A DNA stretch of 64,000 bases, from positions 1,755-65,754 of the forward strand of contig CAZCYH010000017.1 in the NCBI GenBank assembly GCA_964502925.1. Direction: 5' to 3'. Positions 1-64,000 of this stretch are shown here, one piece after another. The notes below the pieces were generated by a model. The model ran no database searches, was not told the DNA's origin, and saw only the letters and a list, made by a program, of their open reading frames with translations. How positions within the stretch are numbered: the first letter of the stretch is position 1; each line of letters begins with the position of its first letter. This DNA comes from an uncultured Leptospira sp. GTDB taxonomy: Bacteria > Spirochaetota > UBA4802 > JAGODF01. The translations under genes were made by a program, and so were the position numbers.

Positions 1-431
1 ATGCTCAAAGACGCCGAGAAGCGCACCGGCTGGTCGATGGTTGATTTAATTATAGCCGTGATGCGCTCTGCAATGCGGCATCACGCAAAGTATGAAAGAG
101 AGCATGGAAGAATTGCATACCAGAAGCGCCTGGATAACGAGGGCATGCCGATACCGAAAGTACGGGTAAAGGTGAAATTCCTTGAACGGGAATATGATTA
201 TTTTAATGATATGCGGAGGTTTTTCAGAAGGTCGATTTCGCATGTGATTGCGATTGCGGTGCTTGAATATTTACCCGAGCTTGTGGAGCGCATCGAAAGC
301 GGTGCCTATGACGATGAAGTGGATTCTTATCCCTACAAAAACTGTGCAATTTATGATAAATGTATAGAAGAAGCGACGGTGTTTCACATCTGGTGGGGAT
401 TACCCAGCGATCCGGCGCTATTAGCCGCAGA
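1..431 (+). repeat. Left arm of a large inverted repeat of at least 431 bp, identical at every position checked; partner is 26158..26588 on the opposite strand.
   Basis: Reverse complement of 26158..26588 matches 1..431. Identity breaks at nt 432, 12 nt before the stop codon (gag ttc gcc cgc taa versus gaa ttc gct cat taa). Confidence 0.7.
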
Positions 432-444
432 GTTCGCCCGCTAA
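1..444 (+). CDS. Hypothetical protein, 5'-truncated by the window edge (the full gene would start about 42 nt upstream). Copy A of an inverted gene duplicate; see copy B at 26145..26630.
   Basis: ORF reads to the window start. The 147-aa translation is identical to aa 15-160 of the 26145..26630 product except for the last residue. Nucleotide identity was confirmed by eye at three places (1-60, 181-240, 400-431). No recognisable family. Confidence 0.5.
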   Translation: MLKDAEKRTGWSMVDLIIAVMRSAMRHHAKYEREHGRIAYQKRLDNEGMPIPKVRVKVKFLEREYDYFNDMRRFFRRSISHVIAIAVLEYLPELVERIESGAYDDEVDSYPYKNCAIYDKCIEEATVFHIWWGLPSDPALLAAEFAR

Positions 445-1117
445 ATCAATTCAAAATATTCCAAAATCTACAACCGTCAGCTTCCGGCGAGGGACAGCTA
501 TGCTTTGGTTTATCGAACATCCGAATTCCTGCGAATTACTGTACCATACTGTCCTCTTCTATTATATATTATCATCGGGTTGTGTACTCACATCACGTAT
601 TTCATAAAATGCTTTACCTGAGAAAAAGTACCCTCCCTCCACTATATTTCGTTAGAAATTTTTACACTTGTGTATAATATTTATACACGTATCAAAATGT
701 GACATGTATAATTTTTACCCATAATGCGACTATCATGCGGTTTTCCATTTTTTATAATAAAAACCCTAAGGTAAATTATTACAAAAATGTTAAATGTTTC
801 TTTTAAACCCACATCCTCATCTCGCGGCATTATACCATACAGACGTGTAGCATGCAAATTAATTTCACAAATTGATCTTATTACAAAAAAATAAAATTAT
901 TCAGATGAAACACATTTTATGCAATTTAATATATATAAAATATATTGCCTGTAAATTATAATTACTTTAAAAAGAATGTCATTCCTTCAGCGCATACATC
1001 ATACATATAAACATGTTTTGAAAATTTCTACAAAATCATATTATTTTATTATTCATAAATTATTTTATGTTTCGAGATCACCGGCATACATAAATTTTTT
1101 TCGTTTTGCATCAATTC

Positions 1118-1133
1118 TGGCACGCTAATTGCA
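1118..1133 (+). promoter_or_regulatory. Sigma-54 (RpoN) type -24/-12 promoter: TGGCACG-N4-TTGCA.
   Basis: Sequence ctGGcacgctaatTGCat matches the consensus TGGCACG-N4-TTGCW exactly, with GG at 1119-1120 and GC at 1131-1132. It lies about 37 nt upstream of the ATG at 1170. Confidence 0.5.
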
Positions 1134-1169
1134 TATATAATTATCATCAAGGCTGTTTCGAGGTTAATT

Positions 1170-2009
1170 ATGATGAGAAAAGAACATACGAGCAGTCAAA
1201 CCGAATTGCAAAATTATTTTTCTTCGATTAATAAAATTGCACTCCTTACCCAGGAAGAAGAAGTTACCCTTGCTAAATCCAAATGCCTGGGCGATGAAAA
1301 AGCGAAGGAAAAGCTCATAAATTCCAATTTGCGCCTTGTGGTGAAGATCGCGAAAAACTACACGTCTCTCGAACCTTCCATTATTGATTTAGTTCAGGAA
1401 GGAAATCTCGGTCTCATTCGAGCCGCAGAAAAATTCGATCCGAAGATGGGATGCAGATTCTCAACCTACGCATCGTACTGGATCAAGCACTACATCACCC
1501 GCTTCATCGCAAAGCGCAGCAGAGCGATACGGGTTCCTATACGCAAAGGCGACCTTCACAAAAAAATTAATAAAGCACGAGAACTTCTTTTAAGCGAAAG
1601 CGGCCGCGAGCCTACTTCGATTGAACTGGCGGAGCTTTTAGGTGTTCATGAAAAAGAGGTGCGCGACATTCAGGAAGTATTCCAGCCGACGGTATCCCTT
1701 GAACATCCGCTCAACGATACCGACTTCAGCCTTCTTGAAGTGGTGGAAGACGTAACGTCCCTTTCTCCCGACTATCACGTAACCCGCAACGAGTTGAAGG
1801 AGGAGCTTGAAAGCGCAATGAATTCACTTCTTGAAAACGAAAAGAAAATTCTCAGAATGCGCTTCGGCTTCGATGACGACAGACCCGTCACCCTCAAGGA
1901 ATTGGGCGATGAGTTCGGCGTTTCGGCCGAGACAGTCCGCCAGATAGAATCGCGCGCGATGAATAAAATTAAGAAGAAATTTTCCCATTTACAGGATTTT
2001 TTATACTGA
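1170..2009 (+). CDS. RNA polymerase sigma factor, sigma-70 family (RpoS/RpoD-like, with regions 2, 3 and 4), 279 aa.
   Basis: Region 2 motifs are present (NLRLVVKIAKNY, YASYWIKHYITR). Region 4.2 reads LKELGDEFGVSAETVRQIESRAMNKIKK. A GAGGT ribosome-binding site precedes the ATG. Confidence 0.85.
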   Translation: MMRKEHTSSQTELQNYFSSINKIALLTQEEEVTLAKSKCLGDEKAKEKLINSNLRLVVKIAKNYTSLEPSIIDLVQEGNLGLIRAAEKFDPKMGCRFSTYASYWIKHYITRFIAKRSRAIRVPIRKGDLHKKINKARELLLSESGREPTSIELAELLGVHEKEVRDIQEVFQPTVSLEHPLNDTDFSLLEVVEDVTSLSPDYHVTRNELKEELESAMNSLLENEKKILRMRFGFDDDRPVTLKELGDEFGVSAETVRQIESRAMNKIKKKFSHLQDFLY

Positions 2010-2026
2010 CGCCCTTTCATATACAC

Positions 2027-2060
2027 TACCCTTGCTATGAGAGGTTCCCCACCTCTCATT
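2027..2060 (+). terminator. Rho-independent terminator after the sigma factor gene.
   Basis: Hairpin atgagaggt-tcccc-acctctcat followed by a T9 run. Confidence 0.55.
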
Positions 2061-2124
2061 TTTTTTTGTTTTTTTCTTGAGAAATTTCGCATATTGCCTT
2101 TTATTTCAGCGACGGGAGCGTGCC

Positions 2125-3156
2125 ATGTCAAAAAATCACATAATTTCAATCATATCATCATTAAAGAAGGATCTTGCCAACATTCCCGAACTTCTTTCTG
2201 AAATGAAGCATGAGATGAAAATGATGACGGCATGCATGCCGTGCGATTTTCTTCCTTTTGAAATACTTCGAGCATGCGGCATCCATCCTTTTATTATGCC
2301 ACCCGGATTTGACCATCACCCTGAGTTTCACACCATACTCGATGCGATAATCACACCTAAAAGCTGCTGCTTTGCGCTTTCAAACAGAAATAACATAATT
2401 CCAGCAATAATCATAGATGCAATTCCCGCCACGTATGGCGACAACTCGCTTCATGAATGGAAAACGCTGCTCGGGAATATTCTTTCGACACTAAAAGGAA
2501 AGGATTTTGAGATACCTGTAGCGGAACTACGTTCTTCGGCCGGGAAGTATGCCACGCTTCGCCGCCTGGTGCGCGGCATTACGCTTTTGCGCCGCGAAAA
2601 ACCGGATGCCCTTTCCAATGCTGATCTTGAAGTGATTTTTTCGTCGGCTCTTGCGTTTCCTCCGGGAATGATCGCTCCGAAACTTTCATCGCTTCTGGAT
2701 GCGCTGAACGATTATTCTTCGCGTTTTGAAGGCACGCCAATTCCCGCGCTCATCTACGGACGCTGCCGCAACAGGGGTGTGTCACCGGACGATCTGGAGA
2801 AAGAGGGTTTTCTTATTGTCGAGGACGATATATGCGGCGGCAGAAGGAGCTTCGATCTTTCCTACAACACGGGGGCGGATTATCTCTACGATGAAATCAT
2901 CAACGCGTTTTCTTTCAGGCCATTCTGCCCCTGCCTGCGAAGCGCCACAAGCCGGTTTGAGCTTCTCTATATGCTGGCGGGCTCTTACGGTATTGAAACT
3001 GTCATATTCATCGACGACAACTCCTGTCCAACGCGCGCATCGCATATTGACTTCATGCGCAGGCGCCTCATGCGCTTCGGCATCGATCACCTGGTACTTC
3101 ATCCGGAAAATCCGATTGATGAAGCGCGAAGATATGTGGATCTTGCCTCACGTTGA
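2125..3156 (+). CDS. 2-hydroxyacyl-CoA dehydratase / benzoyl-CoA reductase subunit family protein (HGD-D-like). Start chosen at MSKNHII.
   Basis: N-terminal ACMPCDFLPFEILRACGIHP and C-terminal GIETVIFIDDNSCPTRAS-HIDF resemble the HGD-D family signature (x-G-x-x-C-x-x-P-E-I-x-x-A-x-G and a CD/CP motif). GGGAG sits 7 nt upstream of ATG 2125. No activator ATPase lies nearby. Confidence 0.4.
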   Translation: MSKNHIISIISSLKKDLANIPELLSEMKHEMKMMTACMPCDFLPFEILRACGIHPFIMPPGFDHHPEFHTILDAIITPKSCCFALSNRNNIIPAIIIDAIPATYGDNSLHEWKTLLGNILSTLKGKDFEIPVAELRSSAGKYATLRRLVRGITLLRREKPDALSNADLEVIFSSALAFPPGMIAPKLSSLLDALNDYSSRFEGTPIPALIYGRCRNRGVSPDDLEKEGFLIVEDDICGGRRSFDLSYNTGADYLYDEIINAFSFRPFCPCLRSATSRFELLYMLAGSYGIETVIFIDDNSCPTRASHIDFMRRRLMRFGIDHLVLHPENPIDEARRYVDLASR

Positions 3157-4572
3157 TGCGAGATACCTGTCGATGTGCTTAGCGGCTTCGCGCCCCTGAT
3201 GAATGGCCCACACCACCAGCGAAGCGCCGCGAACCGCATCTCCAGCGGCGAAGACACCCGCGACATCGGTCATCATGTTTTCATCCGTGGCAATGTTGCC
3301 TGCAGGATTAAGCGACACACCGAAATCTTTAATCAAGCCGCCCTGTTTGATATGCAGAAATCCGAGTGCCAGCACTACCATTTCAGCTTTGAGTTCAAAA
3401 TCGCTTCCCGGTACAGACACCGGAACCATCGCTCCGCTTGCATTCTTTTCCCAGTTGACCTTTGCGCACTCAATCGTACATACTTTTCCGTTTGATTCCC
3501 TGAAGCGTTTCGTCTGAACGTTCCACAGCCGCTCGCACCCCTCTTCATGGGAACTTGATGTTTTGAGAACCTTCGGCCACAGGGGCCAGGGTTCGCTTTC
3601 GGATCGCTTCGCAGGCGGCATGGGGAGGATCTCTATCTGGGTGACGCGAAGCGCTCCCTGCCGGTTTGCCGAACCCACGCAGTCCGATCCGGTATCGCCG
3701 CCTCCGATCACCACTACATTTTTATTATAGGCGTTGATGATGCAGCTTTCGGGTATCTTTTCCCCGCGCACGATTCTGTTTTGCTGTTCAAGATACACCA
3801 GCGCCTGATATATTCCCTCGAGTTCTCGCCCTTCCACGGACAGATCGCGTGCTTCCCGCGCACCGATTGTCAGGCATATCGCGTCGAAATTCCTTCGAAG
3901 CTCAGAAACGGAAATATCCTTCCCCACTTCAACGCTTGTTCTTATTTCCAGCCCCTCTTCCACAAGCAAATCCACCCGACGGTCAATCACGCCCTTGTCC
4001 AGTTTGAAATCGGGAATGCCGAACCTGAGATATCCGCCCACCGAATCCGCGCTTTCAAAGAGCACCACACTGTGCCCTTTTTTATTCAGCAGATCGGCGC
4101 AGGCAAGCCCCGCAGGACCGCTTCCGATGACCGCAACCTTTTCCCCAGTCCTTTTTTGGGGTGCGCGCGATTTCACGTATCCTTCCGCAAATGCTTTTTC
4201 TGCCACCGCCAGCTCGTTTTGCCTTATGGTCACCGGCGCATCATTGATCGACAGCACGCAGGAAGCCTCGCAGGGAGCGGGACAAACGCGTCCGGTGAAT
4301 TCCGGAAAATTATTTGTTGATGAAAGAATATCGTACGCTTCCTTCCATCTGCCGCGGTAAATCATATCCTGCCATTCCGGCATGATATTGCTCACGGGAC
4401 AGCCCCAATGGCAGAATGGCACCCCGCAGTCCATGCAGCGCGAGGCTTGAAGGCGGCGCTCATCATCCGAAAGAAGTTTCTCCACTTCGGAATAATCGCT
4501 TATACGCTCCTCAACCAGGCGATATCCGGATTCCATGCGTTGAATGTTCAAAAAGCCTTTTGGATCTCCCAT
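3148..4572 (-). CDS. gltD: Glutamate synthase (NADPH) small subunit, beta chain.
   Basis: 474 aa. It has the Cys-rich Fe-S N-terminus (CMDCGVPFCHWGCP) and two dinucleotide-binding GxGxxG motifs (VIGSGPAGL, VIGGGDTGSDC). Its start overlaps the gltB stop by 1 nt (TGATG). Confidence 0.9.
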   Translation of the reverse strand: MGDPKGFLNIQRMESGYRLVEERISDYSEVEKLLSDDERRLQASRCMDCGVPFCHWGCPVSNIMPEWQDMIYRGRWKEAYDILSSTNNFPEFTGRVCPAPCEASCVLSINDAPVTIRQNELAVAEKAFAEGYVKSRAPQKRTGEKVAVIGSGPAGLACADLLNKKGHSVVLFESADSVGGYLRFGIPDFKLDKGVIDRRVDLLVEEGLEIRTSVEVGKDISVSELRRNFDAICLTIGAREARDLSVEGRELEGIYQALVYLEQQNRIVRGEKIPESCIINAYNKNVVVIGGGDTGSDCVGSANRQGALRVTQIEILPMPPAKRSESEPWPLWPKVLKTSSSHEEGCERLWNVQTKRFRESNGKVCTIECAKVNWEKNASGAMVPVSVPGSDFELKAEMVVLALGFLHIKQGGLIKDFGVSLNPAGNIATDENMMTDVAGVFAAGDAVRGASLVVWAIHQGREAAKHIDRYLAST

Positions 4573-7500
4573 CAGTCGTGCACCTCCAGTTGTTCTTCTT
4601 CACGGATTCTTTTGAGCTTAAGCTCAATCTGCTCGATCATCTGTTCCTGCAGCGCGCGCTTGTATTCAAACGGAATGACTTTGACAAACTTCGGCACATA
4701 CGCATGCCATTCCCTGAGTATCCTTTCTGCGATGGCGCTTCCGGTGTATCTGTAGTGCTTGCGCAAAAGCTCGATGATGAAATCCTGATCTTCAAAATCG
4801 CGGACAGGAGATAAATCAACCATGCCTTTATTGCAGAAATAGTCGAAATTTCCGTCAACGTCGAGCACATACGCGATGCCGCCGCTCATCCCTGCGGCGA
4901 AGTTCCTGCCAACTCTCCCCAGAACCAAAATTCTACCACCGGTCATGTATTCCGCGCAGTGATCGCCCGTGCCTTCAACCACCGCGATGGCGTTGCTGTT
5001 GCGCACGCAGAAGCGCTCACCCGCGATGCCGCGGATATATGTCTCGCCGCTGGTTGCGCCGTAAAGCACTGTGTTACCAACAATGATGTTTTCATCGGCG
5101 GAGAACTCGACGTCCTTTGGCGGAAGCGCGATAAGCTTTCCGCCTGAAAGGCCTTTCCCGAAGTAGTCGTTCGCGTCTCCTTCCAATCTAAAGGTGATGC
5201 CTCTTGTTAAAAACGCTCCGAAGCTTTGCCCGGCGCTTCCCCTGAAAACGCATTCGATGGTATCATCGGCGAGACCGGCATCGCCGTATTTTTTCGAAAT
5301 ATAATAGGAAAGCATCGCTCCAGTGGCGCGGTCGGTGTTTTTGATGGGCATCTCCACGTACAATTTCGCGCCGGTTTCACCTTTGATCACCGGCATCGCC
5401 TTTTCAACAAGCGTTCGGTCAATCACGCGGTCGATTTTATGCACTTGCTTTTCCACACAGTATCGCGCCGAATCAGCGACGCTACCATTTCTATATAAGA
5501 GTGATGAAAGATTTAAAAATCGCGCTTTCCAGTGGCTCACCTCCCGCATTTTGAGAAGTTCTGTTCGCCCAATGAGATCGTCAAACTTTCGTATTCCCAG
5601 CGACGCCATTAATTCACGAACCTCCATCGCAATGAAGGTAAAGTAGTTCACTACGTGTTCGGGCTTCCCGCGAAAACGCTTCCGCAGTTCCGGATCCTGC
5701 GTCGCCACACCAACCGGGCAGGTATTCATGTGACACTTGCGCATCATCACGCACCCCAGCGTAATGAGCGTCGCGGTGCCAAAGCCAAACTCCTCCGCCC
5801 CCAGAATCGCCGCGATCACCACATCCCTTCCGGTTTTGAGCTGGCCATCGGTTTGAAGGCGAACCCGTCCGCGAAGTTTGTTCGCGACCAGCGTCTGATG
5901 CGTTTCTGATAGACCAATTTCCCAGGGGATCCCTGCATGTTTGATAGAACTCAATGGGCTTGCACCCGTACCGCCATCATAGCCGCTGATGAGAATATTG
6001 TCCGCATGCGCTTTTGCCACACCCGCCGCAACCGTGCCCACGCCCGTTTCGGAAACGAGCTTCACGCTGATGCGGGCATTGGGGTTTGCATTTTTTAAGT
6101 CAAAAATGAGTTCCGCCAGGTCTTCAATCGAATATATATCGTGGTGCGGCGGCGGCGATATGAGCGTGACGCCGGGAGTCGAATGACGGGTTTTAGCGAT
6201 TATCTTATTGACCTTATGGCCAGGCAACTGCCCCCCTTCTCCTGGTTTCGCTCCCTGTGCCATTTTTATCTGCAATTCATCGGCATGCGCCAGATATGTA
6301 CTTGTAACGCCGAATCTCCCCGACGCAACCTGCTTGATGGCACTTCGGAAAAACGTGCCGTCGCTTTTCGGCACATACCGTTCCGGGTCTTCCCCCCCTT
6401 CGCCTGAGTTGCTACGCCCTCCGATTGTATTCATGGCAATTGCAATGGTTTCATGGGCCTCTTTACTGATGGAACCAAACGACATCGCGCCTGTGGTGAG
6501 GCGTTTCATAATAGCTTCAACCGGTTCCACTTCATCGATCGGTGCCGACTCCCGAGCAGCGAAGTCGAAAAGCCCGCGGATCACATGCGGCCTGGAGTTA
6601 TCAGCGTTTACGGCTGCACTGAATTCCTTGAATTTTTGATAATCCCCCTTGCGCACCGCCCATTGCAGAAGATGTATGGTTACGGGATTCCATGCATGTT
6701 TTTCGCCGTATTTTCTGTACGCATAGACACCTTCGGATGGAATTATCCGGATGTCATCATCGAACGCGGTGCGGTGCGACATGAGGGCTTCCCAGGCAAT
6801 CTCACGTATTCCGATTCCGCCTATGCGAGAAGGTGTGCCGGTGAAATATTTTTCAATTACCTCATTGCCAAGGCCTAACGCCTCAAAAACCTGCGCACCA
6901 CGGTAGCTGCGGAGAGTGGAAATTCCCATCTTGGAAAGCACTTTCAACAAAGCTTTCTCATTCGCCTTGATGAAATTCTCCACTGCTTTATCATAGCTCA
7001 TCTCTTTCGGGAAATACTGCCGGCTATGAAGGTTGCGGATGGTAGCGATTGCTCCATAGGGGTTAACGGCATCGGCCCCGTATCCAAAGAGAAGCGCCAT
7101 GTGCATCACTTCGCGCGCCTCAGCAGTTTCAATCACAAGCGCGGCTCTGGTACGCTTCTTTACGCGAATCAGATGATGATGTACACCGGCGCAGGCCAGA
7201 AGCGAGGGGATGGGCGCATTCGTCGCATCTGCTTTTTTATCAGATAGAATAATTATGGTATGCCCCGCATCAATGACCTTCTCCGCTTCGGCGCAAATCT
7301 CGTCCATGGCATCGGAAAGGCAATGAGCATCATTTGAAGCAGGGAACACGATAGGAATGATAACCGCTTTGAAATCCGGATTCTGATAGTGCCGCAGCTT
7401 TTCCACATCGCTATTGCGGAAAATCGGGCGCAGAAACTTTATCATCCTGCAATGCTCCGGCGTTTCATCCAGGAGGTTTAGTTGTCTTCCCATAAAACTC

Positions 7501-9173
7501 GTCAGTGTCATCACCAGATCCTCACGGACCGAGTCGATAGGAGGATTGGTCACCTGGGCAAACGCCTGTTTGAAATAATTGAAAAGGCGCTGGGGTTTAT
7601 CGGACAGCACAGCAAGCGGGGTATCGGTGCCCATTGAACTTGTGGGTTCCTGTGCGGTTTCGGCGGTTGTTTTAATAATCAGTTCAATATCTTCCCTTGT
7701 GTAACCGTGCATGAGTTGCAACCGCAACAGGGCATCCTGCAACATCTCCTCGCTCCCTTCGCCAGCGTAGGGGATATTCTCGAACAGCACCCTGTTTTCC
7801 TCAACCCACTGTGCGTACTGTTTCTGCCGGGACATCTCCTGCTTGATTTCTTTATCGGGAATTATTCTGCCTTGCTTCGTGTCCACCAGGAGCAGTTTGC
7901 CGGGCATAAGACGCCCTTTCGCGCGCACTTCATCGGCACGAAAGTCCTGCACGCCGACTTCCGAACCCATGACGATGATATCGTTTTTGGTGATGACATA
8001 TCGGGAAGGGCGAAGCCCGTTTCGGTCGAGCGTTCCGCCCACGAATCGCCCGTCGCAGAAGACAATGCTCGCAGGGCCATCCCAGGGCTCCATAAACGCG
8101 GCATGATATTCATAAAAATATTTCAATTCCTGCGGAATTGGATTCTTATCGTTCCATGATTCGGGAATGAGCATCATAAGGGTATGCGGGAGCGTGCGTC
8201 CCGCCATCATCAGAAATTCAATAGCATTATCGAGCGAAGCGGAATCGCTTTTCTCTGGCTCAATGACGGGAAGGGCATACTTTATTGACTCGCCAAACAA
8301 ATCCGATATAAAATCCGATTCCCGCGCCGACATCCAGAAGCGGTTTCCCTTGATGGTATTTATCTCTCCGTTGTGCGAAATGATACGGAAAGGCTGTGCC
8401 AGCGCCCATGCCGGAAACGTGTTGGTGCTGAAACGGGAGTGCACCATCGCGATGGCGCTGGTGAGCCGTTCATCCTGAAGTTCACGGTAATACTTCCTGA
8501 GCTGGTGCGGCATAAACATGCCTTTATACACAATCGTCTTTGAAGAAAGGGTTACGATGTAAAAATTTTCCTTGCCCGCAATTTCAGAGGTGCGGACATT
8601 TTGTTCGGCGATTTTCCTGGCAAGAAAGAGTTTCCTTTCAAGCGCTTCATTCGATGCGCCATCCGCATCAGCAATAAATACTTGAAGAATCCTCGGTTCT
8701 GATTGTTTTGCTATCTCTCCCAGGACAGAGCTATCGACATCAATATCCCTCCAAGCGAGGATGCGAAGGCGCATGTTCACAAGTACCGATTCAAATATCT
8801 GCTGGAGCGAACCTTGCGCGATGGTGTTTTTCGGGAAAAAAACCAGCCCTGTTCCATAGCTGCCTTCATCCGGAAGGTTCTCGATTTGTTCTGAGTAGAA
8901 CTGATGCGGGATCTGCAGCATAATTCCCGCCCCATCACCAGTTCGGTTATCGGAGCTCTCAGCACCCCGATGTTCCATTCGTTCGAGTACTTCGAGCCCC
9001 CGGCGGACGATATCATGGGATTTTTTCCCTTTGATATGCGCCACAAAACCGATTCCGCAGGAATCGTGCTCATGCTCGTACGAATACAGTCCCTTTATGC
9101 GTTGCTCTGCCGACATTTCGCAATTATCCTCCGTAGCGTCTTTTACTACCTCTGCAGCAAGCATACTATACAT
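4572..9173 (-). CDS. gltB: Glutamate synthase large subunit, alpha chain.
   Basis: 1533 aa with four recognisable domains. These are the N-terminal Ntn amidotransferase (HEHDSCGIGFVAH), the central domain, the FMN-binding domain and the C-terminal GXGXG domain. Forms an operon with gltD. Confidence 0.95.
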   Translation of the reverse strand: MYSMLAAEVVKDATEDNCEMSAEQRIKGLYSYEHEHDSCGIGFVAHIKGKKSHDIVRRGLEVLERMEHRGAESSDNRTGDGAGIMLQIPHQFYSEQIENLPDEGSYGTGLVFFPKNTIAQGSLQQIFESVLVNMRLRILAWRDIDVDSSVLGEIAKQSEPRILQVFIADADGASNEALERKLFLARKIAEQNVRTSEIAGKENFYIVTLSSKTIVYKGMFMPHQLRKYYRELQDERLTSAIAMVHSRFSTNTFPAWALAQPFRIISHNGEINTIKGNRFWMSARESDFISDLFGESIKYALPVIEPEKSDSASLDNAIEFLMMAGRTLPHTLMMLIPESWNDKNPIPQELKYFYEYHAAFMEPWDGPASIVFCDGRFVGGTLDRNGLRPSRYVITKNDIIVMGSEVGVQDFRADEVRAKGRLMPGKLLLVDTKQGRIIPDKEIKQEMSRQKQYAQWVEENRVLFENIPYAGEGSEEMLQDALLRLQLMHGYTREDIELIIKTTAETAQEPTSSMGTDTPLAVLSDKPQRLFNYFKQAFAQVTNPPIDSVREDLVMTLTSFMGRQLNLLDETPEHCRMIKFLRPIFRNSDVEKLRHYQNPDFKAVIIPIVFPASNDAHCLSDAMDEICAEAEKVIDAGHTIIILSDKKADATNAPIPSLLACAGVHHHLIRVKKRTRAALVIETAEAREVMHMALLFGYGADAVNPYGAIATIRNLHSRQYFPKEMSYDKAVENFIKANEKALLKVLSKMGISTLRSYRGAQVFEALGLGNEVIEKYFTGTPSRIGGIGIREIAWEALMSHRTAFDDDIRIIPSEGVYAYRKYGEKHAWNPVTIHLLQWAVRKGDYQKFKEFSAAVNADNSRPHVIRGLFDFAARESAPIDEVEPVEAIMKRLTTGAMSFGSISKEAHETIAIAMNTIGGRSNSGEGGEDPERYVPKSDGTFFRSAIKQVASGRFGVTSTYLAHADELQIKMAQGAKPGEGGQLPGHKVNKIIAKTRHSTPGVTLISPPPHHDIYSIEDLAELIFDLKNANPNARISVKLVSETGVGTVAAGVAKAHADNILISGYDGGTGASPLSSIKHAGIPWEIGLSETHQTLVANKLRGRVRLQTDGQLKTGRDVVIAAILGAEEFGFGTATLITLGCVMMRKCHMNTCPVGVATQDPELRKRFRGKPEHVVNYFTFIAMEVRELMASLGIRKFDDLIGRTELLKMREVSHWKARFLNLSSLLYRNGSVADSARYCVEKQVHKIDRVIDRTLVEKAMPVIKGETGAKLYVEMPIKNTDRATGAMLSYYISKKYGDAGLADDTIECVFRGSAGQSFGAFLTRGITFRLEGDANDYFGKGLSGGKLIALPPKDVEFSADENIIVGNTVLYGATSGETYIRGIAGERFCVRNSNAIAVVEGTGDHCAEYMTGGRILVLGRVGRNFAAGMSGGIAYVLDVDGNFDYFCNKGMVDLSPVRDFEDQDFIIELLRKHYRYTGSAIAERILREWHAYVPKFVKVIPFEYKRALQEQMIEQIELKLKRIREEEQLEVHD

Positions 9174-9316
9174 TATATCACAACGTCATACAAGCAAATA
9201 TTCTATGCCGTATTCAATCAATGAAAAGGGATGCCTTTCTGTTACATTTATGTAAATTTAGACGAATATGAGATTTGCAACAGGAGCTATCGAAAAATCC
9301 TTCTGATGTTCACAAT

Positions 9317-9349
9317 TAAAAACGCCCCGTTTGGGGGCGTTTTCTTTTG
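9317..9349 (-). terminator. Rho-independent (bidirectional-looking) terminator after the cytidylate-kinase-like gene, ahead of the gltB promoter region.
   Basis: aaaaacgcccc-gtttg-ggggcgttttc with T-runs on both sides. Confidence 0.5.
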
Positions 9350-9373
9350 TGCAATTATGTATTTGAAGAAATA

Positions 9374-10126
9374 TTATTTCCTTAGATACCCTTTCGATTT
9401 TAATGCACCAATAATCGCATCAATTATTTCCTGATCGGTAAAACGCGCCACGTTTATGGTGATATCGTATGAAGCGGGATTTTCCGCGTCGAACTTAATA
9501 TATTGATTGAGAAAATCATGTCGTTCGCGGTCCTTTTTCTCTACGAACTTTTCCGCTTCAAGCTTGTCCTTGAAGGAACCCACTTCCATAATCTTCTTGA
9601 TGCGGTACGACAGCGGCGCCACAAACCTCAAGTGCAGTCCGTATTTCAGACCGCGCGTGATGACCACCCCCGCCCTTCCCACAATGATAGCTCTTCCGTG
9701 AATGCAGAGGCCGCGTACCGTCTTGACTAGCTGTTTGTAGGCGGTCACCTGGGGAGGATAGTCGGTGAGAAAGCCCCTCATGAGTTCGGTCATTTCTTCG
9801 CGCTTTTTCGTGTCGATGGTTTCAATGAGTTTTTCGGATACTCCGGTATCCTTAACAATTTCCTCAAGAAGATTTCTGTCGTACGCTTCCCAGTTTTCTA
9901 CTCCTTCGAACTCATTAAGCGCTTTTGATAGCTGCTTTGCAAGTGGACTCACCACGCAGCCGTATTCCCGCGAAATGGTTATAAACGGCCTCACCGGCTC
10001 TTCTTTCGTTTCTTCGATTTTTTTGTAGTTTTCCCAGTACTTGACCTGTTTTTGAATCAGCTTTTCGAGAGTTGAACCTTTAATGTAGCTCATACGCGCG
10101 CTCCTTGCCAGGATTTTAGAAAACAA
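9374..10126 (-). CDS. Cytidylate kinase-like family protein (P-loop NMP-kinase fold).
   Basis: ITISREYGCVVSPLAKQLSKAL and AIIVGRAGVVI resemble the Cytidylate_kin2 family. The true start may be an internal Met (MSYIKG). Confidence 0.55.
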   Translation of the reverse strand: MFSKILARSARMSYIKGSTLEKLIQKQVKYWENYKKIEETKEEPVRPFITISREYGCVVSPLAKQLSKALNEFEGVENWEAYDRNLLEEIVKDTGVSEKLIETIDTKKREEMTELMRGFLTDYPPQVTAYKQLVKTVRGLCIHGRAIIVGRAGVVITRGLKYGLHLRFVAPLSYRIKKIMEVGSFKDKLEAEKFVEKKDRERHDFLNQYIKFDAENPASYDITINVARFTDQEIIDAIIGALKSKGYLRK

Positions 10127-10242
10127 TAATCACCGCATATGCATGTGCTTTGCCAACAGGAGAAAAGAACACAACCGAAAATGACTTTATCCATGCTACA
10201 AAAGTAGCCTTTTTTCATCAATAATTAATTTTTTATGAATGC

Positions 10243-12918
10243 TTGATAATTATGAAATTCATGACAAAAAAATTTTTTTCTTGCATTTTCCTCACAATGC
10301 TTTATAATAAAAAACTTCAGCAGGTCATTATCTGTATTGTATATATCACCCGATGTGCGTGCGTTTCCAGAATCATCCGGGTACCACTAACCCAATTTGG
10401 CGTATGTATGCTTGATAATATATTTTCAAAAAGTAAACTCACCGACGAGGTGATCGAAATTCTTCATCATATTCCCGACATGGTGATAATTGCAGGTGCG
10501 GATAAAAAAATTCTTTTTGCCAACCAGACGGCGGAACGGATGTTAGGCTCCGAAAATAATTCACTCAAAGGCAAAGACATAACCAGCGTTCTCAGCGATA
10601 AAATTTCTCAATTCCCTGAATGCCTACGGAAAGCAATCGGAACTTATAGCAATTTAGACCCCATCGATACATCACTTTTAACTTCCGACGGCCCCACTCC
10701 CGTCAATCTTTCCATAAAAAAAATTTCCGGCAAAAACAGGAAAGCTACTTTAGCCATCATCGCTCGCGATACCAGCAAAACAAAAATACTCAGCGAAGAA
10801 AAAAAGGAACGAATGCTTGCCGTAAGCGCTCTCATCGAAAGCGAGGAACGGTACCGACAGATAGTGCACACCATCGAGGACGGCTTTTTCGAAGTTGACC
10901 TTGGGGGCAATTTGACTTTTTTCAACGAAGCTCTACAGAAAATTATTGGGCATAGCGCTGAGCGTTTGCGGGGCATGAATTACCGTGAATTCATGGACGA
11001 TAAAAACGCAAAAGAGGTTTATAAATCATTTAACCGGGTCTTCCGCACTGGAATTTCCGAAAAAGCTTTCGACTGGGAGATAATTTCGGCCGACGGCAGC
11101 CGTCACATTGTCGAAACATCAATATCGCTCATTTGTCAGCACGGTGGAAAACCGAGCGGCTTTCGCGGCATCGTCCGCGACATCACCGAGCGCAAGGAAG
11201 TCGAACGAAAACTCAGGCAAAGCGAAGAGCGCCTCAAACAGAGCGAAGAGCGGTACCGATCGCTCGCGGAAAACAGTTCCGACATCATCAGCGAAGTGGA
11301 TATGGAAGCGCAATATACCTATATCAGTTCAAACGTGAAGGAAATTTTAGGTTACACCCCCAGTGAGGTTGTCGGACATCGGTTTACCGATTTCATTCAT
11401 CCCGAAGATTTGAGCAAAGCTGAACGAGTCTGGCGCGAACGCGTGCAGGATTTCACCCTTCGTTTCAGAAGCAAATCCGGTCAGTGGCGCTGGCTCGACT
11501 GCGCTTCGCGGACTTTCAGCCTCTCCGACGGCAGGGAGCGCGTCGTTACCATCTCCCGCGATGTAACCGAACGTAAGATCGAAGAAGAAAAATACCGCGA
11601 AAATGAAATGCGCCTTCGCCTTCAGCAGATGGCTCTTGCAGAACTTGCAAAGAATGAATCGCTCTACCGTGGCGACGTGCGCGCCGCGTTTGTGACTATC
11701 AACATGGTCGCCTGCCACAATCTAAATGCTACTGCTAGCAGTATCTGGCTCTTTGAAAATGAAGTAGAATTTTTTGCCCGATGCTACGATCGTTTTAATT
11801 CAAAGGATAACACGCATTCAGAAGGCGAAATAATTGATTTCTCTAAACATACAGATATTCTCAAAGTTCTGGACGCGCTCCGAATCATCGAGCTTCGCAA
11901 TGATACCGAAGAGAATTCGCATCTAAACTTCCTTCACGATTATTCCCGCATCCAAACTGTCACCATGATCGTGCTCATTTCGTTTCGCCTCGGAGGAAAT
12001 ACCATCGGGATCATCGCAATTGAAGAATGGGAAACCAGCCGCACGTGGTCGAGCGAAGAAAAGCAATTCGCGGCTTCGCTTGCGGATTTTGCTTCGCTTG
12101 CAATGGAAACACACAATCGTAAAATAGCCGAAGAATCGCTCCGGTTCAGCGAAGAGATGCTCCGCAAGCGCAACGAAATGATCGAAAAAGACCTTAAAAA
12201 CGCGCAGATCATACAAAAGGCGCTTTTGCCGAATTCCATACCGCCCGCGGAAAATATTCGCATGGAATATAAAAATTTCTCCGTGGACGCGGTGGGAGGC
12301 GATTATTTTTCGTTCACACCTTTGAAAGAAGGAGGTCTTGGAGTATTCATCGGAGATGTTTCAGGGCATGGGGTATCCGCCGCACTTTTCCTTTCGCTTT
12401 TGAAAGCAACTGCAGACCGGGCTTGTCGCCAATTCGGACAGAGCCCCAGGGAATTCATTGAATATCTCAATCGGGAACTCATCGAAACCATGCCGCACTA
12501 TTTTGTGACCGCCATATACGGATACTTCTCCAAACCAAATGCTGATGGTTCCATCAAGTTCACCTTTTCTAAAGGCGGACACCCCAATCCGATCATACAG
12601 TGGAAATCTACCGGAAAAATTGAAATGCTGCGCTGCCGGGGAACAATTTTGGGAAAATTTGATCATGCAAAATACGAAGAAATATCCCTCATACTCCAGC
12701 CGGGGGATCGTATTTTCCTCTACACCGACGGCCTACCGGAAATGACCAACCCGGAAAAACAGATGTTAGGGTTCAACGAGCTTGTTAATCTCATCGAAGA
12801 GTGCGTAAAAGACGACCTTAAAGAAACGCTCCACGCTATACTCCTCGAAGCAGACTCCTTCCGGAAAGGCGCGGATATCGAAGACGATATCGTACTCATC
12901 GGGCTCGAAGTGTTGTGA
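10243..12918 (+). CDS. Multi-PAS/GAF sensor fused to a PP2C-type (SpoIIE/RsbU-like) serine phosphatase. The true start may be the internal ATG at 10408 (MLDNIFSK).
   Basis: Repeated PAS S-box segments and a GAF-like segment. The C-terminus has PP2C motifs (GGDYFSF...FIGDVSGHGVSAALF...LYTDGLPE). Confidence 0.8.
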   Translation: MIIMKFMTKKFFSCIFLTMLYNKKLQQVIICIVYITRCACVSRIIRVPLTQFGVCMLDNIFSKSKLTDEVIEILHHIPDMVIIAGADKKILFANQTAERMLGSENNSLKGKDITSVLSDKISQFPECLRKAIGTYSNLDPIDTSLLTSDGPTPVNLSIKKISGKNRKATLAIIARDTSKTKILSEEKKERMLAVSALIESEERYRQIVHTIEDGFFEVDLGGNLTFFNEALQKIIGHSAERLRGMNYREFMDDKNAKEVYKSFNRVFRTGISEKAFDWEIISADGSRHIVETSISLICQHGGKPSGFRGIVRDITERKEVERKLRQSEERLKQSEERYRSLAENSSDIISEVDMEAQYTYISSNVKEILGYTPSEVVGHRFTDFIHPEDLSKAERVWRERVQDFTLRFRSKSGQWRWLDCASRTFSLSDGRERVVTISRDVTERKIEEEKYRENEMRLRLQQMALAELAKNESLYRGDVRAAFVTINMVACHNLNATASSIWLFENEVEFFARCYDRFNSKDNTHSEGEIIDFSKHTDILKVLDALRIIELRNDTEENSHLNFLHDYSRIQTVTMIVLISFRLGGNTIGIIAIEEWETSRTWSSEEKQFAASLADFASLAMETHNRKIAEESLRFSEEMLRKRNEMIEKDLKNAQIIQKALLPNSIPPAENIRMEYKNFSVDAVGGDYFSFTPLKEGGLGVFIGDVSGHGVSAALFLSLLKATADRACRQFGQSPREFIEYLNRELIETMPHYFVTAIYGYFSKPNADGSIKFTFSKGGHPNPIIQWKSTGKIEMLRCRGTILGKFDHAKYEEISLILQPGDRIFLYTDGLPEMTNPEKQMLGFNELVNLIEECVKDDLKETLHAILLEADSFRKGADIEDDIVLIGLEVL

Positions 12919-13305
12919 TCAATCAATGTTCGAAACATCATCCGCCGCTTCAGCCTTTTTGTCCTTTCGGTGCATTTTTTCGGACTTCATAAGCCCCGCC
13001 AAAATCTTCCTTTTTTCCTGGATTGTCTTCGAAAGTGCGCGTATGTCCTGCTGGTTGCGCCGAAGTTCTTCGCGCAGGGGCTGAAGCTTTTCTTTCATTT
13101 CTTTGCGTTCGTCGCCCTGCATATTTTCGTATTGCTTAATTATCTCCAGCATTTGAGCGCGCAATTCAAGATTTTTTCCCGAAAGCTCATGGCGTTTCTT
13201 TGCCAGCGACAGAATCTCTTCATGAAGCGAAACTATTGTAGGCCTATCCGCCAAAAGGCCTCCAGCAAGAAAAATCATAATAATAAAAAAGATTATGGTG
13301 CGCAT
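12919..13305 (-). CDS. Small secreted coiled-coil protein with a signal peptide, possibly a periplasmic stress or chaperone-like protein.
   Basis: N-terminal hydrophobic signal (MRTIIFFIIMIFLAGGLLA) followed by a highly charged helical sequence. It lies immediately downstream of the hybrid kinase gene on the same strand. Confidence 0.4.
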   Translation of the reverse strand: MRTIIFFIIMIFLAGGLLADRPTIVSLHEEILSLAKKRHELSGKNLELRAQMLEIIKQYENMQGDERKEMKEKLQPLREELRRNQQDIRALSKTIQEKRKILAGLMKSEKMHRKDKKAEAADDVSNID

Positions 13306-13428
13306 GAGATCCTCCCCTAAAGAAGTTTTCCATCATTTTACAAAATCAAAACACTACAATAAATCGCATTTTAAAAATAATCTCTGCAGCAACGGCAGGG
13401 ACATTCAACAGAAAATTTTGCGTATTCA

Positions 13429-16400
13429 TCACTCATTTTTTTTCGCCATAATCATCGCAATCGCCGATATCACGTCATCGCGTGAATACGGCTTCAAAAT
13501 GATGCCATCAAAGCCGTACTCCCCGGGGCGAGCCAACACCGGATCGCCATAATATCCGCTTGAAACGATGAGCACAGGGCGAGGCGTTATCTTGCCGAAT
13601 TCAATCGCCGCATCTTTTCCACCCATGCCACCGGGTACCGTGAGATCCATAATGACAATATCAAAAGGTTTTCCTTCCTGCAAAGAAAGTTTGAATTTTT
13701 CCAGCGCCTCCCGACCGTCGCGCGCCGTATCGCATTCATGGCCAAACGATTCGAGTATCGATGAAAGCGAATCGAGGATATACTCCTCATCATCCATAAG
13801 AAGCACACGGTATTTCGCTTCAAAAGTTTTTGCATCGTTCTTTTGATTCTCTTTTTTTTCTGCTGCTTCATACGAGGGAAGATAGACAGTAAACGTACTT
13901 CCGCTTCCGTGACGGGACTGCACGTGGATATATCCCTCGTGTTTTTTTATGATGGAATAGCAGGTGGCAAGCCCCAGGCCGTAGCCGCGATCCTTTGTAG
14001 TGAAATAAGGATCGAAAATTTTGCCGATATTTTCCTCTGAAATCCCCTCGCCCTCATCAATAAAATCAAGCCTCACATAGCGACCTTCCCTGAGTGGCAG
14101 ACCTTCCGGGGCGCGTGAATTTGAAATCATTACTTTGATTTTTCCCCCTGAGGGCATTGCCTGAATTGCGTTGATAAGCAAATTGTTGAAAACCTGGGAA
14201 ATCTGCCCGGAATCGAGCACAAGAGACCAGAGTTGCGCCTCGGGGGTTACATTGACTACCTCACAAAGGCAATTCGAACCCGTCAGCGTAAGTTCAATGC
14301 TTTCCCGAAGCAATGCCATAATCGACACCGATTTCTTAACGGGGTTGCCACCCCGTGCGAAGGTGAGAAGCTGCCGCGTCAGATTGACGGCCCTTTCCCC
14401 CGCTTTTTCAATCATCGAAATCATCCGATTGAACTTTTCATCAATTGTTTTTTTTGTCTTCAACATTGATGCGTTCGCAAGAATCGCGGTGAGAAGATTA
14501 TTGAAGTCGTGCGCGATACCTCCCGCAAGGACTCCGAGCGATTCGAGGCGGTTTATTTTGCTGATTTCCTGTTCGAGCTTTTGACGCGCCGTGATGTCGC
14601 GAAGCGCTAAAACCGCCCCGGTGATGTTTCCCGATTTATCCCGCAATGGCGCTCCGCTCAATTCCACCACAATCGATTCCCTTCCTGGCACTCCGAGCAG
14701 CATATTGCTGTTTTCGAGATGTCCCTCGGCGACGATCTCGTGCACCGGATCCACCTTCTCTGTGCTTGCATGCATCATTACGAATGAAAAAATATCCGAA
14801 AAGCGTTTGCCTTCGGCATTTTCAAGCAAGCATCCGGTGAGCCTTTCCGCGCTCGGATTCATGTACGTTATCGCACCAGAAATATCCGTGGTCACCACAG
14901 AATCTGCGATTGACCGAAGAGTGATGGAAAGCTTTTCGCGTTCTTTCGCCAGGCTGTCATTCGCTTCCAGAAGCTCATTTTGCGTGTTGACCAATTCCTC
15001 ATTGAGCGCTTCAAGTTCCTCATATTGGGAGTGTATTTCCTCGAATTGCTGGAGGATGGTCTTTTCCGCTTTCTTGAGCGTTGAAATATTTGTAACTATT
15101 AAAAGCGTTCCAGTCTTCCCTTCCGTGCTGATAGCCACGGCCGAAATGAATACGTCCACATCTTTCCCCTCTTTGCTTTTGATGCGTGCCTCGTATTGCT
15201 CCTGCGCGGCGTTTCCTTCAATCCTTGAGAGATAATTGGAAAACACCGGATTGGTCCCGTCGGGTTGTGGAGGAAATATCTGCTTAAAAATATCAACGGT
15301 ATATAACTCGCTTTCGGAATAGCCGGTCATCTCGATGAAAGACCTGTTTGCGTATCTGACTGTTTCATCTACAATCAGTAAGATTCCTTCGCGCGCGTTC
15401 TCGACAAGAGCGCGATATTTTTCCTCGGATTCCTTCAACGCGGAAAGGGCTTTTTCCCGTTCCTGCCTGAGGCGCTTGAGCTGATCGGCAACCCCAAACG
15501 ACAGAAGAAGCGCCATAATTGAAGCCCCCGCCTGATATCCCCACATGGATATTGCCCCGCTGGTAGTGAGGCCAAACGCGCGCAATGCTGTCAGCGCAGC
15601 ACCAACAATAAAAGCCGACCACGCGGACATGAGAAAGATTGCCGCACGATCTTTTTTGTACATCAGTATTGAACCGCTTATAATAAAAAACAACACGGTG
15701 ACGCCTGCAAATGCTGTCGAGACCTGAGTTGCAATGTGATACTCCCCAAAAAATGGAAACACAAGCAGCAATATATTTAGATACATGAAATATCGCGCGA
15801 ATGCATCGAACCGCGGAATCTCCGATTCCATCCGCAAAAAAGACCGGGAAAACGCCAGCGCAAAGACAACAGTGAGAAACAGAAAAAACGGGTTTGAAAT
15901 ATTCGACCATCGGATGGCGTTCGACCAGAGAAATTGAAATGAAATGCCGTTCTGTGCCATTGAAAAAAGGGTGACCGCCGCAATAAAGAGCGCAAGAAAG
16001 AGATAGCTTCTTTCACGGTACGACAGGAAAATGAAGAAATTATAGATAAAAAGCGCAAACATAATTCCATAATGCAAAAACAAAAGTGCCAGTTCGAATT
16101 GTACGCGCCAACTGAAATCTTCCGGTTCATGCGCTTCTAAGGGAACCGTGATGGAACCTTCGGATTTTACCCGAAGATAGATTGTCGATTCCCCCGGCGG
16201 CTGAATCACGGGAAAGGCGATGCTGCGGCACTTAATTTCCCTCGAAGAAAAGGGGACGCTGTCGCCTCCCTGATGGCGGATAAATCCGCGCGGTCCGGGT
16301 AGAAACACTTCCACCAGGTCGATGATGGGATAATTATACTCTAATATCCACTTCCTGCTCTGCGGAAAGGGATTGTGAACTTTCAGTCTGAACCAGAATG

Positions 16401-16695
16401 TCGAATGAGAATACCCGAAGCTCGGATATTCTTTGTTTACCGGCAAAAATTGCAGACCAATATCTTCACGTAGAATATCTTTCAATTCAAGGCGCGCGCT
16501 TTCGTCAATCAAGTATTCAAGATGAACTCCGAGAGGCTTTCCGCTAAAACCATCATTCAGGACAAACGGCTCTGGAAGAGCATGCGCCAGAAGCGGAAAG
16601 AAAACCGAAATCGAAATAACAAACACTTTCAGGCACAATCGCATGAGAAACGCGCCGTTGAATATTGCCACTTTTCTTTTTTTGTGCTCCGACAT
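13429..16695 (-). CDS. Hybrid sensor histidine kinase: 7TMR-DISM extracellular domain, 7TM region, PAS domains, HisKA, HATPase and a C-terminal receiver.
   Basis: Periplasmic N-domain and about seven TM helices. H-box GIAHDFNNLLTAI, ATPase N/G boxes and a receiver (LLMDDEE...DIVIMDLTVPGGMGG) are all present. The start may be the internal Met of the signal peptide (MRLCLKVF). Confidence 0.85.
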   Translation of the reverse strand: MSEHKKRKVAIFNGAFLMRLCLKVFVISISVFFPLLAHALPEPFVLNDGFSGKPLGVHLEYLIDESARLELKDILREDIGLQFLPVNKEYPSFGYSHSTFWFRLKVHNPFPQSRKWILEYNYPIIDLVEVFLPGPRGFIRHQGGDSVPFSSREIKCRSIAFPVIQPPGESTIYLRVKSEGSITVPLEAHEPEDFSWRVQFELALLFLHYGIMFALFIYNFFIFLSYRERSYLFLALFIAAVTLFSMAQNGISFQFLWSNAIRWSNISNPFFLFLTVVFALAFSRSFLRMESEIPRFDAFARYFMYLNILLLVFPFFGEYHIATQVSTAFAGVTVLFFIISGSILMYKKDRAAIFLMSAWSAFIVGAALTALRAFGLTTSGAISMWGYQAGASIMALLLSFGVADQLKRLRQEREKALSALKESEEKYRALVENAREGILLIVDETVRYANRSFIEMTGYSESELYTVDIFKQIFPPQPDGTNPVFSNYLSRIEGNAAQEQYEARIKSKEGKDVDVFISAVAISTEGKTGTLLIVTNISTLKKAEKTILQQFEEIHSQYEELEALNEELVNTQNELLEANDSLAKEREKLSITLRSIADSVVTTDISGAITYMNPSAERLTGCLLENAEGKRFSDIFSFVMMHASTEKVDPVHEIVAEGHLENSNMLLGVPGRESIVVELSGAPLRDKSGNITGAVLALRDITARQKLEQEISKINRLESLGVLAGGIAHDFNNLLTAILANASMLKTKKTIDEKFNRMISMIEKAGERAVNLTRQLLTFARGGNPVKKSVSIMALLRESIELTLTGSNCLCEVVNVTPEAQLWSLVLDSGQISQVFNNLLINAIQAMPSGGKIKVMISNSRAPEGLPLREGRYVRLDFIDEGEGISEENIGKIFDPYFTTKDRGYGLGLATCYSIIKKHEGYIHVQSRHGSGSTFTVYLPSYEAAEKKENQKNDAKTFEAKYRVLLMDDEEYILDSLSSILESFGHECDTARDGREALEKFKLSLQEGKPFDIVIMDLTVPGGMGGKDAAIEFGKITPRPVLIVSSGYYGDPVLARPGEYGFDGIILKPYSRDDVISAIAMIMAKKNE

Positions 16696-16752
16696 TTCAT
16701 CTCCGAACGAAGGACAATAATTCCGCTTTTGCCGAGGAATTCCTTTACAAAT

Positions 16753-17310
16753 CTACATCATGCGCGAACCAAATCTATTCTGGTGCACGATTTCCGAAAG
16801 TGGTTTTCTGGGCGGGCCTTCTTTACCAGCCACCGCGGGTTTGCCAACGGGAACAGCGACCACTACGTTATACCCGGCGGGAACATCAAGAATGCGGCGG
16901 CATTCATCATGATTCATAAAACCTACTACCACCGTTCCCAGTCCCAGATCGTGCGCGCGCAGGCACAGATTCTGCACCGCCATCCCCACATCGAACATAT
17001 GCCAGCTGTCGAACCTTGTCACTGGTGCGCCTTCTTTGTAGCCGGAGAGGCGCACTTTCGCGCACACCACAATGAGCGCTGAACACGCAAGCGAGCATTT
17101 TCGAGCAGGGTTGTTCAGCGAGTACGTTTCGGTTATTTTTTCGATGAGCGTTTTATCTCTCACCACGATGAATTCCCACGGCTGCACATTTGCCCACGAG
17201 GGCGCGAACCTCGCCGCATCGATCATTTCACGAATTTCATCATCCGAGACTAAGTAATCCGTGAATCTCCGGATGCTTCTTCTTGTAAAAATGGCTTCCT
17301 TCAATTCCAT
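16753..17310 (-). CDS. Nitroreductase family protein.
   Basis: RRSIRRF motif near the N-terminus; 185 aa with typical nitroreductase-fold features. Confidence 0.8.
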   Translation of the reverse strand: MELKEAIFTRRSIRRFTDYLVSDDEIREMIDAARFAPSWANVQPWEFIVVRDKTLIEKITETYSLNNPARKCSLACSALIVVCAKVRLSGYKEGAPVTRFDSWHMFDVGMAVQNLCLRAHDLGLGTVVVGFMNHDECRRILDVPAGYNVVVAVPVGKPAVAGKEGPPRKPLSEIVHQNRFGSRMM

Positions 17311-17353
17311 GGCTTCCTCTCAGTGAAAAAATTTTAAACTCAGCCTAATACGT

Positions 17354-18313
17354 TCACAGTACGAATTTATATATACACCTTCCTTCATAGACCCCGGTAT
17401 TGACGAAGAGGTCTCTGATGCCGGCAGGAATGAAGCGCTCCATCTCTTCAGTGAGCAACAGGTCTCCCGGCCTGGCGAATTTCTGACCTAAATGGTAGAG
17501 CGAATTTATTGAATCGGAAATAATCGTGCCGGTCTCCCCCCGGGACCGATATACCGTATTGCCCAGATGCATCGCGATCCGATACGATACTGTAAGTCCA
17601 AGCCTGCACTCCTCGGTGCTGATGATGGTGCGGTTTATCTGCATGCGCACCGCGGCAAGGACCGCCTCGCATTTTTCGCCGTCGAAAGGAATCAGCACCA
17701 GGCCGCCGAAGCCCGACCAGATCCAGACGCGACCTTTTAATGGCGCAATAGTTCTTTCAAGAAAATCATGAACGATTTGAGATCGTTCCTTTAGCTGTTT
17801 ATCGCTCGCGTTTTTTTTAAGTTCCGCTTGATTATCCATCTCGAAATACATCAGGCAGAAGGTGTATTCTTTGCCTTCGTTCACAGTGCTCCAATCGCTT
17901 CCAGATGGAATGTACGATGATGCATTCTCATTCGATGCTTCTTCCGGCACTTCAATGGTTCGAAAAGAAGCCACACGCAGAAGGCGCGAAACCGCCACGG
18001 GAGACTTTACAAATTCTGTGCCAAGATAATCCGCTCCGCCGCGGTGAAAAAGATCGGCAGGATCTTTAATTATGCCTTTGGGATCAATAATACCCCACAG
18101 AATTTGTTTTTGCTCTTCAAAGAGTTTTATTATTTTTTTTTCTTCACCGAGCTTGCCGATTGAAATATCCACATAGACCAGGGAACCCGCGGAAAGGGAT
18201 GCGATATCATTTTTCAATTTTGCGATTTCAATATACTCCACCGAAGCATCTTTTTTCTTAATTTTCGAAAAAATCGGATGTGGTTTCCCATTTCCAAAAA
18301 CATACACGCGCAT
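17354..18313 (-). CDS. Class III nucleotidyl cyclase (CHD)-like domain protein, paralog A. It has degenerate metal-binding positions and an uncharacterised N-terminal domain.
   Basis: The C-terminal 170 aa align to the cyclase-homology-domain pattern (FCLMYFEMDN...GRVWIWSGFGG...RIAMHLGNTVY...SDSINSLYHLGQ). The two canonical Asp positions are replaced by E and F. Confidence 0.4.
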   Translation of the reverse strand: MRVYVFGNGKPHPIFSKIKKKDASVEYIEIAKLKNDIASLSAGSLVYVDISIGKLGEEKKIIKLFEEQKQILWGIIDPKGIIKDPADLFHRGGADYLGTEFVKSPVAVSRLLRVASFRTIEVPEEASNENASSYIPSGSDWSTVNEGKEYTFCLMYFEMDNQAELKKNASDKQLKERSQIVHDFLERTIAPLKGRVWIWSGFGGLVLIPFDGEKCEAVLAAVRMQINRTIISTEECRLGLTVSYRIAMHLGNTVYRSRGETGTIISDSINSLYHLGQKFARPGDLLLTEEMERFIPAGIRDLFVNTGVYEGRCIYKFVL

Positions 18314-19285
18314 CTATTTTTCTCCTGCAAAGCGATAAGTGTACAGTTTCATCTTCTCCGGACTATTGATTACCTTGAATTCACAGGCAATGATGTCATC
18401 AAGGGTGGTGTATACCACCTCGCTGATCGTCAGAGAATTCGGGTTCGTATAGAGCGACTCGTACTGAATGGTTTTCCTCACCGGATCTAATTTTTTCAAT
18501 TCCTCCTCGCTGTCGCTGTAGTCGCAATTGCCGCAGTGGATAGCCAATCGCACCCGGAGCGGTTCACCCAGCCTGCAATGAAGGCGGTTGTACAGAAAAA
18601 GCTCGTGAAGAATTTCCATTCCAGAGGTGACTGCCATCTGGTTTTTATGCGAAAAATAAAACGCGATGAGCCCTCCGTCTCCTTCCCAGCTCCAGATGCG
18701 CCCGTTGCGGGAATAAATCGCGGCTTTCACGATTTCGCCGAAATCGCTGTAGGTATAATTGACCATTTCTGCACTGTATTTCCGCACGAGTTTCGAATTT
18801 CCCACAATATCGAAACGCAGGAATGTGAGGACGTATTCATAGCCCTCGCGGAGCACGCCCCAGTTGCGGGTCCTCCGCACTGACTGGTCCTCGACAAACA
18901 GCTTATTGTGCGAATCATACACGAAGCCGTGCTCACGCATTTCCTTCACGATATCGTGCAAATAGGCAATGTCGTATTGTTTTCCCATCCATCCGCGGTT
19001 TGATATTTCCACTAAAATATTCACAAATTGAGGGAAGAGTGCGGAATCGTTGATGTCGTAGATTATCTGACGCGCGGCGTCAAGGTTGGGAATTGAAATA
19101 CTGTGAGGAAATCCTGTTCTCTGGTTCAAATCATAGTTCGGAAGCAACCTTTTAACCAAATGTTCCATGGTATGGACATTCATCGACTGCGCGAGAGATC
19201 GAATTGCGATGTTTAGAAGGCTCGGTTTAACTTTCATACCATCTCCTACCCGTGCATTGCGATGATGCAAACGGGCAAATACCAT
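18314..19285 (-). CDS. Class III nucleotidyl cyclase (CHD)-like domain protein, paralog B. It retains both putative metal-binding Asp residues.
   Basis: Clear paralog of 17354..18313 (FLRFDIVGNS...GRIWSWEGDGG...RLAIHCGNCDY). The stop of B abuts the start of A. Confidence 0.4.
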   Translation of the reverse strand: MVFARLHHRNARVGDGMKVKPSLLNIAIRSLAQSMNVHTMEHLVKRLLPNYDLNQRTGFPHSISIPNLDAARQIIYDINDSALFPQFVNILVEISNRGWMGKQYDIAYLHDIVKEMREHGFVYDSHNKLFVEDQSVRRTRNWGVLREGYEYVLTFLRFDIVGNSKLVRKYSAEMVNYTYSDFGEIVKAAIYSRNGRIWSWEGDGGLIAFYFSHKNQMAVTSGMEILHELFLYNRLHCRLGEPLRVRLAIHCGNCDYSDSEEELKKLDPVRKTIQYESLYTNPNSLTISEVVYTTLDDIIACEFKVINSPEKMKLYTYRFAGEK

Positions 19286-19363
19286 GTCAAGGATTAATCA
19301 TATTATACCACTATGAAAGTATTTTTGTTGATACACACACATGAATACTCGTACAATGGCCGT

Positions 19364-20248
19364 ATGAAATCCGTACTGTACCTCTTTGCATGTTTGATAA
19401 TTATTCCTGCGCTACTGGCGCAACCAACCTTCGCATCAGAGTTCATGCTGGCCGATCCGAATATCGCTTTAACATGCATCGAGTATTCCGGCACGCCCGC
19501 GGCGAAAATTGGCGATCTCTTCCGCTGGGGAAATATCAGCATCGGGGGATTCCTGCAATCTCGAAACGAGGAGCGCTTCCACCAGGGCGCGCTGCCGAAT
19601 CACAACTGGCGGGGATTTGCGTTTTTGAATTATACCTATTCTCTTCCGGCATGGGGATCTTTTTCTCCTGCGCTGATTATGGGCGTTGAACATGAAAGCG
19701 CGCACCCAAGCGGCGGTTTTTACGAAAATAACGATGAAGCCTATGAGATGATATATGATGGCCTCTACCGCAACATCAATATGAATTCAATTCGCCTATC
19801 GCCGATGTTGAGCCTCTTCAACGGCATAGCACACCTGCGGTTGGACTATCAGCTCTATCTGTTCTCGAAAAATACTCCCGAGTTGCACGATACCGCGCTT
19901 GCTCACGGGAACGGCCTTTCAGGGGGATTCGACGGCATATTCCCGCTCTCGCAGGACTACGCATTTTTCATCTCGGCGTTTTTCCGATATATTTTTACAA
20001 GCAGTGCGCGCAGAAGCGACTGGATTTACCATAATCATAACGGCACCGTGGTGCAAATATATGAGGAGTATCCCGTAATAAATTCCGTACACACTATTTC
20101 TCTTAAAGCAGGCATAATAGTCCCGCACATCGCGCAGAGAAGAACGCTTTCTCTGTTTGCGCGCCTTTTGCACGGCAATCCATACGGGTTTATCGACAGT
20201 CGGGAAAACCGCTTCGTGATTGCGGTGGGGGTGGAGTTGATGCACTAA
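19364..20248 (+). CDS. Secreted hypothetical protein with a signal peptide, possibly an outer-membrane beta-barrel. Start chosen at MKSVLYLF.
   Basis: Signal peptide MKSVLYLFACLIIIPALLAQPTFA. Rich in aromatic and Gly residues. The HES-containing segment GVEHESAHPSGG weakly resembles the OMPLA active-site region; this is not conclusive. Confidence 0.45.
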   Translation: MKSVLYLFACLIIIPALLAQPTFASEFMLADPNIALTCIEYSGTPAAKIGDLFRWGNISIGGFLQSRNEERFHQGALPNHNWRGFAFLNYTYSLPAWGSFSPALIMGVEHESAHPSGGFYENNDEAYEMIYDGLYRNINMNSIRLSPMLSLFNGIAHLRLDYQLYLFSKNTPELHDTALAHGNGLSGGFDGIFPLSQDYAFFISAFFRYIFTSSARRSDWIYHNHNGTVVQIYEEYPVINSVHTISLKAGIIVPHIAQRRTLSLFARLLHGNPYGFIDSRENRFVIAVGVELMH

Positions 20249-20277
20249 AAAACCGCCCCTTCCGAGGCGGCTTTTAC
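20247..20277 (+). terminator. Rho-independent terminator between convergent genes.
   Basis: aaaaaaccgcccc-ttcc-gaggcggctttt. Confidence 0.6.
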
Positions 20278-20302
20278 CGTAAGAGTGGTTAATCTGTGTG
20301 TA

Positions 20303-21190
20303 TCAATACCCTTTGTTCTTGAGATCCTTTACCATATCAACATACCAGGCTTCGACATCAGCCCCGGGGGTGATACCAAAGAAGTGGTTCACCGCATTGA
20401 TATGTGACACGCCGCCGGCATTATACCACGAACCGGTCCAGGTGCCGCGGAAGGTTCCCCATTTCGCCGAATTCACCGACACAAGGCCATCGTTAGCACC
20501 TTCATAGAAGTTCAAAAGCAACCATGTGCCTTCGAGCACCATATCGGCAGTGATTGTGTAGATGCGCGTTGCCCAACTCTGATAGTACACGCCACTCATA
20601 TTGGGAGTATTGGGGTTGAAAACATTAATCATATAGCTGCGGACAAGATTATGGCCGTTTTGTGCACTCTGCGGATCTGAATCGCCAAGAAACTTATATA
20701 CGATATCAAGGATGCCGCCAACCAGCCACTCGCCAGAATCGGGGAGAATGCCCATAATCACATCGGCAATCGCGCTTCCTCGATGCGGGCTGCACAGGGT
20801 GGTGAGGCTTGCAACCTTTGACGCAAGGCCTAAATTGGAAATGGCATAGCGCGTATAGATCCCGCCGTGGGAATGGCCGATGATATTGCCGCGCGACGCG
20901 CCGGTTACCGCGAGAAATTCAAGGAACTGCCGTTTGAATTGCGCTGCCTTGTTGGCGGTAGTATCCATCGCATTGACCGATGCCACATACACCGTTGCGC
21001 CATTATCTTCGAGGTCATCGACGATGTCCCACCAGTAATCGATGCCAAGCATCCCGTCGGAAAATGCCATACCATGCGCAAGCACGATTGGGTAGCGCGT
21101 CTGACATGCCGTGTTTGAGCCGCCGGCGAACGCAAGAACTGGAATAAACGCAAACATTGCAATGAGTGAAATGATACTTATTTTTTTCAT
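20303..21190 (-). CDS. Secreted triacylglycerol lipase, alpha/beta hydrolase.
   Basis: Signal peptide, then an HG oxyanion motif (VLAHGM) and a GHSHGG nucleophile elbow typical of bacterial family I lipases. Confidence 0.8.
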   Translation of the reverse strand: MKKISIISLIAMFAFIPVLAFAGGSNTACQTRYPIVLAHGMAFSDGMLGIDYWWDIVDDLEDNGATVYVASVNAMDTTANKAAQFKRQFLEFLAVTGASRGNIIGHSHGGIYTRYAISNLGLASKVASLTTLCSPHRGSAIADVIMGILPDSGEWLVGGILDIVYKFLGDSDPQSAQNGHNLVRSYMINVFNPNTPNMSGVYYQSWATRIYTITADMVLEGTWLLLNFYEGANDGLVSVNSAKWGTFRGTWTGSWYNAGGVSHINAVNHFFGITPGADVEAWYVDMVKDLKNKGY

Positions 21191-21343
21191 AAAAAATCCC
21201 CCCGCGTATATGACCTTTATACCAAACCGTCCATTCGGTATGGTAAGAATATACTGATACAGGGCATTCGATTCTTATCAAAATCCGCAAAAACTAAAAA
21301 TGAGGGGGTTTTTCAAAAAAAAAGTGATAAAATAGGGAAATAT

Positions 21344-21361
21344 GTGAACATACGTTCACAG
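21344..21361. promoter_or_regulatory. Perfect 18-bp palindrome TGTGAAC-ATAC-GTTCACA in the lipase upstream region, just 3' of the large regulator gene.
   Basis: Seen directly in the sequence. It could be an operator or part of a terminator hairpin. Confidence 0.3.
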
Positions 21362-21389
21362 TAAGTCTATATAATGTAGTAATACTCGA

Positions 21390-24300
21390 TCATTTTCCCC
21401 CTTTGGTTTTTCGGTATTCTTGTGGCGAAATCCCCATTATTTTTACGAACGCACGATTGAAGGTAGAGAGGCTTTCAAACCCAACCGCATAGGCAATATC
21501 AATTATCTTTTCTTTGCTTTCAGCCAGCTTCTTTGCGGCATCTTCCACCCGCAGCCTGTTGATATAATCACCAATTTTTTCACCGGTAATCGATTTAAAT
21601 GCCTTGCCGAGATGATCGGGATTGATATTCAATGAAGCGGCAAGCCCCTCGCGAGAGACATCAGAAGTATAATTTTTCTTGATGTATTCAATCGCTTTAT
21701 GCACCTTCTGTTCGGTTGCGATCGAAAAAAGTTCCTTGGGGAATTGTTCCTTCAATTCAACCGGCTGAACACTGCCGAGTGCTTTTGCTACAATCACAAG
21801 GAATGAACCAATAGCACGTATGTCTTTTTTGTCGGCATTATCATCTTCGAAGGTGGTTTCAACCAGACACATGCCTAAGGTTTTCCTTTCTCTCAAAAGC
21901 GGAAATGCTGTGTAATGTGACAATGAGATTGGATCGGCTTCATCACGATGAGCAGGTTTTTCTTCTCTCTTAATTTCATGATACAATTCCTCGAGTCGTG
22001 CGCGTTCGATTCCTTTCGACGACAGGATATCAAAGCTTTTCTCTCCTTCGTATATCACAAAAACACAGCCCGCACGCGCACCTACAAAATCCATCACAGC
22101 CACAAGCGCGGTTTCAGCAATATCTCTCGCTTCTTTCTTTTCAAGAATTTGGCGCCCGATTTGCGCAAGCAAGGCATGCCGCTCCTTACTGAAATATCGC
22201 TCCAAGGGCGTTTTCTCATCCTTAACAGAAATGCCCAGAAGCCGTGAGAGCCGGGACACATATTGTTCCGAACCGATTTCCACACTCAACCGATACGCTT
22301 CCTCGAATACAGCATGCGCGGTCGAAGCTTCCCCCTTTTTGAGATGATAGTTCCCTATTTCCACCATCGTCCGAAGCTGTTCAAACGGCCGGTTGTGTCT
22401 GCACGCGTGCTCTTTCGCCTTTTGAAAAAGCTCATACGCGATGCGATGTTTTCCCTCACGTTCCACTGCGCACGCATGTACGCGTAGCGCAGCCCCATGA
22501 TGCGTCGGCCACGCGCGAGTTTTCGCAACTGCAACTTCGCACGCGCGAAGCATTTTTTTCATCAGAGATGCCCTATCACGCTTTGAAACTTGTCCCCCTC
22601 TGGCGTCATACTCATCGATATACGCCTGCCCAAGATTCACATAGACTGGAACGATGTACTGCTTTAAAAACGAGTGCTTTTCATGCGGCCCTCTGGCTTC
22701 TTCAAGATATTCAATCGCGCGTTCGAAATTCCCCGCTTCGAGTTCATTGCATCCAAGTTCATTGAGCGCGGAACAGAAATTGAACCAAATACCCCGGCTT
22801 TTGCTCAAATCGGCTGCGCGCTTCACGAATTCCACTGCTCTGTTCGCATTTCCCCTCTCCCTGTGATATTGCGAATAATAGATGAGCGCCGCGCCTTCGG
22901 AATATTCATCACCAAGACGGCTGACGAGTTCATAATACTCATCATTTATTTGAATAGCTCGCGCATATTCTCCCCGATAGTAATGGCAATGTTCAAGTCC
23001 ATTCAGCGTCATTGCATATTCTTTGATATCGCCAAGCTCGTGAAATATCCTTTTCGCTTCTTCGAAATACTCAATCGCTGTTTCGTATTCAGCCCGCCAC
23101 TCGTAATAGTACCCCATAAACTCGAGCGACTTTGCAAGTCCCCAGCGATTGCCCAAGTTCTCGTTCATTTGCCGCGCTTTCCGAAGATACTTCAAAGCAA
23201 TGTCAAAAAGGGGAATGGAAATATAGAGTGCACCAACTCCATAATAGCTCAACGCCAGTTCGGAAGAAGCGCCGATGTACCGCTCGGAAATATTGAGCGC
23301 GTGAATATTCGACCACACGAGCTTTAATGGGTCGTTGAGAGCATAGCTCATCCCCAGCGGCTCATAAAATTCGATAATCTGGCGATAATGATCCGCATCA
23401 CTTCCTTGTTTTTTACGGACAAAGAAAAAAGGAAAAGCAAGATGAAGAAGATGTTTCATCGCTTCTTTTGCGAGGGCAAAAAATACCTGATTTTTCGTGC
23501 GCGGCACATAATCACCCAAAAGCGCAAGACCTTCCGCCGCATGCGTTTCGCAGCTTTTCCAGTCGGCTTTGCGATAGTGGGCCTGACACAATACGAGATG
23601 CGCACGAGCTCGTCGATCAATTTGTTTAATCACTGGCATGAGAGAATCCAGGATAGATATTGCTTCATCGTATTCGCCAATAATCACATCAACCGCAGCA
23701 AGCTCAAGCTTGCATTCGATCATCTGCTCATCATCCTTCCTTCCAAGCTCTCCAAGCATGGCAATCGTTTTATGAAAATAGCGGGCTGCATCGCGGTAGG
23801 CATAACGATCTTTCGCAAGCACCGCCGCGGGATACAGATACCGAACCGCACTGTTAAACTCACCTCCTTCTGAGTAATGATGCGCCATATCGAATATTGC
23901 TTTTTCTTTTTCAATCTCCTCCGCCTCGAGGGCATGAGCAATTTTCAGATGAAGCGCCTTTTTGTTCGTCGGATCTATGCGTTCAAGAAATATTTCCATG
24001 ATACGATCGTGCGAGAACTGAATCACATCGCTTTCCGGGACATCCTCTTTGAAAATGCGCAATTTCCGTGCAGCTTCAATTGCCGAAACACAAGCATTCT
24101 CTGGTATATTGAGCACTCTGGCTATGAAACGATAATCGATTGCTTTTCCGATAACTGCTGCGCACGCAATCACAGCTTCTTCGGTTTCATCGAGCAGCCT
24201 GGCGCTGTGAGCAAGTAAATCCAGGAGCGAATCGGGAATACTCTGTGCGTCTATGTGCTGTGTGTATTTCCATATTTTTCCATCAAACACAGCCATGCCG

Positions 24301-25985
24301 CCTTCGATGATATTTTTTAACACTGTTTTGGCGTACAGCGGATTTCCCTCACTTTTCTGATAGATAATATCCGCAATAGCCGCCACTGCATCCTCACTTT
24401 CTTCCATCATTTCCGCGACAAGCCCTCTGACTGCCAATGCATCAAGCGCATTCAGCCGTATGGAGATGCTCGCCGCATATGGCGCATTTGCCGGCGTAAG
24501 CTTTGCGTGTGATTCATCGCCCTCACGCGATGTCAGAAGAACCATCACGCGCGCTCGCTCGGTGATACTAATAAGTTCCGAGATCACACTGACACTCGCG
24601 GCGTCGATCCACTGCACATCGTCGATGAAAATAACAGCCGCAGAACCGAGGAGTTCAATTGAGCGCAAAAATCGCGCCAGGAGTATCCCGGCATTACGCG
24701 CGCTTTCTTCCATTTCTTCGTTTTTTAAAATAGCTGTATCCTCGAATACCTGCACAATGCCGGGTTGAATTTTCGCGATTAACTTCCGACAGGATGTCAT
24801 TTCTTTGGCAAAAAGCTCCCGGATTTTTGCCTTTGTATGTTCATCGGATGTCGCGTACAATTTTAACAATGAAGCGAAAAGGCCGTTCAATGCTTCGTAG
24901 GGAGTATTTGCTGATTCGCGATGGCATTTCGCTTCGAGAAAAACTCCGCCACGTTTTTCGACTTCAGTTTTAAACTCTTCGATGAGGCGGCTTTTTCCGC
25001 ACCCCGCTCGTCCTTTCACCTCAACAGATATTCCGCTTCCTTGCCGAACATCAGCAAATATTTTAATAAGGCGTTCCATTTCCGCTTTCCGCCCTACCAG
25101 CGATGCACGATAATTAAGCTGACGAACGCCGTCTTTCTGCCCAATGGCGAAACATCTCTTCCCCTCCAGAAACTGATCGAGATCGTACACCAGCGCCTCG
25201 GCGCGCCCATATCGATGTGAGGGCTCTTTTTTCAACAATCGCAAAACAATTGCTTCAAGCACTTCGGGAATGTCGGGATATATTTCCCGAACTGGTACGA
25301 CTTTTTCTGAAAAGCCCGTTGCGCCAAAATCGCTTTCTGAAAAAGGAAATTTTCCCGTCAGAAGCACGTACAGAAGAACTCCCAGAGAATATAAATCGCT
25401 CCTCTCATCAACTGGCCTCCTGATAAGTCCTCGCTGCTCTGGAGGCAGGAAGTCCAGCAATTCATGAAGCTGTTCAGCGGCATAATCATCAGGGTAATCG
25501 AGGATATGTGCGAAACCAAATCCCCACAGGAGTACTCTCTCGGCATCTATGAACACAAATTGTGGAGAAATCGCGCGGTGAATAACCCCTTTGAGGTGAG
25601 CATGAGCAAGTGCTTCGGCACTACATTTCACGATAGATACTTTCTTTTCAAGGGAGATGCTGAAAAACCCGTCTTTTGTAATATATTCCGCCAGTGATTT
25701 TCCCGCAAACGCCTCGGTGATGACATACGCCCGATCGAAAAAATCACCCGCCTCGATGATGCGAATGACTGAAGTATGATGAACTTCTTTCATTTTTGCA
25801 GCAATGCTTTTAAAGCGAATCACATCGCCGGGGCGGCGCGACATCACCGGTGCAGCAATCACAAATGCGTTCACATCGTTCCCGGCAATGATATCATGCC
25901 CAAAGTACCGAGTGAAGATAGGGTTTTCTGAAATTATTTCTTTCAGCAGATATTTTCCGTTAATAGTTTTTCCCAAGAATTCCAT
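21390..25985 (-). CDS. Large multidomain regulator: N-terminal Ser/Thr-kinase-like pseudokinase, AAA/STAND ATPase, TPR repeats, GAF-like domain and a C-terminal AraC-type HTH.
   Basis: Kinase fold with HRD changed to HRA (VIHRAISPQ) and DFG changed to GFG. Walker A reads GRAGCGKS. TPR-like repeats are long and helical. The C-terminus is AraC-like (IAYAVGFESLSTFNRAFVKIMGISPQEYRK). Confidence 0.8.
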   Translation of the reverse strand: MEFLGKTINGKYLLKEIISENPIFTRYFGHDIIAGNDVNAFVIAAPVMSRRPGDVIRFKSIAAKMKEVHHTSVIRIIEAGDFFDRAYVITEAFAGKSLAEYITKDGFFSISLEKKVSIVKCSAEALAHAHLKGVIHRAISPQFVFIDAERVLLWGFGFAHILDYPDDYAAEQLHELLDFLPPEQRGLIRRPVDERSDLYSLGVLLYVLLTGKFPFSESDFGATGFSEKVVPVREIYPDIPEVLEAIVLRLLKKEPSHRYGRAEALVYDLDQFLEGKRCFAIGQKDGVRQLNYRASLVGRKAEMERLIKIFADVRQGSGISVEVKGRAGCGKSRLIEEFKTEVEKRGGVFLEAKCHRESANTPYEALNGLFASLLKLYATSDEHTKAKIRELFAKEMTSCRKLIAKIQPGIVQVFEDTAILKNEEMEESARNAGILLARFLRSIELLGSAAVIFIDDVQWIDAASVSVISELISITERARVMVLLTSREGDESHAKLTPANAPYAASISIRLNALDALAVRGLVAEMMEESEDAVAAIADIIYQKSEGNPLYAKTVLKNIIEGGMAVFDGKIWKYTQHIDAQSIPDSLLDLLAHSARLLDETEEAVIACAAVIGKAIDYRFIARVLNIPENACVSAIEAARKLRIFKEDVPESDVIQFSHDRIMEIFLERIDPTNKKALHLKIAHALEAEEIEKEKAIFDMAHHYSEGGEFNSAVRYLYPAAVLAKDRYAYRDAARYFHKTIAMLGELGRKDDEQMIECKLELAAVDVIIGEYDEAISILDSLMPVIKQIDRRARAHLVLCQAHYRKADWKSCETHAAEGLALLGDYVPRTKNQVFFALAKEAMKHLLHLAFPFFFVRKKQGSDADHYRQIIEFYEPLGMSYALNDPLKLVWSNIHALNISERYIGASSELALSYYGVGALYISIPLFDIALKYLRKARQMNENLGNRWGLAKSLEFMGYYYEWRAEYETAIEYFEEAKRIFHELGDIKEYAMTLNGLEHCHYYRGEYARAIQINDEYYELVSRLGDEYSEGAALIYYSQYHRERGNANRAVEFVKRAADLSKSRGIWFNFCSALNELGCNELEAGNFERAIEYLEEARGPHEKHSFLKQYIVPVYVNLGQAYIDEYDARGGQVSKRDRASLMKKMLRACEVAVAKTRAWPTHHGAALRVHACAVEREGKHRIAYELFQKAKEHACRHNRPFEQLRTMVEIGNYHLKKGEASTAHAVFEEAYRLSVEIGSEQYVSRLSRLLGISVKDEKTPLERYFSKERHALLAQIGRQILEKKEARDIAETALVAVMDFVGARAGCVFVIYEGEKSFDILSSKGIERARLEELYHEIKREEKPAHRDEADPISLSHYTAFPLLRERKTLGMCLVETTFEDDNADKKDIRAIGSFLVIVAKALGSVQPVELKEQFPKELFSIATEQKVHKAIEYIKKNYTSDVSREGLAASLNINPDHLGKAFKSITGEKIGDYINRLRVEDAAKKLAESKEKIIDIAYAVGFESLSTFNRAFVKIMGISPQEYRKTKGGK

Positions 25986-26144
25986 ATCTTCTTCATCACA
26001 CAGATATTTATAATCACCGTTTATTGTAGCATATCGTAATTAAAATCACATTTTCGCAAAAAATCAAGAGATAAATATTGACGGGGCAAAGTTATCCTTT
26101 GCGGGGAGGTGCCGCTTGAAGAAATAGAGGATTTTTTATTGGTT

Positions 26145-26630
26145 TTAATGAGCGAATTCTGCGGCTAATAGCGCCGGATCGCTGGGCAATCCCCACCAGA
26201 TGTGAAACACCGTCGCTTCTTCTATACATTTATCATAAATTGCACAGTTTTTGTAGGGATAAGAATCCACTTCATCGTCATAGGCACCGCTTTCGATGCG
26301 CTCCACAAGCTCGGGTAAATATTCAAGCACCGCAATCGCAATCACATGCGAAATCGACCTTCTGAAAAACCTCCGCATATCATTAAAATAATCATATTCC
26401 CGTTCAAGGAATTTCACCTTTACCCGTACTTTCGGTATCGGCATGCCCTCGTTATCCAGGCGCTTCTGGTATGCAATTCTTCCATGCTCTCTTTCATACT
26501 TTGCGTGATGCCGCATTGCAGAGCGCATCACGGCTATAATTAAATCAACCATCGACCAGCCGGTGCGCTTCTCGGCGTCTTTGAGCATCATCATAATTTT
26601 CTTTGTCATCATATAGGTTGTTTTTATCAT
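26145..26630 (-). CDS. Hypothetical protein, 161 aa, full-length copy B of the inverted gene duplicate. Start chosen at MIKTTY.
   Basis: Good ribosome-binding site (GGAGGT-N6-ATG at 26630). The product is identical to copy A except for the terminal residue. Confidence 0.55.
   Translation of the reverse strand: MIKTTYMMTKKIMMMLKDAEKRTGWSMVDLIIAVMRSAMRHHAKYEREHGRIAYQKRLDNEGMPIPKVRVKVKFLEREYDYFNDMRRFFRRSISHVIAIAVLEYLPELVERIESGAYDDEVDSYPYKNCAIYDKCIEEATVFHIWWGLPSDPALLAAEFAH
26158..26588 (-). repeat. Right arm of the large inverted repeat; partner is 1..431.
   Basis: See the left-arm entry. Confidence 0.7.
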
Positions 26631-26875
26631 GACTCGACCTCCGTCAGGTAGAATTCCCATTATACGTGCGACAAAAACAACACTACATACGTATAGTATT
26701 TTTGCAAGCATAAAATTCTTCCCAGAACGTCATAGATTCGTTTCAAATGGAATTTGTGACACTCGTTAAAAAAATTCTCCTAACAAAAAAAAACACGAAA
26801 TCTTTATACATTTTTTTATGCTTGATATTATTTACAACGTCGTGCTGGATACTCAGACACACAAGAGGTTGAAAA

Positions 26876-27076
26876 ATGAATTCACCCTGGATACCCTATT
26901 TCTATCAGTATGGCATAAGCGGTATTGTTTTTTTCGCTGGCATCGCCATCGCACTTCGCACTCGTGCTCTCGACATGCGCTACGCTCATGAGCGCTGGAC
27001 GCTGGTGCAGCTTCTTGCGGGATTTGTGGCGATGATGACTCTGCATGGTGTGATGATTGCGGTTTCAGGTGTATGA
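26876..27076 (+). CDS. Small 2-TM membrane protein, putative sodium:solute symporter small subunit (DUF4212-like).
   Basis: 66 aa with two predicted TM helices. It overlaps the start of the SSS transporter gene by 20 nt. Confidence 0.5.
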   Translation: MNSPWIPYFYQYGISGIVFFAGIAIALRTRALDMRYAHERWTLVQLLAGFVAMMTLHGVMIAVSGV

Positions 27077-28898
27077 CATGATGCGCGGCACAACACTGGA
27101 TTTAATCGTCATCTTCGCCTATTTTATAGGAATATTAGGCTTCGGCGTCCTTTTCGGCAAGTACGCCCGCACCACGAAAGATTTCTTTTTTGGCGGCCAG
27201 CGCTTTAGCTGGTGGCTTATTGCCGCAAGCTGCATCGCCACCACGGTCGGTTCCTACAGCTTCATCAAATATTCCGCAGTGGGCTTCAGCTACGGGTTTT
27301 CTTCGACCATGGCATACATGAACGACTGGTTTCTTATGCCCCTTTTTGTACTTGGCTGGATGCCCATCATTTATTTTTCTCGCGTCGGCTCCATCCCTGA
27401 GTATTTTGAGCGCCGTTTCGACCGCAAAACTCGAATCGCAGGAACCATTGTGCTTCTCATCTATCTGGTGGGATATATCGGCATCAATCTCTACACCATT
27501 GGCGTGGCCTTTCACTCCATGCTCGGCTGGAATGTGATGACCACCGCAATAGTCGTTTCAATCATCTGCGCTGTGTATATGCATGCGGGGGGACAGACCT
27601 CCGTCATCATGACCGACCTTGCTCAAAGCGTTATCCTCATCTTCGCGGGGATTCTTGTGTTTATTCTCGGCCTTTCTGAAATCGGCGGATTTTCACGATT
27701 CTGGAATGCGCTCGAACCTTCGTTTCGCCTGCCCTTCACGGGTTTGCTGGAACCCGCGCGCTTCAGCACCGCTGGCATTTTCTGGCAGGACGCATTTGGT
27801 AGCTCCATCGCGTTTTATTTCATGAATCAGGGCGTGATTATGCGCTTCATGAGCGTGCGCTCGATGGTCGATGGGAAACGCGCGATTTTTGTTGTCGCCC
27901 TTTTCCTCATGCCACTTGCGGCCTTCGCTGTGGCAAATGCTGGCTGGATAGGCAGAGCAATGGTAAATATCGGGATGCTGCCGGGTGAGAGTGACCCAAA
28001 TCAGATTTTCGTCATCGTCGCCTCGAGGCTTGCCGCGCCGGGAGTGTTCGGATTCATTATGGCCGCCCTCACTGCTGCACTTATGTCCACAGTTGACACG
28101 CTGGTCAATGCCGTCACCGCCATCAGCGTCAATGACATTGTGAAGCATATCAAACCCGCGCGCGATGACGGGTATTATCTGAAATGGGCGCGGATAATAT
28201 CCCTTTTTACAGCTTTTTTTGGTGTGATTCTTGTACCCGTTTTCATGCGCTTCCAGTCCATCTATGTGGCGCACGGTGCGTTTACCGCCGCGGTAACCCC
28301 TCCAATGATTGTAGCCATCATCCTTGCGGCATTCTGGAAACGCTATACCTCCGCGGGAGCGTTCTGGACGATTGCAGGCGGCGGTATGTTTGTGGCACTT
28401 TCAATCAAGTTTCCCTGGCTCATCAAACCTTTCGCACACGGCATTGCACCGGAAGGATATGAATTTATGCGGGCACTGTACGGTATTGCAGTGTGCACCG
28501 CAATCGGCGTAACGGTGAGTTTTTTTACGAAACCTAAAAAACCGGAAGAACTCATCGGATTAGTCATCCATTCCCTTGATGAAGCCAAGCGCATTTTTAA
28601 AGGAGGAAAGCCCGCGCATGACCATGTGCCGGGCAAGCATATCACCGGCAGGCTACATTTTGCCGATATTGAAGGGGTTCGATTGAGCAGCAAGGCAATG
28701 GAGCGAATGAAAGCAGAGGAGGGCGACCTGCTCTATGTGGCCGATGCGCGCTGGTGGCTGGGTGGACTTCGCTCGGTACATGTGATTGCCGGAGCGCCGC
28801 ATGATGGCGACAACAAAGTGATATTTCTTTCCGAAAAAACAGCGACCGAGGGAAATTTGCATGCCGACAAGCGCGTGAAAGTGGTAAAAATTTTATAA
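27057..28898 (+). CDS. Sodium:solute symporter (SSS) family transporter with a roughly 100-aa C-terminal cytoplasmic extension.
   Basis: About 13 TM helices and SSS-like motifs. It is longer than typical SSS transporters (613 aa) because of a soluble C-terminal tail. Confidence 0.85.
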   Translation: MRFQVYDMMRGTTLDLIVIFAYFIGILGFGVLFGKYARTTKDFFFGGQRFSWWLIAASCIATTVGSYSFIKYSAVGFSYGFSSTMAYMNDWFLMPLFVLGWMPIIYFSRVGSIPEYFERRFDRKTRIAGTIVLLIYLVGYIGINLYTIGVAFHSMLGWNVMTTAIVVSIICAVYMHAGGQTSVIMTDLAQSVILIFAGILVFILGLSEIGGFSRFWNALEPSFRLPFTGLLEPARFSTAGIFWQDAFGSSIAFYFMNQGVIMRFMSVRSMVDGKRAIFVVALFLMPLAAFAVANAGWIGRAMVNIGMLPGESDPNQIFVIVASRLAAPGVFGFIMAALTAALMSTVDTLVNAVTAISVNDIVKHIKPARDDGYYLKWARIISLFTAFFGVILVPVFMRFQSIYVAHGAFTAAVTPPMIVAIILAAFWKRYTSAGAFWTIAGGGMFVALSIKFPWLIKPFAHGIAPEGYEFMRALYGIAVCTAIGVTVSFFTKPKKPEELIGLVIHSLDEAKRIFKGGKPAHDHVPGKHITGRLHFADIEGVRLSSKAMERMKAEEGDLLYVADARWWLGGLRSVHVIAGAPHDGDNKVIFLSEKTATEGNLHADKRVKVVKIL

Positions 28899-29567
28899 TT
28901 TTTTAATATTTTCGAGGCGCGGGAGAACTTCTTTATGAAAATCTGTCATGTTCGTTTCATTTGCATAGTCGCGATTGTGTATCTCTTGGCGATCGCATTT
29001 TGTTCATGCACGGAGAAATTATCGGGCGCTTACGAAAATGAATTGCTTTTCTGGAAGGAGCAGTCGCGAGCACACAAAATACTCAACGATGCCATTGCAG
29101 CGCAAACTCACGTCGTCCTGAGCAGTGGACATTGCTGATTTTCACCGGCGATCATGAAACCGGCTCACCTTCATTCAGCTATTATAAAACCGGGAGCAAA
29201 CTCTTTTTCAACAACAAACAGGCTTCGAACTATTCGTTCCCAATAATCGAATTGATAAAACCTTTCACCCGGCAGAAGCGATCAATACGATCAATTTTCT
29301 CGGAGGCTACATCACCGGAAGATCTGAGAAAAAAAAATTCACGAAAACATTTCAATAAAAATGACAGGCGATGATGCTGAGAAAACTTATGGGCACCTCC
29401 AAAAACTTTGATAAAAAGAAAGCGGTTTTACATATATATTGTGCTCCAGAGGGAATATCCTTTAAAACAGTTTGTAGAACTTCCCTCATAAAGCTATTGA
29501 AAGGCGAAATCCAAGATGCTGAGAAATTCACCCGCGTAAGCGATAAATCAATCACGCATTTCGGCAA

Positions 29568-31082
29568 TCAGAACTCCAGCAGATTTTTCGTTGAAAAGCT
29601 CGGGTCAGAGGTGCAATTGATGCCGAGCTTCCGCAAGCCTGCATCGTCTCCCGGCGTCGGTATGTGAGTCATGTGCATCTCGCAGTTTCTCAAATCCCGC
29701 AGTTTGTCCATCGCGTCCATCGCCGCAGGATTTGTTCCCGCGCTTATAGCAAGTGCAATGAGCGTTTCTTCAAGATCAAGGCTTATCGTTTTGCTACCGA
29801 GAACAGTTCCTTTCAGATTTCTGATCGATTCTATGATTTGCGGGGAAAGCAAATGTATTCTGTCGGGGATGCCAGCAAGCGTTTTAATCGCATTCAGCAC
29901 CAGCGCCGGGGCGGCGTGCAAAAGAGGAGAGTTTTTGCCGGTGATAATTGTCCCGTCGGAAAGTTCTATCGCCGCGCCGCAGTAAATGCCGTCGTTGCCC
30001 TTCCTCTGTTCAGAAGCTTCCAAAGCAGCCTTGCGCGCCGGCACAACGACACTTCGATATTCTGGAGTTAAATTGAGCTCGTTCATTATCATTTCCACGC
30101 GCTGTACGGTTTGTTTATCCGCGAAACCCAACGCGTACTCACACGAATAGCGGAAATAGCGGCGAACAATCTCCTGCCTGGCTGCTTCGCATACCGCTTC
30201 ATCATCGATGATGCCAAAACCCGCCCTGTTGACGCCCATGTCGGTAGGAGAACGATACAGTTCTCCATCGCCGCCAATTTTTTTCAAAATGAGCCGCAGA
30301 ATGGGAAAAGTCTCCACATCCCGATTGTAGTTTATGGCTACTTTCCCGTATGCCTCAAGATGAAAGGGATCGATGAGATTGTAATCACCAATATCGGCAG
30401 TTGCCGCCTCATAGGCAATATTGACCGGATGCTTAAGGGGAATACTCCAGATGGGGAATGTTTCGAATTTTGCATAACCGCTCTTAATACCGCGGCGATG
30501 TTCATGATATATCTGCGACAGGCAGGTCGCCATCTTTCCGCTGCCAGGCCCCGGGCCTGTCACCACCACAAGGGGACTTTTAGTTTCAATATACTCATTG
30601 GCGCCATATCCTTCTTCGCTCACCACCAGATCAACATTGCCCGGATAGCCTTTTGTGTATCGATGCGTATATACGCGGATGCCCTGGCGCTCGAGCTTGT
30701 TTTTAAAAATTGAGGCTGCCGGCTGATTTTCATACCGCGTGATGACTACCGCTAAAATATTGATTCCCCAGTCATTGAGATCATCGATGAGCTTCAACGC
30801 GTCAGCATCGTCGGTGATGCCGAAATCCGCCCTGACTTTTTTCCGCTCAATATCGCCGGCATAGATACAGAGAATGATGTCGGCGTTCGCGCTCAGTTCC
30901 TGCAGCAAATGCATTTTGACATTGGGATCGAAACCAGGAAGGACTCGGGCTGCATGATAATCGTACAGGAGTTTGCCTCCAAATTCAAGGTACAGCTTAT
31001 TGTTAAACTTCGCAACGCGTTCAAGAATCGCCTCCTTTTGCTCGCCAAGATACTTTTTGTTATCGAACCCGATTTTTCTCAT
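29568..31082 (-). CDS. UPF0371 / DUF1846 family protein.
   Basis: The N-terminus MRKIGFDNKKYL...LYLEFGGKLLYDYHAARVLPGFDPN and VVVTGPGPGSGKMATCLSQ match the family signature. Confidence 0.8.
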   Translation of the reverse strand: MRKIGFDNKKYLGEQKEAILERVAKFNNKLYLEFGGKLLYDYHAARVLPGFDPNVKMHLLQELSANADIILCIYAGDIERKKVRADFGITDDADALKLIDDLNDWGINILAVVITRYENQPAASIFKNKLERQGIRVYTHRYTKGYPGNVDLVVSEEGYGANEYIETKSPLVVVTGPGPGSGKMATCLSQIYHEHRRGIKSGYAKFETFPIWSIPLKHPVNIAYEAATADIGDYNLIDPFHLEAYGKVAINYNRDVETFPILRLILKKIGGDGELYRSPTDMGVNRAGFGIIDDEAVCEAARQEIVRRYFRYSCEYALGFADKQTVQRVEMIMNELNLTPEYRSVVVPARKAALEASEQRKGNDGIYCGAAIELSDGTIITGKNSPLLHAAPALVLNAIKTLAGIPDRIHLLSPQIIESIRNLKGTVLGSKTISLDLEETLIALAISAGTNPAAMDAMDKLRDLRNCEMHMTHIPTPGDDAGLRKLGINCTSDPSFSTKNLLEF

Positions 31083-31282
31083 AATGCCTCTTTTATTGAT
31101 GTATGATAATATAGAATCATCGTTTCAATTATAAAACTCGAATTCTTTTCGCTGAAATAAAAAAATCATTTACAAATGAATTTCGTTTCGCCATGATGCG
31201 CACGTTTTTATGCGAAACAACCTGCCGGATACATCCGGTAAAGTCACTGTATATGTCAAATAAAATAAAGAGAGGTACCACC

Positions 31283-32203
31283 ATGAGCTTTTCTGAAACG
31301 TCCCGTGAAGTCTTTCAGGTTGATGAAAAAACCAAACTTCTCACCTATGTGTGGATGCCCAAAACAAAACCGCGCGCGGTTTTCATCGGCATTCACGGAG
31401 GAATGGCGCATGCCGGCGACTGGGTGACACCCGCGCTTTTTTTCATGAAAAAGGGCATTGCCACCTACGCGCCAGATCTTCGCTGGCACGGCACCTATCC
31501 CCAATACAACCCCGGCGGCAAAGTCTATTTTCACATCGATTCCTATGACCAGTACGCAAGCGATGTCGATAAATTCGTGAAATGGGTTGCCGCAAAACAT
31601 CCCGGCATTCCCCTATTCATCATTTCACATTCAAACGGCGGGCTCATTTCTCTCTACTATGGTCTCAGCATTGGCCGCGATGCCGACATCAAGGGTTTCA
31701 TTGTTTCATCGCCCTGGCTGAAGAACATGGTAGAAGTATCGCCCGTCATGCTGAAGCTTGCGAAAATTTTAAATAAGATTGCTCCCACCCTGCCGGTAAA
31801 ACCCGAACCGCTCACGGACAATCTCACCCACGACAAAGATATCACCGCGCGGCATCATGCCGATGAAGCTGCGGGACTTCGTGGAACCACGGCATCGGTC
31901 CGCCTCGGCGTTGAGTCGATGAAAACTCAGGAGTGGGTGCTCAACAACATCGCCTTCTGGAAAAAGTTTCCTATTTTTGCCGTCGTTGCTGGACAGGACA
32001 AGCTGGCAGACCCCGATGTAAGCGAAGCAGCGCTTAAAAAAATTCCAGCTAATCTTTTAACGTACCATCGTTACCCGGAAAACTATCATGAAAACTTCAA
32101 TGAGGTGAATCGGGAAAAAATATTCATTCAGATATCGCAATGGGTTGACAAACTCCTTACGCAAAAGAAAGAAAACGCGCAGAAACCAAAAAGACGGAAA
32201 TAA
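31283..32203 (+). CDS. Alpha/beta hydrolase (lysophospholipase / monoacylglycerol-lipase-like, Hydrolase_4).
   Basis: HGGMAHAGDW and the nucleophile elbow ISHSNGG. An AGAGAGG ribosome-binding site precedes ATG 31283; the ORF track had placed the start further upstream. Confidence 0.75.
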   Translation: MSFSETSREVFQVDEKTKLLTYVWMPKTKPRAVFIGIHGGMAHAGDWVTPALFFMKKGIATYAPDLRWHGTYPQYNPGGKVYFHIDSYDQYASDVDKFVKWVAAKHPGIPLFIISHSNGGLISLYYGLSIGRDADIKGFIVSSPWLKNMVEVSPVMLKLAKILNKIAPTLPVKPEPLTDNLTHDKDITARHHADEAAGLRGTTASVRLGVESMKTQEWVLNNIAFWKKFPIFAVVAGQDKLADPDVSEAALKKIPANLLTYHRYPENYHENFNEVNREKIFIQISQWVDKLLTQKKENAQKPKRRK

Positions 32204-32231
32204 GCTTCCGATACTACCTCATATTTCATAA

Positions 32232-32259
32232 AAAGAGCCCTCAAAAGGCTCTTTTTTTA
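32232..32259 (+). terminator. Rho-independent terminator whose stem is built from the REP-like motif.
   Basis: aaaagagccc-tcaaaa-ggctctttttt. Confidence 0.55.
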
Positions 32260-32293
32260 TGTCTGCAATTCACAGTATCGCATTGAAAGAATA

Positions 32294-32357
32294 GGGCTCT
32301 GCCCCCCATGGGCTACATGGGTTATAATTCATTGTTTTTGTGAGGCTCTGACCCCCC
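32294..32357 (+). repeat. Two direct copies of the REP-like motif GGGCTCTG(C/A)CCCCCC upstream of the RAYT gene.
   Basis: gggctctgcccccc at 32294-32307 and gaggctctgacccccc at 32342-32357. Confidence 0.55.
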
Positions 32358-32456
32358 AGAAAAAAAAATTTTAAAAAACTGAAAATTTTTTTATGTTTAA
32401 GCCATCTTTTTCGTATTAATAGGTGAAGGGCAATATTATAATTTCAGAGGAGGTGT

Positions 32457-33056
32457 GTGATGCCGCGTCCTTATCGCATTCAAGAACCGGAATTAACCTA
32501 TCATATTGTTTCCCAATGCATCGAATGGCGCGATATGATTGCTGATGAGGAAATAAAAGAACTCTTTCTGGAAGTACTCCGGCGAAGCAGGCAAAAATAC
32601 GAATATCGCCTCATTGCATATTGCATCATGCCTAATCACATTCATCTCGTTATTCACACCATGCGCGAAGGCGCACAAATATCAAAAATTGTACAGTATA
32701 TTAAAGCGCGATTTGCGGAAATGTATAATAAACTCCTGAAGAGAACTGGACCTTTCTGGAATGGCCGATATAAAGATAGCATAATTCAATTCGCAAGGGA
32801 TGCATGTCATTATTTGCTGTGGCTTATCTGGTACCTGGCTTTTAATCCTGTGCGGAAAAGATTATGCGCAAATCCATTGAAGTATCGTTATAGCAGTATC
32901 CGGGCATATCTTGAGGAAGGTGCTGATGTGGGAGTACCAATTGAACATCATGACTTTTTTTTGAAACTTGGAAATACCTTCAAAGAGCGAGTGAAAAATT
33001 TTCTTCGGTACGAAGAAATGTATCGGAAGCGGCATGCGATTTTTGACTGGGTATAG
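32457..33056 (+). CDS. REP-associated tyrosine transposase (RAYT, IS200-like Y1/HuH transposase).
   Basis: HuH motif MPNHIHLVI. The catalytic Tyr region FWNGRYKDSII matches the RAYT/IS200 W-x-x-R-Y pattern. It is flanked by inverted REP-like palindromes and has a GAGGAGG ribosome-binding site. Confidence 0.75.
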   Translation: MMPRPYRIQEPELTYHIVSQCIEWRDMIADEEIKELFLEVLRRSRQKYEYRLIAYCIMPNHIHLVIHTMREGAQISKIVQYIKARFAEMYNKLLKRTGPFWNGRYKDSIIQFARDACHYLLWLIWYLAFNPVRKRLCANPLKYRYSSIRAYLEEGADVGVPIEHHDFFLKLGNTFKERVKNFLRYEEMYRKRHAIFDWV

Positions 33057-33300
33057 GTCATTGCAGTTTACTCAATGTTAAAGCAAAGCCTCTTTTCGTC
33101 ACACTACACGCCAGTAAATAAATCAATTTTTTATCCGCACAAAAGTCAGTTTTTTTAACCAACCAATACAATAAGAAGCAACCGGTTTTACCCTAATAAC
33201 ATCAACAACCACTTGAATAAATCTCGTACGATTTCAAACATTAATTGAAACCAAATTTTCTTAAGCTTTCTCGTGTGAGTTCGATGGTTTTTCAGGGTCA

Positions 33301-33358
33301 AAGCCTGTTGGAGGCTTGGAGAAGGGTCAGAGCCCATTGGGGTAGAGAGCCCTTTTGT
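33301..33358 (-). repeat. REP-like motifs in inverted orientation downstream of RAYT (GGGTCAGAGCCC and GGGGTAGAGAGCCC).
   Basis: 33330-33341 is the reverse complement of GGGCTCTGACCC. Related copies lie at 33301-33311 and 33345-33358. Confidence 0.5.
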
Positions 33359-33436
33359 GGATACTTTTCTGACTACAGGATTTCCTCTTGACAGATATCC
33401 ATGATGACGCGGTTGATAGATGATGGATGAATCAAT

Positions 33437-34921
33437 ATGAGTGTACCGATTACCTACATTGACTTCTTGATGATTCTCGCCCTAACTTTGCTCGTATCCA
33501 TCGCAATCTCGGTGTATATCCATAACAGATTCAGCAACGTAAACCGGCTTTTTTCGCTTTTTATTCTCAATGTAACCGCCTGGCTCTTCCTGTCAATGAT
33601 CCATTTCTTGTTCAGACAGCACCTCGCCGTACTTCTGTCGTTTCAGACGGCCGTAGGCTCGTTTATGGGAATTACATTTTTCTATTTTGCCCTGGTTATC
33701 GTCGATGAACAGCATGTGAGACGACGCTGGGAAAATGCCCTCGCTATCGTACCCGCGGCAATTGCAGGATGGTATATCATTACCATCATCCACCCTGACC
33801 TCCTGGCGGATTTCAACGACCGTGTGCGCTATGAAGGGATTAAGCTTCATCGACCGGGAGACATGGCCTATTGGGCATACACGACGTGGCTTTTTTCAGC
33901 CTTCATTATGGGGTATGGCGTCCTCATATCCGGATTGCGCAGAAAAGGCGATACACAGGCGCGGAAACGCATTCGCAATGTCCTTTGGGCAAGCATACTT
34001 GGGCAGCTTACCACCTTGGGCATCAGTAACTTATCGTCAATTCTCGGTCTTGGCCAGCCTGGCTGGATCGCCTTGATGCCCATTCTGGCTTCTCTTTGCT
34101 GGATTGGTGTTTCAATCATCAGGGATAAGATATGGACGGTGGAATATCTTCTCGAAGTAATTCGGCAAAGCGAGGAAAAACTCGGCGAGCGCAACCGCAT
34201 TATCGAAGCTGACCTTGAGCTGGCTCGTCTGATTCAGAAAAAACTCCTCCCCGATAAGGTCCCACAGCTACCCGGTCTCGGAGTACACGCGGTGTATCTC
34301 CCGGTAGATAAAGTGGGTGGTGATTACTATGATTTCATCGTGGAACGTAACGTCCTGGGAGTTTTGCTTGCGGACGTAAGCGGCCATGGCATCGCAAGCG
34401 CATTTCTCTCTTCCATAATTAAAATGGGATTTAATTATCATGCAGGAAGCAACGGCCCCACGCTTTTTAAGACCCTGGACCGTCTCGTGGCCGAGAAAGG
34501 CGCTAATTCCATGTTCGCAACAGCAGTGTTCTGCAGAATTGATACCGACACCATGAGGCTTACAAGCTGCCGCGCCGGTCACTGCCCGCCACTTGTTATC
34601 AGGAGCGGTTCAGGAGAAATAGTGTCCATTGAAACGCCCGGCAGGGCATTGGGGATGAATCTGGGAGAGCCCCGTTACCAAATTGGTGAAATTGAGCTCT
34701 CTCGGGGTGACAGGATTTTTCTCTATACCGATGGTGTCACCGAAACAATAAACTCTGACAGGGCGCTTTTCGGCGAAGAACGGCTAAAGAATGCATTGCG
34801 TGAAGGGATGGGGTACGCGCTGGAAGAATTCTGCGAAAAACTTCTCGCTAAGCTAAAGGAATTTTCCGGGGACAATCCCCAAGTCGACGACATCACCATT
34901 ATAGCGGTGGAAGTAAAATAG
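33437..34921 (+). CDS. Membrane-anchored PP2C-type (SpoIIE/RsbU-like) serine phosphatase with a multi-TM sensor domain.
   Basis: About 7 TM helices at the N-terminus. C-terminal PP2C motifs GGDYYDF...LLADVSGHGIASAFL...LYTDGVTE. Confidence 0.8.
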   Translation: MSVPITYIDFLMILALTLLVSIAISVYIHNRFSNVNRLFSLFILNVTAWLFLSMIHFLFRQHLAVLLSFQTAVGSFMGITFFYFALVIVDEQHVRRRWENALAIVPAAIAGWYIITIIHPDLLADFNDRVRYEGIKLHRPGDMAYWAYTTWLFSAFIMGYGVLISGLRRKGDTQARKRIRNVLWASILGQLTTLGISNLSSILGLGQPGWIALMPILASLCWIGVSIIRDKIWTVEYLLEVIRQSEEKLGERNRIIEADLELARLIQKKLLPDKVPQLPGLGVHAVYLPVDKVGGDYYDFIVERNVLGVLLADVSGHGIASAFLSSIIKMGFNYHAGSNGPTLFKTLDRLVAEKGANSMFATAVFCRIDTDTMRLTSCRAGHCPPLVIRSGSGEIVSIETPGRALGMNLGEPRYQIGEIELSRGDRIFLYTDGVTETINSDRALFGEERLKNALREGMGYALEEFCEKLLAKLKEFSGDNPQVDDITIIAVEVK

Positions 34922-34976
34922 GAGAAGACGATTCTGTATTACGTAAACGCTTTTATAACGTTTCCATCAGAGTTTT

Positions 34977-35193
34977 GGAGCTCTGCCCCAAAAAAAATTT
35001 TATGCTTTCGCCATCCCATGCGTATTAATAATTGAAGGGACAAATTTTCTTGAACCTGGGGTATATCATGGCACGGAAAAATTGTATTCAGCAACCAAAC
35101 TTAAACTATCACATCGTTTCGCAGTGTCTCGAATGGTGCGATATGATGGAAGAAGAGCATGAGATCGTCCCTCATTTAGTTGAAATTATTTAG
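34977..35193 (+). pseudogene. Truncated, diverged second copy of the REP plus RAYT 5' region (a RAYT N-terminal remnant, 41 codons).
   Basis: 34977-35070 aligns with 32342-32456: the REP motif ggagctctgcccc, then an A-run, then gcgtattaataattgaaggga. ORF 35068-35193 encodes MARKNCIQQPNLNYHIVSQCLEWCDMMEEEHE, matching RAYT residues 6-35, then stops. Confidence 0.55.
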
Positions 35194-35811
35194 CATCACC
35201 TCCGCGCCATCTCTTCACTCGATGCGCAAACCTCTCAAAATGGCTATTCAGACTTTTGATCGGATTCGTTGAATACACGGTCTTGTAAAGAAGCGGTGAC
35301 ACGTTGACGTCGCCGCCAACTTCATAGCCATCGATAAAAATTATTGGAAAATACCGATCAATGGGACGCTCATTGAACTCCTTCAGCACCTTCGCGCTTG
35401 CCCAAATGTAATGGCGGCGTATGCTCGATTTTTCGATACCATTGCAATCACCTCGCGTTGGTAAAGGTCATGCAAATCTTCTCTTGAGACAATAAGGTCG
35501 TACATCGCAAAAAGCTTCTGTAATTCTTTTTACATGGTGGATAATGGCACCGCTACGGCATTTACGTCCACATCGTCGTTCAATACCGGGAAAGGCACCA
35601 CCATCTACTACAGCGAATACGAAATCAGCGATATTGATTCGCTTTCAGTGTCGGTTACCACTTCCGATACGGCGAATTTTCTTGCGATCCACGTATATAA
35701 AAATGGATCAAAAGTCAAAGAATCGGTAAACGCATCAGTGAGCTCGCTTTCATTGACCTACGAGTATGATGAATAACACTGGAAACGCTATGCCGCGGAG
35801 TGCATTTTTTG

Positions 35812-36294
35812 TTAGAGCAATTTCAATTTCGCTTCGAGCTTCTTTATGGCATCCGCTTTTTCCCCGATTTCCTCGAACACGATGTTTCCTTTTTTATCTA
35901 TCAGAAACACTGCAGGAATTTTAAGATCTTGAATATATTTTTTTGCCGTTTCCTGATACATATCGAGGAGACACGAATGATCAACACCGGTTTCTTTTAA
36001 AAATTCAATCGCTTTCTCCGCTCCTTCTCTGTCAATATTTACCAGCACCAGATGAAACTTTCCATAATATTTTTTTTCCAGTTCCACAAGCGCAGGGACT
36101 TCTCTTTTACAGGGGTGGCAATAACTCGCGAAAAAGCTGATAACCACCGGTTTTTCTTTTATCAGCGTCGATAGTGTTACGAGATCTCCTTTTAAATCAA
36201 ATAGCGTGAAACGGGGGGCATTGCGTGCATGAAGTGGCACAAGTCCTGCCATCACGAGCATAATTATTAGAGTAATAACTTTTCGATTATTCAT
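35812..36294 (-). CDS. TlpA/redoxin-family thiol:disulfide oxidoreductase, secreted.
   Basis: Signal peptide, then a thioredoxin fold with a CHPC active site (FASYCHPCKRE). Confidence 0.8.
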   Translation of the reverse strand: MNNRKVITLIIMLVMAGLVPLHARNAPRFTLFDLKGDLVTLSTLIKEKPVVISFFASYCHPCKREVPALVELEKKYYGKFHLVLVNIDREGAEKAIEFLKETGVDHSCLLDMYQETAKKYIQDLKIPAVFLIDKKGNIVFEEIGEKADAIKKLEAKLKLL

Positions 36295-36509
36295 GGCAAT
36301 ATCACATTTCCCCTGGGTTTTTCTATAATATCAATCAATCACACCAGTGGAGAAATGATATTCCATATTACTATCATTCCGTCAATCCTAAATTCAGATA
36401 GCATGAATCAGGAAAAATTATTGAAAATGCAAAATAATTTTCAAAAATGTGACATAATGCAGCCTTTTTTTGCCGATAATAATAGGGACTACGTTTCATT
36501 TCACCGCAG

Positions 36510-38771
36510 ATGGTGTGTACCATGAAAAAAACGATCATGATTATCGGAGGAGGCCTCCTCCAGGTTCCGCTCATTCAAACGGCACAGAGAATGGGGCTTT
36601 CAACCATTGTCACCGATTACAACCCGAATGCTATCGGCATGAAATATGCCGATATTCCGATTGTGATGAGCACGCGCGACATTGAGGGGTCAGTGCGCGT
36701 CGCGCGCTCGCAGAATGAAATCACTCCCATCAGCGCGGTACTGACGGCTGGGACGGACGCCTCGATGACCGTAGCGGCAGTGGCAAACGCGCTGGGATTG
36801 CCTGGTATCCGCTTTGAGGACGCAGAGGCGGCCACCAATAAAATCAAAATGCGCATGCGCCTCACCGAACATCATGTGCCATGCCCAAAATTTCTGCCCG
36901 TCTGGTCGCTTGCCGATGCCAAGCGCGCCTGTCAGATTTTAAAATTTCCGGTGGTGATGAAGCCCGCCGACAACATGGGTGCCCGCGGCGTGATGCGCAT
37001 CGATTCGAAATCAAAAATTGCCGAGGCCTTTCATTTCGCAAAAAGCGCCTCTCCGAGCGGCGAACTCATCATCGAAGAGTTTATGGAAGGGTCAGAGCTT
37101 TCCATCGATGCGGTCATCTACAACGGCGAAATCACCATCACTGGCGTGGCAGACCGCATCATCGAGTATCCGCCGTATTTCGTAGAAACTGGCCATACCA
37201 TGCCATCGCATCTGCCGAAAGAGCTTCAGGATGCGGCCTGCGAGGTCTTCAAAAAAGGGGTCAGAGCCCTCGGAATCAACCCCGGATGCGCCAAAGGCGA
37301 CATCAAAATCACCGAAAACGGAGCAATGGTGGGCGAAATTGCTGCGCGCCTTTCCGGCGGTTTCATGTCGGCCTATACCTATCCCCTTTCCACTGGCGTC
37401 AATCTCCTGCAGGCCGCAATCGAGGTTGCCCTGGGGCATGAGCCATCTAATTTAGAGCCGCTGTATCATAAGGTGAGCATTGAGCGAGCCATCATCGCTG
37501 AGCCCGGAATTGTGCGGCGCATAACCGGCCTTGAAGAAGCGCTCAAGGTTCCCGGCATCGAAGAAATCTTTATGAACGTCAAACCCGGTGACCGCATCAT
37601 TCGCCCCCGCTCAAATGTTGAAAAGGCCGGCCATATCATTGCCGTTGCTCAAACGCTTGAAGAAGCCGAGCAGGCGGTGAAGCGGTGCAAAGAACTCATC
37701 CGCATTGAAGTTTTCTCCGGCGATGAAATCAGCATGGAGGCAATCAACCTTTCCGCGCGCGAAAAGCTGAAAAAATTCTGCTATGTCTGCAAATCCTGCG
37801 ACGGGAAGGACTGTCCAAGCGGCGTGCCCGGCATGGGGGGCATTGGCAGCGGGTCATCGTTTCGAAGCAACATCGAAGCTTTAAAAAAATATAAAATTTC
37901 CACGCGCATCATCCACAATGTCACTGCTCCTGATACATCAACCACCTTTTTCGGGCAAAAACTCTCCTTCCCGGTCATGGCCGCACCCATCACCGGCACA
38001 GTCACCAACATGGGCGGCGCAATGGATGAGCTTGAGTACAACCGTGCCGTTGTCAAAGGCTGCATAGACGCCGGGACCATCGCCTTTGTAGGCGATGGCG
38101 CAACTCCCGATAAGTACAAACTGGGCCTTCAAGCCCTTGCGGAATACGAAGGAACGGGCGTGCCGATTTTTAAACCCAGAAGCAACAACAGGGAAATCAT
38201 CGAGAGAATCAAAGCCGCCGAAAAAGTGCATTCCATCGCAGTTGGCATCGACATTGACGCGCTGGTATTCAAGACCATGGCGATGAAAAACCAGCCTGTC
38301 GGCCCAAAAAGCATCGAGGCACTGAGAGAGATAATCTCGACAACCGAAATTCCTTTTATTCTTAAAGGAATTATGAATGCGCATGATGCTGTTCTGGCAG
38401 TTGAAGCCGGCGCCCATGCAATCGTCGTTTCCAACCACGGAGGGCGCGTACTCGATGAAATGGCCGGCTCTATGGATGTCCTCGAAGATATTGTGGAGGA
38501 AGTGAGAGGAAGAATACGTATCCTCATCGATGGCGGTTTTCGGACAGGCGTTGATGTACTGAAAGCCCTGGCTCTCGGCGCAGACGCGGTGCTGATTGGA
38601 CGCCCGATTGCCATTGCCGCGGTCGGCATGGGTGCTCGAGGTGTTTCATTCTACCTTGAGCGGCTCCATCACGAATTTGAGCAGGCAATGATACTGACGG
38701 GCTGTCAGACAGTGGCCGACATCTCAAGAGAAATCGTGAGAAAAAACGGAACCGTCGGTGTAAAATCGTAA
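36510..38771 (+). CDS. Fusion protein: an N-terminal ATP-grasp domain joined to a C-terminal FMN-dependent alpha-hydroxy-acid dehydrogenase / oxidase-like TIM barrel.
   Basis: Residues 1-400 look like ATP-grasp (MIIGGGLLQ; carboxylate-amine-ligase-like). Residues 430-753 carry FMN-dehydrogenase motifs (ILKGIMNAHDA, VVSNHGGRVLD, IDGGFRTGVDVLKALALGADAV). Confidence 0.7.
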   Translation: MVCTMKKTIMIIGGGLLQVPLIQTAQRMGLSTIVTDYNPNAIGMKYADIPIVMSTRDIEGSVRVARSQNEITPISAVLTAGTDASMTVAAVANALGLPGIRFEDAEAATNKIKMRMRLTEHHVPCPKFLPVWSLADAKRACQILKFPVVMKPADNMGARGVMRIDSKSKIAEAFHFAKSASPSGELIIEEFMEGSELSIDAVIYNGEITITGVADRIIEYPPYFVETGHTMPSHLPKELQDAACEVFKKGVRALGINPGCAKGDIKITENGAMVGEIAARLSGGFMSAYTYPLSTGVNLLQAAIEVALGHEPSNLEPLYHKVSIERAIIAEPGIVRRITGLEEALKVPGIEEIFMNVKPGDRIIRPRSNVEKAGHIIAVAQTLEEAEQAVKRCKELIRIEVFSGDEISMEAINLSAREKLKKFCYVCKSCDGKDCPSGVPGMGGIGSGSSFRSNIEALKKYKISTRIIHNVTAPDTSTTFFGQKLSFPVMAAPITGTVTNMGGAMDELEYNRAVVKGCIDAGTIAFVGDGATPDKYKLGLQALAEYEGTGVPIFKPRSNNREIIERIKAAEKVHSIAVGIDIDALVFKTMAMKNQPVGPKSIEALREIISTTEIPFILKGIMNAHDAVLAVEAGAHAIVVSNHGGRVLDEMAGSMDVLEDIVEEVRGRIRILIDGGFRTGVDVLKALALGADAVLIGRPIAIAAVGMGARGVSFYLERLHHEFEQAMILTGCQTVADISREIVRKNGTVGVKS

Positions 38772-38793
38772 CTCGAAAAAAAACAATTTACCG

Positions 38794-38822
38794 CAAATTG
38801 TGATTGACAATCGCTTTTTCTT
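38794..38822 (+). promoter_or_regulatory. Sigma-70-type promoter, TTGACA-N17-TATTAT, for the outer-membrane protein gene.
   Basis: Consensus -35 with good spacing. A GC hairpin (38843-38860) and a GGAGG ribosome-binding site follow. Confidence 0.4.
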
Positions 38823-38900
38823 GAAGTATTATTATACCAATGGTAGTTAGATCGGCGCGTGCCTGCGCCGAAATTATTTTTGTGGAGGTAGTTTGTTATC

Positions 38901-39464
38901 ATGAAATCACTGAAATTAGCAGCTCTTGTTTTTGCCGCACTCGTACTGGTGCCTGCATCGAGCTACGCCATCATCGACGCGGGAGTGTATGGCGGCTATT
39001 CGCTCGCTTCGCTTGAAACAGAAGCCTATACCAAGGATATGAACGGTTGGGAATACGGTTTCTTCGGCCATGTCACCATGGGCATTCCCCTGCTTTTCAC
39101 CGTCGGCCTTGGCGGCTTCTACCAGAGAGCCGACGCAACCATCGATTTTACCGGAACCGATGTGGACGCGACCCGTACTTCATACGGCATTGACGTGATG
39201 GGAACTATTGAACTTCCTGTTCTTCCTGTAAATCCCTTTGCCCGCGCGGGAATCGCCATAAACGAATCGTATGAGCTGGACATCGCAAATGCAGAAAAAA
39301 ATGAAAAGAAATTCGGTTCGTATTATTTTGCAATCGGACTGGGTTATTCCTTCATTCCTATGACGCGCCTCTTCGTGGAGTACGTGTACAATTATTCCAA
39401 GCAGGAAAACGAAACCACAATTCAATCCAATTCCATCCACGTGGGAGCAATGCTGAGCATATAG
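38901..39464 (+). CDS. Outer-membrane beta-barrel protein (OmpA-like/OmpW-like small porin family) with a signal peptide.
   Basis: Signal peptide MKSLKLAALVFAALVLVPASSYA. Alternating aromatic and Gly beta-strand pattern; 187 aa. Confidence 0.6.
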   Translation: MKSLKLAALVFAALVLVPASSYAIIDAGVYGGYSLASLETEAYTKDMNGWEYGFFGHVTMGIPLLFTVGLGGFYQRADATIDFTGTDVDATRTSYGIDVMGTIELPVLPVNPFARAGIAINESYELDIANAEKNEKKFGSYYFAIGLGYSFIPMTRLFVEYVYNYSKQENETTIQSNSIHVGAMLSI

Positions 39465-39487
39465 TTAGCCATATTTGCACACATGCG

Positions 39488-39528
39488 AAAAACGCTGGCT
39501 TTTCAGCCGGCGTTTTTTTATTTTTTCA
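39488..39528 (+). terminator. Rho-independent terminator after the outer-membrane protein gene.
   Basis: aaaaacgctggct-tttc-agccggcgttttttta. Confidence 0.6.
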
Positions 39529-39629
39529 ATAAAATTTTTTCGGAAGCATTATTACTCTTTACAAAATCACTTTAAAATTATATCATACTGCACAAATATA
39601 CTTCATGCATTCTCACATAGATTGTTGCC

Positions 39630-42600
39630 ATGTTCACGGTTTTTATAAGCAATTCCCTTGAAAAGCTGAAGGACGAGCTTTATCAGCTTGTGCGCGATAA
39701 CCCTCTTTCATCCCCTCTTGCACCAGAAATAATTGTTGTTCAAAGCCAGGGTATGCAGAAATGGCTTTCAATCGAGCTTGCGAAGAAATTCGGTTCGTGG
39801 GCGTCGTTTACATATCTTTTCCCCAATAATTTCCTTGATGAAATTTTCAATTCCGTGCTGGGAAAACCAGTCAGTGCATCAAACGATCCGTTCAGCCGTG
39901 AGGAGTTGAGCTGGCTTCTGATGAATGAATTAGCACGCATCGCTGTCGACTCATCACCTGAGTTCGCCGATCTATCCAGATACCTTGAAAATGATACGGA
40001 CAGCCTTAAAAGATGGCAGCTTGCCACGAGGATCGCATATTCGTTCGACCAGTATCTCACATTCCGTCCCGATTACATCACGACATGGGAGAAAGATAAA
40101 GTCGCACCTGAAAAGGTGCATGCAATCGACGATCCGGAATTTCTTAGAAGCTGGAGCTGGCAGGGAATCCTCTGGCGCGCTATAAAAAAGAGCATCAGCA
40201 CAAAACACAGAATCGAACGCTACCACGACGTCATTCTGGCAATTCAAAAGGGGAGTGCCCTACAAAACGCGCTTCCAGAAAGAGCTATTGTCTTTGGTAT
40301 TCCAATTTTGCCACCACTCCACATGGATGTGCTCTCTGCAATATCGTCCCTATGCCCCATCCATATGTTTCTGTTGCATCCGACAACATCACACGGCGAC
40401 ACGAGCATATCCCGAAAAAAGAAAAAAGATTTAAAATTAGAAAACAATAATGAAAGTCATAACACCCTTCTTGAGTCTTTCGGAAATATCGGCCGGGGAT
40501 TTCTACAGGAACTTCACAGCAAGAAGGAAATTATATTCAAAAACTTTTTCTTAGAAGGCACTGATGAAAATCGCTCACTCCTTCATGCTCTTCAGCGCAA
40601 TATATTGTACGATGCAAACTCGGATTTTGATTATACAGCCCGAGAAGATCGATCAATCATCATCGCCTCGTGCCATTCGCCCATGCGCGAAGTCGAAGTG
40701 CTGCGCGATTATCTCCTTGAGATTTTAAATGTGCCTGATGCTCCGCGGCTCGATGATATCATCGTCATGACCCCGGACATCGAGCGCTATGCTCCCTACA
40801 TCGAAGCGGTGTTCTCATCATCGGATCCGTTTATTCCCTACACGGTTTCCGACCGCTCACTAAAGGGCGAGCACATCACCATAGCGTCATTTTTCTCTCT
40901 TCTCGAAATCGCTTCATCACGCTTCGAAGCAAGCGTTGTTCTGGATCTTCTTGAAAAAAAACCTCTGCAGAAACGCCTGAAAATTAACGACGAAGACCTC
41001 TCTATCATCAGACAATGGATCGAAGACACAAAAATTCGATGGAGCTTCGACGCTTCAGATAAAGAATCATTAGATATTCCGGCAACATCCGAAAACACCT
41101 GGAAAACCTGTTTAGACCGAATGTTTCTCGGTTTTGCGATGCCATCAACGGCTTTTTTCGATGGCATTGTGCCTTATGATAACATCGAGGGGAATTCGGC
41201 CGATCTTCTGGGGAAAATCTCCCGCTTTGTTCACGACCTCCATGATTTTACCAAAATCCTTTCGCGACCCCATACCCTGGACGACTGGCATGCAATTCTT
41301 TCTGAATGGACAGCGCGATTTCTCGATGCAAGCGATGAAAGCGATTCCCAGTATCATCTCATCGAAGAAGCGCTTTCAAAGCTATCTTCCGTTTCTGCTT
41401 CCACAGGCCACACCCAACCAGTGCACTTCCGCGTGATACGAGCATATCTCGATTCCCTGCTTGCTGAAAATGTTTCGGCGCATAATTTTTTAAGCGGCAA
41501 ACTCACCTTCTGCGCCATGCTTCCCATGCGGAGCATACCGTTTAAAGTGATATGCCTCATCGGCATGAACGACGGCATCTTTCCGCGACAGGATAGCAGC
41601 ATCGCTTTTGACCTGATGTCAAAAAAGCCACGCCCCGGTGATCGTTCCTTACGCGATGAAGACCGTTACCTCTTTTTAGAGGCGCTGATTTCAGCGAAAG
41701 AAAAGCTGTACATCAGTTATACCGGTCAAAGCATTGTCGATTCAAGCGAAATTCCCCCTTCCGTTGTGGTGAGCGAACTCATCGATTATTTGCACGAACG
41801 CATGAGCCCTTCTCATTTCACTACAATAGTCATCAAGCATCCTCTTCAGCCGTTCAGCAAAAGATATTTTACTGGCGATGAGTTATTCAGCTACTCGCTT
41901 GAAAATTTTGAAACTGCGCAAAAGCTCGCACAGTCTGCACGCAGAAAAGTTCCCGTTTTTATTAACGGCAAAATTGCAGAACCACAGGTCAAAGACCTTT
42001 CCCTCGCTGAACTGCACTCATTCCTCGCAAACCCGGCAAGGCATTTCCTCCAGCACGGCCTTGACCTTCGTTTCAGAAGAGAAGCGCAAGAAACCGAAGA
42101 CGACGAACCTTTTTCAATAGACGGCCTAAGCGGTTTTCAAATAAAATCGATGCTGCTCGAAGATATTCTTGGAAGGCGCACCGCTAACGGATTGGAAGAA
42201 AATGCATTTCAAAAATACCGGTCGATGGGCCTGCTTCCACACGGAAGAGTCGGCACGGTCGCTTTTGAACTGCTGCACCAGGAGACTCAAAACATCGCTC
42301 AGAAAGCATCGGTATTTCTTTCCGAAAAAACATCATCACCGGTTTTCCTTGAATTGATGATCCCAAAAACCGCAACATTTCTCAGAGGTACTCTTCACAA
42401 TATATATGAAAAATACCAGACCATCATTAGGCCTGCCAGCATCAAAGCAAAAGACATTTTGAAAGGCTGGATATATCATCTTGCGCTCTGCGCGCTTGAA
42501 GAAGAGCATCTGCCGAAAAAAACCGCCCTTGTGTGCAGCGGAAGCAGCAATAGAAAAATAAGCGATGTTATCATTTTTCGTCCCGTTGAGCGCACAGATG

Positions 42601-42911
42601 CGATCGCACATCTTTCATTCCTTGCGCATCTTGCACTTTCGCATGAAGTTGAAATTTTCCATTTTATTCCGGAATGCTCACTGGCATATTTCATCGAATA
42701 CCTGGAAAAAAAAGATGACTCGGCCGCCGTTCAATCAGCAAAAAGAAAATGGTCTTCAGATTCTGAAAAAACTCAAAACGAAATAGACGACCCCTATCAG
42801 AAGCTTTGCTTCGGGAACATGGAAGAGCAAGAACTCTTCGGCGTTCGATTTCAACAAAATGCCATTGATATCTTCACGCCTATTTTTGAAGCAATTGAGA
42901 CAGAGGTTTAA
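39630..42911 (+). CDS. recC: Exodeoxyribonuclease V gamma subunit.
   Basis: 1093 aa. The N-terminus MFTVFISNSLEKL is RecC-like (RecC typically begins ML.VYHSNRLD). Its stop overlaps the recB start (ATGA). Confidence 0.85.
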   Translation: MFTVFISNSLEKLKDELYQLVRDNPLSSPLAPEIIVVQSQGMQKWLSIELAKKFGSWASFTYLFPNNFLDEIFNSVLGKPVSASNDPFSREELSWLLMNELARIAVDSSPEFADLSRYLENDTDSLKRWQLATRIAYSFDQYLTFRPDYITTWEKDKVAPEKVHAIDDPEFLRSWSWQGILWRAIKKSISTKHRIERYHDVILAIQKGSALQNALPERAIVFGIPILPPLHMDVLSAISSLCPIHMFLLHPTTSHGDTSISRKKKKDLKLENNNESHNTLLESFGNIGRGFLQELHSKKEIIFKNFFLEGTDENRSLLHALQRNILYDANSDFDYTAREDRSIIIASCHSPMREVEVLRDYLLEILNVPDAPRLDDIIVMTPDIERYAPYIEAVFSSSDPFIPYTVSDRSLKGEHITIASFFSLLEIASSRFEASVVLDLLEKKPLQKRLKINDEDLSIIRQWIEDTKIRWSFDASDKESLDIPATSENTWKTCLDRMFLGFAMPSTAFFDGIVPYDNIEGNSADLLGKISRFVHDLHDFTKILSRPHTLDDWHAILSEWTARFLDASDESDSQYHLIEEALSKLSSVSASTGHTQPVHFRVIRAYLDSLLAENVSAHNFLSGKLTFCAMLPMRSIPFKVICLIGMNDGIFPRQDSSIAFDLMSKKPRPGDRSLRDEDRYLFLEALISAKEKLYISYTGQSIVDSSEIPPSVVVSELIDYLHERMSPSHFTTIVIKHPLQPFSKRYFTGDELFSYSLENFETAQKLAQSARRKVPVFINGKIAEPQVKDLSLAELHSFLANPARHFLQHGLDLRFRREAQETEDDEPFSIDGLSGFQIKSMLLEDILGRRTANGLEENAFQKYRSMGLLPHGRVGTVAFELLHQETQNIAQKASVFLSEKTSSPVFLELMIPKTATFLRGTLHNIYEKYQTIIRPASIKAKDILKGWIYHLALCALEEEHLPKKTALVCSGSSNRKISDVIIFRPVERTDAIAHLSFLAHLALSHEVEIFHFIPECSLAYFIEYLEKKDDSAAVQSAKRKWSSDSEKTQNEIDDPYQKLCFGNMEEQELFGVRFQQNAIDIFTPIFEAIETEV

Positions 42912-45900
42912 TGAAACAGGTATTATCAACACTTAATCTAAACTCGCCGCCCCTTGAAGGAGTAAACCTCATCGAAGCCAGCGCAGGCACGGGGAAAACT
43001 TATGCCATCTGCGCCATTGTCATGCATCTGCTGCTCGGAAAAAACATCCCAATTGAGAAAATCCTCGTCGTCACATTCACGGTCGCTGCAACCGAGGAAT
43101 TAAAAGGGCGCATTCGCTCAATGCTGAGAAAATTATTGCACGCTTTTCAGACAAAGCAAATTTCAGAAGGCGATAAAGACTATGAGCTTTTGCAAGGTTT
43201 GCTCGAGCGCTACGGAACAAAACCACAGGCAATCGATTCACTCAGAAACGCTCTTCACAATTTTGACCGAGCTGCTATTTTCACCATCCACGGATTCTGC
43301 CAGCGAATGCTCATTGACAATGCATTCGAATCGAGTTCTCTTTTCGACACCGAACTGATTTCGGATGCGGACATTCTCATCGAAGAAACATCAAAAGATT
43401 TCTGGCGCAAAAAAATGTACACTGCCGGCGAAGCCATAGTCCGCTATGCTCATAAGCAAAAATTCACTCCCGTGGCTCTTTCTACACTTGCAAAAATCCG
43501 ACCGCTCGATCCCGAGCTCATCGTGCTTCCTGATATACGGCCAACTCCTGATGCGAAAATCGAAGAGCAATACCAGCGTCTCAAGGAACTTTTCGATGAA
43601 CTCAAAGCTATATGGAATATTTCGGAGAAAGAAATCTGCTCGCTGATTGAAAACGCAATTACTGAGAAAAAACTCAATGGCAAAAAATATCAACAGAGGC
43701 ATATGAGCAGCCGCATTGAAGAAATAAATGCTTTTTTTTCAGAAAACGATATTTTATCCACTGATTATCAAAAAATTGTATATTTTTCGTCTTCTCTTCT
43801 CAACGAGAAAACCACTGCGATTACACATCCGTTCTGCGAAAAACTCGATGAGTTTCTCGCTATAAGAGAAAAACTGCTGAATGATGTGTCCAATTATCTT
43901 CTCTGCCTCAAAAAAGAATTTGTTCAGAACATAGAGTCGCTTCTTGACCACCACCGGCAGCGCAAAAACGCAAGGACATTTGAAGATCTACTCACCGGCA
44001 TGTACCGTGCGCTACAAGGCAATTCAGATTCACCGCTTGCACTCCGCATACGCACACGTTTCAATGCCGCACTCATCGACGAGTTTCAGGATACCGATCC
44101 CCTCCAGTACGAAATATTCAGCACCGTTTTCCGCAATCACTGCCCTCTTTACATGATCGGCGATCCAAAGCAGGCCATCTATAAATTTCGCGGTGCGGAT
44201 ATCTTCGCGTATCTTCGTGCTTCCACGCAATGCGACAGAAAGCTTACGCTATCAAAGAACTATCGGTCGCACCCCGATTTAGTTCGTGCCATAAATACAA
44301 TCTTCGCTAATATTCAAAACATTGGCAACCCACCCTTTGTGATTGATGGCATTGAATACAATCCAGTGGCATCATCAAAAAATGAACACGCAATTTCGAT
44401 TGCCGAAAAACTTCCGGCAGGATCGGCACTTACCATCTGGTATGTCGATAGTAGTGAAAATGATGAGAGAAGCGGAAAAGCGATAAACAAAACCGACCTC
44501 AGAGAGATCATCTCCCAACTTGTAATTAATGAAATAAAACAATTAACACATCATGGCTGCAGCCCGGGCGATATAGCCATCCTGGTTCGAAAAAACACAC
44601 AGAGTCCATTTATTGCACGTGAATTGCGCAAGCATGGAATTCCCTGCGTCAGCTACGGCACCGAAAGCGTTCTCAAAACCGATGAAGCAATCGAAATGGA
44701 GCGCATCATAAGCTCGGTCGCAGAACCCGCAAACCCGGGATATCTTTTTGCCGCGCTCGCAACAAATATTTTTGGAAACACCGCTTCCGCACTCACCGAA
44801 ATAGCGCATAACGAAGAAAAGCTTTCATTAATTATGGAACGATTCAAGCGCTACCGGGACATCTGGGAGCGGCAGGGATTTATTACCATGTTCCGCCGTT
44901 TGATGCGCGAAAATGAAATCTCCTTGCATCTGGCATCGCTGGAAGATGGAGAACGAAGGCTTACAAATGTCTTCCATATCGCCGAACTTATCCATCGGGC
45001 AGAAAGGGAACACCGCCTCGGTATTGATGGCATCCTGAAATGGTATTCTGAAGAAAAAGCTTTTGAATCCGAAGAGATGAAACTCCGACTTGAAACCGAC
45101 GAATACGCAGTTAAAATTCTAACCATTCATAAGAGCAAAGGCCTTGAGTTTCCGATAGTGTTCGCTCCCTTCCTCTACGATTCCGCGGAAATAAAATCTC
45201 AGGAATACATCTATCACACTAAAGCTGCTGATGAAGATATGCGAACTGTTTTCAATCTTTCCAGCGATGAGACACAAAAGTCACAGGCGATTATCGAAGA
45301 GCTTTCAGAATCCGTTCGCCTCATGTATGTGGCGCTCACACGGGCAAAAGTTCGATGTTATACTTTGTGGGGCAAGATCAACAAATCAGAGCTTTCAGCG
45401 CCGAGGTACGTGTTTCACAATCACAGAGTTCCATCTCTGGATGAGTTTATAAAAAACAAAAATATGCTGTGGGATAATCAATCATCGGAAATGCTTCAGG
45501 ATATGCGCCAGCTCGAAGCTCTATCGGAAGGAGCTATTTCCGTGTTGCAAATATCCGAAATCATCAGCGAAAAACACTACATTTCAGAAGAAAAACCGCA
45601 ACAAAGCCAGTTTCCCACGCTCGCGTGCCGCACATTCACCCAGGGCGAAATTCTGCCCCCATGGTCACTCACAAGTTTTTCATCGCTTATTTTCAACGCA
45701 CGGGATGATTTCAGAGAAAAAGCCGATGAGGACAGTAAAGAAATCAGCACGGCATCAAACAAAGAGTTTTCAATTCACACATTTCCCCGGGGGACTCGTG
45801 CGGGTCTTTTTATTCACGAAGTATTCGAGAACATCGATTTTCAAAATCCCGCTTCAGAGGAATCACAATCTCTCATAGGCGAATTATTGCACACCTACGG

Positions 45901-46510
45901 CATCGCCAAAAGCTGGGTGCCTGTCATTTGCAATAACGCCTGTGCGGTGCTCAACCACCCGCTCGGAAGCAAAAACGCCGCATTCCGCCTTGCTGAGATT
46001 AGCCCTTCAATGCGCGTCCACGAACTCGAATTTTATTTTCCTGCATCGCGAATATCCCCCAGAAAGTTAGCAGAACTCATATTTGGCAATCATTCTAAAA
46101 TGAATACCTCCACACCAATTTCGCTTTCCCGCCTTGGTCTTGAAGAATTTCAGGGATTCGTCCGGGGCTTCATCGACCTTGTTTTTACGATTCAGGGTAA
46201 ATGGTTCCTTGCCGACTGGAAATCGAACTATCTCGGCGATTCCACGGAATCATATTGCAGGGAAAATCTTCTTCATACGATGTTTGAAAAACATTATTAT
46301 CTTCAATACCATCTTTACGCATTAGCACTCCACCGGCATCTTCAGCGCACACTACCCGGATACGACTACGACAAACACTTTGGGGGCATATTCTATTTTT
46401 TCATCCGCGGCATTGACCACAACAATTCACACAGCGGCATATTCTTCGATCGCCCTGCCGTAGAGCTGATCAATGAGCTTGAAAGCTATATGGGGAGAGA
46501 AACTGCATGA
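42911..46510 (+). CDS. recB: Exodeoxyribonuclease V beta subunit (UvrD-type helicase with a C-terminal PD-(D/E)xK nuclease).
   Basis: Walker A EASAGTGKTYAI and helicase motifs. The C-terminal nuclease motif GFIDLVF...LADWKSNYLG matches RecB GFIDLVF..LLDYKSN. Confidence 0.9.
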   Translation: MKQVLSTLNLNSPPLEGVNLIEASAGTGKTYAICAIVMHLLLGKNIPIEKILVVTFTVAATEELKGRIRSMLRKLLHAFQTKQISEGDKDYELLQGLLERYGTKPQAIDSLRNALHNFDRAAIFTIHGFCQRMLIDNAFESSSLFDTELISDADILIEETSKDFWRKKMYTAGEAIVRYAHKQKFTPVALSTLAKIRPLDPELIVLPDIRPTPDAKIEEQYQRLKELFDELKAIWNISEKEICSLIENAITEKKLNGKKYQQRHMSSRIEEINAFFSENDILSTDYQKIVYFSSSLLNEKTTAITHPFCEKLDEFLAIREKLLNDVSNYLLCLKKEFVQNIESLLDHHRQRKNARTFEDLLTGMYRALQGNSDSPLALRIRTRFNAALIDEFQDTDPLQYEIFSTVFRNHCPLYMIGDPKQAIYKFRGADIFAYLRASTQCDRKLTLSKNYRSHPDLVRAINTIFANIQNIGNPPFVIDGIEYNPVASSKNEHAISIAEKLPAGSALTIWYVDSSENDERSGKAINKTDLREIISQLVINEIKQLTHHGCSPGDIAILVRKNTQSPFIARELRKHGIPCVSYGTESVLKTDEAIEMERIISSVAEPANPGYLFAALATNIFGNTASALTEIAHNEEKLSLIMERFKRYRDIWERQGFITMFRRLMRENEISLHLASLEDGERRLTNVFHIAELIHRAEREHRLGIDGILKWYSEEKAFESEEMKLRLETDEYAVKILTIHKSKGLEFPIVFAPFLYDSAEIKSQEYIYHTKAADEDMRTVFNLSSDETQKSQAIIEELSESVRLMYVALTRAKVRCYTLWGKINKSELSAPRYVFHNHRVPSLDEFIKNKNMLWDNQSSEMLQDMRQLEALSEGAISVLQISEIISEKHYISEEKPQQSQFPTLACRTFTQGEILPPWSLTSFSSLIFNARDDFREKADEDSKEISTASNKEFSIHTFPRGTRAGLFIHEVFENIDFQNPASEESQSLIGELLHTYGIAKSWVPVICNNACAVLNHPLGSKNAAFRLAEISPSMRVHELEFYFPASRISPRKLAELIFGNHSKMNTSTPISLSRLGLEEFQGFVRGFIDLVFTIQGKWFLADWKSNYLGDSTESYCRENLLHTMFEKHYYLQYHLYALALHRHLQRTLPGYDYDKHFGGIFYFFIRGIDHNNSHSGIFFDRPAVELINELESYMGRETA

Positions 46511-48354
46511 ACAGCACAGGGATAATAATAAACGCTCAAATATTTTCAGATTTAGATAAGGAATTTTATCGATTTCTCATTGAACACAGGGCAAATCCAG
46601 AAACGGCGCTGGCCGGTGCAATTTTGTGTAATCGAATCACCGAAGGCGATACCTGCATCGATCTCAAAGCAATCGCCGGTGCATCATTAGCAGAAGCGCT
46701 ACAGGCAGAAACAGCCGATGACCTTTCTATGATAAAGCTTCCAACATTATCTCAATGGATCGCTTCACTGGAAAAAGCAGAGGCGGTGGGCAGCGCGGGC
46801 CAACAAAAGCCGCTCATTTTGCACAGCGGCCGCCTCTACCTGTACCGCTACTGGCGCTACGAGCAAAAATTCGCAGAAAAAATACATCACTTTCTGGCGC
46901 AAAGACCCGCTCCCGTCGACGAAGATTTTCTCAAACAAAAGCTTTTGCACTATTTTCCCGATAACCCCGACGGCAGCATCAATTTTCAGCGCGTGGCAGC
47001 CATGCGCGCTCTCACACATAGTTTCACTGTGATATCTGGTGGTCCGGGGACCGGCAAAACTTCAACTGTCGCTAAAATTATTGCGATATTTCTGGAACAA
47101 TTCGGCGAAGCAAAAAAAATCGTTCTTGCAGCGCCTACGGGAAAAGCTGCTGCCCGCATGAAGGAATCCATTGAAATAGCCCTTTCTGAACAAGGGATGC
47201 TTGCAAGTTTGCCCGATTCAATGAAAAAAATATTCCCTCGCGAAGCTTCGACCATACACCGGCTTCTCGGTCCAATTTCCGGAAGCCCGTATTTCCATCA
47301 TAATGAAGAAAACCCTCTTTCGTGCGATGTGATTGTAATCGATGAATCTTCAATGGTCGATCTTGCACTCATGGCAAAACTCTTTTCTGCCATACCTCCC
47401 CACGCCAGGGTGATTCTTCTGGGCGATCGCGATCAGCTCTCATCAGTCGAAGCGGGTTCTGTACTGGGCGACATCTGCGGCCCACAAGCGGCACATGAAG
47501 GTTTTTCCGCGCAATTTGCCGCCCTTGCTCAAAATCTTGCGATCTACTCTCTTCCCGTAGTAGAAAATGCTTCTTTACTCCAGGATGCCATTATTTTTTT
47601 GAACAGAAGTTATCGGTTTCAAAAAGGAATAGCTGATCTTGCCAAACACATCAATGAAGGAAATACCAGCGCAATTGCTGCTAATTTTTCAGTGAATGCG
47701 TATCATGGCGTTTCCATTTGCGGTGTGAATAAAATATTTGAAATACAAAAAAAAATTCATGAACTTGTGGAAGCAGGAGCCTATGACTTTCTCATTCGCG
47801 ATGATATTGCAGCAGCATTAAACAGGCTTTTTGATTTTGCAATTCTCTGCGCGCACCGTCAGGGACAATGGGGGTCTGAGTCAATCGGAGAGCTCATAGA
47901 ACAAGCGATTAAACGCCGATTCGGCGAGAGAAGCGAATGGGCAGGATTATATCATGGCAAGCCTATTATGATCATAAAAAACAATTACGAGCTTAATCTC
48001 TTCAACGGAGATATTGGCATTGTGCGGAGAGATTCTTCGACAGGGCAACTGATGGCACATTTCCCCGAAGCAAATACTGAAACGCATCGCGCCATTCATA
48101 TTTTCCGCCTTCCGGAATTCACCTCTGCCCACGCCTTTACTGTACACAAAAGCCAGGGGTCGGAATTCAAAAAAGTGATTTTCATCATTCCTCCAGAGCT
48201 TACACCTGTGCTCTCACGCGAGCTTCTCTATACTGCCGTCACACGGGCGCGGGAATCTCTCGAAATATGGGGAAGCGCAGACGTTTTCACTGCTGCTGTC
48301 ACACGGCCAGTCCGCAGATTTTCCGGGCTTCAGGACTTGCTGTGGCAATCATAA
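46507..48354 (+). CDS. recD: Exodeoxyribonuclease V alpha subunit.
   Basis: Walker A VISGGPGTGKTST and SF1 helicase motifs. Overlaps the recB stop. Confidence 0.9.
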   Translation: MNSTGIIINAQIFSDLDKEFYRFLIEHRANPETALAGAILCNRITEGDTCIDLKAIAGASLAEALQAETADDLSMIKLPTLSQWIASLEKAEAVGSAGQQKPLILHSGRLYLYRYWRYEQKFAEKIHHFLAQRPAPVDEDFLKQKLLHYFPDNPDGSINFQRVAAMRALTHSFTVISGGPGTGKTSTVAKIIAIFLEQFGEAKKIVLAAPTGKAAARMKESIEIALSEQGMLASLPDSMKKIFPREASTIHRLLGPISGSPYFHHNEENPLSCDVIVIDESSMVDLALMAKLFSAIPPHARVILLGDRDQLSSVEAGSVLGDICGPQAAHEGFSAQFAALAQNLAIYSLPVVENASLLQDAIIFLNRSYRFQKGIADLAKHINEGNTSAIAANFSVNAYHGVSICGVNKIFEIQKKIHELVEAGAYDFLIRDDIAAALNRLFDFAILCAHRQGQWGSESIGELIEQAIKRRFGERSEWAGLYHGKPIMIIKNNYELNLFNGDIGIVRRDSSTGQLMAHFPEANTETHRAIHIFRLPEFTSAHAFTVHKSQGSEFKKVIFIIPPELTPVLSRELLYTAVTRARESLEIWGSADVFTAAVTRPVRRFSGLQDLLWQS

Positions 48355-48416
48355 TATGCTTGACGAATTGTCGACGCATGTATTTTTCAATACAAATAAT
48401 CAACAGGAGGTTTCGT

Positions 48417-48599
48417 ATGGCTGCAAAATTTGAAGTGTATCAGGACAAAAAAGGGGAATGGCGTTTCAGGCTGAAAGCACCAAACGGAGAAGTGATAGCC
48501 GTTGGTGAAGGCTATTCGTCAAAAGCTGCATGCCTTAACGGAATTGAATCGATTAAGAAAAATGCACCAGAAGCGCAAGTAGTCGAGGCTGAAGCGTAA
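48417..48599 (+). CDS. YegP-like DUF1508 (UPF0339) small protein.
   Basis: MAAKFEVYQDKKGEWRFRLKAPNGEVIAVGEGYSSKAA matches DUF1508. An AGGAGG ribosome-binding site precedes ATG 48417; the longer upstream extension in the ORF track was rejected. Confidence 0.65.
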   Translation: MAAKFEVYQDKKGEWRFRLKAPNGEVIAVGEGYSSKAACLNGIESIKKNAPEAQVVEAEA

Positions 48600-48603
48600 T
48601 TGC

Positions 48604-49125
48604 TCACTTCCAGTATTCTTTAATAAAAAAATCCCTGCCAGACAGCATTTTGTAGGAACGATACCGGTGGGGATTTTTTTCCGCGAAATTCTGGTGATAT
48701 TCCTCAGCAGGGTAGAACTCGCCTGCGGGGAGAATTTCTGTGGCAATGATGTTCCCAAACTTTCCTGAATTTTTTAGATTTTTCTTCGATAATTCCGCCT
48801 TCTCCTTCTGCTCATCATCATGATAAAAAATCGCGGTACGGTACTGAGGCCCGCGGTCGGCAAACTGCCCTCCCTCATCAGCGGGATTTATCTGCTTCCA
48901 GAAAGCTTCGAGCAATGCGTCATATTCGACAATGTCAGCGTCGTATGTCACTTCCACTGCCTCATAATGGCCCGTAGTTCCTGTGCACACATCCTCATAG
49001 CTCGGGTTTTCCACATGACCCCCTGTATAGCCGGGCATCACGCTCATCACGCCGGGAATGTTTTTAAAGGGCGGCTCCATGCACCAGAAGCATCCGCCTG
49101 CAAAAGTTGCTTTTTTCACGTTCAT
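48604..49125 (-). CDS. msrA: Peptide methionine sulfoxide reductase MsrA.
   Basis: Active-site GCFWC motif (ATFAGGCFWCMEP). Start set at MNVKK, which has an AAGGTGA ribosome-binding site. Confidence 0.9.
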   Translation of the reverse strand: MNVKKATFAGGCFWCMEPPFKNIPGVMSVMPGYTGGHVENPSYEDVCTGTTGHYEAVEVTYDADIVEYDALLEAFWKQINPADEGGQFADRGPQYRTAIFYHDDEQKEKAELSKKNLKNSGKFGNIIATEILPAGEFYPAEEYHQNFAEKNPHRYRSYKMLSGRDFFIKEYWK

Positions 49126-49224
49126 TTCTGTATCATCACCTTCTTTCTTAAAATATAGCACACCTGCAAATTACTTTCTTGAAGAAAATACGCTTGTTTT
49201 TATATTGCCTTCAGCGCATTCATT

Positions 49225-49941
49225 GTGCAAAACATTAAAACACTATTCCCGTGCAGGGCAATGCTACCCATGAAAGACTACCAGAAAAATTTTATTGAAT
49301 TTCTCCTTTCCATGAAAGCACTCAAGTTCGGCGATTTCACTCTTAAATCCGGAAGAAAATCGCCTTATTTTCTCAACATGGGCGCATTTTTCACGGGGCA
49401 TTCCATCACCCAGCTCGGCATGTTCTACGCTGATGCAATCGCTGATACCATCAAAGGCAATTTTAATGTGATCTTCGGGCCAGCCTACAAAGGCATACCC
49501 CTTGCTATCGCCACAGTGCAATCGCTGTACACCTCACACGGCATCGACGCGCAATACGCTTTCAACCGAAAAGAGGTTAAGGATCACGGAGAAGCAGGGC
49601 TCATTGTAGGGAAAGCGCTCGAACCATCCGATCGCATCGTCATTGTCGATGATGTCATTACCGCGGGGACTGCCGTGCGCGAAACACTTGAGATCATTAA
49701 TAATCAGGGTGGCGCCGAAATTCGAGCAATTGTCGTTGCGGTGGACAGGATGGAAAAAGGGAGAGGCAACACATCCGCGGTGATGGAAATTACTGAAACT
49801 CATGGCATTTCAGTTTATCCAATCATCACCATTCTTCATATTCTTGAATATTTAAAGACCGGAAAAGCGGAAAAGTACGGGGTCGATGCTGCGATGAGTG
49901 AAAAAATTAAATCATATCTTGCGGAATACGGCGCATTGTAA
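49225..49941 (+). CDS. pyrE: Orotate phosphoribosyltransferase. The start may be the internal ATG at 49270.
   Basis: FGDFTLKSGRKSPYF, FGPAYKGIPLA and the PRPP-binding IVIVDDVITAGTA. Confidence 0.85.
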   Translation: MQNIKTLFPCRAMLPMKDYQKNFIEFLLSMKALKFGDFTLKSGRKSPYFLNMGAFFTGHSITQLGMFYADAIADTIKGNFNVIFGPAYKGIPLAIATVQSLYTSHGIDAQYAFNRKEVKDHGEAGLIVGKALEPSDRIVIVDDVITAGTAVRETLEIINNQGGAEIRAIVVAVDRMEKGRGNTSAVMEITETHGISVYPIITILHILEYLKTGKAEKYGVDAAMSEKIKSYLAEYGAL

Positions 49942-49955
49942 TTGCATGATGCTTT

Positions 49956-51038
49956 TCAAAGATTTTCTTTGCCGCGATGCGCTTTCAGGAAATCTTTAAT
50001 CCTATGAATATTGTCGATGCGGGCAGGATTTTTACCGCCAATGAGTGCCAGAAAGTACGATATCCAGTCTGAAAGATACATCATGTCAATAAGCCGTTCT
50101 TTGTGAGTCTTTTTAGTGCTATGTAATTGCAAGATGGGAAGCACTTCTTTTGCCATCACTTCGCATGCCGCATCAATCTGCATACGAAGCCCAGGATTAT
50201 AGTCGGGATCGGCGAGCATCACCACGGAAAATTTGCCTCCGCTTGCTTTCAACCCTTCCCAGCCAACAATTTCATTGTGGTTTGCTTCAGACATAGCCGC
50301 ATGGAAGGCAAGCGCTTTGCTGTTTTCATTGAGCTGTGCCTTCAGGCGCATGCCCACTGCATCATTTATTCCTTCTGCTGAATACACCGCTACAATCGAG
50401 TCGCGAAGCTTTGTAGCAATATCCCATGGAGGGCCACCGTTTTGATAGATGCCGGCGCTTTCTTTCATGAGAGAAACACATGCATCAACACATGAGGATT
50501 GCGCAGGAATAAATCCAAGCGATTCCAATATCTTTAAAAGAGTAAAAAAACTCGAATACAGCGCATAGCGGGGCTGAAGGCCTGCTTCCAGGCTGAATGT
50601 CGGGATGCCCCGGTTCTCAGCAAGCTCTTGTAGTATACCTCCATTGGTGATGCACGCGATGCGGCAGTTTTTTTCATGCGCTTCCTTAAATGCCGCGACC
50701 GTCTCTTCGGTATTTCCCGAATACGAGGAAGCAATGACAAGAGTTTCTTTCCCCGCCCAGGAAGGAAGCGAATACGAACGATTCACAATGAAAGGAAGAC
50801 GCAATTCATCCCGCAAAAAATTTATTGCCAGATTGCCGCTGATGGCGGATCCCCCCATGCCACAAAAAATAATTGCATTAACGTTTTTTATGTCAAGTGC
50901 TGGAATTGTTTTTCCCCATGCGGCGAGAGCTTGCAGATGAGAATTCACGAGTATCGAAAATAGATTTTGGGGATCGCACTGTCGAACGAGATGTTGTATT
51001 GTGTCCGTCATTGCTTTTCCTGCGTGATGCGATTTCAA
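49956..51038 (-). CDS. Bifunctional phosphoglucose/phosphomannose isomerase family protein (double SIS domain).
   Basis: SIS motif FCGMGGSAISG and a second SIS-like half; 360 aa. Confidence 0.65.
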   Translation of the reverse strand: MKSHHAGKAMTDTIQHLVRQCDPQNLFSILVNSHLQALAAWGKTIPALDIKNVNAIIFCGMGGSAISGNLAINFLRDELRLPFIVNRSYSLPSWAGKETLVIASSYSGNTEETVAAFKEAHEKNCRIACITNGGILQELAENRGIPTFSLEAGLQPRYALYSSFFTLLKILESLGFIPAQSSCVDACVSLMKESAGIYQNGGPPWDIATKLRDSIVAVYSAEGINDAVGMRLKAQLNENSKALAFHAAMSEANHNEIVGWEGLKASGGKFSVVMLADPDYNPGLRMQIDAACEVMAKEVLPILQLHSTKKTHKERLIDMMYLSDWISYFLALIGGKNPARIDNIHRIKDFLKAHRGKENL

Positions 51039-51046
51039 TCAAAGAA

Positions 51047-51319
51047 TCATTCTCGAAATATCATCGTATATTTTTGATCATCATTACGTTGGATGATTAC
51101 AACACTATCAACTTCTCCGGAAAGCCTCGGGTCGGAAGCGCGAAGGGCCGGAAAATCGGCAGAGTTCAAAAAATCGCTCAAAAGCTCTATCCGGGCTTCA
51201 ATGTTTTCCAGTTTACCCTTCCCGTCGAAATACTCACCCATCAGCCGCTCGAACTCCCTTCGCGCCGCCGTTTCAACGCAATGTCCCACGCAGCGAAGGA
51301 TTACTTCTACCGCAGTCAT
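51047..51319 (-). CDS. Hypothetical protein, 90 aa.
   Basis: ORF only. It is tightly packed between rseP and the isomerase gene on the same strand. Confidence 0.35.
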   Translation of the reverse strand: MTAVEVILRCVGHCVETAARREFERLMGEYFDGKGKLENIEARIELLSDFLNSADFPALRASDPRLSGEVDSVVIIQRNDDQKYTMIFRE

Positions 51320-51320
51320 T

Positions 51321-52892
51321 TTACATGAAAAAAAGCTTCATGATATCGTTGAAAACAATGAAGACGCCCAGCGTAATGAGCAATGTCATTCCAACGTACT
51401 GAATACGCTCCATGGTTTTTTTGCTCAGAGGCTTTCTCCTTATTGCTTCAATGATAAAAATTATCACATAGCTGCCGTCAACCATGGGAATCGGCAGCAG
51501 ATTCATAATCATCAGAATAATCGAAATCTGCGCCATGAGAATGATAAACGGCGCAATACCACGATAATACGCCACATCTCCCGCAATTTTCGCTATGAAT
51601 ATCGGGCCGGAGAGGTTTTCGCGCACATTGAGTTTCCCCGTGAAAAGCATTCCCAGCCCTTTCAGGTTCATCACAATGAAGCCGTACGGCTCGGTAAAGG
51701 CGCGGATGAAGCTTTCGCCAATTTCGTAGCGCACCATCACCATCTCCTGCGCCTGCCCGGTCTCCACGCCCATAAAACCAAAGCTCGCATACGAAAAAAT
51801 TCCGCTGATCGATTCATCGCCTATTTTCAGCGTCGCGACCCGCCCCTGCGCTTTCTGCAATTCACGCACAAAGGACGGATAATCGGTCAGGCGCATATCG
51901 TCGAGAGTGACATTGCCTTTCGCTATTCCCTCCTTGATTTTCTCAAGGGTGCGCCCATCAATTTCAATATCGCCGCCCTTGCCTTTCAATCGCGCGTTCT
52001 CAACAAGCTGCACGATGATCACTTCTTTCGCCGCGGGTTCCGCCTCAAGACGCGCAATACTTCCGTTTCTTTCAACCTCAATCGCGATCCTCTGCTCTTT
52101 TTTCGCCTTCACATAGGTCACGAATTCATCCGGGATACGCACCGGCCTGTCGTCAACTTTTACGATGATATCGCCCGGCAAAAGACCCGCCTTAGCCGCG
52201 GCGCTGCCTGCAATAATCCTTGATACTCGCGCGCCTTTCACGAACGGAATCACCCCAACCGAGAATCGCCCTCGTTCGGCTTTTTCCGGAACAACGTTCA
52301 CGCTAAGTTCATCGCCGCCGCGCTTCAATCGAACAGAAAGAGGGCTTCCATCGGAAAAGAATACCGCTTTTTGAATATCGCTGAACTGATGAATGGACGC
52401 ATTGTTTATGGCAACAATCACATCGCCGCTTTGGATGCCGGCTTTCCGGGCGGGGGCGACGTAACCTGTTTTCTTCACCGAATCGAATTCATCAATGAGA
52501 TACACGCGATTGGATTCGCGCTCATAGCCGATGAGATTCATCGCGAAGAAAATAATGATGCCGAGAAAGAGATTAAATAGCGGTCCCATCACCACGGGCA
52601 CAATTCGCTTCAGCGGCGGAGCATAATAAAACTCGCCGGGTTTTCCCTCCCCTTCAGAAGGGTCTTCCCCGTAAAACTGACAATATCCACCAAACGGAAT
52701 GAGCGTCACCTGATAGGTAGTCTCCCCAATTTGCTTTTTCAGCACTCCCCTGCCATAACCGAGAGAAAAAACCTTTGCCTTAATGCCCACCATTTTCCCG
52801 CCCAGAAGATGCCCGAGCTCGTGGACAAAAATGCAGATTCCAAGAAGAATGAGTGCGCCGACGACAGTAGTGATAAGATATCCGATTGACAT
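51321..52892 (-). CDS. rseP: RIP metalloprotease RseP (site-2 protease, M50) with PDZ domains.
   Basis: HELGHLLGG zinc motif inside a TM helix, PDZ segments and a C-terminal LDG-like TM region. Start set at MSIGYL, which has a GGCGGAG ribosome-binding site. Confidence 0.85.
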   Translation of the reverse strand: MSIGYLITTVVGALILLGICIFVHELGHLLGGKMVGIKAKVFSLGYGRGVLKKQIGETTYQVTLIPFGGYCQFYGEDPSEGEGKPGEFYYAPPLKRIVPVVMGPLFNLFLGIIIFFAMNLIGYERESNRVYLIDEFDSVKKTGYVAPARKAGIQSGDVIVAINNASIHQFSDIQKAVFFSDGSPLSVRLKRGGDELSVNVVPEKAERGRFSVGVIPFVKGARVSRIIAGSAAAKAGLLPGDIIVKVDDRPVRIPDEFVTYVKAKKEQRIAIEVERNGSIARLEAEPAAKEVIIVQLVENARLKGKGGDIEIDGRTLEKIKEGIAKGNVTLDDMRLTDYPSFVRELQKAQGRVATLKIGDESISGIFSYASFGFMGVETGQAQEMVMVRYEIGESFIRAFTEPYGFIVMNLKGLGMLFTGKLNVRENLSGPIFIAKIAGDVAYYRGIAPFIILMAQISIILMIMNLLPIPMVDGSYVIIFIIEAIRRKPLSKKTMERIQYVGMTLLITLGVFIVFNDIMKLFFM

Positions 52893-53044
52893 TGAACTCC
52901 GCCTTATTATGAAAAAAATATTTGCACGTATTGAATCAGAAGGCGAGCTTGCTTTCTTATTGAGAACATGCTCCCAAAAAAAGTTACACCACAAAAAGCT
53001 AAGAAAATTGCATTGCTGTTACACACTGATGCTTGAAGCCTCAA

Positions 53045-54211
53045 TCATCGCTTGCTCAGATGCATCACCGCATGCGCGCGTTCCCTCGCCCATCTGTCTG
53101 CCGAAAAAATCTCTTCGATGCCAGGATCTTCTACCGTCGCATGTTCGTCTATGATTTTTTCAACCGTTTCTGCAATCCCCGTCAGAGGAATGTCCCCGCG
53201 TAAAAATTCGTGAACGCATTCTTCGTTTGCCGCATTCAGGACCGCAGGCGTGGTGCCTCCCCTTCTCCCGGCCCGATAGCAAAGCTTGAGAGCAGGAAAT
53301 GCTTCTTCATCATGCGCGTGGAAATGAATCGCACCCTGTTTGGCAAGATCGAGCCTTCCAAAAGGGTTTGCGCGCTTCTCGGGATAGAAGAGAGCATTAA
53401 GGATTGGAAAGGCCATGTCCGTCACTCCCATGTGCGCATATAGTGCGCCGTCAATAGTCTCAACCAATGAATGGATAATGCTTTCGGGATGTATAATCAC
53501 GCTGATATCATCATAGGAAAGGCCGAAAAGGTGATGCGCCTCGATGACTTCAAGCCCTTTGTTCATGAGCGTTGAAGAATCAATAGTAATTTTGTTTCCC
53601 ATATCCCATGTTGGATGCGCAAGCGCTTCTGCCGGCGTAATTTTTGCGAGCTCGTCTTTCTTTTTTCCTCTGAGGCTACCGCCCGATGCGGTGAGAATGA
53701 TACGGCGAACATCCCGCTTCGGCAGCATATCGAGCAGGAGGAAAATCGCGCTGTGTTCGCTATCAACAGGCAGAAGCTCAACATCGTGATCGCGCACGCG
53801 ACGCATAAATAAGTCGCCCGCCATCACAAGGGTTTCCTTATTGGCGAGTGCCAGCCGGCGCACATGCGGAAGCGCCACAAGATTTGGCCGAAGTCCCGCC
53901 GCTCCAACGATGGCCGACACGAGCACATCCACGTCGCGGCGCACAAGTTCCAGTATTCCCTCTTCGCCCTCAAAAAAGGAAACACCCGGATATCTTTTTT
54001 TGAGCTCCATATATTCCGGCGAACCATATGATTTTTCAGATGCGACCGCGACGGCTTCCGGCGAAAATTGGGCAATTTGTTCCGAAAGCTCCACAAGATT
54101 CCCCCGGCACGCGAGTCCGCGAATGGCAAATTCCCCCGGATACGCGCGAATCACCCGCAGGGTGGAAAGGCCGATTGAGCCGGTACTGCCGAGTATGGTA
54201 AGACCGCGCAT
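53045..54211 (-). CDS. dxr: 1-deoxy-D-xylulose 5-phosphate reductoisomerase.
   Basis: N-terminal LTILGSTGSIGLSTL NADPH-binding motif; 388 aa. Confidence 0.9.
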   Translation of the reverse strand: MRGLTILGSTGSIGLSTLRVIRAYPGEFAIRGLACRGNLVELSEQIAQFSPEAVAVASEKSYGSPEYMELKKRYPGVSFFEGEEGILELVRRDVDVLVSAIVGAAGLRPNLVALPHVRRLALANKETLVMAGDLFMRRVRDHDVELLPVDSEHSAIFLLLDMLPKRDVRRIILTASGGSLRGKKKDELAKITPAEALAHPTWDMGNKITIDSSTLMNKGLEVIEAHHLFGLSYDDISVIIHPESIIHSLVETIDGALYAHMGVTDMAFPILNALFYPEKRANPFGRLDLAKQGAIHFHAHDEEAFPALKLCYRAGRRGGTTPAVLNAANEECVHEFLRGDIPLTGIAETVEKIIDEHATVEDPGIEEIFSADRWARERAHAVMHLSKR

Positions 54212-54217
54212 CGCCGC

Positions 54218-55093
54218 TTACATTGCACTCCGATATATGAGGTAGTAATAGAAAAACGGCGTGGAAAGGATGAGCGCATCGAAGACATCCCACATCCCAC
54301 CGTGACCCGGGATGATGGAACCGGAATCTTTGATGGCGCTGTCGCGCTTGATGGCGGACTCCACCAGATCGCCCAGATGTCCCAGGATGCTGAAGACCAC
54401 GCCAAGAACAATCGCTTCACCGGTGGAGAAAAGTTCAACGGCGTTGGTATAAATGATAATTTTATTGCAGACCAGAATGGCAATGATGCTGAAAACAAGT
54501 CCGAAGAGATAGCCTTCATAGGATTTGTTCGGCGAAGCGGGAAAGTTCGTCTTGTGTTTTCCTAAAAACACGCCGCCAAAATATGCCGCTGCGTCATTGA
54601 TCATCACTACCGCATTGAGCACGATGAGATATTGAAAGCCATTCTGCAGCGCTTTAATGAGAATCGTATGGGAGAAGAAAAGTACGATATACAGCACACC
54701 GAATGCTGTCACCGCAAGAGAATATATTCCCCCTTTCAGAGGTTTTGCAAAGAGGCGGTAGATGAGAAGTGCCGCAATACAAACAGTGGCCAGCACAAGA
54801 AGCACCCTTGCGTCGAACATCCTCACATAGCCTGTTTTGCCAAATGCGTACAAATACATGAGGACATTAAGAAAAACAGCCGCAGCGAGGCCGAAAGCGA
54901 TATGCGGCTTTTCTTCCTCGCTTTTCCATGCCATCTGGTAGTATTCTAAAAGACAGACAAGCGTGATGATGATAGACACCAGAAGCGTCGGAAGTGCATA
55001 CAGCCTGTCCGTGTACAGAAAAATGACATAGACCGGAAGCCCCACCACCGCGCTTACGATCCTTGTGATAGTCGATTTTTTCACATCGCTCAT
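54218..55093 (-). CDS. cdsA: Phosphatidate cytidylyltransferase.
   Basis: Multi-TM protein with the C-terminal signature SAIKRDSAIKDSGSIIPGHGGMWDVFDAL. Confidence 0.85.
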   Translation of the reverse strand: MSDVKKSTITRIVSAVVGLPVYVIFLYTDRLYALPTLLVSIIITLVCLLEYYQMAWKSEEEKPHIAFGLAAAVFLNVLMYLYAFGKTGYVRMFDARVLLVLATVCIAALLIYRLFAKPLKGGIYSLAVTAFGVLYIVLFFSHTILIKALQNGFQYLIVLNAVVMINDAAAYFGGVFLGKHKTNFPASPNKSYEGYLFGLVFSIIAILVCNKIIIYTNAVELFSTGEAIVLGVVFSILGHLGDLVESAIKRDSAIKDSGSIIPGHGGMWDVFDALILSTPFFYYYLIYRSAM

Positions 55094-55806
55094 AGCCCGC
55101 CAAACCTCCTTTCCCGCTTTTGATATTCAATCAGTGCCCGATACAGATGTTTCGCCTTGAAATCGGGCCAGAGCACATCCATAAACACTATCTCGGCATA
55201 GGCAAGCCGCCAGAGCATGAAATTGCTGATGCGGTATTCGCCACTGGTTCTGATGAGGAGATCTACATCAGGGATTCTGGGATTATAGAGAAGTCCCGCC
55301 AGTTTTTTTTCCGAGAGCTTCTCTCCTGCTTTTCGTGTATCAATCCACTTGTTTACCGCATCGACAATCTCCTGGCGTCCACCGTAATTGATGCAAAAGT
55401 TCAAAGTGATGCGGCTGTTTTTCTTTGTCTGGCGTACCGCCTCCTCAATAACCCTGCGCGATGAAGCCGGAATGCCTTGAAAGCCGCCGGAAAAAAGGAC
55501 TTTCACTCCTTGCTCCTTGATTCGGTCAAGCTTCATTTCGAAAAACATCTCAAGAAGCTTCCAGAGCCCTTGCACTTCATCGCGTGGACGCGCCCAGTTT
55601 TCGGTTGAGAATGCGAAAAGCGAAAGATACCCTATTCCTGCTTTCGCCGCAGCTTCAACAACCGGCTCCACTACTTCCGCCCCGCGGCGATGGCCTTCAA
55701 TCCGCGGATAGTTTTTTCTGGCCGCCCAGCGGCCATTCCCGTCCATGATGATCGCGACATGAACCGGAACTTTTCTCGGATCTATTGATTTGATGTAATT
55801 TTCCAT
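55090..55806 (-). CDS. uppS: Isoprenyl transferase (undecaprenyl diphosphate synthase).
   Basis: HVAIIMDGNGRWA and FSTENWARP motifs. Confidence 0.9.
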   Translation of the reverse strand: MENYIKSIDPRKVPVHVAIIMDGNGRWAARKNYPRIEGHRRGAEVVEPVVEAAAKAGIGYLSLFAFSTENWARPRDEVQGLWKLLEMFFEMKLDRIKEQGVKVLFSGGFQGIPASSRRVIEEAVRQTKKNSRITLNFCINYGGRQEIVDAVNKWIDTRKAGEKLSEKKLAGLLYNPRIPDVDLLIRTSGEYRISNFMLWRLAYAEIVFMDVLWPDFKAKHLYRALIEYQKRERRFGGL

Positions 55807-55831
55807 TCAGACAACGTGTGTTACGGAATTT

Positions 55832-56395
55832 TTATACGTTCAGTATTTCCTTTTCTTTATTGTTCGTCATCGTCTGCACTTCGTCAATGAATTTATCCGT
55901 GAGCTTCTGTATCCGGGCCGCGGCGTTTTTGGAATCATCTTCGGATATTTCCTTATCTTTTTCCAACTCCTTTATCATATCATTGCCGTCGCGCCGCACA
56001 TTTCGGATTGCCACCCGGCATTCTTCCGCTTTCTGTCGCGCAAGTTTCACATATTCTTTCCGGCGCTCCTCGGTGAGTTCGGGAATCTGTATGCGGATCA
56101 GATTTCCGTCATTCGAAGGATTAACCGATAGGTCCGATTTCAATATTGCTTTTTCAATGTCGCCCAGCGTGGATCTGTCCCAGGGTTGAATCACCACAAG
56201 GCGGGGCTCGGGACAAGAAATGGTTGCAAGCTGATTAAGCGGCATCTCCGACCCATAGACATTCGCTTTTATTCCGCTGAAAAGCGCAGGATTCGCCCTT
56301 CCGGTCCTGATCGACGCAAATTCCTTTTCAAGATTTTTTACGCTCTTGAGCATCCGCTCTTCAACATCTTTTATGATATCTTCTACCATACACAA
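55832..56395 (-). CDS. frr: Ribosome recycling factor.
   Basis: 187 aa with a typical Frr sequence (FASIRTGRANPALF). Confidence 0.9.
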   Translation of the reverse strand: MCMVEDIIKDVEERMLKSVKNLEKEFASIRTGRANPALFSGIKANVYGSEMPLNQLATISCPEPRLVVIQPWDRSTLGDIEKAILKSDLSVNPSNDGNLIRIQIPELTEERRKEYVKLARQKAEECRVAIRNVRRDGNDMIKELEKDKEISEDDSKNAAARIQKLTDKFIDEVQTMTNNKEKEILNV

Positions 56396-56503
56396 ACCTC
56401 TGGATAATTATAAATGCGATCTCACATAACGTGCACGATTGCATCATCCGCGCGCATTTTCAAGCGAAATTCTCACACCATTTAACCGACACTTCCGTCA
56501 AAG

Positions 56504-57232
56504 TTATGAAATGAGCGTCCCCATCGTTTCCCCGGTCACGATCCTTTTTATGGTATTATCGCCGAATAGATTGAACACATAAATGGGCAGATTATTGTCC
56601 ATGCAGAGCGATATTGCGGTGAGGTCCATCACCCTGAGCTGCCGCCTGATAACCTCGATATACGAAATTGAATCGAGCTTGACGGCATTGCGGTCTTTTG
56701 CCGGATCGCGATCGAAGACACCATCAACCTTCGTAGCTTTCATAAGCACCTGCGCGCCAACTTCAATCGCGCGCAGGCTTGCCGCGGTATCGGTGGTAAA
56801 AAAGGGGTTCCCCGTGCCTCCCGAAAGGATGATCACTCGCCCTTTTTCAAGATGCCGTATCGCCCGGCGCCTGATATACGGCTCGGCAATGGAACGCATC
56901 TCCATTGCCGTCATCACGCGGGTTGATACAGAAAGTTTTTCGAGCGCATCCTGAATCGCGAGCGCGTTGATCACCGTAGCGAGCATTCCCATATAATCGC
57001 CGGTCACGCGATCCATGCCGAGCGCTTTACCCGTGGAACCGCGGAAGATATTGCCTCCGCCCACCACAATAGAAACCTGGACGCCCATGCCATAAACATC
57101 CGCGACCTGACGCGCGATTTCCTTGACGGTTTCGGGATTAATTCCTAAACCCTGTCCTCCCGATAGAGCTTCTCCGCTCAGCTTCAGTAAAATGCGCGAA
57201 TACCGTACGCCGCTTTGTTCACCGGCTTCCAT
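56504..57232 (-). CDS. pyrH: UMP kinase.
   Basis: [11 protein letters not shown] and [10 protein letters not shown] motifs. Confidence 0.9.
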
Positions 57233-57233
57233 T

Positions 57234-57830
57234 TCATTTTCCTATCTGGAACCGCTCGAACCTTCCAACTGTGATATTTTCCCCGAGCGTGGCGATCTTG
57301 TTTTTAATAAGATCGTTGATCGACATTTTATTATCCTTGATAAATTCCTGGTCGAGCAGGCACACTTCGGTGAAAAACTTTTTCACTTTCCCTTCGATGA
57401 TCTTTTCCACTACGTTCGCCGGTTTGCCGCTGTCCTTCATCTGCTCGCGGTAGATTTCCTTTTCCTTTTCTATGACCTCTGCGGGGACATCTTCGCTGCT
57501 GACGTACTGGGGGCTTGCCGCCGCAATCTGCATTGCGATATCCTTCGCGAGTTCCTGAAATTCCGTATTGCGCGCCACGAAGTCGGTTTCGCAATTAAGC
57601 TCCAGAAGAACCCCGACTTTATTGTTGTTATGAATGTAGGCAGCGACAATTCCTTCTTTCGCCGATCGTGCAGACTTCTTCGCTGCTGTGGAAAGGCCTT
57701 TTTTGCGCAGATATTCAACCGCTTTCTCCATATCGCCGCCGCACTCAACCAGCGCTTTTTTACAGTCCAGCATCCCTGCAAGGGTTTTTTCCCTGAGTTC
57801 TTTGATCATATCGCTCGTTATTTCCGCCAC
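57234..57830 (-). CDS. tsf: Elongation factor Ts.
   Basis: N-terminal [27 protein letters not shown]-like signature. Confidence 0.9.
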
Positions 57831-58006
57831 GGTATTGCTCCTTTTTATGCAAAATTAATATTCCGAAACGCCGGGTCATACATACCTCCGCGCACAATCG
57901 CGCCACCCGGAAAGTGATGCCTCATTTCCGACGAACTCTACTGCGCTTTGTTCGGGCAAACAGCTTTTACGCCTTCAGCCGATCACCTTTTGCGGAAGTG
58001 AAAAAC

Positions 58007-58855
58007 TTAGCGCGGATCCTCTTCTTCCATGTCGCCGTATTCTTCCTGATATTTTTCCCGGTAGTTTTCCTTGGCTTCGAGTTCGCTCTGGATCTCAGAG
58101 GCTTCTTTGGGAACTTCGTCGCCCTGAAGCATCTCATCACCCTCTTCGAGCACCACTCCTTCGCCGGCCTGACCGCCCGATTTGCCTTCTATGATCGCGC
58201 GCGCCATCACATCCAGAAAAAGCGCGATTGCGCGAATGGCATCATCGTTTCCGGGAATCGGATAATCGATATCGTCCGGATTGCAGTTGGTATCCACTAC
58301 CGCGAAAATGGGAATGCGAAGTTTCCGGGCTTCCCTGACCGCGATTTCCTCCCTCTTGGGGTCAATCACAAACAGCGCGTCGGGAAGCTTGTTCATGTCT
58401 TTGATGCCATCGAGGACTTTCTTTTTGCGCGCAAGTTCCCGGCGCAGATCTAAAATCTCCTTTTTCGTTTCGGCATCCCACAGCCCTGTTTCCTCCATCT
58501 TTTCAAGCTCTTTCAGCCTCTGAATGGATTTCCCGACGGTATGGAAGTTCGTGAGAAGTCCTCCCAGCCAGCGTTCGGATACATAAAACATCCCGCACTG
58601 CTTGGCGTACTCCACTACCGCGGCCTGCGCCTGTTTTTTAGTCCCCACGAAGAGCACCTTGCCGCCCGCCGCGGCGACGTCTTTCATGGCGTTATAGGCG
58701 ACCTTCAATCGCTGCATCGTCTTCTGAAGGTCGATGATGTGGATGCCGTTGCGCGCAGTGAAAATAAACTGCGACATCCTCGGATTCCAGCGGCGTGTCT
58801 GATGTCCAAAATGGACTCCCGATTCCAATAAAGCTTTCATCGATACTACTGACAA
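58007..58855 (-). CDS. rpsB: 30S ribosomal protein S2, probably starting at a TTG codon.
   Basis: [25 protein letters not shown]. An AGGAGGT ribosome-binding site sits 7 nt upstream of TTG at 58855; the longer upstream extension in the ORF track was rejected. Confidence 0.9.
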
Positions 58856-59212
58856 GAAGGTACCTCCTAAAAAAAATCTAAAAGGGAATGCGGCATCAGT
58901 GCCGATATCCCATTTCATGCATCACATCGCACGAGGCAGCTGCCGGTACAAACACGCAGAAGTTTTTCTGGCCAAAAAACGCACCAGCCCTCCCGCGGCA
59001 TTGCCGGCAACAATCTCATCAAAATCAAACAGCGGACTTATCGCATTCATCCACTGGCTAATTATCACAGCACAATATCCAAGCCCTTAAAACCAATGTA
59101 CATGAACACCACATCTTCGGAAGGCGGCAATCGGACAAATCCGATTTAAATTTTTACGCATCCACTTACGGGGCATGCCCCCGGAATGCGCGTGATGGCC
59201 GCGAGCGCGGCG

Positions 59213-59449
59213 TTACGCTTTCCTGAAAAAAAGTATTCCCGCAACCATTCCCGCAAGCGTCCCTGCATTTATCTTGATGCTGAACGCCAGCACTTCAAGA
59301 TTGAAGCCCACGGGCGCGGTGAGATTTTCCTTGATGATCGAAAGAGCGGGAAACAGTTTCGCCAGTAGCACTGCCAGCGCTGAACCCAGCAAGCCCCCTA
59401 CTACCATAAAAGCTAAAAAATATCCAATATGTGCTCTTTCAAATGTCAT
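59213..59449 (-). CDS. Small 2-TM membrane protein (DUF4321-like), start chosen at MTFERAH.
   Basis: Hydrophobic C-terminal part of the ORF. No clear ribosome-binding site; low confidence. Confidence 0.3.
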   Translation of the reverse strand: MTFERAHIGYFLAFMVVGGLLGSALAVLLAKLFPALSIIKENLTAPVGFNLEVLAFSIKINAGTLAGMVAGILFFRKA

Positions 59450-59641
59450 CGATACCGCGAAAACCTTATGCCACAAAGACCAAAAGGTCATATTTGTCAA
59501 GCGGAAATGGATTAGAATATTAAAGGCAAATCGATAATATATACATTTGGATATTCCAAAATAACAGTTGCCATCTTTTCTTTTGCCAAAAGAATTGGCA
59601 GCTAAAGGATCGGTCAATCCAACAGACATATCATTATCATC

Positions 59642-61018
59642 ATGAATGACAAGCCGCATACATTTATGATCACTCAAGATCTGTTCGATGAAATGCTTCG
59701 CCATTTTAAAGCGCTCCTGCAATTTGATACCACTAATCCGCCCGGCAACGAAACTCCTGCCGCCCACTATATTGCTTCGGTTTTGCAGAGCGAGGGAATA
59801 GAATGCAATCTGGTCGAACCGATTCCCGGCAGAGCCAGCCTCATCGCCCGCTTGAGGGGCAACGGTTTAAAGCGCCCTCTCCTTTTGATGTCCCACCTAG
59901 ATGTCGTTATTGCGGAAAAAGATAAATGGGAGCATCCTCCTTTTTCAGCATACGAGGAGGATGGTTATATCTGGGGAAGGGGCACACTCGACTGCAAAAA
60001 TACCGTGGTTCTGTGGATGACAATCCTCATCGCGCTGAAGCGCTCAAAAGCGGTACTTGACTGTGATGTTATTTTCTTAGCTGCAGCAGATGAAGAAGAA
60101 GGAGGACAATACGGCACGGGATGGATCGCCAACACGCAACCCGAACTTATAGAAGCGGAAGCCGCACTTAACGAGGGAGGTGGAATGCCTCTCGGAATTT
60201 TCGGCAGAACATTTTACACCTACCAGACAGGCGAAAAAGGAAACCTCTGGCTGAAAATAACCACACGGGGCATAGCAGGTCACGGTTCGGTACCGCGTGC
60301 CGATAGTGCCGTAGAACAGCTCCTCGATCTGATTACATCGATCAAACGAATGTCCGAAAAGGTTGCGCCGCCTGCAACCATGCGCGCCATGATACAAACC
60401 ATAGCAGCTCACTCAAACTTCCCCACAAATATCATAATCCGCTGCATCCTCAATCCATTGCTCTCGAATTTCTTAATTCGCAAAGGCCTTGGTTCTTCAG
60501 ATTGGTCTGATATAATGAAAGCACTGATGAACAACACGGTAGCAACAACAGTTCTCAAAGCTGGACATAAGACGAATGTGATACCATCGGAAGCATCGGC
60601 TGAACTTGACATACGCGTGCTTCCAGGTGTGGACGTAAAAAGCTATCTTGATAAAATACTGGAGATTGCCGGTCCTGAAACCGAAGTTGAAGTTCTGGAC
60701 ATACAGCCTCCTTCGGAATCTCCCGTCAACCACGAACTCGCAACATCTATTCGTCGAGTGCTTCATCGGCACCATCCTGGAGCGCCGGTTTTACCTATCA
60801 TGATGCCAGCCGTATCGGATGGCGGATATCTGCGGAGACTTAATACCGTTGTCTATGGTTTTTCCCCGCTTCTTCCAGGTGAAGCGGCAGAACGAATTCA
60901 CGGGCATAACGAACGCATTTCCATTGCCAGCCTTTACTACAGCCTTAAAATCGCATTTGAAGTTGTTGCCGATTTCGCCGCTCCTACTCTTAACGATTTC
61001 TTCATGATTGCTTTATGA
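59642..61018 (+). CDS. M20 family metallopeptidase (ArgE/DapE/CPG2-like).
   Basis: MSHLDVV and AADEEEGG metal-binding motifs, plus GHNERI in the C-terminal part. Confidence 0.8.
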   Translation: MNDKPHTFMITQDLFDEMLRHFKALLQFDTTNPPGNETPAAHYIASVLQSEGIECNLVEPIPGRASLIARLRGNGLKRPLLLMSHLDVVIAEKDKWEHPPFSAYEEDGYIWGRGTLDCKNTVVLWMTILIALKRSKAVLDCDVIFLAAADEEEGGQYGTGWIANTQPELIEAEAALNEGGGMPLGIFGRTFYTYQTGEKGNLWLKITTRGIAGHGSVPRADSAVEQLLDLITSIKRMSEKVAPPATMRAMIQTIAAHSNFPTNIIIRCILNPLLSNFLIRKGLGSSDWSDIMKALMNNTVATTVLKAGHKTNVIPSEASAELDIRVLPGVDVKSYLDKILEIAGPETEVEVLDIQPPSESPVNHELATSIRRVLHRHHPGAPVLPIMMPAVSDGGYLRRLNTVVYGFSPLLPGEAAERIHGHNERISIASLYYSLKIAFEVVADFAAPTLNDFFMIAL

Positions 61019-61054
61019 AAATTTGGTTTCACGCTAATAATTTTCAATTAGCAT

Positions 61055-61894
61055 ATGGAGCGCTTCATGCAGATTGCTCAGCCTTCAACAATAATAAAAA
61101 ATAGTTTCTTCTTCGGGAATCCGATGAAAATATCCCGATCGACAGTCGGGGAATTTTGTACCTCTGAAATCCAGTTTACAATACAGTCCGATGCATTTAT
61201 CATCAAAACTCTTGAAACGCATGAAGAATTCAATGCACTTGATGGTCTCATCAAAAATTCCTTGCTGCACACGATATCGGAAGGCTACAGTTTTATTTCT
61301 GAAACGCCTCTCCAAAAAGGCATTAGCTGGATACTGGTTATTAATAGCGAAACAGGAGCGCTTTGCGCTACAGCCGGAATAACAATTGATCGCACTCATA
61401 AAACATTTTTCACTGATACCGTGTTCGATATCAATAAAATTAGAAGCAGAGGCGAAATAATAGAACTCGGAAGATTTTTCACCGCGCGCGAATACCGATC
61501 GAAAGAAGTACTGAATGCGGTTTGGAAGGGTGTGATAGAATACGGCAAGATCGCCGGATCGCGGTTTTGTCTCACGGGATTTGAAATCAAAACCGCCGAC
61601 ATGTTGCAAACAGCCATGCTGCATCGGTATTTCACACACGAATTCCGGGCTACGTTTGATGTAATCGCAACACCCCGCGGCGCATATCGAATTAAAGATC
61701 TTCATCGGTACATTGAAGAAATCGAAATTTCAAAAGACCTTTCCGATTTCAACGCGATCGCGGGCAGAGTTCCATTCCTCATGAAAGCCTGCCTAAAACG
61801 CGGAGCTTTTGTCTGCGGCGAACCCGCCCTGCACAAGGAAAAAGGGTGTATTATTTTTCTGCTGGGACTTGATGTACACAAAGAGATTGAGTAA
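61055..61894 (+). CDS. Putative GNAT-fold N-acyltransferase (Acetyltransf_5 / FeeM / OlsB-like).
   Basis: Weak resemblance (ELGRFFTAREYR, core beta-strand pattern); 279 aa. It lies adjacent to the M20 peptidase on the same strand. Confidence 0.3.
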   Translation: MERFMQIAQPSTIIKNSFFFGNPMKISRSTVGEFCTSEIQFTIQSDAFIIKTLETHEEFNALDGLIKNSLLHTISEGYSFISETPLQKGISWILVINSETGALCATAGITIDRTHKTFFTDTVFDINKIRSRGEIIELGRFFTAREYRSKEVLNAVWKGVIEYGKIAGSRFCLTGFEIKTADMLQTAMLHRYFTHEFRATFDVIATPRGAYRIKDLHRYIEEIEISKDLSDFNAIAGRVPFLMKACLKRGAFVCGEPALHKEKGCIIFLLGLDVHKEIE

Positions 61895-62016
61895 CTGCAG
61901 CGGCCGATAATCCTCACACGGGACGCTTTTTGGCGAACCAAAATATCTAATATTTTTCCTCAATGAGGTTTTACGGTCGAAACTTTACTATTAAACGATA
62001 TATTGTTCTTTTTATC

Positions 62017-62733
62017 TCACACATCTTCTTGATCACCTAATAGTTTCTCGAGTGCATTTTTCAGTCTGGCAAACTCATCTTTGAAAATTTCTTTTTTTTC
62101 AATTATCTCTGCAATATCCGTTTCATCATACACATGCGATAAAATATTTCTAAATTCTATCATATCCAGCCATATGGTTTCATTATCCAATAATCCCTGC
62201 GAAAATCCTTCTTTAAATGATTCCCTGGGATTTTTTACTTCGATGCCCAGATATTCAAGACACCTCTTCAGCGCTTTCCACCCCATTTCATATGTAAACT
62301 CGAATCGTTTTACTAACAGATCAAGATATATATCGCCATATCCGGCAGCTTTAAACTCATCGTACCGTTCAACAACTTCTGAAAATCGGGAAAACGCTTT
62401 CGAAAAATTATACAGCCCGTCTTCCGCGCGCATTTTCTTGTTTGCGCTATAAATAACACGACCCGTGGAAATAACCCTGTTTCGAAATCTCGGTTCGCAA
62501 TGCGCGATATTTTTTACATCTATTTTAATAAAAGTGTTAATTGCGCCAACTTCGTCTTCAATGAGATAATGGTCTTTAAAAACCGGATCATCATAGGCTA
62601 TATCAATATCGCTGCTTTTGCCTGCTTCACCGTTTACTCTTGAGCCATATAGGTAGATGCGGTTCGGCCTGGCGTATTTCAGAATGATTTTTCTCACTTC
62701 TTCGATGATAGTCATCATCGTCACAGCAAACAC
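62017..62733 (-). CDS. Single-chain fusion of a minimal nucleotidyltransferase (MNT, Pol-beta superfamily) and an HI0074-type HEPN nucleotidyltransferase-substrate-binding domain.
   Basis: N-terminal MNT motif YLYGSRVNGEAGKSSDIDIA. C-terminal HI0074/HEPN motif RFEFTYEMGWKALKRCLEYLGIEV...FRNILSHVYDE (Rx4-6H). Confidence 0.7.
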   Translation of the reverse strand: MFAVTMMTIIEEVRKIILKYARPNRIYLYGSRVNGEAGKSSDIDIAYDDPVFKDHYLIEDEVGAINTFIKIDVKNIAHCEPRFRNRVISTGRVIYSANKKMRAEDGLYNFSKAFSRFSEVVERYDEFKAAGYGDIYLDLLVKRFEFTYEMGWKALKRCLEYLGIEVKNPRESFKEGFSQGLLDNETIWLDMIEFRNILSHVYDETDIAEIIEKKEIFKDEFARLKNALEKLLGDQEDV

Positions 62734-62905
62734 CGGTCGTACTTAAAATTCTGCAACATGCTTTCCACAACCTCATTTTCAAACCCATGTCAAGTTAAAA
62801 ACAATAAGAAAAAGAGTAGGAATACGCCTGTCTTCTCCTATGAATTACTTGACAGTCCCGAACGTTACGCAAACCTGTGTGCAATTTCTTCATTGAGGTA
62901 CGCTT

Positions 62906-64000
62906 ATGAGGCTTTCCAGGTATCCTGTTCCAACTTTAAAGGAAGATCCATCTGATGCGGTTGTTGCCAGCCATAAGCTCATGATACGCGCGGGGCTTAT
63001 CCGCAAAGAATCCGCGGGCATGTATGCCTATCTGCCGCTCGGGCTTCGCGTGCTTCGCAAGATTATCGAAATAATTCGGGATGAAATGGACAGGGCAGGG
63101 GCCATAGAATTTCTCATGCCCGAGCTTACCAATGCTGAATTATGGAAGGAATCGGGCCGATGGCATACCATGGGGCCCGAAATGATTCGCATCAAAGACA
63201 GAAACGGCCTTGAATACGCGCTTGCACCCACGCACGAGGAAGCCTTCACCGCAATAGTGCGCAGCATTGTATCATCGTACAGAGACCTTCCGCTCAACGC
63301 CTATCAGATCAACACGAAATTCCGCGATGAAATTCGCCCGCGCTTCGGCGTCATTCGCAGCAAAGAATTCATCATGAAGGACGCGTACTCTTTCGACCTC
63401 GACGAAGAAGGTCTTGAAAAATCGTATCAGGCGATGCGCGTGGCATATCGCAACATTTTCCGAAGAATGAGGCTTGAGACTATTCCAGTTGAGGCCGACA
63501 CCGGCACGATGGGAGGAAGCCAGTCCGAAGAGTTCATGGTCCCATCGGCAATTGGCGAGGAAGTGCTGCTGCTCTGCGAAAAATGCGGCTACCGCGCGAA
63601 TCAGGAAAAGGCGGATTTCCGCCGATCATTTCCGTCAGCGGAGTCCCCAGAAAACCTTAGGGAAGTCTCCACGCCAAATATCCGCACAATTGACGAGCTT
63701 GTCGGATTTTTTAACTGTGATGCGTCGAAATTTCTAAAGAGCATCATCTATCTTGCCGACGGGAAGCCAGTAATGGCGGTGATTTCCGGTAACCGCGAAA
63801 TTAATGAACACAAACTCAAACGTGCCCTCGGCGCCAGCGAGCTTGAACTGGCTCCTGACCACATAGTCGAAGGTGTCACAAAAGCGCCGGTGGGATTTGC
63901 CGGACCAATCAACGATTTCAAAATCCGAACTATTTTTGATGCAAGCATCAGGCACATTTCAAACGGCATCACGGGTGCAAACAAAAAAGACGTGCACTTC
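62906..64000 (+). CDS. proS: Proline--tRNA ligase, 3'-truncated by the window end.
   Basis: MRLSRYPVPTLKEDPSDAVVASHKLMIRAGLIRKESAGMYAYLPLGLRVLRKI is the canonical ProS N-terminus. GAGGT ribosome-binding site. This ORF is absent from the six-frame track because it has no stop codon within the window. Confidence 0.9.
   Translation, partial: MRLSRYPVPTLKEDPSDAVVASHKLMIRAGLIRKESAGMYAYLPLGLRVLRKIIEIIRDEMDRAGAIEFLMPELTNAELWKESGRWHTMGPEMIRIKDRNGLEYALAPTHEEAFTAIVRSIVSSYRDLPLNAYQINTKFRDEIRPRFGVIRSKEFIMKDAYSFDLDEEGLEKSYQAMRVAYRNIFRRMRLETIPVEADTGTMGGSQSEEFMVPSAIGEEVLLLCEKCGYRANQEKADFRRSFPSAESPENLREVSTPNIRTIDELVGFFNCDASKFLKSIIYLADGKPVMAVISGNREINEHKLKRALGASELELAPDHIVEGVTKAPVGFAGPINDFKIRTIFDASIRHISNGITGANKKDVHF

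Follow-up and report, generated by a model that had tools for sequence, protein, structure and literature searches.

A probable TIRtron carrying a RAYT-type Y1 transposase gene beside a PP2C phosphatase gene in an uncultured Leptospira sp.

The transposase gene and its flanking motifs

The stretch of DNA considered in the current analysis (64 kb, referred to as the window) encodes an intact Y1 HUH transposase of the RAYT/TIRYT type (32460-33056, forward strand, 198 aa), identified from Pfam, NCBIfam and fold comparisons. The Pfam family Y1_Tnp has been assigned to this ORF (E 4e-15) and the protein contains NHIHLVIH and FWNGRY motifs. The HuH motif corresponds to H60-I-H62 and the catalytic tyrosine is Y125, situated in the segment YLAFNP. 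N59, H60, H62, Y125 and N129 are invariant among 26 homologs and P130 is retained in at least 90% of them. The Y-x3-N-P segment aligns to YIYINPV of E. coli TnpA_REP (PDB 4ER8). The protein scores 82.8 bits against the NCBIfam model REP_Tyr_transpos (NF047646, cutoff 80), and a profile of the family matches 4ER8 in the PDB with an E-value of 6e-13 over a region spanning Y-x3-NP. The AlphaFold2 model (pLDDT 92.9) has 4ER8 as its first-ranked Foldseek match, at about 15% identity. These sequence and model comparisons support a transposase of the RAYT (TnpA_REP) type. The gene is under purifying selection, with dN/dS of 0.17 against its ortholog in the sister genome (L001) and 0.11 in one pair of paralogs. 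The deposited gene call begins 25 codons too late and gives a protein of 173 aa.

The element occupies the intergenic gap between the terminator of an upstream alpha/beta-hydrolase gene and the PP2C gene. This terminator, a hairpin detected by terminator scan (32230-32256, forward strand; DNA fold -9.5 kcal/mol, z -5.35), is conserved in L001. It has only 6-7 nt in common with the end motif (GGCTCT / GGGCTCT; AGAGCC) and is regarded as context rather than as a demonstrated part of the element.

Two direct copies of the motif precede the gene, at 32294 and 32343, as the initial annotation had described. The outer copy, GGGCTCTGCCCCCC (32294-32307, forward strand), was identified by motif search and is an A>C variant of the core GCTCTGACCCC; its counterpart in L001 reads GGGCTCTGACCCC. 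The inner copy, (A)GGCTCTGACCCCCC / (G)AGGCTCTGACCCCCC (32343-32357, forward strand), starts 115 nt 5' of the ATG. It is followed by an upstream block (32358-32459, forward strand) that is conserved in an alignment of eight subfamily copies and comprises an A-run, TTTTATG, CGTATTAAT, GTGAAGGG and a GGAGG ribosome-binding site (32449-32453). CGTATTAAT (32412-32420) is invariant in all eight aligned sequences of the subfamily to which the window belongs. The block is presumed to be the promoter and 5' UTR; a sigma-70 scan of it gave no convincing site.

The stop codon is followed by an AT-rich spacer (33057-33294), the sequence of which is not kept among paralogs, and then by motif copies on the reverse strand. 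They comprise a degenerate copy, GGGTCAAAGCC (33295-33305), kept in L001; the right end motif, GGGTCAGAGCCC / AGGGTCAGAGCCC (33323-33335), right-end pairs being also present in L002, L004 and L005; and GGGGTAGAGAGCCC (33339-33352), found by motif search. The initial annotation had placed the inverted motif twice in this region. One such copy is indeed present at 33324, the supposed second copy at 33339-33352 is imperfect, and the degenerate one at 33295 makes a third. An Rfam search of the flanks and spacer gave no match to a structured RNA. The motif has a consensus of about 12-13 nt, (A)(G/T)GCTCTGACCCC, which can also be written (A/G)GGCTCTG(A/C)CCCC. Allowing two mismatches, the window contains six instances of the 13-mer where 1.36 would be expected, and none of 100 shuffles had as many. 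As the left copies are direct and the right copies inverted, each strand reads 5'-GCTCTGACCCC...gene...GGGGTCAGAGC-3'.

About 30 relatives in Spirochaetota-type MAGs have the same motif at both ends. All the complete copies in the family have one to four direct GCTCTGACCCC motifs upstream and inverted copies downstream, so that the proposed order of direct motif, gene and inverted motif is found in every family copy examined. The innermost left motif lies 86 to 148 nt 5' of the ATG. In the Spirochaetota-MAG subfamily the right motifs lie 7-28 nt beyond the stop codon. In the window's subfamily this distance is 242-371 nt, and every copy has a spacer of 240-330 nt. In the high-identity pairs checked, similarity between paralogs begins 80 to 150 nt 5' of the ATG and stops at the motifs, as exemplified by L009 and L029, in which an identity of 94.6% begins 141 nt 5' of the ATG and ends about 23 nt after the stop codon. 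The sister MAG encodes at least 4 paralogs and JBBFLA01 at least 9, with nucleotide identities of 72-94%. Contigs of CALEUQ01 break within the transposase gene. Distant homologs in Lachnospiraceae and Planctomycetia are bounded by inverted repeats ending in CTGTCCCC, with the same polarity.

The hydrolase, RAYT and PP2C genes are syntenic with L001, the window transposase is orthologous to the L001 copy, and the two genomes differ by the gain or loss of whole motif units. The element already occupied this position when the two genomes diverged. Because no pair of empty and filled sites was found, the distant PP2C orthologs not being syntenic and so offering no clean empty site, the mobility of the unit is read from the paralog boundaries only. 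The right boundary in the window's subfamily is drawn from the conserved architecture and not from similarity, because the spacer cannot be aligned.

Nature of the repeats and of the element

The repeats of E. coli known as REPs are imperfect palindromes of roughly 35 nt with a GTAG foot, are extragenic, and are associated with a single-copy gene. The initial annotation had considered the window motif to be a classical REP, and this view is not supported. The GT[AG]G foot is absent from the motif copies near genes. Apparent covariation between the flanks (AAGG..CCTT, ATG..CAT, GAGG..CCTC) had suggested a hairpin and vanished when 132 instances were compared with shuffled sequences, the observed value being 2.59 against 2.55+-0.09 in shuffles. 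Folding of the motif arrays as single-stranded DNA (z -0.6 to -2.1) is likewise no better than that of shuffled sequences. The conserved extent of the motif is only about 11 nt, and a weak intrinsic GG...CC dyad is a possible structural signal within it. GGGGTCAG(AGCC), present in 85 copies near genes, fits instead the GGGGWSAS inverted repeats that have been described for TIRtrons (PMC3733652).

TIRtrons contain terminal-inverted-repeat-associated tyrosine transposases (TIRYTs) and their repeats have the consensus GGGGWSAS (Di Nocera et al. 2013, PMC3733652). TIRYTs have also been discussed by Quentin et al. 2018, in whose classification most of them fall in subclass 2.1 (PMC6006769). This subclass is characterised by NHVH/NH[YF]H, W[EQ] and YIELNP/Y[IV]HLNP, a length of about 238 aa and a C-terminal HTH-like domain (PMC6006769). 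The element in the window resembles TIRtrons in having a RAYT-like Y1 gene between inverted repeats rather than GTAG REP hairpins, in a repeat core, GGGGTCAG, that matches the consensus, and in moderately abundant repeats that occur as singles, dimers and clusters. The gene is bounded by terminal inverted repeats and not by REP hairpins, and paralog similarity ends there, as is expected of a TIRtron. Compared with subclass 2.1 by its published motifs, the window protein differs in having NHIH, WN and YLAFNP and a length of 198 aa, and no HTH tail was found in it by Pfam. The family further differs from TIRtrons in its direct arrays of 2-4 motif copies at the left, in its many gene copies per genome and in motifs embedded in coding sequence.

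The locus is probably best described as one intact TIRtron, made up of a RAYT-like gene of the TIRYT type with its own upstream block and inverted arrays of end motifs, together with a stub from another lineage, the PP2C gene being a bystander. The element belongs to a described and little-studied class and is fairly ordinary apart from the scatter of its motif inside genes. The analogy of E. coli TnpA_REP and of the TnpAs of IS608 and ISDra2 suggests that H60 and H62 would bind metal and that Y125 would nick single-stranded DNA, at the motif or next to it, and rejoin it. Sequence and model would be consistent with sequence-specific cleavage and joining through a covalent 5'-phosphotyrosine. 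In this way the bounded unit would be mobilised or copied, and solitary, paired and arrayed copies of the motif would arise. Catalysis on the end motif, the strand used and the promoter role of the upstream block are what we infer from these analogies and from the layout of the element.

The alternative that the locus is a classical REPtron, in which a domesticated and essentially single-copy RAYT disperses high-copy extragenic REP/REPIN hairpins, the motifs beside it being REPs of this kind, appears improbable. It draws support from the REP_Tyr_transpos score and the 4ER8 match, which extends to Y-x3-NP and a W-containing segment, and from the position of the gene between inverted copies of its presumed cognate repeat, as in the REPtron of E. 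coli (TnpA_REP, RAYT, YafM). The excess of exact 11-mers away from the gene, described in the next section, and some inverted doublets (L005 9821/9870; L138 and L141 among the matches listed) also agree with it. The expectation that the motif occurs elsewhere was correct, since it is seen beyond the locus in related genomes, in a sample consisting of RAYT-proximal sequence and one 64-kb window. Most dispersed copies in this sample lie inside ORFs, which gives no support to an extragenic location, and the 64-kb window contains a single distant perfect copy. The missing foot and the hairpin, unsupported by flank complementarity or folding energy, count against a REPtron, as does the repetition of gene and unit as a whole. 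The window repeat has an 11-13-nt non-palindromic core, and the identity of the protein to 4ER8 is only ~15%. RAYTs of Bertels groups 2 and 3 are reportedly single-copy and vertically inherited, which is not the pattern seen here, each MAG having at least 4 to 9 paralogs.

The nearest relatives outside the family are RAYTs of Ignavibacteria (L033, L037, L039-L045, L051, L055, L061), which are 195-205 aa long and share 35-44% identity in the core. Their repeats are located 20 to 140 nt in front of the coding sequence and 0 to 50 nt behind its stop codon, and consist of a canonical GTAG with a perfect hairpin (GTAGCACAGATTAnTAATCTGTGC), a structure absent from the window family. The presence of canonical GTAG REPs beside these closest relatives favours the REPtron and has been counted against the assignment as a TIRtron.

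To our knowledge there are only two catalogues of RAYT-like genes with GGGGWSAS inverted repeats at their ends, and we know of no TIRYT that has been studied biochemically. The family, with its dozens of copies that have sharp ends and motif arrays and its near relatives with true GTAG REPs, is a clean data set for comparisons of how ends that are not hairpins are recognised by Y1 enzymes, and of how REP-type and TIR-type systems interconvert.

Motif copies within neighbouring genes

The only distant perfect copy in the 64-kb window is a 13-mer, GGGGTCAGAGCCC (37257-37269, reverse strand), in the coding ORF 36510-38771, where it encodes G-V-R-A and is kept at 12 of 12 positions in L001. The same ORF has a second motif copy, a 10-mer at 37089-37098, with one substitution relative to L001. 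In 360 kb of RAYT-proximal sequence we have identified 27 exact 11-mers away from the gene against 0.17 expected, an excess of about 150-fold and a frequency of about one copy per 13 kb of the sample. Variants with one mismatch are rare, 8 being present beside the 27 exact copies. Copies thin out away from RAYT genes, with 2.2 per 10 kb at distances of 1.5-2.5 kb and 0.4 per 10 kb at 7.5-10 kb. All three reading frames and both strands are represented among the perfect copies inside genes, and in six ortholog pairs the motif is conserved at 12 of 12 positions in flanks that are 75-93% identical. The 11-mer was not found in 773 kb of unrelated genomes. In 41 kb of more distant relatives only one sequence comes close to it, a 10-mer without the fourth C. 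A 12-nt in-frame insertion was considered as the source of the copies inside genes and rejected, orthologs with and without the motif being collinear. These copies arise by substitution and not by insertion.

The scatter of the end motif inside nearby genes is unexplained. Perfect 11-12-mers (GGCTCTGACCCC) may be written into, or selectively kept in, neighbouring coding sequence by short-patch substitution, forming a distance-dependent halo round each transposase gene; we put this forward tentatively and regard it as rather doubtful. Candidate routes to such a halo would be templated repair after nicking of near-cognate sites, or selection for sites that bind the enzyme. If the Y1 enzyme is the cause, this would be a motif-spreading activity at the DNA level of a kind not described for RAYT/REP or TIRYT systems, and if the halo holds genome-wide it would bear on the seeding of short repeats.

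It is very unlikely that the 11-12-mer is mainly a host genome signal, related to uptake, recombination or repair, which the element carries or targets and does not produce. Neisseria DUS, Haemophilus USS and cyanobacterial HIP1 are over-represented oligomers embedded in genes, and the window motif resembles them in occurring as perfect short copies at native coding positions, in several frames and on both strands, that originate by substitution; its conservation in orthologs and the scarcity of mismatched variants are also in keeping with a host signal. The motif is however far sparser than these oligomers, has not been linked to DNA uptake or methylation, and is distributed in a gradient round the transposase genes. 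A host signal is further opposed by the GGGGWSAS-type cores that flank related genes in unrelated phyla, by the results in unrelated genomes and more distant relatives, and by the RAYT-proximal nature of the sample. Matches to the 14-mer AGGCTCTGACCCCT in metagenomes, among those listed, are mostly single and probably due to chance; 13 of 80 loci were informative.

The truncated second copy and the phosphatase gene

The gene downstream of the element (33437-34921, forward strand) encodes a membrane SpoIIE/PP2C phosphatase (Pfam SpoIIE, E 1e-43) with a weak 7TM-type match at the N-terminus. It is followed in the same orientation by a truncated second copy of the RAYT unit (34978-35193, 215 nt), so that RAYT sequences flank the phosphatase gene as initially reported. 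The second copy comprises a left end motif, GAGCTCTGCCCCA (34978-34990, forward strand), identified by motif and repeat searches; about 75 nt of the conserved upstream sequence including CGTATTAAT (34991-35067, forward strand; 73% repeat match and subfamily alignment); and a stub of the ORF (35068-35193, forward strand) identified by tblastn, with 41 codons followed by TAG. Nearly all the features of the initial annotation are found where it had placed them; the coding part of the second copy, which it had given as 30 codons, has about 41.

The similarity proposed between 32290-32460 and 34970-35200 is real, the stub being about 70% identical to the first copy in nucleotides and 51% in amino acids (tblastn, aa 1-40). 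The stub is nearer to family members of other lineages, L003 (77%) and L002 (74%), and is therefore not a local duplicate of the first copy. In the sister genome, which shares the order hydrolase, RAYT and PP2C, a 3' fragment of a RAYT gene directly follows PP2C, unlike the 5' stub of the window; the two remnants represent different parts of the gene and have different affinities. The stub thus appears, from these affinities, to be the decayed remnant of a family member of another lineage that was once situated just 3' of PP2C. A degraded transposase of the IS256/Mutator type is a possible, weakly indicated remnant at the truncation point, which it abuts (35186-35389, reverse strand); its Pfam match is below threshold (PF00872, 18.9 bits, cutoff 21) and a plasmid tblastn search gave no match.

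The initial annotation had suggested a duplication or recombination event centred on the phosphatase gene. The affinities of the stub count against this, and in more distant relatives the orthologs of PP2C, at 60% identity, are flanked by a Na/Ala symporter gene and by AMP-binding genes and have no RAYT nearby. The L001 ortholog of PP2C is 95% identical with dN/dS of 0.12, and the gene evolves like its neighbours. The phosphatase gene would accordingly be, as judged from its orthologs, an ordinary chromosomal bystander. It is extremely unlikely that the RAYT copies mark the two ends of a composite or duplicated unit by which PP2C was moved or duplicated, even though RAYT sequences lie on both sides of PP2C in the window and in the sister genome. 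We know of no composite transposon formed by Y1 HUH transposons. For annotation, PP2C is an ordinary gene, the second copy is decayed and the transposase start needs correction.

Least probable of all is a conventional IS200/IS605 insertion sequence with subterminal hairpins, with which the transposase shares the HUH/Y1 fold, the Y1_Tnp match, the presumed 'nick and rejoin' chemistry on a single strand and the multi-copy state of IS608 and ISDra2. A single-sequence search of the PDB matched IS200-type TnpAs alone, weakly (E about 1e-3), and the family profile matched such chains at ~3e-4, with the IS200 alignments confined to the HuH half of the protein. IS200 TnpAs have Y-x3-Q where the window family has Y-x3-NP, and are bounded by hairpins on one strand, often together with tnpB; the family has inverted repeats as its ends, and no tnpB was found among the ORFs of the window. 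The NCBIfam IS200 model (NF033573) gives a score of 37.8, below its cutoff of 55. The identification of the protein as a RAYT rather than an IS200 TnpA, already made in the initial annotation, is borne out by the two NCBIfam scores, the profile match to 4ER8 and the best structural match.

RAYT-type transposase and its repeated unit

The ORF at 32460-33056 of the forward strand (copy 1) encodes a RAYT-type Y1 transposase of 198 residues (Pfam Y1_Tnp, E 4e-15) with the sequences NHIHLVIH and FWNGRY. The protein scores 82.8 bits against the NCBIfam family REP_Tyr_transpos (cutoff 80) versus 37.8 bits against IS200 (cutoff 55). The family profile matches the E. coli TnpA_REP 4ER8 over residues 1-148, Tyr motif included (E 6e-13), and IS200-type TnpAs in the N-terminal half only (about 3e-4). 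An AlphaFold model of the protein (pLDDT 92.9) has 4ER8 as its top PDB match (E 5e-8, TM 0.74 on target), followed by the TnpAs of ISDra2 and IS608. Since the protein does not cluster with conventional IS200 TnpA, it is of the RAYT type, in agreement with the initial annotation. Five residues (N59, H60, H62, Y125 and N129) do not vary among 26 homologs of 28-83% identity, and P130 is kept in at least 90% of them, so that a HuH motif and a Y-x3-NP motif are recognised in the copy 1 protein. The deposited protein P0002, a public gene call of 173 residues, begins at the internal Met26 of this ORF. The family alignment and a GGAGG site support the 198-residue form starting at 32460 as the probable product.

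A genome scan for this family returned 80 loci. One of them (L001), on contig CAKZSV010000006.1 of a sister-genome MAG, is syntenic with positions 21877-42561 at 85-93% identity and has the alpha/beta-hydrolase, RAYT and PP2C genes in the same order. Three more full-length RAYT paralogs, 75-83% identical in amino acid sequence, are encoded in the same MAG. At least five copies in DAOLVF01 and at least nine in JBBFLA01 are identified among the Spirochaetota MAGs, and six contigs of CALEUQ01 terminate within a RAYT gene. The family is multi-copy and not a domesticated single-copy gene. The dN/dS values of 0.17 for a RAYT ortholog pair and 0.11 for a paralog pair indicate that the genes are under purifying selection.

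Similarity between paralogs begins 80-150 nt before the ATG and ends a few nucleotides beyond the stop codon; in high-identity pairs it stops within 3 nt of the motifs. In the loci L009 and L029, a block of 94.6% identity begins 141 nt before the ATG and ends about 23 nt after the stop codon. As the similarity stops at the motifs, the gene, its upstream block and the motifs make up a discrete repeated unit. Complete copies all carry 1-4 direct GCTCTGACCCC motifs upstream, the innermost 86-148 nt before the ATG, and the inverted GGGGTCAGAGC downstream. The core motif, seeded on CTCTGACC, reads A-(G/T)-G-CTCTGACC-C-C and runs into T-rich sequence. The inverted motif lies 7-28 nt past the stop codon in the Spirochaetota-MAG subfamily. 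In the subfamily of the window it follows a spacer of 240-370 nt that is unalignable between paralogs and has two inverted motifs at its end. The upstream block, a putative promoter, has CGTATTAAT invariant in 8/8 aligned sequences of the window subfamily and a GGAGG ribosome-binding site. Members of the Spirochaetota-MAG subfamily (L011-L020, L026 and L030) carry a motif TATGCTCTGACCCTACA inside the transposase ORF, about 406 nt in, that is read as Y-A-L-T-L; the window copy has no such motif in its ORF.

End repeats of the element

Two direct motifs precede the transposase gene, the outer GGGCTCTGCCCCCC at 32294 and the inner AGGCTCTGACCCCCC at 32343, both on the forward strand. On the reverse strand downstream are the inverted motif GGGTCAGAGCCC at 33324, an imperfect second motif GGGGTAGAGAGCCC at 33339 and a degenerate one, GGGTCAAAGCC, at 33295. 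Six matches to the 13-mer, allowing up to 2 mismatches, are present in the window versus 1.36 expected, a count reached in none of 100 shuffles. The initial annotation is confirmed in its description of the locus, nearly all of its features being at the positions it gave, apart from the second inverted copy being imperfect. Whole motif units differ in L001: its left side carries one additional unit of 44 nt, which brings a third left motif, and its right side is 21 nt longer. An A>C variant, GCTCTGCCCC, is common to the outer left motif of copy 1 (32296-32305) and the motif of the second copy (34980-34989); the L001 ortholog of the former has the usual A. A strong terminator-like hairpin at 32230-32256 (z -5.35) is kept in L001 and has 6-7 nt in common with the end motif, a motif dimer being one possible origin.

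These flanks had been described as classical REPs, an assignment that is not borne out. No GT[AG]G foot is present on the end motif, complementarity between the flanks, taken over 132 motif instances, is at the level of shuffled pairings (2.59 versus 2.55+-0.09), and folding of the motif arrays shows no improvement over shuffles. The term TIRtrons has been coined for RAYT-like genes with flanking terminal inverted repeats, their enzymes being TIRYTs (Di Nocera et al. 2013, PMC3733652). Many TIRtron repeats have GGGGWSAS in common, and moderately abundant families occur as singles, dimers and clusters (PMC3733652). The sequence GGGGTCAG is an exact match to GGGGWSAS. Distant homologs in Lachnospiraceae and Planctomycetia have inverted repeats ending CTGTCCCC with the polarity seen in the window, whereas those in Ignavibacteria are flanked by canonical GTAG hairpin REPs (GTAGCACAGATTAnTAATCTGTGC). 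The end repeats are probably TIRtron-type inverted repeats and not classical REPs.

Most TIRYTs belong to subclass 2.1 (Quentin et al. 2018, PMC6006769). The copy 1 protein has the signature NHIH, WN and YLAFNP in 198 residues, with no detectable HTH tail of the kind published for subclass 2.1. Since it differs from the published subclass 2.1 signature, the element is filed as a class-2 RAYT-like TIRtron of unassigned subclass. The class is already known, though sparsely studied, and the window element adds to it. The core interpretation of a RAYT-type gene between its repeats with a decayed second copy holds.

The 11-mer has also been identified in metagenome contigs of other taxa with GC of 0.43-0.57 (L099, 5677-7798; L138, 1292/1356 and 3687/3748; L141, 1344/1406; L136, 2268-3020). 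It occurs there in arrays of four direct plus one inverted copies, as inverted doublets spaced by about 60 nt, and as a pair around a 30%-identical RAYT-like gene with opposite polarity (GGGG outward).

Second copy and the phosphatase gene

A diverged second copy of the 5' part of the RAYT unit, ending in a stop codon, is found at 34978-35193 as the initial annotation had noted. After the motif come some 75 nt of upstream sequence and about 41 codons of the transposase gene, with about 70% nucleotide and 51% amino acid identity to copy 1. Its closest relatives are of other lineages (L003, 77%; L002, 74%; L005, 73%), as against 70% for copy 1, so this stub is not a recent local duplicate. At the same position in L001, about 45 nt past the PP2C stop codon, lies a different RAYT remnant (12531-12618) comprising the last 22 RAYT codons and 22 nt of downstream flank of the copy 1 type. 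It is 92% identical to copy 1 of the window and 85% to the copy 1 of L001 itself, a pattern pointing to recombination or gene conversion between copies in the past. The simplest reading is that an ancestral second element after the PP2C gene would have decayed differently in the two lineages; alternatively, the two different remnants may have come from independent events.

The PP2C gene itself (33437-34921) encodes a phosphatase of the SpoIIE/PP2C type whose N-terminus is a weak 7TM-type match in Pfam. The earlier proposal of a duplication or recombination centred on it is not supported, as the stub is not a local duplicate, orthologs of 60-61% identity are located between an Na/Ala symporter gene and AMP-binding genes in neighbourhoods that lack a RAYT, and its dN/dS of 0.12 is like that of neighbouring genes; nothing points to the elements having moved or duplicated the gene. 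The dS between the window and L001 is 0.118 for RAYT (32460-33056 versus 10001-10594), well below the 0.209 of PP2C and the 0.342 of the hydrolase gene.

Adjoining the stub is a sub-threshold Mutator/IS256-like transposase fragment on the reverse strand (35186-35505), followed by a 5'-truncated lipoprotein-like gene on the forward strand (35534-35776) that is intact in L001 (13528-13983). The two, situated between the stub and a thioredoxin-like gene, mark a deletion scar. An alkaline-phosphatase-like gene intact in L001 (7006-8493, 495 residues) has an internal deletion in the window (28935-29374), where the loss of about 1 kb splits it into ORFs of 67 and 80 residues, so that it is probably a pseudogene. 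A gene of 504 residues on the reverse strand of the window (29568-31082) is represented in L001 by an N-terminal remnant only, a reverse-strand ORF of 116 residues (8316-8666). Gene decay in this neighbourhood is reciprocal.

Motif copies inside neighbouring genes

Beyond a 700-nt margin around every RAYT, related MAG sequence (360 kb) has 27 exact copies of the 11-mer versus 0.17 expected, and the 33 one-mismatch variants of the 11-mer occur 8 times in total. For permuted 11-mers the mean is 0.00-0.04 per genome set. No copies are present in 773 kb of unrelated genomes, and 41 kb of more distant relatives yields just one near-match, a 10-mer without the fourth C. Motif density per 10 kb, in a sample of small counts biased towards RAYT neighbourhoods, falls from 43 at 0-150 nt from a RAYT to 2.2 at 1.5-2.5 kb, 0.4 at 7.5-10 kb and 0.2 beyond 10 kb, with 0.005 expected by chance.

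The dispersed copies are mostly within long ORFs, in three frames and on both strands (GVRA, GSE, GQS; GSDP, ALTP), at native positions of ordinary proteins such as radical-SAM, TonB-receptor and ATP-grasp proteins. Comparison of orthologs that have the motif with those that lack it shows collinear sequences 1-5 substitutions apart, and in six ortholog pairs the motif is kept 12/12 with flanks 75-93% identical. The in-gene copies arise by substitution. The window has two perfect GCTCTGACCCC copies (37089-37098 and 37257-37269) in the ORF 36510-38771. Two direct copies are often found in one gene. Further perfect in-gene copies are those of L009 (8110/8331), L026 (1788/2009), L017 (9855/10387), L023 (1258/1950) and others.
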